Source of the DNA: Kudoa neothunni | Taxonomy: Eukaryota; Animalia; Cnidaria | Assembly: GCA_964304625.1 (NCBI GenBank) | Contig: OZ199840.1 | Location: 1,900,532-1,964,531 of the forward strand | DNA length: 64,000 nt | Direction of reading: 5' to 3' | Shown: piece after piece, positions 1 through 64,000 of the stretch | How the letters are laid out: the number at the start of each line of letters is the position of its first letter | How positions within the stretch are numbered: position 1 is the stretch's first letter | The notes under the pieces: generated by a model | What the model saw: the letters and a program-made list of their open reading frames with translations, nothing else | Database searches by the model: none | Told to the model about the DNA's origin: nothing | Program-made: the position numbers and the translations under genes

Positions 1-9
1 CTCTAATTT

Positions 10-3000
10 CTATTTTTCCAGTAACCAAAGTAAAAAACCAATTCCAATAAAAATGATAGCAGCTGGAATCACAACTGCAACAATTCTAAATGCAATAATT
101 AAAAAAGTAATTCCAGGTTACTTTACATCGAATTTTTAGATCTAAATAAATGTATAATGATATTCACGTATTAAAGTTACGTTGATTTATTCGAGGCTTC
201 ACCTATATTTATTAATAATATTCAAATTATTGAACATTTGATACAACAATAAAAATAAGCTACCCTGATTTATTTCCCCGATTCCATAGATACTTTCGTT
301 TCCACTAACAAATACCGCCAAATGATAATTGTTGATGTCTTCGACCTCGGTAATGGTGAATTCATTGCATGGAGGAAACACCCTACAACCTTCACCAACT
401 GTCATGCATTTTTTTATGATCGGATTAGACATATCCTCCGAATTTGTTAATTTCCATTTGCATAACGAATTTGAATTCACGCCTTCTGGTAGTATTGTTT
501 TTACATTTAAAGTTTTGTCAACACGTGTGATCACCACTGTTATTTCCTTTTTAGGGTCCGAAGGAGATTTGAGAAGTGGGTCTAATTTAACCTTCGTTAT
601 TAAACTAGTAAATTACATTTATAACATAATTCATTTATTAATAAATTTGGATAATTTTTTTCAAAAGGTATATTTATTCGTAAATAAAGATATAATTTTA
701 GATGAAACATTACTTTTAGGTATATCTATTGTAACTTCAATAGACCTGTCGACAGCCGTCACTAAAACCTGATATTCTTTTTCTGCTTCGTAACCTTCAC
801 TAAATACGATATTGCTACATAAAGGCAATGTTTGACAAGTAGGGATTCTGGTGTTGGTAGTTGTAGGTGTTACATTTGTTGATTGTTTGTCCGCCGATCT
901 AGCCACTCCTATTTTAGAGAGTATTGATTTTGCAGGAGCACTTCCAGTATTTACTACTGGAGGCGCAGCAGGGCATTCGTATATTGAATCATATGATACG
1001 CCTCTCTTAACTTTTATTTTGTAATGACAAACGGCCGTTGGATATGGCAATGATAATGAGCCTATCACTTGGAACCCTTTGTCCAAAAATTTCTTGTGAA
1101 GTGTAAGCGTTGACATTTCTTAATAATCATTTATTTAATTTCAAATAAGCATTTTGTTACTTGTAGTGATTTCATGAACTTTGAAGCCGTAACCAGTGTG
1201 TGCAACTACTTTGAGATCATACTCCGTTCCTGGACTTAATCCCACAATAGTTTGAGGTTCTCTACAATATCCTCGGCAAGGATAACTATCTGAACACATT
1301 GCACATACATAAACGTCCTTCCCTCTAGGACTAAGATAGTAAGCACAGGTGATATCTTCTTTGGAAGCTACGGCTGCAACCTCAAGTGCTTTTATAGTGA
1401 AACTTGTATCACGTATGGTTGGTGTAACGTCGGGAAATGTAGTTGCTCCGGCATTTTCTAAATAATTCTAAGCTTTTAATTAACGATTTATTTATACTTG
1501 TTCTGAAAAATATATGCTCTTTAAATCCAGAAGGAACTTTGTTAGAACCCGAGTCAGTCGCCGCTGCTTTAATTTCAAGAATATAAGGTTTTCCGCTTGG
1601 TAATTGTAATATTGTTAATGCTGCATTACACTCCTCAACACAATGTTGGTCACTAACAGAAGCAGTACATTTAGCTCTTGTAGTAACAGCAGTTGGCGTG
1701 GGTTTGTCAGCAGCGTAATAACTTACAGTGCATGTTGAAAATTTTGGCGCTGTAGATGGATTAAATAAATGCACATTTAATGTAACACCAGTAGATGAGT
1801 CAGCTGATAGTAATTCTCCAGAACTACCTTCAGCAATAGTTTCAGTAATCACTATATATATTTGATTAGATTATTATTATTCATTTAATACCAAATTTCT
1901 TTTGTTTGTAACCCTCGTAATCAGTACCAGCAGTATTTTTTTGTAGTGAGAAATGTCTTGTTTGTATCAATATTTCAACAACGCTTTTAGAATTTGTGAA
2001 AATAAGCTCCACATTATTGCATGGGGCAAAACATGGTTTCTCTGTCCCTCCACAATTCGACGTATATTCATTAGAAGAACTACTGCTAATTTGAGTTGAT
2101 ATTAGTTTAATTCCAAACCGACAAATTTCAAATGGGAATTTATTTGTGAATTTTAATAAGTATTTAGTTTTCTCGGTGTTGCTGTACGTCACATAATACT
2201 GTGGTATATAAACACCGGTGTTCATCAAAGTATATTTATTTTGCAGTTTATAAAAGAAACTTGGATAACCCGCGCATCTCATTTCATAATGTGGTATCAT
2301 TACATCAAATTCTACTTCATTGACACTATTATTCGCAGTGCAACTACCTCCAACTGTTCCTGCGGCATATTCAACATTCTTGTAATATATGGGGCATGCA
2401 ACTGGTTTACATGTTTTCGTATTTAATTTCAATTTTTTATCATCTGTAATACTAATTGTTACTTGCGGATTTACCAAAAGCGCTATAAAAGTTATTATAA
2501 ATAGTACAACAAGAGAAATTTACGTATTTCCAATCCAAAGACAGTTCCACCAGTGGTTTTTGCAGCGGCACCTGAAACGTCAGTTGCGTCAAAAATTGCG
2601 GCATATTTTGTTCTTGGAGAAAATTCGTTGAATGTTAATTTGTTATTTGTTCCAATGCATGTTATAACACACTTTCCATCTGTAGCACCGGTATTAGTTT
2701 CAGGACAAGGATTGATATCTTCGTATGCCGCACCAGCCTCATTTGACTTTTTAATGTAGCACTTGTTTGTAGAAGAGTAACTTCCTCCGCTTAATGTTAA
2801 ATGGATTTTTATATCACTACTCTCTTTAAAAAGTTTGTAAGATAGAGAGTTGGTTGTCGCTGCTGGAGCAGTGCTCCGTTGTTCTTCTGCATTTAGCAGG
2901 AAGAATTTGACTATTATCAATTTAAAAATTTTTTAAAGTAACGTAAATTTTTACAATTTAAGATAATAAAAATTCCAAGGAACCTTATAAAAGGATTCAT
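10..3000 (-). CDS. Cell-surface protein (about 836 aa): signal peptide, about 7 Cys-rich fibronectin-III-like modules, C-terminal TM/GPI-type hydrophobic tail
   Basis: Hand-spliced exons 3000-2955, 2910-2524, 2482-1892, 1851-1498, 1457-1161, 1118-714, 581-264, 202-181, 141-127, 85-10. All introns are GT-AG and the total is 2511 nt in frame. N-terminus MNPFIRFLGIFIILNFKFFLLNA. FN3 tyrosine-corner-like motifs GLSPGTEYDLKVVA, FSPRTKYAAIF and LPSGKPYILEI. C-terminus IIVAVVIPAAIIFIGIGFLLWLLEK*. The acceptor at 582 is the least certain junction. Confidence 0.8.
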
Positions 3001-3069
3001 TTTATTTAAGATAATCCATTCCGAAAATTTTTGTCCAATGCAATCAATCAAATAGCCTGTAATCAATGT

Positions 3070-3097
3070 ATTGTACCGAACAAGTGTTCGGTACAAT
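3070..3097. promoter_or_regulatory. Perfect 13-bp inverted repeat 70 bp upstream of the surface-protein ATG
   Basis: ATTGTACCGAACA-AG-TGTTCGGTACAAT. The palindrome is certain; a regulatory role is inferred from position only. Confidence 0.35.
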
Positions 3098-5499
3098 CAT
3101 AAAACTTAGTTTATAATCTTGCCTAAAAGATGTATAGTAACTAAAAAAATCGAAGATATGTTTATTGTCATATTAATTTAGAGGATGTATTTTTTCATTA
3201 TTAAAGTTACGATGCACAGTCAACTAAAAATTAATGAATTATTTAGTTTTTAAAGCTATCTGGATCCTAATTTTGAAGATTTACAATAATGAAATCATAG
3301 ATGGGTAATGTACGATGTGCATAAAATAATAAAATAACTGAGTCATTCAGAAAATTTTAAATATTAATTCAAATAATACCAAATGTATAATACTTTTCAG
3401 ATATTTCTTGTTTAATTAATGAAGTATTTTATTTGATAACCTAATGTGATATTGTTTCGACGGAAAACAAAAAATCTTAAAATAAAATCAATATTAAGTC
3501 GGATATAATGAAGTATAAAAGTAATTTATCAACACTTTGAGACAAATATTCGGTAAAAAAATACAACAAACAAACTGAAAACTAGAAATAAATCCAGGTT
3601 TGCATTTAGTGTGCGCAAATTTCATATTATTTTGGCGCGTAAATAAACAAAATATCATCAAGATCCTAACCACACGTCAGTATTTAGAAAACGCATCTAT
3701 TTAAATTCTAGACTCAATCAAACGTATTAATTTTCTAAAGTCTCAAAAAACCATCCTCAGAGGTCTTTTGGAGTCAAATTGAACCCAGATTGTTACTTAG
3801 CAAATTGGTTACAAAAATTGTTACAAACTCAATTTTCTTGTATTTTTCGTTTCTAACGACTAGGTTTCCAGTAAAACAATGTAACGTGTAAAATTAATAA
3901 AGGTAAATCATTTAAGTATCTATTCATATGCTATTAGCAAGTGATCGTAAGCATAAGTTATTGTTTAGTAATTAATTTATTGTTCAACATAATAAATACT
4001 TTTGGTTCTTCCGTTAGAAAATAATATTTGTATTTTAATTTTTTCAACAAAAACTTAATATATAACATAAATAAACAATTATTCTTTATTTTCACGAAGA
4101 CCATAATATTTTTTCTGTATGTTCTTGCCCTGAATTTTAACTAATTGTAGTCTCGTATTCAAATCTAATTGAGTGACTATCGATATGTGAATGTGGTGAA
4201 TTCAATGAAATCAAAGCTAGAATTATTAGAAAGCGTGCCCGACAACTGCTTTTTGGAATCATCAGAAGACTCATGCTAATCATTGGAGACAGGAGTAATT
4301 GGAAATTTGAATGTCAGTAAATATGGAATTGCTTATGATCTCTCAAGAAGGCGTCTCTTTCCACAACGACGATACATACGCAAGGAGTATAAGATTAATT
4401 CTATTTCCATTAGTTTTGTATTTATTAAGCGAATAACTAAATTTTAATCAATCGTGTTATCTTTTTATATTTTATTTTACAACAAAATTAATGAATACGA
4501 CTGATTCTAGCGCGTAAAAGCAAATTCTACAGCATAGAAAGAATTTAATGCTAGATAAGATTTATAAAATAAGTTATTAATTATAAATAGCTTTTTACTT
4601 TATTATTCATATTTATTTGTGGTAAAAAGCGTTTTGGAAAATGATTTCACTATTAGAGAAAACAAGTTATCAATGAGTCCTGACAACATGACTGATGATG
4701 TAATAATGGGTCATTTTTATGTTTTTTCTCCTTACAATAGAAAATGTTTGTTGGGATTCATAACTTTGATAATCTCATAATACCATTGACATCAAAGTTC
4801 AACTTTTTGTTCATTTTAAGTTGAACTATGTCAGGGTTATCAAAAGTGTGGACGCAATGTTTTGCGACCGTTCTTTATTTAGCACCAACTACCGTGTAAC
4901 CACCTACTAAAATTGGTAAAACTATCTGAGGTCAGTATAAAAACACCTATGATCCTCATGTAGGTTATAAAAAATAATTCAACCGACTCAAAACATAATG
5001 TTGCATCTGAATATGGTGAATATAATAAGGAACGGCGATGCATCAACTGACCCCCCTCCCCGCGTACATCGAATAAGATAATGGATAAAACTGTATTAAA
5101 TTCATTCAAATTCATAATAAAATCAACATTTATAAAAATAATAACTACGGAAAAAAGAGTTGACAGATAAATTATTGCATACTTTAACTAACTTAGTGGA
5201 AATGATTGTAGAAAATTCCGCTATTAACAACTAATTCAAACTTAGTTTTATTATGAAAGAAGTTAAAACTATAGGTAGGCCCAAGGTAATGAATAATTAT
5301 TTTGAATTTGATAAATAACGTCGTTATATCATTGTGGTATGTCGAAAAAAATGAATCATTTTGTTTGAAAAATTATTGCGGATTATTCGTTTTATAACAT
5401 ACAAAAATAACGGAAATAAAGTTAATCTTATAATATTCGCCCAAGCACCATTGTTGTGGAAAGAGACACTATCTCTCAAAATACCTCGAAAAAACCCAT

Positions 5500-6302
5500 T
5501 TCGGCCGAAAACGTTTTGGACTTAACTCATGGTCCTATGACTCATTGGTATTAACCGATCCATAATATTTTGACTGTTTTTTCATATTTTTTTGAAACTA
5601 TCTGTAACAAAATAATCATTTACACTTATGTTTTGGGGAAAAATCATTTGTAAGAAGAATGGATAAATTATCTATTTTATTGATTTGAACAGTTACTTGG
5701 GTATCCTCATTCTAATGACTAAGACAAGGATCATAAACAGCTCATCTCTGAACCATTCAGCTTGTCAAAAGGTGGGGGAGATATATCGAACAATGTAAGG
5801 ATTGTTCAAATAGTTAGATAATTTAGATATAATTTAAAAAAATGTAAATAATTGATTTTTTCGTGGGAAATAGATGTTTTGTCATTTATCAATGAAGACA
5901 ATTCCAGCAAAACATCATTTTCCTTAAGATAATTTGCAAAAAGGATCTGAAATCATTAATGGGGTATTAACGAGGATGGAATGATATATCAATCATTATA
6001 TTACCAAAAATTGAGTCAATAAAATTCGAATATACTATTACTTTACTTTATGAAACTTTGTTTGTAGCAAAATCGTAAAATAACAACTAGAGGTCAATTT
6101 AGCTCCAGAATTCCGCCGAAGATAAAAATTTTGTTTCATACTATTATTGTGATTATTTTTTTCTTTAATTTTACTGTTATATATTGTACACAAATTTAAG
6201 AAAGTAGAAACGAAATGTTAAATTTTAAGGAGCACATTACAGTAATATTGGTTTTAATTATATTCTGGGGTCAATTTAACTCCAAAGTCGTCGGAAATTT
6301 AA
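5500..6302 (+). mobile_element. Degenerate piggyBac relic
   Basis: 5530-5790 resembles the 5' transposase region of the piggyBac at 52430-52680 (tgactgttttttcatatt vs ggactgtttttttatatt). Subterminal-like repeats at about 6090 (aggtcaatttagctcc...gaagataaaaattttgtt) and about 6267 end near a TTAA at about 6302. Confidence 0.5.
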
Positions 6303-7299
6303 TTGCTATCATATCCGCATTAGCCACTTCTCCTAGGAGCTTCTGAGTTTTAAACTACGTGGCTTTTTGAAATTACAAACCCATGCATTACTAGAACAGT
6401 AATATTTGATTTGATACTTATTTGTTATTAGAATTTCCTTTTCCTTAATATTGAATTTTGAGGTGTTTTTTTCTCGCATGATAACAATCCAATTATATAC
6501 CTTAGTCACAATCTGAGTGTATTTTACATGAAAAGCTCGTATTTGGTCAACTAAAATATCATAACAGATAAGATAATATTTTTTATAATATTCTACCAAG
6601 AGAGGACTGACCTATTCTCACTTGTTGAAAGCAAAAATCTAACAATTACTCGGTACATTAAAATGCTTCATAATCATAATTTTGACACCCGATATCGCTT
6701 TTGTCTAATCGTAATATTGAGTTAATCGTATTTTTTCTTCTATGCTTCTCAGAGAAATTCCCAACATTACTTTTTTAATAAGTTAGTATGGGATTACCCA
6801 TATTATTTCATCAAAAAAGTCACGAAATGTCGAGATCATCAATTTCCATAAATTTGAATTTGAATTATTTGATTTACCCCAAAATTATGTATAACATTAT
6901 TCAAATTGTTAACTACGAAATGGCAAACTCAGTTAAAACTATTTAAATTAGAAAACAATGAAAATTCATTAATTACGCTATATCGAGGCCTTACTGTACC
7001 TATATAGTACAAAACTAAGCAGAAAAAAATCTAATCCATACAGATCAATAGAAACTTCTTCATCGAGTTTAATCACGCTAACAATCTTCAAAAAAGAATT
7101 ATAAAATAAAGCAACGAAAGAACTAGGCGTATTTCTAATCTAACCGTTAATATTACTCATTGAAATTTACTATAAATATCTGCTGAAAAAAGAAATAATA
7201 AAGGCGTTTATAGACAAAAAGAAAGCAAATACAATATACAACTAGAAGAGCCTAAAATATAAAATGTTCTACTGAACCCATGGACTGAGAACGCCGGAG

Positions 7300-9860
7300 T
7301 TAATGTGGTTTGGTGGTAACATTGCTTCCATATATACAATTTAAAAAATTCCATGCAGATTTGGTAATGGAAATATCATGATAATCTTTCGTACCATTCC
7401 ACAACAGGTTTAAATTTTTGACATTGCCGTTCATGAAATCTACATATTGTCGCCATTTCTCGTACCAAACAGAGCTAATATAAAATTTTTGAGGGCCATT
7501 ATATGTGGGGAAAGAGTTTGATTGGGAGGAAGAGTCGCAAGTTTGTTCATAATCAGATGAGTCGCGTGCCAAGGAGGCATCAGAGGAAGAGGAATTGAGT
7601 GAGAAAAATTGGCGTTTTTCTGTTTGGAGTGAGCGATAAATCTTCTAAAACAACTAAGTCTTTGCTATTGATCAACATAAAACATTATACCAAACAATCA
7701 TGACATTGATCATCGACTGTCAGCAACCGACCACAAGAGTAGTTTGAGTTGAGACTGCTCCATTGTTGAGAGGATACAGTCGAGAAAATTTGATTTTTTA
7801 GGTCGAAAATAATTGGGTTCATCTCTAAAAATAACACCACTAAATAAATGCTCATCTATTTCGACAACCACTTTGATGTGTACACATGTAGATTTGATTA
7901 TCGAAACACAACGGACGTACATCATATTCCAGTTTGACGAGGAATTGATACGGTATGAGTATATTGTGATGGGAATCGCCATTTTTCGAGGAACCCATCT
8001 TAAACAATATAAAGAGTGTTAACTGAAACTCGAATGTTACTTCAAATTGAGTTTTAATTTGAATTTGATCTCGAGCATGGAAAATTGGTTTTTGGGTAAG
8101 TGTTCGATTAGGAATTCTTCTAGAAAATCAGAAAAAATATGATTCCGACCACTCCAACTAAACAACATTTACTTGTAGAACAAGAGATAAGGATGGTCGA
8201 GGGTGATTTTGGTGATGTCATTGACTAGAAAACACGTGTTATCGAAATTGTTTATCAAATATGCCAAGTTATTTCAGTGTAAATACTTCTCATCACTTTT
8301 CTGTCGTTGAATAAATACCAAATCGCATTACATTCCATACGGAGGTACACATAGTAATGGCCAACTAAAATATAAAAGAATTGGTTGAATGAGTATTGTT
8401 TCATTGACATAGTTACAATTAAGTGTTCCTGAATGGCATAATATGGCGTATAATTGATAATCGGTTGAACCCCACAGATTCACATCATAGTCCTCAACCA
8501 AATATTTTGACAGAGATATCTGATCGAAGGGGAACGAAACTTGATTGCTCAGTTTGAAACATTGTCTCATTGAGAAGGTGAATCTCGATAGATGAAACAC
8601 CAAAATCTATATAGAACAAAATGGATAGAGAGTTGAGTTGTTACGCACAACAAAAACCAACAAACGTACATTTGGAGCTTTGGCAATAGCGCAATATTTA
8701 ACCGCATCCACATACCTACACAAGAGATGCATTTCTATCACAGTTAACGCACAAAGATGTATGTTACTTTTTACAATGTGCACAATAGTACTGATAATTG
8801 TTGGTTAGGAACTCTCGATCGAAATAACGATCCAAACAATCATACAAGCTGGTTTTATCGTAATAGGAAAGATTAAGTCTAAATGTAGATGAGAGTTGTT
8901 ATAATTAATGCGCCAATCTACAAGTATCGTAAAAATAGTCCAACCGATTTTGAATAATGAGCGAATTGAGAGAAAAGCGTAGGTCTACTGGGTAGTTCAT
9001 TTTCTAGGTGGTCTTTGAGGGACAATGATAATTCCATAAATGGTTGCATGGAGAGCGAACTTTGAGAGCATTCTTCACACACAATACGATATTGCAATTC
9101 TCCCATAAAAATACCATCTAGCGGATTGTAGCCTAAAACAATTATTGTTGTTATTGTTATTTATATGAGTATGAATAGAAGAAGATGAACAATACGGTTT
9201 CCAAACAACCATATTTCTAATTAATAAATGATGAGATGATATTACTTGGTGTATTTTTATTTGATGAGCTAACAGTCAACTCCTCGTAAATTATTCGATA
9301 AAGGAAACTCAAAAATTCCTGTGAATCCTATATAACCCATTACACATAGAATGAAAATTGAATATTTAATTTTTTATAGACCGAATTTAAAAAATCACCT
9401 GTTGTTCAAGAACATTGAAAGATTGAGACAAGCTTTGAAACTTGATAAGGAATTCTTTAGGACACAACACCGAATTGCTTGAATCGAAACTATCAATTAA
9501 TTTGATCACACACAACCAACTCGTATATACGTTCCATTTTTCCACATCTCATGTAGTAGAACCATAAACTGAAGTGTTAAGGAATCTTTTTTGAGGAATA
9601 TCAAAATTGGTATTTTATATTTTTGGAATAAATCGACAAGTATTGGCCTAAATAATATTTGTTGTGCGTCAACTAGAAATTAACACTAAAAATGGTGGGT
9701 GTATGCGTACGTGTGAAGTAAAACTTGAAGCACCGCATTAGCATAGCAAGTGTTACCGAAATTTTTCATTCCCTTAAGACCCCCTAAAAATCATAGATAG
9801 ACAAAAAATGAATAGATTGGGTTGGATGGAAAATAATTACTGTCTGTTTTAGTCGATCTG
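7300..9860 (-). CDS. USP20/33: Ubiquitin-specific protease, USP20/USP33-like (USP domain plus two C-terminal DUSP domains), multi-exon, 5' end uncertain
   Basis: Cys box GLKGMKNFGNTCYANAVLQ (9783-9712), QQDSQEFL, His box HSGTLNFGHYYVY..WYLFND. DUSP1-like ILIPYQFLVKLEYDVRPLCFDNQIYMCTH and DUSP2-like FYISSVWYEKWRQYV...ITKSAWNFLNCIYG. Checked introns are GT-AG and keep frame. Confidence 0.82.
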
Positions 9861-10339
9861 TCATAAAATGAAACAATGGTTGAGGGAAAATCGAATAACA
9901 TTTAATTTTACTAAATAATCCCCAATTAAAATAAATGTTATCATTTATTTGAAAAATTGGCATTAAAAAATGAAAGCGCACTAGCAGACATTACAATAAA
10001 CAAATAATCGGTTTGCATACACTTTTTGTAAACCTGTACTGGGTGCGATAGGTGAACAACCCAAACCAAATACTCCCACGCGACACCAAACGATAACAAA
10101 CGAGAATTAACAAAATCATTTGTCGATAAACTCTACGATAGCTGTTAAGAGAGATAATGTTTTCGAGCGTTAATAATGTTAGGTAGTTTCTCTTTCTTCT
10201 CCACGAATACGGCAGATTTGGGTTTGATTAATGAGTTGCGCTGTGGCAGAGATTTATTATCTTCATCTGGTGGTCTTTTGATTCAACCTCAATTGAGATG
10301 TCTTCAGATGTGGGGAGGTTAGCTGCTTGATCACCAACA

Positions 10340-10789
10340 TCATTCGCTGGTAGTGGAACGTCCACTTCCTTCATAAACTCCTGAATTATCCTGTAACCAT
10401 CCTTTCCAACCGGAATGGGACACGTCTTTCTCATCGAAATATAATTGCCGCACGCCTGACACATATTGTCCTTTTGATAGTGTAAGGTGTTGGTGAAGTT
10501 GGTTGGTTTTTTGTAGTGGTGCTGGTGTTTGATCGTCACCTTCGTTATCCTCATCTTCATCTGATTGGGCATTCTCCATGCTTGGTGCAATCAAATTGAT
10601 TGGGACAGCTTCCAGTGTTGAGTTTGATTGGTTCATCACCTTTTGGTTTGGTGACGCCGATATGGGCATAGTTGGCCCTCCACCGCCGCCAGGTGATTCG
10701 CTTGAAGATGACGTTTTTTGACGCTTGATCACACATCCCAAACAACAGCGAGCCAAACTCACCAAAAATACCAATCTTAGAATATCCAT
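10340..10789 (-). CDS. Orphan putative secreted protein (149 aa as one ORF; 3' end ambiguous)
   Basis: Signal-peptide-like MDILRLVFLVSLARCCLG, then KR, Ser/Gly tracts and acidic DEDEDNEGDD; coding-like composition. Confidence 0.55.
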   Translation of the reverse strand: MDILRLVFLVSLARCCLGCVIKRQKTSSSSESPGGGGGPTMPISASPNQKVMNQSNSTLEAVPINLIAPSMENAQSDEDEDNEGDDQTPAPLQKTNQLHQHLTLSKGQYVSGVRQLYFDEKDVSHSGWKGWLQDNSGVYEGSGRSTTSE

Positions 10790-11194
10790 TTTTTCAAACA
10801 GGTTGGATTGAAATTGTTTTATTCCAATAGAACGCTTCTATTCATCACTGTCGTTCAGCTAACCTCATTCCCATGCATTCTATTCATACATCTCTTGAAA
10901 ATAATTTTGGTAGTCATAACAAAGACTTTATTTAGAATTTTTGTATTCTACTTGATTTCCAGCATTATCCATTATCACTCTGTTTTATTACTAAGCACAG
11001 ATTTGCCACCAGGTTTCTAGTACATTCGTTCGTATGCGACCAAAATAGGTTAAATTTGCTTGCAATCCTTCTATACGATTCTATACTACAACAATAGTTT
11101 CAAGTAGAGGGAATCTTTATTGCTACAATTGGAACAATCATCCTAATTTAAAGTCAAGTCGTGGCAACCAACTGTCTCTAAGTTCACTTTAAAA

Positions 11195-11684
11195 CAGGGG
11201 TCGGTAACCTATGGTTCCCAACAAATTTTCAATTTAAACAAATGCTTTGTTGGACTTCTTTGCGAGTATTGCTGTAATATACAATGTTCGGCTTTACGTA
11301 TTCATGTGTGCAATATTTCCACCTCCAAAAGACATAGAGACTAAACTACGGTCAGGTTTAACGGACGCAAGTCTCAACACCTGCATGAATCTTAATCTTA
11401 CCAAGTATCAATCAGACTACAAAGCTATCTGCAAATTCATGCAGAACTCGAAGCCGCGTTAACAATGAGAAATATTCTTCATTGATTTGCAATAGCGTAA
11501 TAGTACTAACGCAATTAAATAGAATTTAGTGGCTTGTTTTATCTTAAAGTGTTTTGATTGTATAAAATTCACGCATCTATATATATTTTTAGTTTTAAAA
11601 CATGTTGTATGGCTCTCATGGAATTAGGTTTAAAAAATATGTAGCCTTTGTGGTTCTCTCATCAAAAAAAGTTACCGACCCCTG
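11195..11684 (+). mobile_element. hAT (Buster/Charlie-type) internal-deletion derivative
   Basis: TIRs CAGGGGTCGGTAAC ... GTTACCGACCCCTG. The interior encodes a hAT C-terminal dimerisation fragment, TKLRSGLTDASLNTCMNLNLTKYQSDYKAICKFMQ. TSD is imperfect (ctttaaaa vs ccttaaag, offset by 2 nt). Confidence 0.8.
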
Positions 11685-13498
11685 CGCCTTAAAGTTTCGA
11701 GCGAAGTTAATATATTTCTGTAATAGGAGAAATCAGTTATTTCTCATAGTTTTTACGTATCTTATAATTTCTAGTTTTGTGACGGAATATCACTCAAATG
11801 AATATCATAATCATATAATGGTTTTTTATTTTCAAAAGTACACATTTAACGTGGGAATATTCTATTTTTGTTAATACTTTGACTAGATTCAAAGGAGAAA
11901 CTAGTGAGTTGATTCGCACATGTTTAGATGGATAGATCGGCGGAATTAATCATTTCTATACAAAAATGTCTAAATTTCCTCTAACTTAGAATCCAGAAAA
12001 ATTAAATCGTGTATTTTTGATAGCGAACCTTGTTAATTTAATTGGTTTTTTGGCTATTTTTTTATTTCAAATTCCCCTTGGATGAATGTCAAAATTGGAA
12101 ATATAATAAAAAATTAAAAATATCAATTATTTACAACAATTAATAAATCTTTAACTGGAATCTAGATGAGCAAAGGTTATTATTTTAAAAAATAAAATTT
12201 CCTTTATAATAATTTTAACAAAATTGGAGTTGGTGGACTTACGCAGCATCCGCAAATTAACTATAGGGGGTCCGTGAGAGGGCTCTTATTTTAAAAAAAT
12301 GGATCTTTCGTAAATTCCTGGCTATAATAAATGCCGACTTTAAAAGCATAATTCTAGAACAATAATATAAATATACGTAAAAAATACATTTAGCGAGTAT
12401 ATTAATTTAGCTCAGCTAGTCGGGCGTCGGTGAATACAAAAGGTCAAGCAACACTGTTTTGTAGTATAATTTATTAAAATGCTAGTTTACCTATTTGATT
12501 TATTTCAGAAGTTTACGTAATTTAAAAATGAATGTCAATGATGATTCAACCCTTAAAAGCTGATTTTGGATTCTATGACCAACCATCACATCATTTAATA
12601 CATAAAGTTTGTTGTATAATTTTTCATATTCTATGTATTTTAAATTTTTTAAAAATGGGTATACCAATCGACTGATGAAAATAATTAATTATACTTGGGG
12701 TGATAACAGAAAAAATATAGTAATTTAAACAAAATAATATAAAGGGATGCGTGGAGCTCAAGATAAAATTTTAAGGATTAATGTAATGTGTGATATTTAT
12801 AACAACAACATCGAAAATAATTAAGGAAATTGCTGTTTACGAGGATCATAATATGTGTAGATATGTGTAGTTTTAACTGTATTTGATTATGTTTGGTCCC
12901 TAGAATCAGTAGTCAGTAGTGATGGGTCAAGAGTAACTAATTACAGAAGATTCTAAAATATAATCTTCATATATCAATCATAGGTGGAAGCTTTTATGAT
13001 TAAAAATGGTTAGTGCGCATGCGATAGTGGATATATTAAGGATTAAAAATATCCGTCGCAAAAGCCATTGCTTTATGCCAGTGATGCACAGACTTTTGGA
13101 GCCTCGGGTCTAATTTTAATCTTTTAAAATTTCTAGGAGTCAGAAAGTTTATAACTAAGGTTATAGTTCACATTTTGGATAAATATACAAATTTTGAAAC
13201 GCAATATTCGAAGTAGTCCAGAAATAATAAGTTTACTAATGTTTTAGATTGGATAACGAATGACATGGCAAACGAATAATATTCGTCCCCTGTTGGATAA
13301 AACGATATTTTTCTATCCAGGTCTCATTAAATTTTCTGTTCTCATCATAAATTTTTTTTCGAATTTCTGTCATTTCACCTTGGAAGGAAAATAAAAATAA
13401 GTTGAATTACATATGAGATATACCTTGGGTGAGCTTAATGGTTGTGTGAGCATACGTGAAATGCAGTTTAACCTTCTAAGTAGCTGAAAAAAATTACA

Positions 13499-14224
13499 CC
13501 CTCCAAATAAAAATGGGGTAGAAATCTATCCCACTTTTTTATTTGATAAAATTTTCTTAAATAAAATTCATCGAGTAAATTTTGAATAATGATCAATTAT
13601 TAAAGTTATATTCTGAATACGCATGCGCCCATATTAATGTTACATTTTTATGGAGTGTGATTGTATTATTAGGTGTATTTCTGCGGTTTTTTAGTTTTAA
13701 CATTTAATTCAAGTTTTACAACAGCTCACAATTAATTTATCTTGTTTTAAAACTGCGCAGAAACTCATAAAATTTTTCAAATTTTTGAACATAATATGTT
13801 TTTTGGATGCTCTCTACAACATAGAATTAAGTAAAATGAGTAAGATCCATCATATTTTGAATAACCTAGTATACGAATAATGAGCTATCGTTGTATCCAG
13901 GGGAGGATGACATGCTTATATCTGTGTTGCGCATGTGCACCACCTGTATAGTGTTTCGTTATTTATTCATTATTTACTCGATAGAATTCCCCTAAATTTT
14001 TAAAAATCACATGTATTAATATTTTAAATAATTTTATTTGGAAGGTGCTTTTACATTAACTTAATTGATATATGACAAGAAAGAATTTTAATTCATTTTT
14101 CTGAAAGTTTTCATAAAGATAAAAGATTATAAATAGTGGAGAGAAATTATGTTCTATTTATACATTATAATATTGTTGGCGAAATTCACTTGGGGTAGAT
14201 ATCTATCCCATTTTATTTAGATGG
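13499..14224. mobile_element. piggyBac-type MITE
   Basis: Inverted ends ccctccaaataaaaatggggtagaaatctatccc / ggggtagatatctatccccattttatttagatgg, with TTAA after the right end. Confidence 0.5.
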
Positions 14225-15132
14225 TTAAATTGTCCTTTAATGTGGGCTCATTATCAGCTTTAACGGATGTCAATCCTTTTTATCAAAGTTTATTTTATGT
14301 TATATTTATTTTTCTTATAGAAACTTTTATTTTCGCGCACAATATAAATTCCTTGTTATTTTACATCGTTTATAAAATGCAATTTAATTATTAACCTTAT
14401 TTTAACTGAACTTAACTTAAACTTCGGGGCAGCATTGTCGAACGAATTTTTAAATCATAAATCTGCCCAATATCGACATGATTGTCTTCTCCTCTATACA
14501 CACCCGAGAAGAAATAATTAAAATTAATACATGAAATTCGATTAAAAAGAGGTTTCTTCTATATCACAAGGTGCAGTGGCTAATTGCAATAAATCTTTTT
14601 TCCTATTTAGAGAGTTTTTTGATGTTTCGTTCTTAATGGTTCACAAATAATAAAGAGCTCAAATAAAATTTTTAGTAATTTCATTAGATGTTCTCGATAT
14701 ATTCAATAACCAGATAAACCAATTAAAGTTAAATAACCGAATGCTTTTTTTATTTCATTTAAAAGTATATCATTAATGTGAACTTAATTAAGGTTGATTC
14801 AGGGCTAGATGAGGTCCACGGGCTGGGGTTTGTTCACCCTGCTTATGTAATTCCTCTCACCCATTGTATCACTATGACTATAATATTAACTATTTGTTCA
14901 TGAGTCTTGGAAATAAGGTAAAATTCAATAATTTAATTTGCTAATCATAATAATTCTAAAATATGCCCACGTTTGACTTTTATTTTTCGTTTATTCGGTA
15001 TGAAATTCCCCAGGAAAATTTGTACAAACGAATAATTCTACTATTTAAAATGATTTAATCCATCTTCAATACAGAAAACTCTCTACGACGTAAAATATCG
15101 AATGTATTTATAAAGATAGTGTCTTTTTCCAC

Positions 15133-15703
15133 CAGGGCTGCCGGAGGGGTTTTAGAAAAAATCCAAGGTCTATTAAAACGTTAGTTTAAAGTACAACAAA
15201 AAGAATAGAATCGTATCTATTAAAGTTTTTAATCTTCTTGCAATTCTATAATTACGTTTACAGATATTAAATTTAAATTTATCGTCGTATTATTGCAATT
15301 TATTGGCGCGAACACTCATTCATATTTAGTATCTAGTATATATCAATATGTTCACAATTAATTAATTCATTCATCCATAGTACAAAATATATTTTGAAAT
15401 AACGTTTAAATTTTCTAATGATGTACGACCATGTTAACTGAACAATTATGTAGCCGTGCCACACTAAACAATCTAATGTGCTGTCGTTCAATATCATAAA
15501 TATTTAAACCCTGAACGATATGATCTGAATAGGATACGTCATTAAAAATATAAATATTAATGTCGTACATAATAAAATTTGTTATTATTCAATGCTTATA
15601 GTTTTTCAATAAAACCCCAAGATTTTGTAAAAAATGAAAAAACTCCCAAGAACCTAAGGTGACCATAAAAATTCAAAAATCTTTGGGAAAAACCCAAGCT
15701 CTG
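15133..15703. mobile_element. Non-autonomous TIR element (hAT/P-like, CAGGGCTGCC end) with 8-bp TSD
   Basis: TSD TTTTCCAC at 15125-15132 and 15704-15711. The first 190 bp are homologous (inverted) to about 54745-54936. The right TIR is truncated. Confidence 0.7.
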
Positions 15704-16430
15704 TTTTCCACTACGCCGGTTCATGCACAGGAAATTATAGTATTATATTTATTTCGCTTTTACAATCAAAATAACTTATAAACACGATAAAATATATTTT
15801 TCAGATATTATTTATGTATGTAAAATGATTAAAGATTATAAAACTTAATTGTCATTTTTGAAACATATTATCGATGTATATGTACAAGATTTATGATTTA
15901 GAAATGCGATAATAATCGGAGAAAATATTTATTTTATCAAAATGAATTTTTAGTCAGAATTTACAATAATCAACCGAATGTCTTCTCTTATAATCAACAA
16001 TGTAAGGTGAATTCAATAAGTAAAATTACAAAATTTATTTTAACAATATAATTTGGCGAAGATATGTTTGTATTATTTTTGGCCTCGCGTGTAGTGGTAG
16101 TGAGTCGGTCTTAATAAATTAATTTAATACGGCGGAATGTGTTCACAGATTATTTAAAAGTCAATTTTCGTCATATACCGAAATGAAACAATATCTTGAT
16201 AATTTTATTAAAGTACTGTTATAAAATGTTATATTTTTACATTAAAATTAAGGGATCTGGTTTCTCTTACAGAATTGGAAGGAGCATCAAACCTAAAAAT
16301 GAAGATAATCAGTCGGTTAATGTTAATAATAACGAATAAAAATTAATTTACAGATATATTAAATATATCTGCACCTCAGCCCTCGTTATCAAAAGATTGT
16401 CCAGCATTTATTACTACATCTACTCAAAAT

Positions 16431-17734
16431 ATGAAAAGTCTCTATTCTAACTATAATAAAGTTGTACATATTGATGCAACCTACAAAATAAATAAAACAA
16501 GATATCCATTGTACCCCTTAGCAGTAGTTGATTCTCGTGGACGAACTCGATCAATCTTCTTCGCTTTTGTTAAAAATGAAACTCAAAATTTTGTTGATAA
16601 TGTGATATCTTTGTTTTAGAAATTAATGGAAGAAACAAAAATAACCAAAGTTATCTTTGTTGATAAGGATTCAACTGAAATTAATTCACTAAAGAAATTT
16701 TTAATTACTGCAAATATATTGTCATGTTCTTATCATGTAGAGAAATTCACTCACTTGAAGTCAATAAAAATACAAAAAATAGATAGAAAACCATTTATTC
16801 CGAATCATATGACGAATATCTATTCTTTTTAAAAGAAATAAAAAAAACGAATAACACATACTTTTTGTACCTTTCGAAATGTTGGTTAGGTATTTCTGAT
16901 ATGTGGGCACAATGACTTTTGGATCCAATACTAACAATCGAATTGAACAAGCCCATGGAGAACTCAAAAGATTTTTATCTGAGCAATCTCCTTCGTCGAA
17001 TCAGATAGATGAAATTCTTCGTTATGTTAACATATATGATAGCGAATTCACTATCAAAGGGCACAATTATCTATGAACACACATAGAATATCGAATGATG
17101 CTGAATTAAATCAACTCCTCATTCCTTGTTCTCTTATTGTTGGGAAACGATTTTAGAGAATTTTATTCCAATGTGGGAATCAAAATCTTATTTTTTTGTT
17201 CACCTAAAATCAAACTCCGCCATGGTTGTTAAAAGTAATGGAACATTCGTCTGTGAGTGTCCCTTCTTTTTACAGCATCATCTACTTTGCAATCATCTGA
17301 TCAATCTGTTAAAATTATCAAAAATAAGCATTGAACGAATCGTTACATCAAGATGGACCAAAAATAACTTTTTCAATGGAAAATCACCCGATATATTTCC
17401 TGAAATTTGTGATGATAATTCACCATTGTCGAATTCGTTTGTTGAAAACGAAATGTTATTAGACGATTCTCCTTCAAAGGATGAAAATGAGAACTTAAAG
17501 TTTCGAAAAAAATGGGTTAACTCAAAGAGTGTTACACACATTGAATTCAATTCATTGGGAGGAGAGGAGAATCAGATTTTTTACAATGAGATATCCAACT
17601 CACTACAAAATTTCGAAAAAACTGTCACTCATAGTATTAATGAAAGAAGTGCGCCAAATAAAATAATGGCATTCCAAATGAAAGGGAAGAGGTTACATCA
17701 AAAGGTAGACCTAGAATCCCAAAAAATTATTTGA
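16431..17734 (+). pseudogene. Mutator/MULE transposase pseudogene with SWIM zinc finger
   Basis: VHIDATYKINKTRYPLY..VVDSRG, VDKD, CSYH and SWIM CECPFFLQHHLLCNHL, broken by stops and frameshifts. Confidence 0.85.
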
Positions 17735-18652
17735 AATTTTCTAAATAACATTCTGGTTAATCATCCTAATACTAAAAAATATATTTTATAATTTTTATAC
17801 GCTATTTTGTTTGTGAAAGCGCTATAACTTTTAATAAAAAGTGAAATGAATATAATCTTATAATCCCGCGCGTATGCATCGGTGTAACGGAAAGAGACTA
17901 TCATTTATGGACATGAACGTTGAAATTTACGAGTGTTCCATTAAAGCGCTGCAAAAATAATTACGAATAGATTAAATTCGATTGATTAATCCTGTATTAA
18001 AATTAATATTTTGCGAGGTGATTCATTTATTTTCGTGAAAATATTGGATTCATGAAAAAATATAAAATTAACACCCTCCAAGGATTAATTTAAAAGAGTT
18101 ATATAACCTAACACGCCCTTACCTCTCGATTACAAAGATTTTTTTGATCGGCACACCTCGCTACAAAGGGACAGATGCGAGTAGAGAGCATTCTTTATAA
18201 CTTTACGAAAGAATTGCAGTAACTAACTAGAGTCTTGGATAGTCACGCCACGTGCGTAATATCACAATAAAACATAAATAAATCAATAACTATCCAATTT
18301 ATGACATTGATCACATATTACTTCAATTTTGCTTTAGAAACATTAAATTATCTCTAGTTTTTATACATTTTATGTGCCATGTATAATTATGGCTTGTGTG
18401 ACTACGCAAGACCCATACACAAGTCACAGTATATACAAAAAATATTAGAAAAAAGGAAAATAATTCTTTGGAACCCGATCTAAAAAGAAGTTTCTTAATC
18501 CACCACTCAATGGTTAAAATAATTTAAACAACACCCACAACGAAACAAACTAAAATCAGCGAAGCGAATTAATTAAAGCAAAAAGATATTACACCCAAAA
18601 AGTCTTTAAAATTCACACAACAGGATTCAACATGTAGAAACAAATATTTGAC

Positions 18653-18672
18653 CTACCTACCTACCTACCTAC
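18653..18672 (-). repeat. (GTAG)5 tandem repeat in the probable CPEB 3' UTR
   Basis: ctac x5 on the + strand. Confidence 0.8.
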
Positions 18673-18933
18673 CACCGTCGGTAAAAATAAGGTATCCCAA
18701 AAAAAGCGCGACACAATATAACTCAATTAAGATCCACGTAGACACAACAAATATAAATATCAAATATGCGCATTCAGCCAAAAAACAAACAATAATATAA
18801 ACGACACCAAAATTATTCATTCTATAACGAAAAAAGGTCACATAAACAAATATTTTCATCAAAAAAAGTATGAATTATAAAGTGCGGCTTCAGTGAAGAC
18901 AAATGAATCCATAAGAAAGTAGGAAAGTTGGAA

Positions 18934-21900
18934 TTAGTTGGAGGATTTATTGTTGCCATAGTTGTTATTGTGGTTGGTAGTTCTACGGAACTGGAATTGG
19001 CGATGATAGCCGTTGGATTTGCTTTGTTGGGGTTGCATATGTCCGAATTCTTCTTGATGAGTAGCCCAACAATTATCACAAAAATATTTGAGACAATCTC
19101 TATCCACACAAAAGTATTGTCCCATGGGTTGGTTGGAGTTGGTGTTGATGTTGTTATTGTTGTTGGCGTTGGAAGACGGCGCACTTCTGGAATTCATTTG
19201 AATTCCACAATCTTCACAGTGTTGGTCATCGGAGAAAAAAGGTTTGATTTCAACACGTTTTTCCATTCCACACAACTTTAAAGTGATAAAATGAGCCTCA
19301 AGTGCTTTAAGATAACACTGAGTGTTTCCAAAGGTGACACTTGCTGCTCCTTTGGGGTAGGAATACTCGAGATCAACATCGATTTCAACAAGATCCACTC
19401 CACCAAAACAATGGTTCATGTTGTCAAAGAGTTCACGCGCTTGAGCTTGACGAGGAATGCCACCAACAAAAACGGTTCGTTTGCATCGTGGTACTGGTTT
19501 TTCGATGGTGCTTCTTGGCGACCAAATGGCATCAGTAAGAGTCCATGGGCGTATTTGCACCTGTTTGCTTTCAGAGCGTTGACTGGAGACAGTCCAGAAG
19601 AATTTTTCATCCACCTTGGTGCAACGGTTGATCAGATTGACCACACTGTCCGCATGTTCAAACAACAGAAATGCGTATCCTTTGGGGGGAAGACCGGAGT
19701 TGCTGTCCAATTTGTGCGGCCAATCAACAACCAATTCGCCAAATCGTTTGAATTCAAGTGCAATCTGAGTTTCGGTGATATCTTGAGGAAGTCCTCCGAC
19801 AAACACTTTTCTTGAGAACACCTCTCTCTTGACAATATTGACAATAGTGGATTCGATTTTGTTATTATGATTAGTTGTGTGGGTGGCAACCTTATTTGTT
19901 GCCGCGGAATTGATGCTATTGTTGAAGTTATGTACCGGTGTAAGGGACTGTTGGCGAGGTCGCGGACTTTCAGATTGAGGTCGGAATTCGCACGCACTAT
20001 GTCTTGGAGATTGACGGAAACTGTACGCAGCGGATGCAGTAGTATACGAGGAGGTAGACGCAGCCGACATTCGTGTCAAAACAGATTCATGTGGTACCGG
20101 TGGTGAATCACTTTGGCACACGACGCAGAACGATTTCAAAGCACCATGCAAACACAACAAATTGTGCGAGGTGGATACTGTTGATTTCAGGTCAGGAAAA
20201 TCACGATCAATTGTCAGATCGGACAACGCATTCATTGCAGAGGCCACACCTTCATCAATCCGAGCTTGAATATCAGAACTATCACCCAACGATCTGGTTC
20301 GTGGACCATTATCAGATACTGAGTTGCGTTTGGAGCTGTCATGGATTGTTGGTGTGGTGGCATCGCCATCACCACTCTTAAACTTATATCTCCCAGCAGA
20401 AGGAACATTTCCATTTTGACTTCTTCTTCGCACAGTGGTGGGAGTGTTGATATTCGATGGGAGAGGAGTTTGATTGATCTGCTGTTGGAAATAGTGTATA
20501 TTTCTTGGGTTGGATCCAATTGGGCCGAACTCCATATTTCTATGATCCTCATCCGAACTGATAGACAAATCGATTGCACCGCGTCTGATGGAATCGTGCA
20601 AACGCTCATAATCGTTCGCATCGAAATCAACAGTTTTTTGTGAACTCAAATAGGGATCATTGGTTCTATAGTTGTGGATGGAGTTGTGTCTTGGTGAGTT
20701 GAAATGATTGCTTATAGAGTTTCGTTCGCTTTGAGATTCGACTATGTTTGGTCGGGATATTCCCGCCGAAGTACCTGCTGAATTGGCATTTGATGTATTC
20801 TCCGAGTCACCAACGCCCCCACTGGTCGTAAATATTTGGTGGCTGTTCGATTTGACCACCTGGGAACGACGGGGGTAGGAATTGAAACGTTCACCGGTTG
20901 CAGAAGTGTGTGCATGGTTACTACCACCATTGCCGTGGTAAGCATTTGCATGAGCGTTATGATAATTGTTGTTGGTTTGGGAGGAACGACCACCTTGTTT
21001 TTTCGAGGTATCAAATCCAGTTGCTCTAAGGATCTCATTCACGTCATCATTCTCCATCAAACAACTGCTGATTCCACCACCACCACGTTGCATCATTCCA
21101 TTTGAATCATGTAGAAAACTGTTGGCTGAAGATTTGGTTGCCATGACGATGGCCTTGTGATCTTTGGTAGATTGAGAGAGAATATTATTGATTTGTGTGC
21201 ACACATTCTCATTGCCGAACGCGGAGATTGTGGTTGTGTTGGCTACCGATAGCATTTCCGGGGTGATCACATCGGCTCCACCAATGAGCATGCTGTTACG
21301 ATGTACCATTTGGCTGTAACGACCACCGCCAGAGATATTGTGGGTGTTATTCGTGGTGGAACTGTGGCTGAAGTGCATCATGTTGTGTTGGCGTGAAGAT
21401 AGATGGTTATGGTTGGAAGTTCCAACATGCGGCGATATGGGCCGATTGCCGGCCATTGCATACTGAGTGTCGTATCCATAGCTGCCATTGTTCATAAAAA
21501 AACTGTGGTCAACGGAACCACTGTAGTAGGGGTTGGACGGGGAATGATGTGGAGGAGGAGGGGGAGGAGGAGGAGGAGGAGGCGGTGGTATTGATTGTTG
21601 ACCGCTGAAATGATGACTACCCATGGGGTTGTTAGGATGACGATGGGAACCTCCATTATTCATTATGGTTGGAGAAGTGTGATTGGGCGGTATATGACTC
21701 CCGTAATAATTAGGATTGTTGCTGTAATAATGAGTAGACCCATTGAAATTCATATTTTGGTGACTGAGAGGGTTGTGTTGTTGTAGATTGTTGTGGAAAT
21801 TGGATGGGTGTGAGCTGAGATGATTGTTCATAGCATTTGATTGAGATGGCGGTCCATTGTAGAAAAAGTTATCGTTTGTTCCACCCATATTGGACACATT

Positions 21901-22374
21901 GGACATATTAGATAATTGATTGTTATCTCGGCAATTTGCAGGATATGCATTCACGTTCATTGGATTATTATACGTTATGGCGGTGTTATTGGAATCAAGT
22001 GACTGTTGATAATTGAAAGTTTGGTTGGGATGCGAAAACACATTGTCCACAGAACCGGTGTTGGACAAATCAGGAAGAGAAACCTTTTCGGCTGGATCGG
22101 GCGTGGGAAGACCGGAGTCTACAGCAGCTTCAGTTATGATATCAGAAGTGGTGGTGGTAGGCGGTTGTGTGGTGTTTTCAACCAAGTCTCTACCATCCAC
22201 GATGTCACTTTCGTTAATTATCAGCTGTTCGTTGTTGGAGATGTTAGGAGATGGACTACTGGAATTGGTGGATAAATTTGGGGATGTTGGAGACTCAATC
22301 AACGGCTGACAATCAGCAGCACTGTTATCTTTACTTTGCTCATTAGATGGAACACTTATATCGTTGGAATCCAT
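18934..22374 (-). CDS. CPEB: Cytoplasmic polyadenylation element-binding protein, CPEB2-4/Orb2 subfamily, 1146 aa, single coding exon
   Basis: RRM1 FSRKVFVGGLP..VVDWPHK..PPKGYAFLLF..VQIRPW, RRM2 RTVFVGG..YPKGAASVTF..KRVEIKPF, ZZ finger CEDC..C..C..YFCDNCW..H..H. The N-terminal 850 aa are N/S/H/P-rich. Confidence 0.95.
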   Translation of the reverse strand: MDSNDISVPSNEQSKDNSAADCQPLIESPTSPNLSTNSSSPSPNISNNEQLIINESDIVDGRDLVENTTQPPTTTTSDIITEAAVDSGLPTPDPAEKVSLPDLSNTGSVDNVFSHPNQTFNYQQSLDSNNTAITYNNPMNVNAYPANCRDNNQLSNMSNVSNMGGTNDNFFYNGPPSQSNAMNNHLSSHPSNFHNNLQQHNPLSHQNMNFNGSTHYYSNNPNYYGSHIPPNHTSPTIMNNGGSHRHPNNPMGSHHFSGQQSIPPPPPPPPPPPPPHHSPSNPYYSGSVDHSFFMNNGSYGYDTQYAMAGNRPISPHVGTSNHNHLSSRQHNMMHFSHSSTTNNTHNISGGGRYSQMVHRNSMLIGGADVITPEMLSVANTTTISAFGNENVCTQINNILSQSTKDHKAIVMATKSSANSFLHDSNGMMQRGGGGISSCLMENDDVNEILRATGFDTSKKQGGRSSQTNNNYHNAHANAYHGNGGSNHAHTSATGERFNSYPRRSQVVKSNSHQIFTTSGGVGDSENTSNANSAGTSAGISRPNIVESQSERNSISNHFNSPRHNSIHNYRTNDPYLSSQKTVDFDANDYERLHDSIRRGAIDLSISSDEDHRNMEFGPIGSNPRNIHYFQQQINQTPLPSNINTPTTVRRRSQNGNVPSAGRYKFKSGDGDATTPTIHDSSKRNSVSDNGPRTRSLGDSSDIQARIDEGVASAMNALSDLTIDRDFPDLKSTVSTSHNLLCLHGALKSFCVVCQSDSPPVPHESVLTRMSAASTSSYTTASAAYSFRQSPRHSACEFRPQSESPRPRQQSLTPVHNFNNSINSAATNKVATHTTNHNNKIESTIVNIVKREVFSRKVFVGGLPQDITETQIALEFKRFGELVVDWPHKLDSNSGLPPKGYAFLLFEHADSVVNLINRCTKVDEKFFWTVSSQRSESKQVQIRPWTLTDAIWSPRSTIEKPVPRCKRTVFVGGIPRQAQARELFDNMNHCFGGVDLVEIDVDLEYSYPKGAASVTFGNTQCYLKALEAHFITLKLCGMEKRVEIKPFFSDDQHCEDCGIQMNSRSAPSSNANNNNNINTNSNQPMGQYFCVDRDCLKYFCDNCWATHQEEFGHMQPQQSKSNGYHRQFQFRRTTNHNNNYGNNKSSN

Positions 22375-23195
22375 TGTTAATTATGTGTGTATGTGCAGAT
22401 GTCTACAAAAGTACATGAAAACTTGTGTAGGTATAAACAAGTGGTATATAAACCACATCCATGGACAACGACAACAAGCCAATATAAAACAAAACATACT
22501 TGAAGATAGAAAAGGATAACACACAACTCGAACAATTATATCCAAACCAGATAGAAAATAGTTACAAATTATAAAAAAGGCACTACAAATGATAGTTATA
22601 TTCAATTGAAATCGGTTGATAGAAACTGTGGTTGCTTACATTGGTTTAGAATGACAACGGCAGGAACACCTGTATAACGCAATAGACTTTAGGATAAGAG
22701 ATGCGCACGTATAAGGATTATATTTAATCCTCCGTAGTACTCGCAGTTAAACTGGGAGCTTGTATTTAATGCCGGTTTAAGGCGTATGATAATGATTATG
22801 AACAACACCTACTAGGTGTTGCAACCTATCGGCAACTTAAGTTAATTGGTGATTACACAACACTTATACAAATACTGCCGGTATTATTAGGCATTATTAG
22901 ATTGGGTGGCAATATCGATCGATCGATCGATCGATCCAATGTACACATGTACCACATCGGAACGTTTCAATTGCATCCCACGCAGACAACGCCCACATAA
23001 ACTTACAGCACAACTAACTAGTTGGTATCTCGCCTGGTTGTTTTTCACTGGCTGACAACATAATCTACGCTTAGATAAATGCGATATCGCTTGTGTATAA
23101 AATGATTTGGTTGCGCGTATCGTACACAATCATAACGCCGAACTATTAAACAGTATAACGCTACAAATTAGGAGATTGCACAGCAATCGAGTTAG

Positions 23196-23929
23196 CTAAT
23201 ACGATCGTTGATATTGTGTGAGATATTGGTTGAAATTGGGTGATTGTTGTAGTAGGCGACACTTTCGTTTAAATTTGCCACTTGTCCATAGAAACTTGTT
23301 GTTTTTAACGTCCAATGCCATCGCCTACACATATAAACACCTCATTAAAAAAGTATTATCGCTACTTAAAGATTTTATTTATAATCTCTTATATAAACGT
23401 ATAATAGGGATTTGTCATGAGGCATTATTATTACTTCAAAATTATCATCACCATGCAACTCCATCATCTTCAACACAAACAGCGCTTCACTCTTAGAAAA
23501 CTTTCGACTTTTTGAATCGAATAAATAATTATCGCTGGAGGCGTTAGAATCTTCTGCGTGGGAAATGTTGCAGCCTGTCAACAACGATCTGCTGCTAATG
23601 CGTTCTACCTCGTTAGAGGAAAGGTTATTAACCAAAGACGTTAACGAATCCGAGCTGATTGGGATAGGACCAGCTGTTTTTGCTACCGTCGGTGGGTTGT
23701 TCTCTAAGGTTGATTGACGTGGCCTCATCGATATTTCCTCAAGAACAATATCAAGGTGGGGATGTTGACCACCGCCAATAACTGTAGAAATAGAAGCACG
23801 AATCTTGTTTGAGTTGTTTTTAAGATGCCGCTTTGCTATTTGAATAGGCCTAGATATTTTTCGAACCTGCTTTTTGTTAAGACGCTGATTTCGGTTCCGC
23901 CTGGACTTTCTAGCTCTTACTCCGGCCAT
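23196..23929 (-). CDS. NOP16: Nucleolar protein 16 (ribosome biogenesis), 2 exons, about 207 aa
   Basis: Basic N-terminus. KMMELHGDDNFE joins AMALDVKNNKFLWTSGKFKRK across GT-AG intron 23434-23325, matching the NOP16 HG.DY.AMA.D..N motif. Confidence 0.8.
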
Positions 23930-26900
23930 TCTGCCTGCGTGCGGTCGTCAATACTCACTTGTCGTTCTATTAGGGGCTAACTAATGGTCCGATTAAGAGA
24001 AAAGTAACGAGGTTAATTTTAAGGATGGTAGTTGTCGTACTTGAAACACCATGCTTTAAATGTTTTTTTGACTAAGAATTATTGAGCTTTTTATTTTTTA
24101 AATTTTGTTGATAAATTATTCGATCTGGTAGACTATTGTGTGATAATGTGTTTAGTGTGAAGTATGAAATTGATTGGGTTTGTGTTAATTTAATTAAATC
24201 GGTGATTGTAGTTCCTATCTGATTTTCTGTAAAAACTGTTGACTGTAAACAGAGCACACGCTCCCATCTGACGAGAGATTACTTTTAATATCACGACTCT
24301 ACCGAAGGTTTAAGAGATCAACTTATACTGATCTTTATTTAATCCATTTATCCCCTTTTATCATGTTGTTCCTAGGAATAAATCATGTATTAAATCCTTT
24401 AATTTTTTACTGTCGTTCTCTTTAATTATAGTGCGAAAATCGTATAAAAACTGATTCTTAATCATTACTAGTCAAGCTAATGATTACTTTGAGTGACGAA
24501 TTCGAGATATTTTTATAGTGTATGACACATGATAACACCACCTGTCTTATTTCATTATTTTTTATTAAATTTTTCTATAATAAAACAATATACATACCAA
24601 TTAGTATTCGCTTTATAATATATAATTTTTTAATCTCGGCATAATCCCTACTCCAATAGTTCTTAAGCTTTTTTCCTCGCGGAACCCTAATTTGTTCAGT
24701 AGCCTTATCACGGACCTCATTTTGTTTTTATGAATTCTCCAAATACACATATAAATATTTAAATCCTTTCGTTGTTCCCATTTTAACACTTAGTGGAAAC
24801 GTTAAAAGAGAGTTCAAATTATGGCCAAATTATTTATCCTAAAAGAAATAAAATTTGAATTATATATAATGTTAATATTTACTTAATTTAAAAAATCCCG
24901 ATGTAACAATAATCGGGAGCGAAAGGGAAAACTTGAATTATTTTTCTAATATCCTAAATTTTATTAAACTATTCATTAATTAATTACGTAAATTGGTTAA
25001 ATATGGAAATTAATTAATTAATTTTGTAGTGGTTTTGTATTAAAATATGCATTTAACTATTTTAATCGCTAAGATATGAATTATTGGTGATATTAAAACA
25101 AAAAATTAACAACTATGAACTATGAAATCCTTCCCAGTATTTTTTTTAGAAATTATTAAAATTCTAACCAAGTATACACAATGACGCATAATGTTTCTAA
25201 ATAAAAATTGTAATAAAATTTCTCGAATTAGTATACATATGTATGCGTAAATATTTAAAAGAAAAACCAATAAATAATTTCCAGGTGAAAAATGCTCATA
25301 CAATAATCGAAGTATTTTTACTATATAAAATCTCTATTTTTGTTAATTATTGTGTTTATTAAAATAAATGGTTAACAAACGAGGAATTATTGTATAATAG
25401 AATGCTAGAATAACAACAACAAAATTTTTATACAAATAACAGATATTTAAAGAATATTTGATAGGACTTTGGATCAATAAACTCAGAATTCTGACAAAGA
25501 ATTTGAAAGAGTTCTGCGCGTATAAATGATTTCGTGACTTATTTTTTATGGTATCCAGCATGAAAATCTATTTTCGCAATAATAGATTGTTGTAAACGAG
25601 ATAATCATTCTAATTGCACAGTCTACAATATTAAGAAATATTTTTTACAACTTTTAGTTTTTATCCAAAAACTTAATGAATAAACTTTTTATGGATTTTT
25701 TACGAAATACATTATAAACATATTTTTCAATACATATAAAATATTAATGAGAAACAATAAAGCCACACTATATTTGAAATTTTGAATAATTACGCTAATG
25801 TTAAAAAATACCTCATTATAATGAATGAACGACAATAAAATTGGATTTGGAATTTGTTGAAATCGCTCAAAGATAACCTGGGGTCAGTGCACCCCAGATT
25901 AAAAACCACTGCTCTACTCGAATGGAATCGAGGATAAAACAATTATCTAAAACTCTTAAATTATTCGAAAATTTAAACGTCAAAGATAATTCAAATTGTT
26001 AATAAATATTATATTTTTATATAACATTAAATGAACAAACTTGCAAAGTAGAAATATGTAGTGTACGCTCGAAGATATCATGTTTTTATATTTTTAAAAT
26101 ATTCAGGAAACTTACAAAGTAAATATTAAATCCGTATCTTAATTTTTTACTTTATAAAAATTTTTTATGATTTAGTTTAACGAATAAAAACATCATTGTC
26201 ATACTTTTGGATGATAAAGTATATATCAATAAATTAATTGTCAGAAATCTAAGTGAAATTAATTATTATGAATTAATTTATGATGTGGCTATTTTTGTGA
26301 TAGATAAGTTTTTAGTTGAGAGTGTTTTTTAATAATGGATTTAAGAAAGAGATGGAGTTATTTTTATTTTTTTCTTTCTATATATACATGAGGTTTTATT
26401 GAATTATATGATATATTTATACATCTAATCATCAGCTTTTTTTATGTTCTATGTTACCAATATATTTAATTTAATCTTTTGCTTGAAGCGTCTGAAACAG
26501 TTACGAGCGTGGTAGTGCTAATAAGGTGTATCTGCTGTATCCTTGGAATAGTATGTCAAAATATGTTTTGAATCCTTAAAATATAATCAATCACGATAAA
26601 TTAAAATTTAGTTCGGATAGATTTTTGAGAGGTTTACTGATGTGTAAGAGAGCATTATTAGCTAGATAATAATGGACAATTATGTGAATATACAAAATTT
26701 AAAGGTCTGAGTTTTTGATGCATCAATTATTTAAGAGATAAATTTGAACATGTTGATAAAAAATAAATGAATTTTGTGGTTCACATTCGTCAATGGATTC
26801 TGAGAAGTTTTCGGCTGCTTCCCTAACAATAGGATTATGTTAACGCGAGAAAAATCCATCCTTATTTTTCTTGTTCATCTTTTTTCTATAATCATTTTGA

Positions 26901-29538
26901 ATGTTTTTAATAACTAAAGTTTAGATGTGTTAGGTGATAATAAAATTAGTTTATTTAAAAGCCTTATTACATCGTTAGTATTTGGTTTATTGGGACAAAA
27001 ATCTGTAGTTCAACTAAATTGTTCAAACGATCACTTTTTCAGATTTAAGACTGTCTGTCCCCACAAATAGAAACTAGTGATCCTTAACAATTATCCACCT
27101 GTATAAAATAGAAAACATTACATTTTATTACTGTTTTTATCATTGAGTATATATATATATATATATATTAATCATTAAGAAAGTTATTTATGCAGAATAA
27201 ACGACAACCTGTAACTGATGATCGAAACGCTAACATCTAGTATCTAGTATAGCGGATTCGTGTGATGTAATCGGGTTTATGTCGTAAATATCAAACCAGT
27301 TTTACTGAAATAAAATCTTTTTACTTTTTAAAGTAATTTAATTTTTACAACTGATTTAAATAAAAATATAATTGATCAAAATTCAGAATAGTTATTGTTT
27401 TTTAAATAATATCACATAATATCACATGGTTCAAAATGCGTAAGTTTTATCGTAAAAATTATAGTTGTATTATATTGAGCCGAACAGAATTTGATTTCTA
27501 GTAGATTCAAGAAATATTGGTTGAATCTACAAAGTACACTTTGAACTACGAAAACAGACTATTTGGATTTGGGGGTACGGAAAATACTCGGACTCGAGAA
27601 AAGAAGGTTTGAGTAGAAGCCAGGAATTACAAAAATTAATAAAAAATTCTATACGGAATTTATATAATGTTATATTTTCCTTTGTATTTTAAAAATTACT
27701 TAATAGATCATTAGATTTTTAAATATATTTTTTAAATGAGAATTTTGGTAGAGTTAACGAAAAAAGATACTAGGAATTTATCTAATAATACGAATAATTC
27801 AATTGATCGTTTTAATTTTTAGTTATAATAGCTTATATCTAATATTTATGTTTTTATTTTTTTTAATCAGTTTAATTATTGATTAAACATAAATAAGAAA
27901 ATACATTTTATTAAAATTAATTTGAGAGACAATCTAAAATTATTTTATTTATTTTTTCTTACCTAGAATAACATTCTTTTCGTGGTGTGAAAATGTAAAC
28001 AGTTGAATATTTTTTAGAATAAGTTATATATATATGTAATACAATATACTTCGTCACTTTCAGCCTATTAGTCAAAGCATTATTTAAAATTAAGTAACGT
28101 AAGAAAAAGAAAATTTGGCTAAAGATGCTCAATTAATGTATCTCTGTAATTGAGAAACCCACAACTGTTAATTTTCTTGACATGACGCTCATGAATTTGA
28201 TGCCTCAACATAGAATATTAAAACTGTGATAATTAAGTGATACAAAAAACTGTATTTTTCAATAATTTAACGATTACTTGATACAACTGATTATATAACG
28301 GTGACACAACCAATTTTTCACAAGGATTTCTGCCAAAATATATTTAAAACGCAGAAACTAGTATCTGTGAAGTTTCTATATGTTTCAACTTTTAATATTA
28401 ATAAATTAGAACTGATGGATTCATTTTTAGTACTTTACAACGGTAGAGAGTTTCACAAGTGAGCATAACGAGGTTTAAAAAGAAGTCAGAACAGAATTAA
28501 AAACATTTTTGAAACCTGAGGCAATTTTATATAATTATAAAAGAATTTAAAACATTTTAAAGGTTACTATTAATTCGTAGAGAAGGATCAACCAAATTAA
28601 TAATACTTCGCATTAAATAACTTATACATGCTAAAAATTGAGCGGAGACATTTTTTACTGCTATTTATTACTCAAATAAGATAAAGTTTAAATTCAATGG
28701 CTACTTAGGTTGTGCCTTATTTATTTTAAACTAAAATCAGTCACTTATCGAACGGCATACATGATCATCGATTAAATCAAAGCATTTTTAAATGAAATTT
28801 ATTCAAGTGAAAAAGTGGTTAAATATGTGTTCAACATTGATTAAAAAATTGTAAAACTCCCTCCGTCCACGTGGATACAGGAAATGTACGTAAAGAAGAG
28901 ATTCGATTCCCGGCCCGTTGCGTATGAACCCTGTCTCACTTCATATAAAGATGTGTAAACTCAAAAAAAATATTCTCGTTATATATTTTTAATAGATTAT
29001 TAAACATAATAAGTCCGTTCCATTATTTATTTGTTTAAATTATAAAAATTACTTTAGTAACATGAGTATAATTCAATTATGTCAATAAATAAATTATGTG
29101 AAAAATCTAAAATTTTATCCAACAAATTTTCGTTTAACTATTAATAAAAAATTAACACGGTCGCCAATATTTGTTGAATTTTAAATGAACATCAGACATA
29201 TGAGGTTAAAAATAAAAGATGATTACATAGATTTCTTTTTATTGTTAAAATATTACAATGACTGAAAATGAATTTTTTCAATTATATTTAATAATATGTT
29301 TATCTTCGAAATAAATCAAACTCTTCTATTATTTATTTTAGAGTAGTCATTGAGAAATAGAGATCACACATAATCATTGTCGTGGATTTAGGATGGATAT
29401 AAATATTTTATGTATAGTAGAAAACGATGAAATATATATAAATGGGCGCATTTTTATATTTGAATTGGTTTCCAATTATAAACAATTCAAATAAACAAAA
29501 ATTGGTCAATTATTACAATAATACTTAAGAAAGATCAA

Positions 29539-32500
29539 TCAATATTCGGGAATATAATTTTTATTTGGAAGAAGTACTTCAACTTGGGTCTTTATTTCTG
29601 GGTCCAATGATAGCAAGTACTGGTCGAATTGTTTTGGATAAGCATTCTATATGATAATTTAGCATAATATAAAAATAACTAAATAGAGATAACCTTTATT
29701 TTCTCGGTGGATTCTATAACAATTTCCGAGAATTTCTCGTCATAATATTTCGATAGGACATGAACAGAAAACTCCAAAACAAGCGGAAGTAAATTATCGA
29801 ATTCAATATCTTTATTTGGAATATACGTGAAAATATCATTGAGCACATTGTGTATGAAAGTTATCCAAATTTTAGATCTCTTAGATTTGGGGTATTTCAG
29901 GAGTATTGTTAGCATGGGGTAAATGGCGGGAATTATTTGTACTTTATAGGTAGGTAGAACATCATGGATAAAAAATTGAACCGCATCTATTGGAGTTTCA
30001 AAAAAATATTTTATATCACCTAGTTGGGGTTCCAAAAATCTTTGTACGAGATTATTTTCAGATTTAGCTGCTTCGTCGGTAATTTCAATTATGCGATTTA
30101 TTTTATTTTTAAAAATTTCACCAATAAACTTGATATCAGAAAATTCCAATGCATCCATAAATTTTGGTATAGTTATACATTTCTTGAAACTGTGGATTAT
30201 CCGAAACGTTTTAAAGTCGGATCCGCGCTCTATCAATTGTAAAATTGTATTTTTGAGGCCATTGTGCCAGGTATTTTTTGCCTCTTGGCCACCTCCGAAA
30301 ACACAAGCAGTTCTCAACAACAGATGAACACCTTCAGTAATGTATGCATAATCACATCTTCCTCCGATATTGCTTAGTATCTGTTCAACAATCTTCAGAC
30401 AATTTATAACACATTCAGAGAATTTCCATTCGGAATTTTCAACCAACCTCATGACAAACAAGCATAACAAATAAATTCCTCCATCACGTTCCCCAGGAAA
30501 ACATTCGGTGCAACCAAGCGGATGACGGTCTCTAAAGAAGTTATTCTTGTCCTCTTCGCCAAGTTCCAAAATCATCTTATTGATATTGGAGAGGTAGTTT
30601 ATGAAAGCCGATGCGATCTTCGGCCTTAGGGATTCAAAACATTTGGTTTGGTATCCAAGAAAAGAAATTGACAGAATAAAAAGACATGATGGAACCTCCA
30701 ATTTACCAGGAAACAACTTATGAGAAACGCTAGAACCTTTAACATAATTCGAAATTATAGGAGTGAGTTTTTTGGTGAAATTAAATGGGTTAGTTGATGC
30801 AGTTTGACATTTAATTGAAGCAGTTTTATGAAGGCATTTTAACACATTAGGAACTAAATCATGAAGACCCGGATTCAACATAATCGTATCCATCATAATG
30901 AGGAGGTTGATAATAATTTCAGGAATGTATGGCTCAATTTCATCGCCCAAATATTCGTAGATAGGATCACTGTTGTCGATGATTAATTCAACCAATAGCC
31001 TTCGTAAATTGAGTTCTTCATATTTGAACAACTCACCAAAATATTCCATTAAATATCGAGCACCATTTTCAGGCCTTATTTTTTGCTCGTGTATGTTGAA
31101 TTTACCAGGAATCCGTCCGAAAGACTTGAGGGATAGTATTTTAACGTTTAATGATTTTGAAAGCAACCCAATGTCAAATAAACTACGTTTTATTCTACTG
31201 TGTAATTCAACGAAATCTGGTTCTGGGAAATGAAGACACAAAGCTCTGTAGGTGTCAACTGCAAAACATCCGACAATGGAATTAATACTTAAAGAATAAT
31301 TGCATAATTTCTTCCTCACTTCATAGGGATCGAAGTCTTCCACATCCCTGGAAATTTGGAAAATTACCTTGAGTAAACGCATGGCTACAACCTTGCGTCT
31401 CCAATCGTCGGATTTTAAAAGCTTTGAAGCTCTGTCTTGAAGTATTGGATACATAGTTTCCATCGGCCACAAAAGAGTGATACTTTTAAGGCAACTATGT
31501 GCTTGAGAAGCATCTTGTGACAAACGTACCTCTTCACATTTATAATAATCCTGAAACTCCTCCTTGGTCAAACTCGAATAGCACCGTGCCTGAAAATTCA
31601 ATAAACTATCCACGATCACTGGTATATAGTCTTCCCAGTATTGTTCTGTGAATTCGGGATATTCTCTAATAAAAAGTTCCAACCAATAGTATATTTCTAA
31701 AGCCACTGATTTCTCAATGTTTGTGTTATTTAGAATTGAGATAATTCTTCGAATCATCTTTTTCGAGTACATCTTAAATATGTGGGAATTACTCTTGAAA
31801 ACCTCAACTAGGTTTTTCATAAAGTCCAAAGCATTCAAAGTCAAAACTATCTCTTCCATTACATCAAATAGATGAGGAACCAATTTGGCAAAGGTTCCGG
31901 TACAAAGATTTGATCGACCAACTCTCTGAAATAATTTCTGTAGTATCTTCATTGCACAAAATATCACCTGTATTTGGCATAAATTTATTTTATTTCAAAT
32001 TTATTAATTCTGTGGTAATTTTAATATTAAAATATGCTATTTAATCAATATTTGTTTTCATCTTTAATTTCGTTATGCAACTAATGCAAAGAAAGGCATA
32101 CTTGAGGTTTATTACGGTGTTCTCTAAGACAACTAATCAATAATGCTTTGTACTGTGCTAATCGTTGTCTCTTATTTCTCCCCAATAATTTGTAAGCGTT
32201 CCTATGTAACATATAACGATTAATCAGTCCTAATCGATAAATATTCCACTTACGCCACTTGCGTTACTATAATTTTGGTAAGGTCAGCACGATTGGGCGG
32301 TTCACAACAGATAATTAAATCAACAAATATTTCCCATTTCTCCGTTCTATCATTATTAATAACTCCAACAAGACATACGAACAGCGAAAATAATTCTTGT
32401 TGAAAACCCGCTTTTTCTTCGTTCTTTATAAGTCGTAATATGCGACACTTGGAGTCATTGATCAAAGATTGGGAAATCTCTTCTTCAATCATCCAATTAG

Positions 32501-32806
32501 CAAATATCGATTTGAGCATTAGGGTGGCCTTCTTCTTAAGCTAAAACTAGTGTTATTAACGTTAGAAAGTACGCCTTCACTTCCATAGATTTCTGCGAGG
32601 ATAAAACGTTGAGTAAAAGTTCCACATTAGTTCCAGTTGGCTTTGAATTGATAAGTATCTAGATATTGTATTTTCATCTCAATAATCACCAGTGTAAATA
32701 CTTTCGCCTGGTGATCCTCATATCCACCCTCTGAATCCAGTTGGTTCAGTGATGAACAAAAACTTTCAAAATCAAATGGTTTATTTTCCTTATCATCCGC
32801 ACTCAT
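29539..32806 (-). CDS. Divergent importin-beta/karyopherin-like HEAT-repeat protein (IPO4/IPO5-like), multi-exon
   Basis: ATG at 32806, GT-AG-joined exons into the 762-aa ORF and a last exon ending at 29539. Helical repeats include LLKSDDWRRKVVAMRLL, which resembles the S.DW..R.A motif of importin-4/5. Confidence 0.6.
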
Positions 32807-34940
32807 AATGATCTTTCTAATGGGAAATTAAAATAGTTTATATTTTAATGTACTAAAATTTAGCGTTCACTTTTATTAAGCTAAAATATTAAAATAATTG
32901 TTCGTGAGATGATTACGAATTTTAATGGCACCGTCACTGTGATTATGATTATCGATCGAATATTGTATAGGGTTATCTAATTTCTATGGTATCCCCGTTA
33001 AGATATAGCCTAGAAACTTGGTTTGAAATGTGGCCATTTATTGTTAAATTTCAAGACTGTATAAAGTTATTAATTCATTTGAAAATCAAGGAGATGATTG
33101 TAAAAAACTCATTCTATAATATCATTTTTTAGCACAAAATCTCATCTATACACTTTTATAAGTATGAAGGATTAAAATAATTTATTTTTTAGTTATAAAG
33201 TGAATATATGTAAATTAAAATCGAATAAATACTTTTTAATAATAATATTAAATTATTCAATTGAACTACATTTTCGACTTATCTTATCTGGCCATAGTTA
33301 AAAATTTAAAGAATTACACAAAAATTATAGATTACTGGTTGAGAACGAACGATAAATATTATTAAAAGTTTATAAATCTGATAAAAACTCCTTAGCGTTG
33401 TTTCCAAGTGTGACTAAAAACTCAGGAATTGTGGTTATCGACTTTAGCCGATGTTATCCTCCTTCTAATGTTCAGTATTTTAATTTTGATCTACTCAATA
33501 TTTGATAAGCTATTTTGAAAGACAAAAACTATTGGCACTGTAAAATTTAATCCTAAACGGCATGTACACATGTCTGATGTAAATTTTTAATCACATTAAA
33601 CCTTGATCGCAACCTCTATACAGATTTAATTTTTTAGGATTTGCTATATTTAACCTTTAATGTACTGAAAATCGACTGCATTCCGATGGGCTCTGGGGTA
33701 GAAATATATCTTACGTTTTTATTTGATCATTTGTTACAACAAAGTCTCGTAAGAAGCAATACTGAAAAGTTTAACGAATATGAAAAAAGAATAATGTGTT
33801 ACAACGTAAATAAATTCGTTAATAATCTCGAGAATCCTACGAATACCACTTTTGTCAACAATCGTCACATTAGATTTAAGGCAGATTTCGATTGATCGTG
33901 TTATTCTAATTAAATAGTTTAGAATTAGCATGTAAATCTACACAACTTCTTAGCCTATATTTTTTGCCGTAAGTAATCCGCATTTAATGTAAGCAAGCTC
34001 CACAATCATTTATTAGGCGGTCCTTACACTAATATTTATTGCATATTGCACACACTACATTGGTTATTTACTCCATTTTCTTAAAAATGGGATTGTAGGT
34101 AGTTTTGGATTTTTGGTCACCACGTTTCTTTCTATGAGTAGGCCATATAATAATTTCGAATCCATTTCAAGAACTTTCTCCGGAATATATCATCACCAAA
34201 AACCCGTTTATATACAGAATCACGAGGTCTTTTTACAGTTTGTAAGTGTTATATCGTAGAATCTAGATTACAAAAATCCTAAAATTCGTCATTTAGGCTA
34301 AAAAATATTTATTCTTTAGTTTATAAATAATATTATCTTGAATAAACACAGGTGATCTTAGAAAGTTCGAAACTATAAATGCTGAATTATCCAATAAGCA
34401 AAGTCTCCGGGGGTAGTTTTCTACTCCAAATCCATTAGAGGGTTAATTACTACTGGTTCTAAGAGTTATGTTGTGGGCCAGGTATAATTAATTAGAGTTA
34501 GAACTGGTGACACCTAAGTCTTTATTAACATGCAAACAGAGACGTTCTTTTTATATTTGTAATCATTCATTAATAAAAAAACTTTCAAATTGTAATTATT
34601 AAATCTAATACATTAAAAAGACTCTGCATAGGGAGTTTATTTTATCTCACATTTAATTTATATATAGATAGATGGAATTGTTAAATTAATTGTTGATTAG
34701 AGCATATAAGGTAGAATTTTAACTCTTTCGCGTCCTGTGTGCATTTAAATGCACACCAATAAAATTAAAAAAATCAAGAATCGCTAAATTTTTACGGAAT
34801 TTATGGAGATATAAAAACAATTAAAGGAATATTTCAATATCTTCAAGTTACATATGTATCCGCCTACGAGCTCAAATTTTTACCACATGCGTACATGTGT
34901 ACTTAGGGCATACACACAGTCATTCGTCATTATATGTATA

Positions 34941-36447
34941 CAGTGGGTGACGGGTATTACGTAATCCCTACGGGACCGAGGGAAAAGTGACAAATAGCCC
35001 GCAATGTTGTCTATTTGTCACCTAACGACGCTCGCACGTTCATTATAAAAACAAGTGTTTATTAATAATTCAAAATCTATTTGAACTACTAAAATAATCA
35101 AATTTTTGTTGATTCGTATCTTTTTCCGATGTCTTATAAAGTTCCATTTCAAGTCGATAAAGCCAATCCCAAACATCAGAACCGCATTGTTTAAAATGGC
35201 CTTTTAAATATATAAAATATTTTGATGCCTCTGTTGAATCATATAGCATATTTTTAATTTCGTCTTCTTCATCAAATGACCGTTTTGAAATTAACTCATT
35301 GCAAGTCTGGTCATCACCGATTAATTCTTCGGATGGATCAGGGGGAATTTCAGTACTATTTTCCTCGAAAATAAAACCAGCCTTTGCAAAACAATTTGAT
35401 ATTGTCTGCGGCCTGACATTTTCCCAAGATTTCTTTATCAATACCAAAGCATCCAAAATTTCAATCGTCCTTATATCTAAGTTATTTTTAACGTGAAAGA
35501 TACATTTTTCAATCAAATTTTGCTTATAAATCGACTTAAACGAATTGATTACACCCAGATCCATCGGTTGGAGTACAGAGGTTGGGTTTTGGGGGAAAAC
35601 ATTAACGTAATGTTGGAAAGACTTAATGGAGGGTGACAGCTTGCATTGTCCACGAAAAATAAAACTTTCAAATTTTTGTTTTTGAATGTTGGATTTTGTT
35701 GGATTAAATATTGAGTAAATATTTCAGTGGTCGTCCAGGCATTTTTATTTGAGTAATAAGGGATCGGCTTTCGGTTGAAATTTTTAAAACGTCTTGGTTG
35801 TCTATGATGACCCAAAACTATTGATTCAAGCTTTTCTCCTGTTAAGGAGGCCCCAAGCAATATCGTTATTCGTTTTTTGGATCGTTTAATGCATTTGGGA
35901 TTTGACTCGTTAGAAGAAATATAACTTCCTCCCAAATAGAATCTATAAAGTATCAACATTAAAAATGAGTTAGTAATGAATGATAAACAATCATCTCAAT
36001 ATTAATTAACTTAATATAAACTAAACGGTATCAATATACACAAACAAAATATTTAAGTTTTTACTTGAATGTTGTTGGTAGAATAAAGCAGTTTCATCCA
36101 AGTTAAAGATTTTATTTTTTCGTAATTCTTCAATATAGATTCTAATTGAGATTTCTAGTCAGACACATCGTCGCTCGCAGTATTAGAATTTCCATGAAAG
36201 TTAAATTTTCTGGGATTAAATCTATTTTTAAGTCCGCGAAACCATCCATAACTAACACACTTCGAATCTGTACAGAATTCTTCGTCGATTTCATCATTAT
36301 CTCCCTTTTTAAATTTTGTTGGAAAAATTTTTTAACTTAATAATATAAGTTTTCAAATGTATTTACAACCTTTTTTAAAGTTATTGTCTTCTACGTTATT
36401 TTAATTCGTTAGATATTCTAAAGGTGCCAAATACCCATCACCCACTG
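34941..36447 (-). mobile_element. pogo/Tigger DNA transposon, defective, intron-containing transposase
   Basis: TA-flanked TIRs CAGTGGGTGA(C/T)GGGTATT. Motifs NLDETALFY, SKKRITILL, NAWTT, VDNASCH, QPMDLGVI and TISNCFAKAGF. Frameshift near 35590. Confidence 0.9.
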
Positions 36448-36952
36448 TAGTAGACAGTAGTTAGAAAAAATCTCCATTATGGACTTAAAATAATTTTTTA
36501 AACTAGATGTTATCATTTTTACGTATTCGAATAAATAATATCATTAATATATTGGAACCACTTATTATTTTCATACATAAATTTGTTCATAAAAAAAAAG
36601 AAAATATAAGAAAATTATTTAACAATCTAGTGGATATCTCAAAATAGTTTAAATGTAAATTTTGATGCCGTTAAAAGAATAAAAATAAGATCGGATATGA
36701 TACGATACGATACGATATGAAAATATTTATTACAGAGATGATGTATTTCAAAGATACAAGAAAAAAATAGATAAGACTAAAGCTAATTTGGATATTATGA
36801 CTACACAATACACAATCCAACTCGGTTGAATTTCAAAGAAAGATGTACAAGTTTATTCGCCAATTTTTCTTTTTTTATTTGTATTTTGACCTATCACGCC
36901 AACAGTATTTCTACATATAGTATATTGGGTTAGATACAAAATAAACTATAAG

Positions 36953-38784
36953 CTACTTGGCAAGAGGTCCCCAATAAGGCGCAGGATTAAGTTGATAGCG
37001 AAGAATTTTCTTTTCAAACTTTGGCATTAAATTTTGGTCAACATCAAAATTATGATCGTATTTTGTGGGCTTGTCGAACAGTGCTTTCGCATGCATGTTC
37101 TTGATATTGCTACCGGTGGTGTTAGTGGATTTGGTTTTCGCCCATGCTCTGATAGAATCCCAAAACTCTAAAAAGGGTCGTATTGTAAAATGCAAATAAA
37201 TCTGTCAATTTTCGAAACATATATTTCAAGTTAGGATGTTTATCACCTTCAGGTGTTGCATTTGTTTTGATGGAATTTCGTTTGGCATGGGTTCTAGATA
37301 TTTGTTTGCCATTTCTGATTAGGTCACATATTATTTCTGCAGTGGGTGCCACGCAGCAGCGTAAAAAGCTAAAACAGTCAGGTATCGCGTAGTAGAATGG
37401 ACTGTCGGTCAATTCTTCTCGAAGTGTGGTCAACATACCTTAATACATAGTAGATATTCGGGTTCCATAGTGCCAATAATTTACCACGTATACGATTGGT
37501 AGTTTTGAATTTTGCCGAATTCGAGGTATTGTAATTGATGCAGGCATCCACAAACTCTGGTTGAAATATAGGATGCGAATAGATGGGGCCGGCAGTTTTC
37601 ATTTTGGAGTCACAATTCTCACACTGAAGCTCATTGTCAGATGGAAACTTGTTGGGTATGACCAGATTCTTTTTTGACAAACATCCTACTACAATAAAAG
37701 ATAATGATTTTAAAGTTTGATAATCAACAAACAATTTACAAGGATGTAGCTTGAATGACAGGCAATTTTCACAGTGAAGAAGATGTGATCGTTTAAGGGG
37801 CGACTTTTTAGCCTCTTCGGCACCTGTTTTCACTCTCACATATAATCTCACATAGAAATCCACACTAAGGCACATAAGCGGCTCCACATATCGCTGATAC
37901 CGACAAGCAATACTCTCCATACAATTTAATACAATACGCAAAGCCTACACACAAAACGAAACTAGAGGCTGCTTCACTTTGATAAATAACAAACCATTTC
38001 ATGGCAGTAAGGAACTTTTGCAGAAAAAGATCCATATTTGTAGAAGCATGCATCCACGTTATTCCCGCATAATGTTGCCATGTCGGTGGATGTCACACAC
38101 AACAAGCCCCCATCAGCCACTGTGTTGATGGCACTATCAAGGAAAGTAGCCACCGATCCATACGGATCCAAATCAACAACTTCAACTCTGTCACTTGGTG
38201 GAACTGCCAACTGAGACATCAGTTGTCTACTTAGAAAATAAACAACAGATCGAGTTCAACTGCAAGTACGATGCATCCATTTGAGTGATGAGTATCTTAT
38301 CGGTTAAACCACTCAACTGAGAATTGTATGCGATTGTTTTGACCGCGCTATCCAATAGATCGTTTGCTATGACATACTTGGCTTTATCCACCTCGAGTGC
38401 GTAGCGAAAACTCCGTAAACCAGTGGCAGCCAGCGATTCCAATATTACAAAATCACCAAATTGACGACCCACTATTTTAGATACACTTGGCTGATGAGAA
38501 ATGACTGGGAGATCGAATTTTTGAAAAAACTCGGTGGTTTTCTCACTCCAAGTGTTCTCTTGAATAGATCGCGTAATTTGATTGACTTTTCGTTTTCTTA
38601 ACCTGATTAACTCCTCCTCATAAATTTGAAAAAATGTATTGATAACAACTATGGTCAAATCTCTATTGAATTCTTGAACTGGATTGTAAAAAACCCCTTC
38701 TTCCTCGGGGACTTTTAGTGTCGCTTTCCCTTCAGATATCTCTGCAAATTTACACTCATCATCTCCATTTTTATTGAATTCCAT
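36953..38784 (-). CDS. TRM1: tRNA (guanine(26)-N2)-dimethyltransferase, 6 exons
   Basis: VFYNPVQEFNRDL, LESLAATGLRSFRYALE, ANDL, DLDPYGS, GGLLCVTSTD, DFYVRLYVRV, GPIY, HAKRNSIKTNA and FWDSIRAW. The apparent frameshifts resolve as short GT-AG introns. Confidence 0.95.
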
Positions 38785-39899
38785 TTGGAGATTTGTTAAG
38801 TTATTTCGAGGAAGAAAATATTGCGCTAGAGCAAAAGGAACTTACAAAGTTTTTATTTGCTGCGTGCGCGTGATTAGAGGAACTTCGGAAATATGTGAAA
38901 ATATTTTCAACAAAGAAAAACAGAATAAAAAGCGAACACAGCTAAAACCCTTTTCATTTCCTTTTGAAATTGGAGGTGATAATATTGATACTTGTGTGCG
39001 TAATGAAAAAGGCGATGACTATTGGCCTGGCAGATTGACATTGCGTGTTCTATAAATCTACTTTAAGTTTGTATACCATTAAATTTAACCTTATAAATAA
39101 CATTTCAATGATGAATATATCTAGTAACTATGTTTTATTGAAGAATATGTAAGAAGATCTTCAGGGGTTGGGAATAATTTATTGATGTTGACAGAAATCA
39201 ATTATTCATCTTGCAACCAATTAATTTTAATTACAATTATAAAAATGTTTATACAAGTATATTTTCATAATTATGTTTTAAAATTCGGAATTAAAACCGA
39301 ATTTAACTCTATATTTTAAATATATTTGAATCAATAAACTGTTCGAAAAGAAGGTATTACATTAAACATAATAATCAAAACCCACATGACTCAAAATAAT
39401 TGAAACTAGATTCTTATTTATCAAATCGATCAGTCTTTAATATTAAAAATCGAAATAAAAATTTTTGATAATTATAGTTTCGTTGTAATGGTTATTGCCT
39501 TAATACCACTTGCAATATTGTTCCTAAAAACAAATAAATATGTTATGAATCTTAATATTGAACAAATACAATAAAACAAAACGTTAGATCGTATAAAAAG
39601 TCTCATTAATTTTAATTATATTCACGCAAACGCTTGTAATCAACGATTAATCATTTTTACCTTAGTTATTTTTATAAGAATAAATATGCTCAGAAAATAT
39701 TGTTACTTTACTCAATATGAATTAATCAAAGTTATAATTGATTTCTTCTTACATTATTGCCTATTATAAAAAAATTAAATACAAAATCGAGATAAAAAAA
39801 TGCGAGAAAATAATAAATGATATACGATTCCATAATATTATCGTAATATAATAATAAAGACAAGAGTAAACAAAAATATTTCAAATTTTTGAATTAAAA

Positions 39900-40914
39900 G
39901 AGATAATTTTGGAAACCAGTTGTTCATCCCATGATCTTTCATTTTTTTGTAGCAAATGGGCAATATACTTTGCCTTAAGTTATTGTAAGCATAACCAACA
40001 CTGCTGAAAAATCTTTCAACATCATTAGAGATAGGAACAATGAATCTAGTATCGATATATTAAGTGGAAGGTCTCTTCTTAAACTTTCTGTTACGACGGG
40101 AATTTTAGTTATCAGAACCTTGTATACATAATTCCAAACCAGCTGCTAGTGCCATTTCTCATCGTATGACAAATCCTAAATATATCCATCTTGTATTTTG
40201 AAAATGAATTATTTTCGAATCAATACCAAGTGTTTTATGAAGACTTGGGTGAGTACGAATTAATTCATTTAATAGATACCGAGCTTCTGCCATTGTAGTA
40301 TTCTCCTTTGGGAGGGACAATGAAACAGAATGGAATTTTTTAATCTTTCGTATCTCTCCACCATTTCAAATGTACTGGACCACCGCTTTTCATTTTTTGT
40401 GATGGGTCTGAGATTTGTGAAAGTCCGTAATATCTCAAAATTTTCTAAATTCATCAATAAAATATTCATATGGCTTCACAAATTCCAAAATAGCCAAATT
40501 CAGCCGATGGGAAGAATAACTGATTAAAAGAACGCCACAGAGCTTTGCAAGGGCTTTGTTGACTTCTGCGTTGTCTCCACAGATAGCAACTACATTTGAT
40601 AATGATTTCCTATAAATTTGCAAAACAAATTTGATCAATTCATGGTGTTCAACGGCTGTAAATGTTGTCTCGATCAACAATGGAGAAAAGGTTAACAAAC
40701 CGGTCTCATAGCTATTTGGATAATTTGAGGTGTAGGCAGAAAAATTTTCGGATATTGTTGGCGTTTTTTTTAATTCTTGATATTCCCCGTGCTGACTTCT
40801 ATTGTACCAATTCTTTTCCACATTCGCATCTCCCTTTGATTTTATTTCGTCCGTTTGAGAGAAATATATTTTAACGATCGACTTAGGATTTCGAGACATT
40901 TTTCGATGACACAA
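39900..40914 (-). pseudogene. hAT-family transposase pseudogene
   Basis: AICGDNAEVNKALA, SSHRLNLAI, RWSSTFEMVERY and IVPISNDVERFFS (about 40000-40040), fragmented. Confidence 0.8.
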
Positions 40915-41326
40915 ATTAATAAGAATATAATTATAATTTTAGTAGGCGCAAAACGGCGAATCGTACACGTGGGTTAAACGATAATGATAGAATGGTATTT
41001 GCTAACTCCGATAACTACTTCATCGAAAAATTTTAAAAATAGGTATAATTTTGATAAATATAAATTATTATGTTATTCAACTTAATATTTTAATAATTAT
41101 AGGGATTATTTGATTTTTTAACATTTAGAAGTAGGGTTTCCCCGATACCAATAAAATTTCGTTTTCAAAACCAGTATATAATGAAGGATGTTGTGTCAAA
41201 TTACATTAAAATTGGATGTTTAAAATTATTCCTACATTTTTATAAATCTTTACGCATTCCACCATTGAATAGTACAAAAAACATATTAGGTTTGCGATTT
41301 TCATTAGGCTTGTCAGTTAAATATCG

Positions 41327-42076
41327 GGTAATGGTAAAGTATGCGGCACCTAAAAAACGTCCTATTGTGCATGCTTGTTCGCATTTCTTTTTTCACGATT
41401 CTTGATAATACAGTGGTTGACGTGTAGTTCGTAATTTGAGAAAAAGTAACGAAACTAACGTACACCTATGATTATATGTCATTTATTTCTCAAGCTATTC
41501 AAAAACATTTATTTGACCGTTAAGAATATTCATAAAATATTTTTAAATTAATTAATTAATTAGGTTTTTTATGGATTATTTTGTAATGACGTGTGGTTCG
41601 TAACTTTTCAGGTGCGTTGAGATTTTCGTTTTCGATTAATGGCGAAATGGAGGAGAGAAATAAAAATTGAGTTAGGATATTAAAAGCGAAAAATTATTCT
41701 GTTGCAAATTGCCTCTCTCATTTGTCTAATTTAAGACATTATTTGAAATATCAAGGTTGAAATAGTTATAAACATCAAATGGATATTGAACGAGAAGTAT
41801 ACAATATTACTATAACTGAGTAATTTTCTTCAAAATAAATTATCATTATAATTGAGTTATATCATTTATTCCTCCGTGATAGTTCGTAATTTTTTTCTGA
41901 GTCCCAATGGGATTACAAACCACCCGTCACTCACTGTAAAATAAAAGAATATGGGAGCAATAATTCAGCTCAAAATTTATTATTTATTATTTTATTGTTA
42001 AGAATCGTGAAAAAAGAAATGTGGAAAAACATGCGCAAGAGGACGTTTGTTAGGTGCCGCATACTTTACCATTGTC
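41327..42076. mobile_element. Merlin-like (GGTAATGG-ended) MITE carrying a nested pogo MITE
   Basis: About 80-bp imperfect TIRs ggtaatggtaaagtatgcggcacctaa ... ttaggtgccgcatactttaccattgtc, related to the TIRs at 49310 and 51210. No TSD found. Confidence 0.6.
41411..41936. mobile_element. pogo/Tigger-family MITE, nested
   Basis: TA|CAGTGGTTGACG ... CCCGTCACTCACTG|TA. Ends are similar to the 34941 element. Confidence 0.75.
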
Positions 42077-44020
42077 GAAATAAAACTTTTTTTTGAATGA
42101 CTAGAAATTTTGGCGTAATCTCATTAGAATACATCAAATGTCTAAAACAGTGGTTCCCTACAGGAGATGTGAGAATCACTCAAAATCGAATGTAGAAATA
42201 ATCTGTTTGCAAGTTCAATAATGATGAAGTTTTGGTCCATTTTAATATAATATTCCACCGACATATATTTATTATTTATTAAGAGGGGATTGTGAATGTT
42301 TTTGGCTTTCTTATCGCTAACATTTGAGAGTCATCATTGATATACTATTATTAATAATGCTTCCATTTTTAAAGTGTACTTAAAAAAAGTATGAAAAATA
42401 CTGTTGGGACATGTTTTGCGAATGATACACATTTAACGAAATTATTTATTGTTTAAATTTAAGTTTTAGACGATAAAAAAATTATAAATGATACAAATAT
42501 TATTATATATGTAATGAACTTCATACGGTTCATTGTTATAATAGGGTGGTCGTATTTGTATTAAATATATACAGTTAGCGTAATTTTTGTTATAATAATT
42601 TAAAGTATCTTCGTTGTCGCCCACGTATATTATAAACAACTACTAATCACATTTTAGGCCTAAGTATTGGTTTTTATTTTCCTGTTTACATCCATTTTTT
42701 ATGTTTTAAGCTCATAAAATTTATATCGAGATTGTTTGTGGAATGAGTTATGTTTCGACGTACATAATAGATTGTTAATTAGAGGCAGAGCATCGATTTT
42801 ATTGTAGACCTGATAAAAATAATGATACTACCAAACCCTTAAACTCACGGATAATAATAGGGAAGTTCATTGAAAGCAAACTTTAATTTTTACATTTATA
42901 TATTCGTTTTTGTTGAACGTTGGAGACCTTTTTAGTCCATTTTGTCGATAACTATTTTGCTATTTCGTAAAGTTTTAAAAATTACTTAAATTCATAATAT
43001 TAAATATAAAAATGGTGTCTAATAGACCCCAAAAGCACTAAGTGTATGTATAGTCGATTTTGAGGCGCTCGGAAGGTTAAACAATTTTTCCATTGCCAAT
43101 TTATTTTTCTTAGTTGTTCTTACCGCGCCTCGTTAGTAGATATTCGTCAACTTCAACTATTTTATTAGCTCCACCAAATTTCTCTCTTCGTTGAAACATT
43201 CCACAGCCAATCAATATTTTTTCTAAAATTTATGTTAATTCTGTCAATCTACATCTGCGTTCTTCAATACACCAAAAATAGATTAATTAAATAAGTGAGA
43301 TACTGGAAATTTTGGCATGTTTTTATTTTATTTGTAATTTTTCCGAAGAATGTGAAGGTTCTAGGGAAAATGAATCCTATAATCTGGCCAAAAAGTAAAT
43401 ACTGCAGAAAAAATCTGTCGATGTATTTGTTGTTGTTGTTGTTGTTGTTGTTGTCACCTGTAGAAGTAGTGTTATATCTGAGATAATTTTCCCATAAATC
43501 AGGGTTTTTATCTATCCTTTACCAGAGAAGAAAGCGAATGATGTATTCATGAGGAACAAAATGTGGTAAAGTTGAAGCTGGGCTATAAAGTCCGCCATGA
43601 TGATAGAGTTATATTGAAACAGATTAAAGTAATGGTGTATAAATTTATCACTATAAATCTTTTAAGAAATATGTCAAACTATTTTCAATACTAATATTTA
43701 TTCAAAATAAAATTTTTTCAATAAATTTAAAAATTATAAAAACTGTATCCTTTTGAAGGTTAATTACGTCAAAAACAGGAAGGAAAATGTGGAATACGTT
43801 TTTTAGTATCTTCTATAATGGCAGAGATTTTTATTATCAGGTGAATGGGCAGTCCGAGCAAGAGAATAATGAATCTATGAGAAAATTCATCCCTTAAATT
43901 ATATATTTTCTACTTTTCCAAGAATATCACTGTATAAAAATTAACAATATTTAAAATAAAGCAACAGCATTAAATAATGAAATTTTCTTTACTATAAACA
44001 AATTTAGAAAAGAGTCCATT

Positions 44021-47000
44021 TTATAGGTTATAAGTACAACAAAATTTATATTGAGATATGTAAATGTACAACGCAAAAAAATGTTGTACATTTTTTAGCT
44101 GGTGAGTTAGTTTATAGAAAAATTTATTTATAATTGGATTTTCTATTTAATTGAGGATAGGATGGTTCACTATCTGAATCGGATCCTAGACACAACGTGT
44201 CGTTTGAAGTGATGTCATTGGAGTTGCTAGAGAGCAATTGAAGAGTTGACATGACGTTAAAAATATTTTCGTTGGCCGAACCTACCGAACTTCTTGATAT
44301 TTCCTTGCAGCTAAATGAAAAAGCGCCTCAAAACACGCAAAAGTGATAAAATTCAATACCAGCTTAGTAGGCAGTTGTCTTCCATTAAAAATCCAAGGAT
44401 ATTAATAGCAAAACGATCGATTTCAATGTATGTGTTGCTGTTTTGCTGTATAAATTCACAAGAAATATCCTAAAAACATAGAAAACGCTAAGTACAACGA
44501 TTGAAAAACCACATCTATATCCATCATTGTTGGTAGGAAGTCTTGGTTGAAATTGTTGTTTAACGTAATCTCCAAATAATCTCCATACACTCTACAAGAT
44601 AATAATTAATGGTAGATTTATATTCACATTAATATATGAAAACATTATACTTTATTACGTCTATATCTGGGACATAATTTTGGATCCGGTTAGCTATAAT
44701 ATTCAATACACCATCACGATTGGATTCGGAGTTAAATGATTTGTTTTTAGTGGGTGTCACACGGTAGATTTTATCTACTGCACCATGATAATTTAGTAGA
44801 TCCATTAGAATAGAATAGAATTTCTTCAAATTGGTATGTTTTAGTTTTACTTCAAACTTGGATACTATTGGTTTATGATCGGAAACGTTGGAATCCCCAC
44901 ATCCATAATACATACAGGTTACGGGGTCTTTAATCACCCCTAAAAAGGATGAAAATACAGTTTTTCAATCTATACGTTCATTACTTGGAATTATTTGATT
45001 GCTGGCGATAGACAATCTTCTTGTATTTTTGAATTCTGAATCAGAATCAGTAAAGAATGTCTCCAGAGATTTGGTCCACCAAAGTATTCGATCAGTGTAT
45101 GAAGGTGTGCGTTTTTTCTCACTAGTATCGTAGATATTTGTAAAAGGGTCGAATTTGTATGTTGGAATGAAATCGATAGTTCCTTCTTTGAAACCTTGAA
45201 ATACCTATATTTACGTTGGATTAATAAAAAAGCAAGCTTGAAAAATTTCCAAAAACTAATAGAAAATAGAGGAGGAATTACATTATTGGATTGGATTTCC
45301 CGAATAAGTTGATCTTGTGACAATAGAGCTTTGATGTGATTGCCATGGGCTAGCGATCTGGCAACACTGTAAGGGAGCTCTATTCGATAGTTGAGATCTC
45401 CTGCCCAGAAGATAATATCGTTGTCAAAGAAAGTTTGAAGGAATTTGAATTCGTGTTTTTTGACAATCTCAGCATAATCTGCATTTCTTTGGTCGCATTT
45501 TGATGCACCGGGGCCCGCACAGAGATGAGAGACCACAAAACAAATCGATGTGTTGAAGAGAATGAAACCAATCGAGACACCTCCCTTATTTCCGTAGTTC
45601 CCGCCAAGACCAGTTTTTACCGAACTCACAGTTAACTCTCTGCCAAAAAAACTTAAGAAAAATGGTTGTTTTTCGATCTACATACTTGATGTGTTCTACG
45701 TGACATTTTTTGACAAAAACCATAATAGCAATACCAACAAGTTGTTGATTTCCCAAAAATACATAGTTTTCATTTCTTCCGTAAAAGTTTATGGCTTTGA
45801 GTATTTGATTTTTCCAAACGACAAGCGTTTTATCTGAAGCTTTCAACACTGATGATGCATTTAGGTCTACAGTTTCTTGAAACCCAATCACGTATATATC
45901 GGATGGTTTTTCGAGTGGAAATGATTCGGCGGATTCAGCCTGTATATACTTGGGGTTAGTTCGATGGGGATAGAGAATCCAGTTTTCGAGATCCTGAAAC
46001 ATAACCGAAGTGCCATTTTTGCGAATCCCTCCGTTCACATTCCACGACCCAATGGTTATTGTGAGTTCTACATCGTCCATGTATTCATCGCTACGTTCTA
46101 GCAGAGAGGTCAACAATTTCGGTGGTAAGAGTGTGCTTTGTAAGAAATCCCTTGGAAACGCAGTGGCCATTTTAGAGTAAATTGTGCTGTCAAATCTGAA
46201 AAGACCACAATTCATCGCTTGAATTTGTTTCATAATGAGATTCCTATTTGTGTTGGCGTTGAAAAATTTTTGCAGTTTTCGTTTAACGCTGATAGCATTA
46301 GCTTTCAAAATCTTGGAGCTCTGTGGAATAGAAGATTATTATTGTAATCGATGTAGAAGCAGATGCGTTACTTTTTTCTTTTTGAAGTAAACCATTGAAC
46401 TTCCTTGAAGAAGTTTGACACAGTTGTCGTTGTTTTTATTCCACAACTGATGTACTTTGCTAGAAATCTCGTTCAGTTTAGTCGGTCCTATCCACTGAAT
46501 TTCCAACGATTTAAATATTTGTTTCAATATCTAACATTGTAAGTGAAGTATTGAGTCACTGTTTAACTATTCTTAATAGATTATAAGATTACTTGAGCGG
46601 CAAGTATTCGTTGAATATTGTTGGTTCTATCCAAACAGTCGAAACAACTGGTCCTTACCAATCCAATTTGATCTCCAATATGTTTCACAAAGTTACCCTT
46701 TGCATCTCTTAAGTATAAGTCATTCTACACATTTTCGTATACTTTTGTTACATTGTTGCCCAGAAGAATTGATTATAATTTAAAAACACACTAAAATTGT
46801 CAAACAGCCAGTTTTCAAGTTGTTTTTTGTTGATTTTACTATCGGGTTCCTCATTTAAATCATAATTCAGTAACCGAACGTTTACGGGGTTTATTTTATT
46901 AAAAATTTTCTATATAAACACAAATACTTCTATATATATATTTCTAGTGGAAGTAGATTACTTACGTTAAAATAGTAATAAAGTTCATTTTCCACAGATT

Positions 47001-48693
47001 TTTTTGATAACAGAGAAAGACATTTAACCTGACCATATTGTGTCTTTAGTTTTTTTAGATGTTTGCTCATTGAATAGCAGGAAAATATTTCGTTTCTAGT
47101 GAATTTGATTTTTCTGTCGCCCTAAAATGTAATTTTGATTCAAACATTTAAAACGATATAATTTATTTTAAGATATTCTCTTATAAATATATAATGATAC
47201 AGAATTAGTTTTTTTTACAATAAGATGATATTATGTGAGCTTACTTGAACAGTGGAAATCTGTTTCCAAAACACAGGGACCGACCCTCTTACTTGAACAA
47301 ACGAAGCAATATTTTTATTAAACTCGACGATCTATTTTAGTAGAAAAATAAACGTTTGAACAGAAAATAAAAAAAGTTAGTTACTTGTTCACTTTCTATA
47401 TAATTGGCGACATTACCGTAGTCATCAACCCCTCTAACTTCCATCTTAAAATTTTCATTTTTCCAACCCAACCGAGATATTAAAAGCAGAGAAAAATTTT
47501 TCTTTGTTGTACGAATAAAAACTTCGGGACTGTTGTATTTAGCAGAACTGTTTGATGATAACGATGCAATTCCGGAGCCGCACTCGCCTAGATTCAATTC
47601 GCCAGGGGGTGATTTACATCCGCGCTGATACGAATCCACGCGCAGAAATGGCTGAGAACCCGACTCACTGTTATCATCAAAAATTGGTTGATCTGAATTC
47701 TCACCTTTAATCACAATTTCGTTGACCTCACTTGTGCTAATAATAATTTTTTCTATAGCGATCGACCCACAAATCAAATAAACTATCCATTTGGCTGGTT
47801 GTCTTAACAGTGTGTAGAGATGCGCCCCTCGATTCCTATTAATAAAATTTTTATTTATTTTAAAAAATAATTTTGAATTATCACGTAATACCATAGAAAT
47901 GTGCTATGATAATCCATGTGTGTTGTTGTGGATTCGCTGTACTGCATTTGTAATTGTAACGACTGGGAAATATCCACAAATTGTGGGGAGTTGGTAGAAA
48001 TGTTCTTGTGGGCATAATAGAAATTGCCAGTCGAGAAAAATTTCATCCAATATTCCGCAATTGTAGCGGTGCTTCCATTGTTATTGTTATTGTTATTCGA
48101 AACGGACTCACGTTTAACTCTACAATAAATTTTATTTTTCGATTCAATCGCATTGTTTCTGTGGTACGTTGTGTTGTTTTCCACATGAAAAAGTGGGATA
48201 AAGGAAACGTCTTTAACTCGTTCGTATGTGACACCTCCTACTGTTCCCGTGGTGATTTTTTCAGTGATAAATCCAACATAATCTCTGATTTCATCTTAAA
48301 TGTTAACCGAAGTGATATGAAATGTATTTGGATTTAACTAAGATGATTGGATTACCTTCTTCACAGATATTAAATATTCCTAGACAGCCAAAACATTTAA
48401 ATCGAAATTGTAACTGGTTGCTGCTAATAAAACTCCGAGTTTGAGTTGGTTCTATATGAACAAAGTGGATTTATAAAATTATACATAAAAATCCAAATAT
48501 AATGTTCATAATTACAAATTAGATTGAAATTATTACCTAGTAACGTGGCAAATGTGTCTTCTAACAACAATCCTTCATTTGAGTTGATGTTAACCAAAAC
48601 TATTCGTACATGAGTCCTGGTTTTATCTTCCGAAGCGTGCGTTACCAGCCCTTCATACACTTTAAACTCTTGCTGGGCACAATAGTTAACCAT
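44021..48693 (-). CDS. SYNJ: Synaptojanin (Sac1 plus inositol polyphosphate 5-phosphatase), multi-exon, 3' end uncertain
   Basis: Sac1: [38 protein letters not shown] and catalytic [12 protein letters not shown]. 5-phosphatase: [38 protein letters not shown] and SDHKP. Canonical short introns where checked. Confidence 0.92.
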
Positions 48694-49309
48694 TTGGAGA
48701 TAAGTCCAATATTCACTAATTTGGCCAACAACGAAACACACAGATGAACCAACGGATAAATGGAAATCAGCAGATTATAGCTGAATAACTATCTTTCAAA
48801 ATTGGTATTTCCTAATAAGATTGATGCTTTCGGCATTATTCCGAACTATCATCAATAGTACTCTAATACAACAATTCATTTACGAACTACTCTATGACTT
48901 TCTACTACCGCTGTCTATTATTATGTCGATAAATTTACTTAGAAATTTATATATTCGGATATTATTTTAAAAAACTTCTCTTCGGTATTCTACCATTTAA
49001 AGTATGACATTTAGCCATTATTTTGCTGATTGGATAACCATTCATTCATTGAACGATTTTATCCGCTCATATATCAATAATATGGAATAATATTTTGTCA
49101 GTAACACAAGATTATTTTTTAAAAATGTTTCAAGAGATTTAAATTATATTTTTACTGGGATTTAAAAAAAAGGCACTGGCTATTGTTACGGGAGGGAATA
49201 ACTCCAAATCTACAAACTCACATAAGATTTGAAATTTATATTTGCAATCAATGATTTTTGGCCTAACATAATTAACCGTTTTGGAGAAAATTTGAGCTAT
49301 TGAAATTTC

Positions 49310-51210
49310 GGTAATGGGGGAGTGTGTGGCACCTAAAAACCACTATCTTGCGCATGTTCCTTCTTCTTAATTTCTTCACGATTGTTTATAATAAAATAAA
49401 ATAATGCCGAGAGCAAAGATTCAGCTCAAAACAACAACTTCTAAATTCTAACAATTCTTAACCCGAACACTGACGGATGCACGTGCAATCTCTATCGTGT
49501 GACAATAAACATTGAATTTTCTTTTTCTTTCCCCTCTTATTAACTCGACTGTTACATATTATCAATATTTAAATTTTTTTCTATTTTAATATAACAACTT
49601 TAAATTGATAAACTTAAAAACAGGTCTTTCGCATTTTTCACATAAAAACGTCATATTTTCTATTACATAAATATGTTATATTAACTACTAATGTGTATAA
49701 ACAAGTTTGCTATAGTTATGTTTAGTTTGTAATTTTTTTTGACGATTTTATATTTACTTATAGGATGGTTATACTTGCATTTAAATTAACATTTATTAAC
49801 TGCAAAATTATATATGTAAATATCAACAATTCTAAATTCTCATTATGTTAAAGACCTTATACAAAAAATGTGTGCCCAAATACTTTATTGATAAGAATTT
49901 ATGCAATAATTCTTTTTGATAAATAAAAATGGGAGCCAGAATCAAATTTGAGGATAAATAATAGGAGTGATTATTGTAGTAATTGCAATAATTTTAATGT
50001 GTTATTTTTTAATCTACATACTTATTTAATTGCCAGAAAAGATCTTATAGAAAATTTTAATATATCATTTTTTTCTGGTAAATAAGTCTTTTTGAAATAG
50101 TAAAAGAATTATATCGTAAAGGAATTTTGACGGAGATATTATGTTTATTAGTGAAACAATTTTTTATTGTTATTCATAATTCATTAAATCAGGGGTAAAA
50201 TTTAAATGACGGGCGAGTAAATTAAGTAACATCGAAACTGGATGTGGAATTTTTTGCTTTATATGCTTGTGATGTATTGCAGGATTGCTAAGGAATTATA
50301 TTATGTGGGGCTATTAAAATAAATATGAATTAAGGAGAAATTCTTACAAAAATTTGTAGGAATAATTATTTAACAGTTATTTTTAAAACTATTATCAATC
50401 TCTATCTTTTATGCCTTTTTTATTTTTTGGTGATGCATCCCCTAATAATTATAATAATACTTGACATGACTATTTTCGTGGTAATTAATATTTATGGATC
50501 AATAGTTGTGACTACTTTAATTATGTCTAGGCCATAAGAGCGAAGAAATTGGCAAGAAATAATTTAATCTGGAAAATCTGAAAAATTAAATCTATGTACG
50601 GCCCGTCAATACGATTACCGTATCTTTCTCTTCTTGCTGAACTTATATGCTTAAATAAATTGAACAAGGTAATCATATATTACTTGAGGAATTATCCGAC
50701 ACTTGGTTCTCTGATGGATCATATTGACTTCCGCTCATATAATCGATTGCTATAAGATCGAAAGTATAACAAGCTATAATAACGAAATATAGTGCATTAA
50801 ATAATTTCACAGGATCATTAATCAACGAAAAAAAAGCGTCATCTCCAAGAAAACTTAGCGAATCCATTTCTTTAACACGTGTTAAGCTAACCCATTATTT
50901 TATTAACGAAGTTTATATGTTATTCAAATAAAGGAATTAAATTATTATGTTCAATAATAAATCATTACAGTAATGATTAATTTGGAAATAAGAGAAAATT
51001 CAATGTTTATTGTCACACGATAGAGATTGCACGTGCATCCGACAGTGTTGGGGTTAAGAATTGTTAGAATTTAGAAGTTGTTATTTTGAGCTGAATCTTT
51101 GCTCTCGGTATTATTTTATTTTGTTATAAACAATCGTGAAAAAATTAAGAAGGAGGAACATGCGCAAGATAGTGATTTTTAGGTGCCACACACCCCCCCC
51201 CCCCATTACC
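49310..51210. mobile_element. 1.9-kb non-autonomous element with about 210-bp TIRs (Merlin-like GGTAA ends)
   Basis: 49310-49522 is a near-perfect inverted copy of 50993-51210. No transposase ORF and no TSD found. Confidence 0.75.
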
Positions 51211-51655
51211 CACAACAATTGTATCATAATCAGTCTAATACAATATTTCTAACTCATGCGCTTAATACTTTTCGTAAACTAATAATTTACTATCAACTGT
51301 TTTAAATTTTCAAATTATATAAATATGCCGCCTATCTAATATAAGTGAGCAGTTGCCACAAAATTAAAAATGTTTCTTGGCGCACGCTCATATTAACAGA
51401 AGCTAAAATTGTTTATTTCATTTGAGTCTTATCCTTATTAGCTGATTTTACGCAAGCAATTTTGCATATTAATTTTATTAAACGTTAAAAAGATGAGCTA
51501 AAGCTATTTTTTAATCCAAAACTCCTTACAATGATGTTGTATTTTTCAATAGCTCAAATTTTCTCCAAATATAAATTGTCCGAATAAAGTCACTTAATTT
51601 TCATAAGGTATTGTTATATAGATTATTAAATTAAGAAGGATAAAAGATATTTTAA

Positions 51656-54136
51656 CCCTCTAATGGGCTTGGGGTCTTTTAGACCCCAAAACGATTTTAA
51701 TTTGTCCATAGAATCTTTTATAATTATCTGGGATACTTAAAATTTCGTCAATTCTCCTAAATTATTTTAATAAATAGATTTATAAAAATCTTTATGTGGA
51801 ATATTGATTATTTCTTATCGAACAAAATTTTTATCTTCTAACGGGCTTTGAGGTAAAAAAGACCCCAGATTTTTTTTGATTTGACGTATGTAGAAAATTA
51901 TTATAAGATGATTTGGAAATTTAAAAAAAAATCTGCCTAATAAATACTGTCAAATTCAGCAATTATTAATCAATATAATCCGCCGTAATCCGATTAAGTA
52001 TGTAATCGCAACATATCGTAACCATCGTTTATATGAATACCGCAAGGTCAATGTTTATTAGCTAAATACAAACAAAATTAACATATTACCTCCGTGTACT
52101 AGCAATAAATAATCCCCTACAAAATAAGCTATAGATAATTTAAGCCTTAGGACCGTATATGAGAGTTAACGCGAAATATACACCAATTTTATCGTTTGTT
52201 GCGCACATTGAGATAATCATGGCACCATCTGAGGATTTTAGCGATGAATATCAACCTTTAAGTAGCGACATTGATGAAACCGTTCTTGAATATTCCGAAG
52301 AATCCGATGATACATCAGATTGCGAACAACCTGCGGATTCTACGACAAGCAAAAGCGGAATACTTTGGACATTGAATAAGCCACCTCCATCAAAAATGCT
52401 GAAGGAGAATATCATGAATCCTCGACCTGGGCCAACAGCTTATTGCATACAAAGAGTCAAAAACGTGTTGGACTGTTTTTTTATATTCTTCACTGATGAA
52501 ATTTGCCAGGAAATAATAAAACAAACAAACAAACGTTCACGGGAAATTACACTTTTCTGATTTATGGAATGATTTAGACGACGTTGAATTAAGAGGATTT
52601 TTCGGAACACTAATTTTGATGGCTGTCTACAAAGACAGAGAGCAACCTCTTTTAGAAATGTTTAGTATAAAGGAAGGGAGAGAGATGTATCGCGAAATCT
52701 TTTCATTTAATCGTTTTCGCCAAATTCTACGATGTATTCATTTTGATAATCCAAGCACCAGATCTGAAAGAAGAGAATTGGATAAATTTTGTCCAATTCG
52801 CAACATATGGATCCAGACTCTACCTATATGTTTTTTCCCCGGTGAAAATGTCACCGTTGACGAGCAGTTAGTCTCGTTTAGAGGAAGATGCTCATTTAGA
52901 CAATATATGCCGATGAAGCCGGCGAAATATGGCCTAAAGTTTTTCCTAGCAGTCGATCCAGTCCACAAATATGTTGTAAACATTTCTCCCTATCTAGGAA
53001 AGAGCGGAACTCAAGCTAGCCAAAACTATGGTGTTGGTGAGAATATTGTGCTTTCCTTTACAGCTCCCTTGTATAACTCAGGAAGAACTATAGTTGCAGA
53101 TAATTTTTTCTCTTCCCTTAGACTAGCCGAGAAGCTGTTAGACAAACGTCTGACATATCTTGGAACAATTCGACACAATAAGAGAGATTTACCACCGTGT
53201 GTTCTTCCGTCTAGAAATCGTTCCTTATTCAGCACTATGTTTATATTTTTTGATAAATATATGATCACTTCATATGTCAACAAAAAAAGAAGAGCAGTGA
53301 TTCTCCTATCCTCAGGAACAACCAACACCAACATAACCAACGATACACATAAACAAAAGCCTGAAACAATAGTGGATTATAATGGTTCCAAAGGAGGAGT
53401 AGATACCGTGGATCGGATGTTGGCTTCCGTTTCGGTCCGCAGATTTAATCGACGCTGGCCCATGGTGGTCTTTTATAATATGTTGGATTTGACTTTGATA
53501 AATTCATTTTGTCTATATAAACACATATTTAACGATTCCACAAAATTGAGACGTGATTTTCTGAAAGAAATGGCTGGAGAGTTGTATAAACCTCTTTTGG
53601 AGAGAAATTCCCAAATGAAAAAATGTTCAAAAAGATCTCATTCAACTTCTATGGAAACATACAACTTTGCAGATTCAAATACTTCTAAACGAAGATGTGA
53701 ACATTGTCCTCGTGAAAACGATAAGAAAACCTCATCCAAATGCTCAAAATGTGGAAGTTTCTACTGTCGCGCCCATTCGTCAAATAAATGTCTAAATTGC
53801 TAGCTAATATAAACCAAATTTATTAGGGACCCTTGAAAATATTTTATCTTTTATTTTTTACTAAAATGTTATTTTTCATTATTTCAAATAAGACTAAACA
53901 TATTATACGTTATAAAAACGATTTATCGCGATATCTGCTTAATCTTGCCGAGAGGATTACTGAAGATTAATTATGAAGTAATTGATTATTTTCTCAGCGT
54001 TACTTAGGCAGAATTTTCCCATATTTCCCTCATAAGTTTATAATAATTTTCTGCATACATTAAATTAAAAAAAATCTGGGGTCTTTTTTACCCCAAAGCC
54101 CGTTGGAGGGTGGTCGTTTTTTCATCCGTTGGATGG
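51656..54136 (+). mobile_element. Full-length piggyBac transposon
   Basis: TTAA TSDs at 51652-51655 and 54137-54140, CC...GG termini, and subterminal repeats at about 51656, 51835 and (inverted) 54075. Confidence 0.92.
52219..53803 (+). pseudogene. piggyBac transposase with one frameshift (about 526 aa if repaired)
   Basis: TVDEQL, YMPMKPAKYGLK, VADNFF, GTIR.N, YN..KGGVD, RRWP and a C-terminal Cys-rich domain. Frameshift at (AAAC)4, 52519-52534. Confidence 0.9.
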
Positions 54137-54376
54137 TTAAATTTTATTTCGATTTTATTGAAATTACGTGTAGATAAATGTTCTATTATCCGGAAATCGG
54201 AACAACTATTTAATCATAGTTCCGAATAAAAGTGCTCCCAATCGCTGTACGACGTATATAATGTAGCCTGTACATAATAATGCAATATTTAAAACAAAAA
54301 TATTGATAGGATAATCCTTTATATAAATATATATATATCCTACTATATAAAGTAGTAGTGTCGTCATGTGTGTGTC

Positions 54377-54936
54377 TAGGGTTGCCAGAGTTTGGGTTTT
54401 TTTTCAATTAATACAAAATATTTGGTTTTTATTTAAAACCTGTAAACATTAAAGAATAACAAGATTTTTTTTATGTACGCCATTGATATTTATATTTTTA
54501 ATGAAGTATCCTATTCAGATTATATCATGCAGAAGCGCTTCCCAACTAAAATTTGACTCAAAATTTCTCGAAAATTATTTTCTGCTGTGATCGAATCTCG
54601 CACCCCAAAGCCACAGTTCACACTCTTAGGGGTGCGGGAACCACTCTCATGCGAGGTTTAAATATTTTGGATATTGAACTACAGCACATTATTAGAAAAT
54701 TTGAACGCTCTTTCAAAATATATTTTGAATTATGAGGTAATTAATTATGAGTGAGTGTTCGTGCCAAAACATCGCAATCATACAAAAATAAACTTAACTC
54801 TAATATCTGAAGACGTAATTATAGAATCGAAAGAAGATTAAAAACTCTAATAGATACGATTCTATTTTTTGATTGTACTTTAAACTGGCGTTAATTTAGA
54901 AGTTGGATTTTTTCTAAAACCCCGCTGGCAGCCCTG
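54377..54936. mobile_element. Second copy of the TAGGGTTGCCA/CAGGGCTGCCA MITE family
   Basis: TIRs tagggttgccag ... ctggcagccctg, flanked by near-identical gtgtgtgt/gtgtgtgc, and homologous to 15133-15325. Confidence 0.7.
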
Positions 54937-56007
54937 GTGTGTGCCTTAAGTACGCACGTACGGCAAAAAATTTCCCCCAAGATAGATATTTATGTAATTT
55001 CTAGTATTTTAAGATAATTTAAAAATTCTCTCACTTGTTATTACACTGATCAAAGTTCAAAATTAATGTAGGAAGTTACGTTGTCCTCGATGTTAGGTTC
55101 GTTATGCGGAATACGTGGTTTCAATAGTAGGATTATATTTGTTTATTCATGGCGACGTTTATCTATACTGAACGTCTGCAAGTTGTTATGGACGTTTTTA
55201 GTGGTTCAATCTTAAGCTATATTTCTACGATTTCAAGATACATCTTATATCGTTGTTCTATCTGTAAATTTAAAGTAGATGTGTCCGTTTGGATGTGTGC
55301 TTAAATACACTCCTTATTTTTGGAACTTTAATATATTTGGATTGATAGATACACTTAAGAGTTCCGTAGATGACATTTAATATAGAAAAAATATGCAAAC
55401 TTGCTAAATTAATGAAGAATTAGAAGTGTATGTTGTAATCAGATGGATTCAATCCTTACATACTGAAACTAGGTCCCCAAATTCCATTATAATGACCGGT
55501 AGACTTAATTTTTAGCGATAAGAGTTAATGTATAGATTGAAATCTTACTTTATCTAATTATTTAACATATTTTCGTCAAAATTAAGAAGCCACACAACAG
55601 TTTTAAGGAGAGAGTGTATAGAAATGTGTCGGATAAAGATATTAATTTGAGCAACAAAAATTACAGTCAAACCTTGATATTGCGAAGTAAATCGGGGATT
55701 CAATTTTACTACGTAATACAAAATTAGCACGCAATATCGAATAATATACGTTTTTGTTTATTTAAAATTTTTTTTCTTTACAATAATTTTATAATATTAG
55801 CATTAATGTATGTAATATATTCTCCAATTTAATTAAAATAGAACAAATACAAGATATATTGGGCTACTAGGCAACACCGAGGCACGACTCTATTATTATT
55901 ATTATTATTATTCATGTATATATTTCAATTCAATTCATTTCGCGAAAGAAATATATAATTTTAAATAAAGTTAACTAGGTTTATAACGTTATATTTTATT
56001 TAATCAA

Positions 56008-56989
56008 CTATCTAGAACATCGTGTCTGCTGTATAAGCACAGGTAAAATTGTGCTCAACTCAAACTCAACGAACAGAGCATTTTTCCCACGAAACAAAGG
56101 CGCAAACTAACTATTATTTTGACAAATAGGTTTATATACAGGCAAATTCAAAGAACTATCTACGATATAACGCTCAAGCTCACCAGTGAATTTAATAAAA
56201 AGATATCTTGATGGAATTTTGTATGTAAAAGGGAATAAAAATAGCTTTACACATTAGTGGAATAAGTTATATAATATGTTAGCCATTCTCTAAAATATAA
56301 TATTGAATTTTAAAACGCAAGGTGGTTTTCATCATTTATAGATGATACAAAGCGTTCATCATCCTAAAATGACATTTTGAATCTCTGGACAAACACAGGC
56401 ACGAAATAAACACAACAACCATTAGATTACGGCGAAATTAATGCACTAACACCAGTATGAATAAAAGACAACGAAAATTAGATTATAGAAAATTTAGCGC
56501 ACGGACACGACACGATTGAGCAAGTATCGAGTATCGATTGGAAGTCTCTATGTATTCGCATGCGCGTACATCACCCACCCATAATTAGAAATTGAAAAAT
56601 CCATCTGGAGTCAATTTTAGACCAAATTCATTTCCAGTCACAAAATTCAAATAAGCTAATAAACTTGAAGCTGAATTAACTTAAAAATCTACAATACATT
56701 TAATCCACAACTAATATTGACGTGGAACAATAAGCATTCAACAGGCTAATGTTTTATCTAATTGGCGTGAAAAAACCATTTCAATACCCGTTAAATAGAA
56801 TTAACATTTGTTGTAATTCAGGGAAAAACACCACAAAACATTAATCGCCATCGTGATAAATCGGACTTTAGCGTCATGTACTAAATGATATTTATAGACA
56901 TGTCGGTATATTCTGGAATTGGATATTTCCTACAGTTATAATACATAATACGATTTTTCATAGATTTTTAAGTTTTCAAGATTTTCCAT
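56008..56989 (-). CDS. Putative small-exon gene of unresolved identity, divergent from VHL
   Basis: ATG at 56989 (MENLENLKIYEK), followed by several short stop-free segments bounded by GT/AG, e.g. SSLLAYLNFVTGNEFG and DDERFVSSINDENHLA/YFYSLLHTKFHQDIFLLNSL. Absent from the ORF track. The exon chain is not uniquely determined. Confidence 0.4.
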
Positions 56990-57030
56990 TGATGAAATAA
57001 CACTGGGCGGAGAGTGGTTTTATAATTATT

Positions 57031-57040
57031 CGCATGCGCA
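57031..57040. promoter_or_regulatory. NRF1-like motif (TGCGCATGCG on the - strand) in the putative bidirectional promoter
   Basis: cgcatgcgca lies between the two divergent starts; it matches the NRF1 consensus YGCGCAYGCGCR in part. Confidence 0.35.
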
Positions 57041-57306
57041 AACAACAAATTAATCTAAATAACTTCGTTTGGCGATTTGTTTTTGAGGTTGAGAGGACGG
57101 TGTTTAAGATATCTGACGTATTTTTGGAATTCTAAACTATAAATAATACTAAATTTCGACATAATATGTGTATTGTCTTGTCATAGCTTTAACGCATCGT
57201 CTAACCCATAATCGTTATTATGCGATTTTAACTGCGAAATTTAGATATATTTGTTAATAACGCAGTTTCTTTTACCATTAATTTTTCCCTTTAGCAAACT
57301 CTAAAT

Positions 57307-57846
57307 ATGTCAGACCCATTGAAAGTGGAATTTGTCAACCGAACCTCAGAAAATATTATATTGATTTGGCTTAAGAGGGAAAAAGAGCGTTATCTGTATG
57401 TGGATATAGGTCCATCGAAGTCGGCTAGAATAATCACATACATTGGACACACTTGGATAGCAGTGGATAAGAAATATGGCCGGAAATTGGCATTTTACGA
57501 ATGGCGAACCGACAAAAATGTTTTCCAATTGATTATTGATTAAAAATTTATTGCCAATAGGACAACACATTTAAATATTACGTCACCAATAAAAATCTTC
57601 AATATACGGTCACAGCAAAATGCAAGGTTGGCCAGTATCACACAATCTACGTGTGTAACCCAAGTATTGATCTTAAAAGTGGCTGTTGAATCTATTGTTT
57701 TAGTTAAAAAACTAGAAAGTCTCTGCATTGAACATTTGATCGACTGTATGAAAATCACCGAGGACCCCGAGGAGTTTCATAAATTGTACCCATTGTTGCA
57801 ACGGAATCTCTACAAATACTGCAAGAATAATAGATATTATATGTAG
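57307..57846 (+). CDS. VHL: von Hippel-Lindau protein homolog, 3 exons, about 152 aa (may have an extra 5' exon)
   Basis: VEFVNRT..IWL..Y...ITYIGHTW (beta domain). Introns 57520-57560 and 57664-57703 remove the TAA and give the BC box NPIKKLESLCIEHL. Confidence 0.85.
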
Positions 57847-57954
57847 TTCGAACGATAGTTTGGGTTAGCAGTCGATGTTTATAGTTTATATTTTTTATTT
57901 TTTGAGATTTGATTTTATTGTGATAAACGCGCGCACAATTTAGCATTAAATGTG

Positions 57955-60907
57955 ATGGATAGTCGCAGACGACCTGTTGAAAATAATGCAAAGCTTGAAG
58001 AAATCGATTCTGCGGATGAATTGAATCCGGGCGAGCGCTTAGACCAGGAACTCGAAAATAAGGCTAAAAAATTTAATATGACTGCTATTCAAGTGCGATC
58101 GTTGCTCTATGTAATTAATGCTCTCTTTAATCTAAACATTGATTTTCCTTGTTTTCATTAAAGAATGTATTGCGCGATAAAAGAGTGATTACACTAGCTC
58201 AGGCGAAAGCTAGGGAAATACCGTCGTCCAATGAGAATGACGCCACGAATAACACATCCGAGCTTTTACAGCTATTAGAATTAGATCTTCCTGTGTGTGA
58301 CTGTTACAATTCTAGATTTGGTTGCTTGTTGATTTGAATGTGGTTTTAGTTTACCCGTCTCAGAAGTAGAAAACAACTCCATAAAACAGCTGATGAAGAT
58401 CAGGCGAGCAGTGAGGATGCTTCTTATGAGCCTTCTGAAAGGTCCAGTGTGTGTGAGGACGATGAGGAATACAGTGACACCGAGTATGACAGTGATACAA
58501 AAGATGAAGACCAGTTTGAGAGTTCCGGTGGTTTGAACGATGACGATAAACTTTCATTGAATATGGATGAAAATTCTTATACTGAACCAATAGTGATTGC
58601 TGACAACAACTACTCATTTTTGGAACAACAAAAAAGTATACAAGAATCTCAGAAGGCCTGGAAAAGTTGGATATTTGAGGTACAGGAGGACACGTTGAAT
58701 CTGAATCCTAGCGAATTTGGTAAATTGTCGCGGTCTCATAACACCGCCAACTCTTCAGTTAATGCGGAAGTCGCGAATACTTCAAATGACATAGCGGAAG
58801 GTGTAAACAAAGATACAGAAATTCAATTTGGGTTGGAGGATGATGAGGATGAAGAAGATGAAGATTTTATTTATGATATGGATGAATTGGATGACGATGA
58901 TGACGAGGAATATCGCCAAGACAAAGCTGTGAGAGTTTCCAAGAAAGAATATTTGAAATTAATGGAAACAACCGAAGATCATATCGACGTGGATATAAAC
59001 TCGTTTTTTATGCTTGCTAGTGAAAAATTGGCCCCGAATATTCCCAAGGTTACAACTTCACCAGCTCAACCGTTGTACACTGGTGCCACCGTGCAACCTG
59101 ACCCCAACCGCACCGATCCAAACATTGATATCAATATCACGTTGGATGATAACCAGCGTAACACTATCAAACTACTGCTGCAACAGCATGTTGTACTGTT
59201 GACCACAATGTGCATTCAAAGCAGTTTGTTTGAGGAATTGACTGAAATTTCCGAATCTACACGTGGTTTACTGGAGGAATTTGTTCATTTTATGCCAAAA
59301 TCTACAGCACAAAATGACAATCTAACCGCTCCACCCTCTTCCAACGATTCCATTGGTTGGTTGGCTGTAAACGCGTTCTCCAATATTGGCGCGGAACAGG
59401 CCCTACAGACTATAAACACATGGAATAAACTCAGAGAAAACAAGGGAGTGCCAGTGGCTTTTGATGACCGCCTAAAACGGATTCATCAGTGTAAAATGTG
59501 TAATATACACGAAAAACATTGCGTTGGTGGTGTGTTCAATATTCCACATCTTTACACTATGGATTATCCTCCGCTGCCGTTGAAAATGATATCGTTTTTT
59601 ATGTTGGATCCATTTTTCGGTAAATTTCCACAATTGCTTCCTCGAGTCTCAGCCAACAATCTTGAAAATATTAAACAACGACATTTTCTACCGATAAACA
59701 CCGTGAGAAAAGCTGCCAAAACCAATATAGCTACAAATATAGCTACAGCAACCGATTTGGGCACATTTTCAAAGGATAGACATAGACTGGAAATGTCCAC
59801 CTACAGATCCAACGTTAAATACACATCCTCCGAAGATTTCCTCATTATTCTCGGCTACTACCAATGGGACAACAGTTGGCCGACTATCCAACTGAATCTA
59901 CTGCCAACTCGTAACTATACTCATATGAGAGCCAGATTCTACAACCACACACGTTCCATGAAAATACCCAACGGTGATATTTTCAACCTCCCAACTTCAC
60001 ACATCATCCAAAAATTGAATAATCCCACATTATTATCGCAAGACAATATAGTCAATAATTGCTCTCTGTATTTTCGCAATGATGTCAACCGAAGTACCCC
60101 ACATCTGGCAAGATGGATTTACGAATCTAAAATTGCTGGACTCCTGGAATTTGTTCACGTGAAGGACGCTCTGAATTTAACCTACTTCACTGCTGATAAC
60201 TCCGATGAGAACTATCACAGTAGATATTCCGTGATATCTCTCAATAATTTGGTTGGTTGTATCAATGTAACTGCCGACAAAAATACTCAACTCAGAAAGT
60301 ACTCGATGGGCACTACACTCTTACCTTTTGTGAGCCAAATTGTTGATCCACTCAAACCTAACTCCCGTTTCCCAAATAAACGTTTTCAAAATTTGGACGA
60401 ATGCTATCAGTTCTATGAGAACAAAATCTCTCAATTAACAGATGGGCAATCGCCTGCAAACAATCTCACACATGGAAATGTTGGAAGATTCTCTAAACTA
60501 GACCAACTGATGGATAGATGTGAGGTGAGATGAGATCCATCTCATTTTATTGTGATATATAATCAATTTCTAATTCTAATATCCGGTCTAGTTTAAGAAT
60601 GAGATTTTTTCTCTTGTTAACTATATCAATTGGTTGAAGGAAGTAATTTTTAGTGAAAACTGATCAATAATGACAATGTGTTTAATGTTGAAGTCTGAGG
60701 ATCGCCATCAAGATGCAGTTAATCTTGTTCATTTTATGACTGGCTCAATATGTGTGATGGATAAAGTCTTTCTTCATAATGAAGTTCTTTTAATATGTTG
60801 TGACTGTAGGTTCGTTTTTGGACGATCTATCTTCAAGATTACAAAAATATTCAACTGCTTCAAGTGATATTCTTTTTATAGTTAATCGTCCAAATATTTA
60901 TATTTGA
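57955..60907 (+). CDS. GON4L: GON-4-like/YY1AP-domain transcriptional cofactor, multi-exon, 3' end approximate
   Basis: LENKAKKFNMTAIQVRSLLY/NVL, FTRLR, acidic tract, DDEEYRQDKAVRVSKKE, LLQQHVVLLT and Myb-like YTSSEDFLIILGY..LLPTR. Confidence 0.82.
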
Positions 60908-62509
60908 GGATTATTAAACTATTAAAAAATTTAATTTTAGTAAAATAATTATATTTTGATTAATTCTCATCCTTATATGTTTAATTAATGAATAATCTAT
61001 AAGTAGACGATTTACTTTAGTTCCTTGTTTGTATTGATATTAATACAGTTCAAACTGCACTAATATCGTTAATCCTTTAAAAATTAATTTTCCACGTAAA
61101 TTAGACGAGCAGGCTTACAAGAAAGGAACGAAAATATGTTTATTGGGAAAATGTTGTTTTCTCGTGCGTATTCATTACTAGTGTAGTTTCATCTGAAATA
61201 TATTTGGAATTTATCGGTTAATTACCCATCTATAAAACAAAAAAAATTGATTTGAGTAAACATAAATTAAAATATTCTTATTAATTATGATAGATTTATT
61301 CTATTGTTTATAACGTTTTAATATTTTTATAAAGTTCCTAGCTGGTCATTTTAGGCCAAATTATAGAATGAGGTCGATCTCGACGTTCTTATTTTCCAAA
61401 TAAAAGTTGTTAATCTAATGTTGGATATTCGAATATGCTTAAAATACCGAATGAATGGATTATGCCTAATTCTGGGTTAAATCTATACTGAATGAAAACG
61501 TTAGCGTATTCATTTTTGACATGCTCCTGGGAACAACGGCCGAAAGATGAAATAATTGCGCACATGCCTTTTGATTGATTGAAATCCGGATGAAAAATTT
61601 TTGTTTTATTTCATCACACTATAATTATACAAGCTAATTTTTATTCAAAAGTGAATCATTTATATCAAACTGTTGTTAAATTTAAAAGAAAAATCTGGTG
61701 TCCAAATGGACGCCTCTTTTTTATTCGGAAGACGTTCTAATTATAAACTTTTGCTGAAATGTTTCAATAAATATATAATAATATGATAGAAGAAAGGAGA
61801 AAGTGTGGGCTAAATTAATTAATTTATTTTTGAGAAATGAGTTGTAATTTTTCATGGAGTCCAAATGGAAGCGATTTTTTCGAAAGGTTAAAGAAAATGA
61901 ATTACCGCGCTTGTTCATAAACGTTCTTCTCAATTATTTATTTTTCATCTATTATTAATGTTGGTTCATTTTAATATAATAAATAAATAAATAATATTCG
62001 ACAAAATTATAATTCCACATTGAGTGTATGTAGTTTTATTTGCACTTTAGAACAGCCGAATAATTTTTCCCTTCTAAATTTGTTGAAACATAATTATCTT
62101 AATTTAATAAAAATAAAAAAATTGAATTTTAAATTATATTGAAATTAATTGTTTAAATCTATTTTTATATCAAGGGCTCAATTTAATCGCGAATAAACAT
62201 TAAGTCAATTTGAATACACTTCTAGAACGGATTATGGTCAAGTCCGAGATTGCATTGTATTGAACTATAAACCTTTTTAAAAAGCAATATGACTGCTCTA
62301 AAATTTGATGTAGTTTGTTGGATTCGGCCCACTAAAAACGATACTACCGATGTATATAGAATTAACCTTATATATCAAACGTACCCTCGCTTCTTAATCC
62401 CTCCCAACTCTTATTTACGGAGTTTTGTCTATTTAATATTTTTTAACATATCATACTCAATAATTTATTATGAATCTCTGTGCTCCTAAGTGCATAATTT
62501 TCTCATCAA

Positions 62510-63165
62510 CAATCGAACCTCGATTATCCGGAAATCGCGTCATCCGGAAGTTATTTTAAATTTTCTTTGGGTTCTATTGAGATTAAATGTCGATAAATGT
62601 TCGATTCTCCGGCATCTCGGTAACCAGAACAACAATTTCTTCATCATTTTTTATCAAAAGCATCACCAATCACCTTACCACGTATATACGTATATACATA
62701 CATATCCACATATACAATGTAGCATATATACCAATGCAATATTTAACACAAAAATATGTATAGATTAATTATTTACAAGTTTCTCTTGTAAAAACTTACG
62801 TTAAGCGTTCAATTCTTATAGAAATTAATATTATATTGAACGTATGTTTATATGCAGTTAAAAAAATTAATTACGGATTATTTAAAAAAATGGATCACTT
62901 CTCTGTAAATGTGTTTTCTTCCATAATTATGTACTGTTTTTCTTGTAGGTCTCCATATTTTAGTTAAGAGACATTTCAATATTTTTAGTTCAAGTTGCAG
63001 GAGTTAAATTATTTTACACAACAATTAGTGAAAAATGTTCATCAATCAAATAAACAATTGTTTAAGTGGAAATTTCAAAAAATGTGCGCAAATGTGACAT
63101 AATGTTTGATTATCCGGAAGGAAAACCTCGTGTCCCAAATTTCCTGGATAACCGAGGTTGGACAG
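62510..63165. mobile_element. Tigger/pogo-type MITE
   Basis: Inverted ends caatcgaacctcgattatccgga ... tcctggataaccgaggttggacag, followed by TA. Confidence 0.65.
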
Positions 63166-63389
63166 TACAATAAAAACTGAACACATAGAAAGGAATATAC
63201 TTAGACCAATATAGCATTCGAAAAATTGAAAGCACCAATAAACATTTAACTATTTAATTAATTTTTCTCGATATATTAGGGATTATTTAATTTATACTAT
63301 GATGTAAATATTGTATTAATTTTAACCCATAGAGATAATCTAAAAAAATTTCCGAAATACGATTGTGTTTTTTATATTTTTGATTGTAG

Positions 63390-63995
63390 GAGAATTTTGA
63401 TGAAGCAACTGTCGATAAATTGCTTCAACTTGTATCCAATATGCGAAATATAAATGTAAGAGAATAAGTGAGATACATGTATATGACTTTAAAATTAGAT
63501 GGAGCAATTAATAACGAAGTGCGATATTGACTGGACCGAATATTCCAACATACCATTTAAATCCAGCCGATTAGAACCTTCAATATTTGAATTGTATTTA
63601 GTTATAAATAATAGCGTTTGTTTGTGAAAGAATGGGGAAATATTTAGAATAAGAGAATTCATAAAAGGTGATTTGTATTGCAAAGTGGATGACGAGAAAA
63701 TAAAGGGAAGAAAAATATACGAAGATTTTGCGAATAATCGCGAAGATTACAATTCTTTTGGTATTGAGGCTGGTCCTCAAATAAACAACACAAGTCAACC
63801 ACTAGAGCGTTCCAATAATTTGGTAGAGGAGAATTATGAATTTTTAAAATTTTGCGATGACAATTCTCGATCGATGAGCGATGTTAGAACTGAGATTGGG
63901 TTAGAAATGGCTGATTTGCGGCATCCAACGAATCCTGTTATGTTTAATCTTATAAAACGAATTCGACCATCGAATAGGTTGATTAAATGGGAAGC
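63390..63995 (+). CDS. Partial multi-exon hypothetical gene running off the window
   Basis: Exon-like segments ENFDEATVDKLLQLVSNMRNIN|gtaag, MEQLITKCDIDWTEY.. and the 108-aa ORF ending at a gtaag donor (63996). Confidence 0.5.
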
Positions 63996-64000
63996 GTAAG

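Follow-up and report, generated by a model that had tools for sequence, protein, structure and literature searches.

Fibronectin type III (FN3) domains, as found in fibronectin, neogenin, titin, Dscam and Eph receptors (Pfam PF00041), are seven-strand beta-sandwiches of about 100 residues that are often encoded one per phase 1-1 exon and strung in chains on a single-pass anchor, and canonical FN3 domains have no conserved cysteines in strand C and the C'-E region. Class I/II cytokine receptors contain a tandem FN3 pair with conserved disulfides, and class I members also have a WSXWS motif in the second domain and a cytoplasmic box1/box2 region. Among parasites, large families of variant surface proteins (Giardia VSPs, Plasmodium var/rif/stevor, trypanosome VSGs and Pneumocystis MSGs) comprise hundreds of paralogues in tandem arrays, with pseudogenes and mosaic gene conversion between neighbours, and combine a cysteine-rich ectodomain with a minimal conserved C-terminal anchor and tail. 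In cnidarians, the clustered allorecognition (Alr) genes of Hydractinia encode single-pass proteins with divergent V-set-like Ig domains, one per exon and recognisable by structure rather than by sequence, together with cytoplasmic signalling motifs. In this study, we examined a gene in the tuna-muscle parasite Kudoa neothunni, located in a 64,000-nucleotide stretch of DNA (hereafter the window; GCA_964304625.1, contig OZ199840.1, positions 1,900,532 to 1,964,531 of the forward strand). An earlier note, made from the sequence alone, had claimed that this gene encodes an unrecognised four-cysteine, FN3-like repeat module on a membrane-anchored protein, and had proposed that the protein is a disulfide-stapled coat or adhesin. 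A literature search found no paper linking myxozoans with fibronectin type III.

The gene occupies positions 10-3000 of the window on the minus strand and was modelled as ten exons encoding 840 codons, with the following features:

2943..3000 (-), exon 1: start codon and hydrophobic signal-peptide core (MNPFIRFLGIFIILNCKNL; mean hydropathy 1.12), with the likely cleavage site early in exon 2, after LLNA; the GT-AG intron 2942-2911 restores the frame.
2524..2910 (-), exon 2, phase 1-1: module 1, the membrane-distal one; Cys at 50/68/80/84 and an FSPRTKY corner.
1892..2482 (-), exon 3, phase 1-1: a 196-aa double module (modules 2 and 3) with eight conserved Cys at 24/29/47/69 and 120/143/150/154; the most conserved part of the family.
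1498..1851 (-), exon 4, phase 1-1: module 4; Cys at 40/61/70/74 and an LPSGKPY corner.
1161..1457 (-), exon 5, phase 1-1: module 5; Cys at 37/(51)/54/60/64, with the signature TCAYY..x..C.DSYPCRG.C...I.GL.PGTEYDLKVVAH.
714..1118 (-), exon 6, phase 1-1: module 6; Cys at 30/48/94/100, with a 45-residue Thr/Pro/Ser-rich insert between Cys 2 and Cys 3.
264..581 (-), exon 7, phase 1-1: module 7, the membrane-proximal one; Cys at 40/58/65/71.
181..202 (-), exon 8: a 22-nt micro-exon encoding part of the stalk (GEASNKS..).
127..141 (-), exon 9: a 15-nt micro-exon encoding part of the stalk (..TSKNS).
10..85 (-), exon 10: predicted transmembrane helix (IIVAVVIPAAIIFIGIGFLLWLL; mean hydropathy 2.30), a two-residue tail (EK) and the stop codon.

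All introns were GT-AG and of 32-132 nt, and all six module exons were multiples of three. Both micro-exons, with their flanking splice sites, were conserved in all nine paralogues aligned. To seek transcript support, reads from three metatranscriptomic runs labelled with the species were aligned to window 1-3200, but none matched; because this is no test unless the parasite is shown to be present in those runs, the splice junctions are supported only by conservation.

The observation made in the earlier note was confirmed. The motifs that it listed were all found in the minus-strand translation: KCYIKK in exon 2; ICRFGI and CGGTEKPCFAPC in exon 3; TCTVSY and CTASVSDQHCVEEC in exon 4; TCAYYL and CAMCSDSYPCRGYC in exon 5; VCHYKI in exon 6; and LCKWKL and CMTVGEGCRVFPPC in exon 7. 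Six modules shared the pattern C-x17-22-C-x6-11-C-x3-5-C (with 45 residues in the middle spacing in exon 6), followed 13-17 residues later by the tyrosine of an L.P...Y-type corner, whereas the N-terminal half of exon 3 had a different spacing. To exclude the possibility that this pattern arose by chance, cysteine conservation was examined in paralogues of 37-87% identity. All these cysteines were kept in 90-100% of the sampled paralogues, and all but two of them in every one (23/23 in the family alignment A2; 21/21 in A3, with one cysteine at 19/21; 11/11 for exon 2; and 11/11 for exon 7, with one at 10/11). Three points of the note required correction. The spliced product is 840 aa by our exon coordinates rather than 836 aa, and exon 3 is a double module, so that the ectodomain has seven modules. 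Moreover, failure of the modules to align with each other had been named in advance as a result that would refute the proposal, and profile-profile comparison (hhalign) between the family alignments of exons 2, 3N, 3C, 5 and 7 indeed gave no significant similarity (P 0.017-0.38). We therefore do not claim sequence-level homology between module types; what they share is the cysteine pattern, the F-strand motif and the predicted fold, and a common origin of the modules rests on pattern and fold.

All searches were made exon by exon, and the predicted fold was assessed with models of exons 5 and 3. The AlphaFold model of the exon-5 module (pLDDT 85.5) had six strands of three or more residues in FN3 order plus a two-residue first strand. 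All top Foldseek hits in the PDB (probability 1.00, TM 0.54-0.68) and in the ESM Atlas (TM 0.63-0.70) were FN3 domains (TM 0.55-0.70 overall), although identity to any solved FN3 was only 14-22%. The exon-3 model (pLDDT 72.8) comprised two beta-sandwich domains: residues ~80-196 matched FN3 domains (Z 6.0-6.6, rmsd about 3 A over 80-88 residues), residues 1-78 matched Ig-like sandwiches, and the whole model matched tandem FN3 pairs. At the sequence level, however, the Pfam gathering threshold for fn3 (25 bits) was not reached. Exon 5 scored 18.6 bits (E 0.0023; residues 69-92 only), exon 2 gave a 15.5-bit hit to NDNF FN3, the other modules had no fn3 hit even at E<=10, and none of 21 exon-3 sequences hit fn3. 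The same Pfam scan of all six module exons at E<=10 listed no apicomplexan 6-Cys (s48/45) or other described parasite surface-antigen domain. The tyrosine corner was present in exon 2 (FSPRTKY), exon 4 (LPSGKPY) and exon 5 (LSPGTEY) but degenerate in exons 6 and 7, and the exon-5 module lacked the B-strand tryptophan of FN3. The A2 profile hit the E-F strand region of titin, fibronectin and contactin FN3 domains, sharing with them the strand motif and its corner (L.PGTEY.L.V.A); PDB profile searches gave only weak F-strand hits. For exon 3, Pfam on 21 members, the PDB profile search and ESM Atlas features (best score 0.79) gave nothing usable. A profile search of 1.84 billion proteins found full-module matches only in unnamed metagenomic ORF fragments and no named relatives, and the exon-3 profile found a single unnamed 191-aa ENA fragment. 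The modules differ from canonical FN3 in carrying four conserved cysteines in strand C and the C'-E region.

This gene was not a single odd gene, as the earlier note had not recognised, but one member of a family of at least about 225 copies. The exon-3 signature P-x-Y-E-x2-C-x3-P occurred 225 times in the genome, compared with 2 in the control. Every module type gave at least 150 genomic hits, in tandem arrays on all three chromosomes that were not confined to chromosome ends: at least 150 for exon 2 (from 275 candidates), exon 4, exon 5 (from 445) and exon 7 (from 305), whereas for exon 3 the 150 hits, from 475 candidates, were all at least 48% identical with E<=1e-52. Open frames were kept in nearly all of the 150 hits per module at 35-100% identity, and more than 90% of these best hits had no stop, but some copies carried several stop codons and transposon remnants lay between copies. 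Collinear paralogues were found, one example being G000:C2:9795149-9797742 (contig and positions in the assembly searched), with exons 2, 3, 4, 5 and 7 in order. Moreover, exon 5, exon 6 (E 1.5e-5), exon 7 (E 7.8e-11) and the transmembrane exon lay in the same order in L034, a Logan contig from another organism, at about 34% identity and GC 24%.

The C terminus was examined in more detail because the tail-less hydrophobic end could suggest a GPI anchor. Paralogues read ...GIGFYFGYWKNRN*, with a 4-5-residue K-N-R-N tail, and a YFGYWKTRN-like ending was also present in L034. Conservation of this basic ending (YFGYWK-N/T-RN) after the hydrophobic stretch points to a retained transmembrane helix and makes a GPI anchor unlikely. 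The copy in the window had a one-base insertion in its last exon relative to all paralogues, a frameshift that may be an assembly error or the start of decay.

The tandem paralogue 8.4 kb away was a mosaic. Identity was 86% in exon 1, 78% in intron 1, 82% in exon 2, 83% in intron 2, 96% in exon 3 and 84.5% in exon 4, and 93-100% from intron 4 to the last exon (99% in exon 6); the introns flanking exon 4 were 97.5% and 100% identical. The dS was 0.48 in exon 2 and 0.41 in exon 4 but 0.05-0.11 elsewhere, and dN/dS was 0.06-0.41 (0.30 in exon 4). This pattern suggests patchy gene conversion. Neither copy's exon 4 had a closer relative elsewhere in the assembly, so a simple copy-in from an extant third gene was rejected, and the high dS (0.41) also argues against pure positive selection.

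Taken together, these data lead us to favour, with moderate confidence, the view that the gene encodes an 840-aa type I membrane protein with a signal peptide, seven beta-sandwich modules of predicted FN3 fold, a short Ser/Asn/Lys stalk, one transmembrane helix and almost no cytoplasmic tail. In this view, the four-cysteine pattern of six modules probably makes two disulfides in the C/C'-E region, and the family, possibly of 300-475 copies and arranged mainly in tandem arrays, would have grown by whole-gene duplication, because each position in the chain is its own conserved module type, with neighbouring copies exchanging sequence by patchy gene conversion that leaves some exons divergent. 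The most likely role would be that of a structural, ligand-binding ectodomain displayed on the parasite's plasma membrane, acting as a coat or adhesin at the host interface, with copy-to-copy variation supplying diversity; with so short a tail, it cannot signal by itself. The earlier interpretation was partly supported: our analyses support FN3-like beta-sandwiches by predicted structure, conserved cysteines, the absence of a described family in the databases searched, and a signal peptide with a C-terminal hydrophobic helix, whereas disulfide formation, expression, surface location, ligand binding and the coat or adhesin function are inferences. Two observations also weigh against this reading. 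Only three N-x-S/T sequons were found in the ectodomain, few for a glycoprotein coat, and the most conserved part, exon 3, lies near the distal end, which fits a conserved binding function better than a purely variable coat.

Other explanations were considered. It is possible, although less likely, that the family mediates cell-cell adhesion or recognition inside the parasite, given that myxozoan plasmodia hold cells within cells and spores are built from several cell types. Chains of FN3 or Ig modules on a single-pass anchor are the usual build of metazoan adhesion molecules, the conserved double module could be a homophilic or conserved-partner interface, and dN/dS was below 1 everywhere; yet hundreds of tandem copies with pseudogenes are unusual for housekeeping adhesion, there is no cytoplasmic tail to link to the cytoskeleton, and no relatives appeared in other animals in the profile search. 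A role as a spore component (valve surface or polar-capsule apparatus) laid down in bulk, with copy number serving dosage rather than diversity, seems unlikely. Very high copy number and the resemblance, no more, to the disulfide-rich extracellular modules of tough cnidarian capsule and spore structures (minicollagens and NOWA) favour it, but copies differ by 40-60% in sequence, which does not suit a dosage family, the conserved anchor and K-N-R-N tail argue for membrane display, and no similarity to known capsule proteins was seen in Pfam.

A cytokine-receptor-type protein capturing host ligands through exon 3 is very unlikely. Foldseek ranked the common gamma chain, IL-17RA, IL-7R-alpha and other two-domain cytokine receptors first for the exon-3 model, and the first half has four conserved Cys, as does domain 1 of class I receptors. 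However, these matches were weak (E about 1e-3, TM 0.23-0.35, 7-12% identity) and reflect any tandem FN3 pair, since integrin beta-4 and fibronectin pairs scored alike; moreover, no WSXWS motif appeared in exon 3 or its 20 paralogues, there was no sequence-level match, and there is no box1/box2 motif or cytoplasmic domain. Most doubtful is the reading that the family is a repeated, mostly non-functional DNA element, counted among the repeats of the published assembly, and not a set of working genes. The published annotation has only 5,316 genes and 45.6% repeats (PMC12239612), and the stop codons in some copies, the transposon remnants and the lack of matching RNA reads would agree with it, but the mostly open frames, the low dN/dS, the conserved cysteines, splice sites and micro-exons, and the architecture retained in another organism all argue against it.

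Compared with the variant surface-protein families, the Kudoa family shares high copy number, tandem arrays, pseudogenes and a mosaic identity pattern between neighbours, as well as a cysteine-rich ectodomain with a minimal anchor; its short basic tail recalls the conserved five-residue tail of Giardia VSPs. It differs in fold, has no sequence relation to them, belongs to an animal, and has arrays that are not confined to chromosome ends. Compared with Alr, it is likewise a clustered cnidarian family of divergent beta-sandwich domains, but it is FN3-like, tail-less and far larger. A tentative and rather unlikely possibility is that Kudoa, and probably other myxozoans, run a protist-style variant surface system built from an animal domain, in which hundreds of FN3-like coat genes would be expressed a few at a time and reshuffled by exon-scale gene conversion, letting a cnidarian parasite vary its host-facing surface.

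Myxozoans are economically important fish parasites whose genomes are described as extremely reduced, and how they persist in hosts is largely unknown. A family of at least about 225 genes for cysteine-bearing FN3-like membrane proteins would be equivalent to 4% or more of the 5,316 published gene models for K. neothunni, and part of it may be hidden in what was counted as repeats. It would be the obvious candidate for the host interface, for diagnostics or vaccine antigens, and for testing whether an animal parasite has evolved antigenic variation. It would also add a four-cysteine variant to the FN3 fold.

Scans of the window for tRNA genes and Rfam families returned no hits. The assembly comprised 40.26 Mb in contigs of 17.15, 12.04 and 11.05 Mb plus one of 18 kb, and a (TAAACC)n array sat at exactly one chromosome end, both in agreement with the published assembly (PMC12239612).

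To define the structure of the gene, the minus strand was read and a gene model of ten exons was obtained. The exons, in window coordinates, are as follows:

3000-2943, minus strand, exon 1: start codon and signal-peptide core
2910-2524, minus strand, exon 2: module 1
2482-1892, minus strand, exon 3: modules 2 and 3
1851-1498, minus strand, exon 4: module 4
1457-1161, minus strand, exon 5: module 5
1118-714, minus strand, exon 6: module 6
581-264, minus strand, exon 7: module 7
202-181, minus strand, exon 8: 22-nt micro-exon (stalk)
141-127, minus strand, exon 9: 15-nt micro-exon (stalk)
85-10, minus strand, exon 10: transmembrane helix, tail and stop codon

All introns were found to be GT-AG and 32-132 nt long, and exons 2-7 are each a multiple of three and start in phase 1. 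The total is 2523 nt, or 840 codons plus the stop, which is close to the 836 residues proposed in the earlier note. The predicted product comprises a signal peptide (MNPFIRFLGIFIILNCKNL, likely cleaved after LLNA in exon 2), seven modules, a GEASNKSTSKNS stalk, a 23-residue hydrophobic helix, and the tail EK. All searches and structure predictions described here were carried out exon by exon rather than on the joined protein.

The observation made in the earlier note, that the modules share a cysteine pattern, was confirmed, and every motif that it singled out is present. Six modules share C-x17-22-C-x6-11-C-x3-5-C, with 45 residues in the second gap of exon 6, and a tyrosine-corner motif follows. 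In family alignments, all these cysteines were kept in 90-100% of sampled paralogues at 37-87% identity, and all but two of them were kept in every one. Exon 3 has eight conserved cysteines, and its AlphaFold model (pLDDT 72.8) consists of two beta-sandwich domains. Residues ~80-196 of this model matched FN3 domains (leptin receptor FnIII, fibronectin modules) at Z 6.0-6.6, residues 1-78 matched Ig-like sandwiches, and the whole model matched tandem FN3 pairs. The exon-5 module, when modelled with 23 paralogues, gave a pLDDT of 85.5 and matched only FN3 domains, both in the PDB (neogenin, EphA4, monobodies, and Dscam; probability 1.00, TM 0.54-0.68) and in the ESM Atlas (TM 0.63-0.70). Language-model features also pointed to fn3. 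At the sequence level, however, Pfam fn3 reached only 18.6 bits against a 25-bit cut-off, and the different module types were not significantly similar to each other. The description "FN3-like with conserved cysteines" is therefore right, and the term "repeat" is right in the sense of a repeated fold and pattern, but not of recent internal duplication.

We next examined how often these modules occur in the genome assembly (denoted G000, with chromosomal contigs C1, C2, and C3; the window is G000:C3:1900532-1964531). Each module type searched found at least 150 scored places in the genome, and the first-look candidates numbered 445 for exon 5, 305 for exon 7, 275 for exon 2, 475 for exon 3, and 291 for exon 4. 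Exon 3 is the best conserved, in that all 150 hits were at least 48% identical, with E<=1e-52. Moreover, an exact degenerate pattern for its P-x-Y-E-x2-C-x3-P signature occurred 225 times, compared with 2 for the reversed control, which provides a firm lower bound for the size of the family. Hits were collinear, as in C2:9795149-9797742, which carries exons 2, 3, 4, 5, and 7 in order, and they formed same-strand arrays, with eleven copies lying between C2:9,785,253 and 9,869,202. A few copies had an exon-3 homologue carrying three to five stop codons (G000:C3:4893824-4894408, C3:921562-922137, C2:6589807-6590385, and C1:3269918-3270511), and are likely pseudogenes within the arrays. Given that each chain position is its own conserved type, the family expanded by whole-gene duplication.

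To search for relatives elsewhere, a profile of the exon-5 module was compared with 1.84 billion representative proteins. Full-length module matches were found only in unnamed 61-140-aa ORF fragments from ENA and Logan assemblies, and all of these keep the four cysteines. The long hits were ordinary multi-FN3 proteins that matched only profile positions ~60-90, corresponding to the E-F strands. A word search with the exon-3 profile found a single fragment. Short contigs from metagenomic or host sequencing data (L033, L036, and L057 from ENA ERZ28624939, and L034 and L035 from Logan SRR33849685 and SRR31175926) carry exon-per-module genes of the same family at 30-45% identity, and come from one or more AT-rich eukaryotes. 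Contig L034 (SRR33849685, GC 24%) carries homologues of exon 5, exon 6, exon 7, and a transmembrane exon ending YFGYWKTRN, in the same order at about 34% identity. L035 carries family exons next to a housekeeping-type gene that is 30% identical to its single K. neothunni counterpart. At least one other AT-rich eukaryote thus has the family; most likely it is another myxozoan, although this remains presumptive. In the literature library searched, no paper contained both "myxozoan" and "fibronectin type III". The K. neothunni genome paper does not mention fibronectin, surface proteins, or expansions (PMC12239612), and a 2026 Sphaerospora preprint reports other candidate surface families, but not this one.

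The tandem paralogue located 8.4 kb away has the same ten exons, and the DNA identity between the two genes was found to be a mosaic. Identity was 53% in the 5' flank, 86% in exon 1, 78% in intron 1, 82% in exon 2, 83% in intron 2, 96% in exon 3, 97.5% in intron 3, 84.5% in exon 4, 100% in intron 4, 97-100% from exon 5 to exon 9, and 93% in exon 10. Synonymous divergence was 0.41-0.48 in exons 2 and 4, and 0.05-0.11 in the others; dN/dS was 0.06-0.41. When exon 4 (window 1498-1851) was compared with its counterpart (G000:C3:1893638-1893991), the amino-acid differences clustered near the N-terminus, in the Cys2-Cys4 loop, and near the C-terminus. Neither copy's exon 4 has a closer relative elsewhere in the assembly. 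The simplest reading, which is an inference, is that the two genes are old duplicates whose 3' two-thirds were homogenised by gene conversion, and that exon 4 escaped or was kept different. Between the two tandem genes (G000:C3:1896878-1899269, or 2879-5270 of sequence L032), broken ORFs of 80-241 aa lie on both strands. One has a sub-threshold DUF4371 match (25.1 bits, E 1.8e-5), as found in hAT-type transposase relatives, and this region is probably a decayed transposon.

The membrane anchor was also examined. The micro-exons, their splice sites, and the last exon were conserved in nine paralogues, and the paralogues end in GIGFYFGYWKNRN followed by the stop codon. Relative to all nine paralogues aligned, the window copy has one extra T in a T-run (window 25-40, minus strand, last exon), by which the conserved ending GFYFGYWKNRN becomes GFLLWLLEK. 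From there the window copy reads GIGFLLWLLEK and stop; it is still hydrophobic and still terminated, but lacks the conserved ending. This may be a real frameshift or a homopolymer error in the assembly. The conserved basic ending, which is also present in the other organism, argues for a retained transmembrane helix rather than a cleaved GPI signal.

Taken together, these data establish the architecture of the gene, the predicted fold of two exons, the conservation of the cysteines, purifying selection, the size of the family, and the mosaic identity between neighbours. That the cysteines form disulfides, that the protein sits in the plasma membrane with the chain outside, and that it acts as a coat or adhesin are all inferred. 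The interpretation in the earlier note, a disulfide-stapled, membrane-anchored coat or adhesin, is partly supported. No read from three RNA runs labelled with the species mapped to the gene, but this is no test of expression. The tail is too short to signal. We hold the structural description with high confidence, whereas the host-facing coat or adhesin role remains tentative, and parasite-internal adhesion, spore structure, a cytokine-receptor-like binder, and inert repeats are the competing explanations. Both the fold and the idea of a large surface family are already known. What is new is a four-cysteine FN3 variant with no family model, expanded to hundreds of copies in a cnidarian parasite whose genome is otherwise strongly reduced.

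The assembly comprises 40,260,978 bp in contigs of 17.15, 12.04, and 11.05 Mb plus one of about 18 kb. A (TAAACC)n array was found at exactly one chromosome end (G000:C2:12039536-12040069), with 85 overlapping matches and none elsewhere in the genome. The published curated K. neothunni assembly, obtained from yellowfin tuna data, has 40.2 Mb, a scaffold N50 of 12.0 Mb, three chromosomes, a circular mitochondrial genome, and a (TAAACC)n telomere at one end (PMC12239612). The window itself is AT-rich eukaryotic DNA (GC about 0.30), and scans of it revealed no tRNA or Rfam feature. It also carries metazoan genes (the CPEB-type gene and the piggyBac-type ORF below) and a further ORF:

10340-10789, minus strand: a 149-aa ORF with a hydrophobic, cysteine-containing N-terminus (MDILRLVFLVSLARCCLGC) and an acidic, low-complexity remainder, which has no Pfam match and may be another secreted orphan
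18934-22374, minus strand: a 1146-aa intron-free gene for a CPEB-type RNA-binding protein (RRM_7 plus the CPEB ZZ domain)
52616-53803, plus strand: a piggyBac-type transposase ORF (DDE_Tnp_1_7, E 1e-57)
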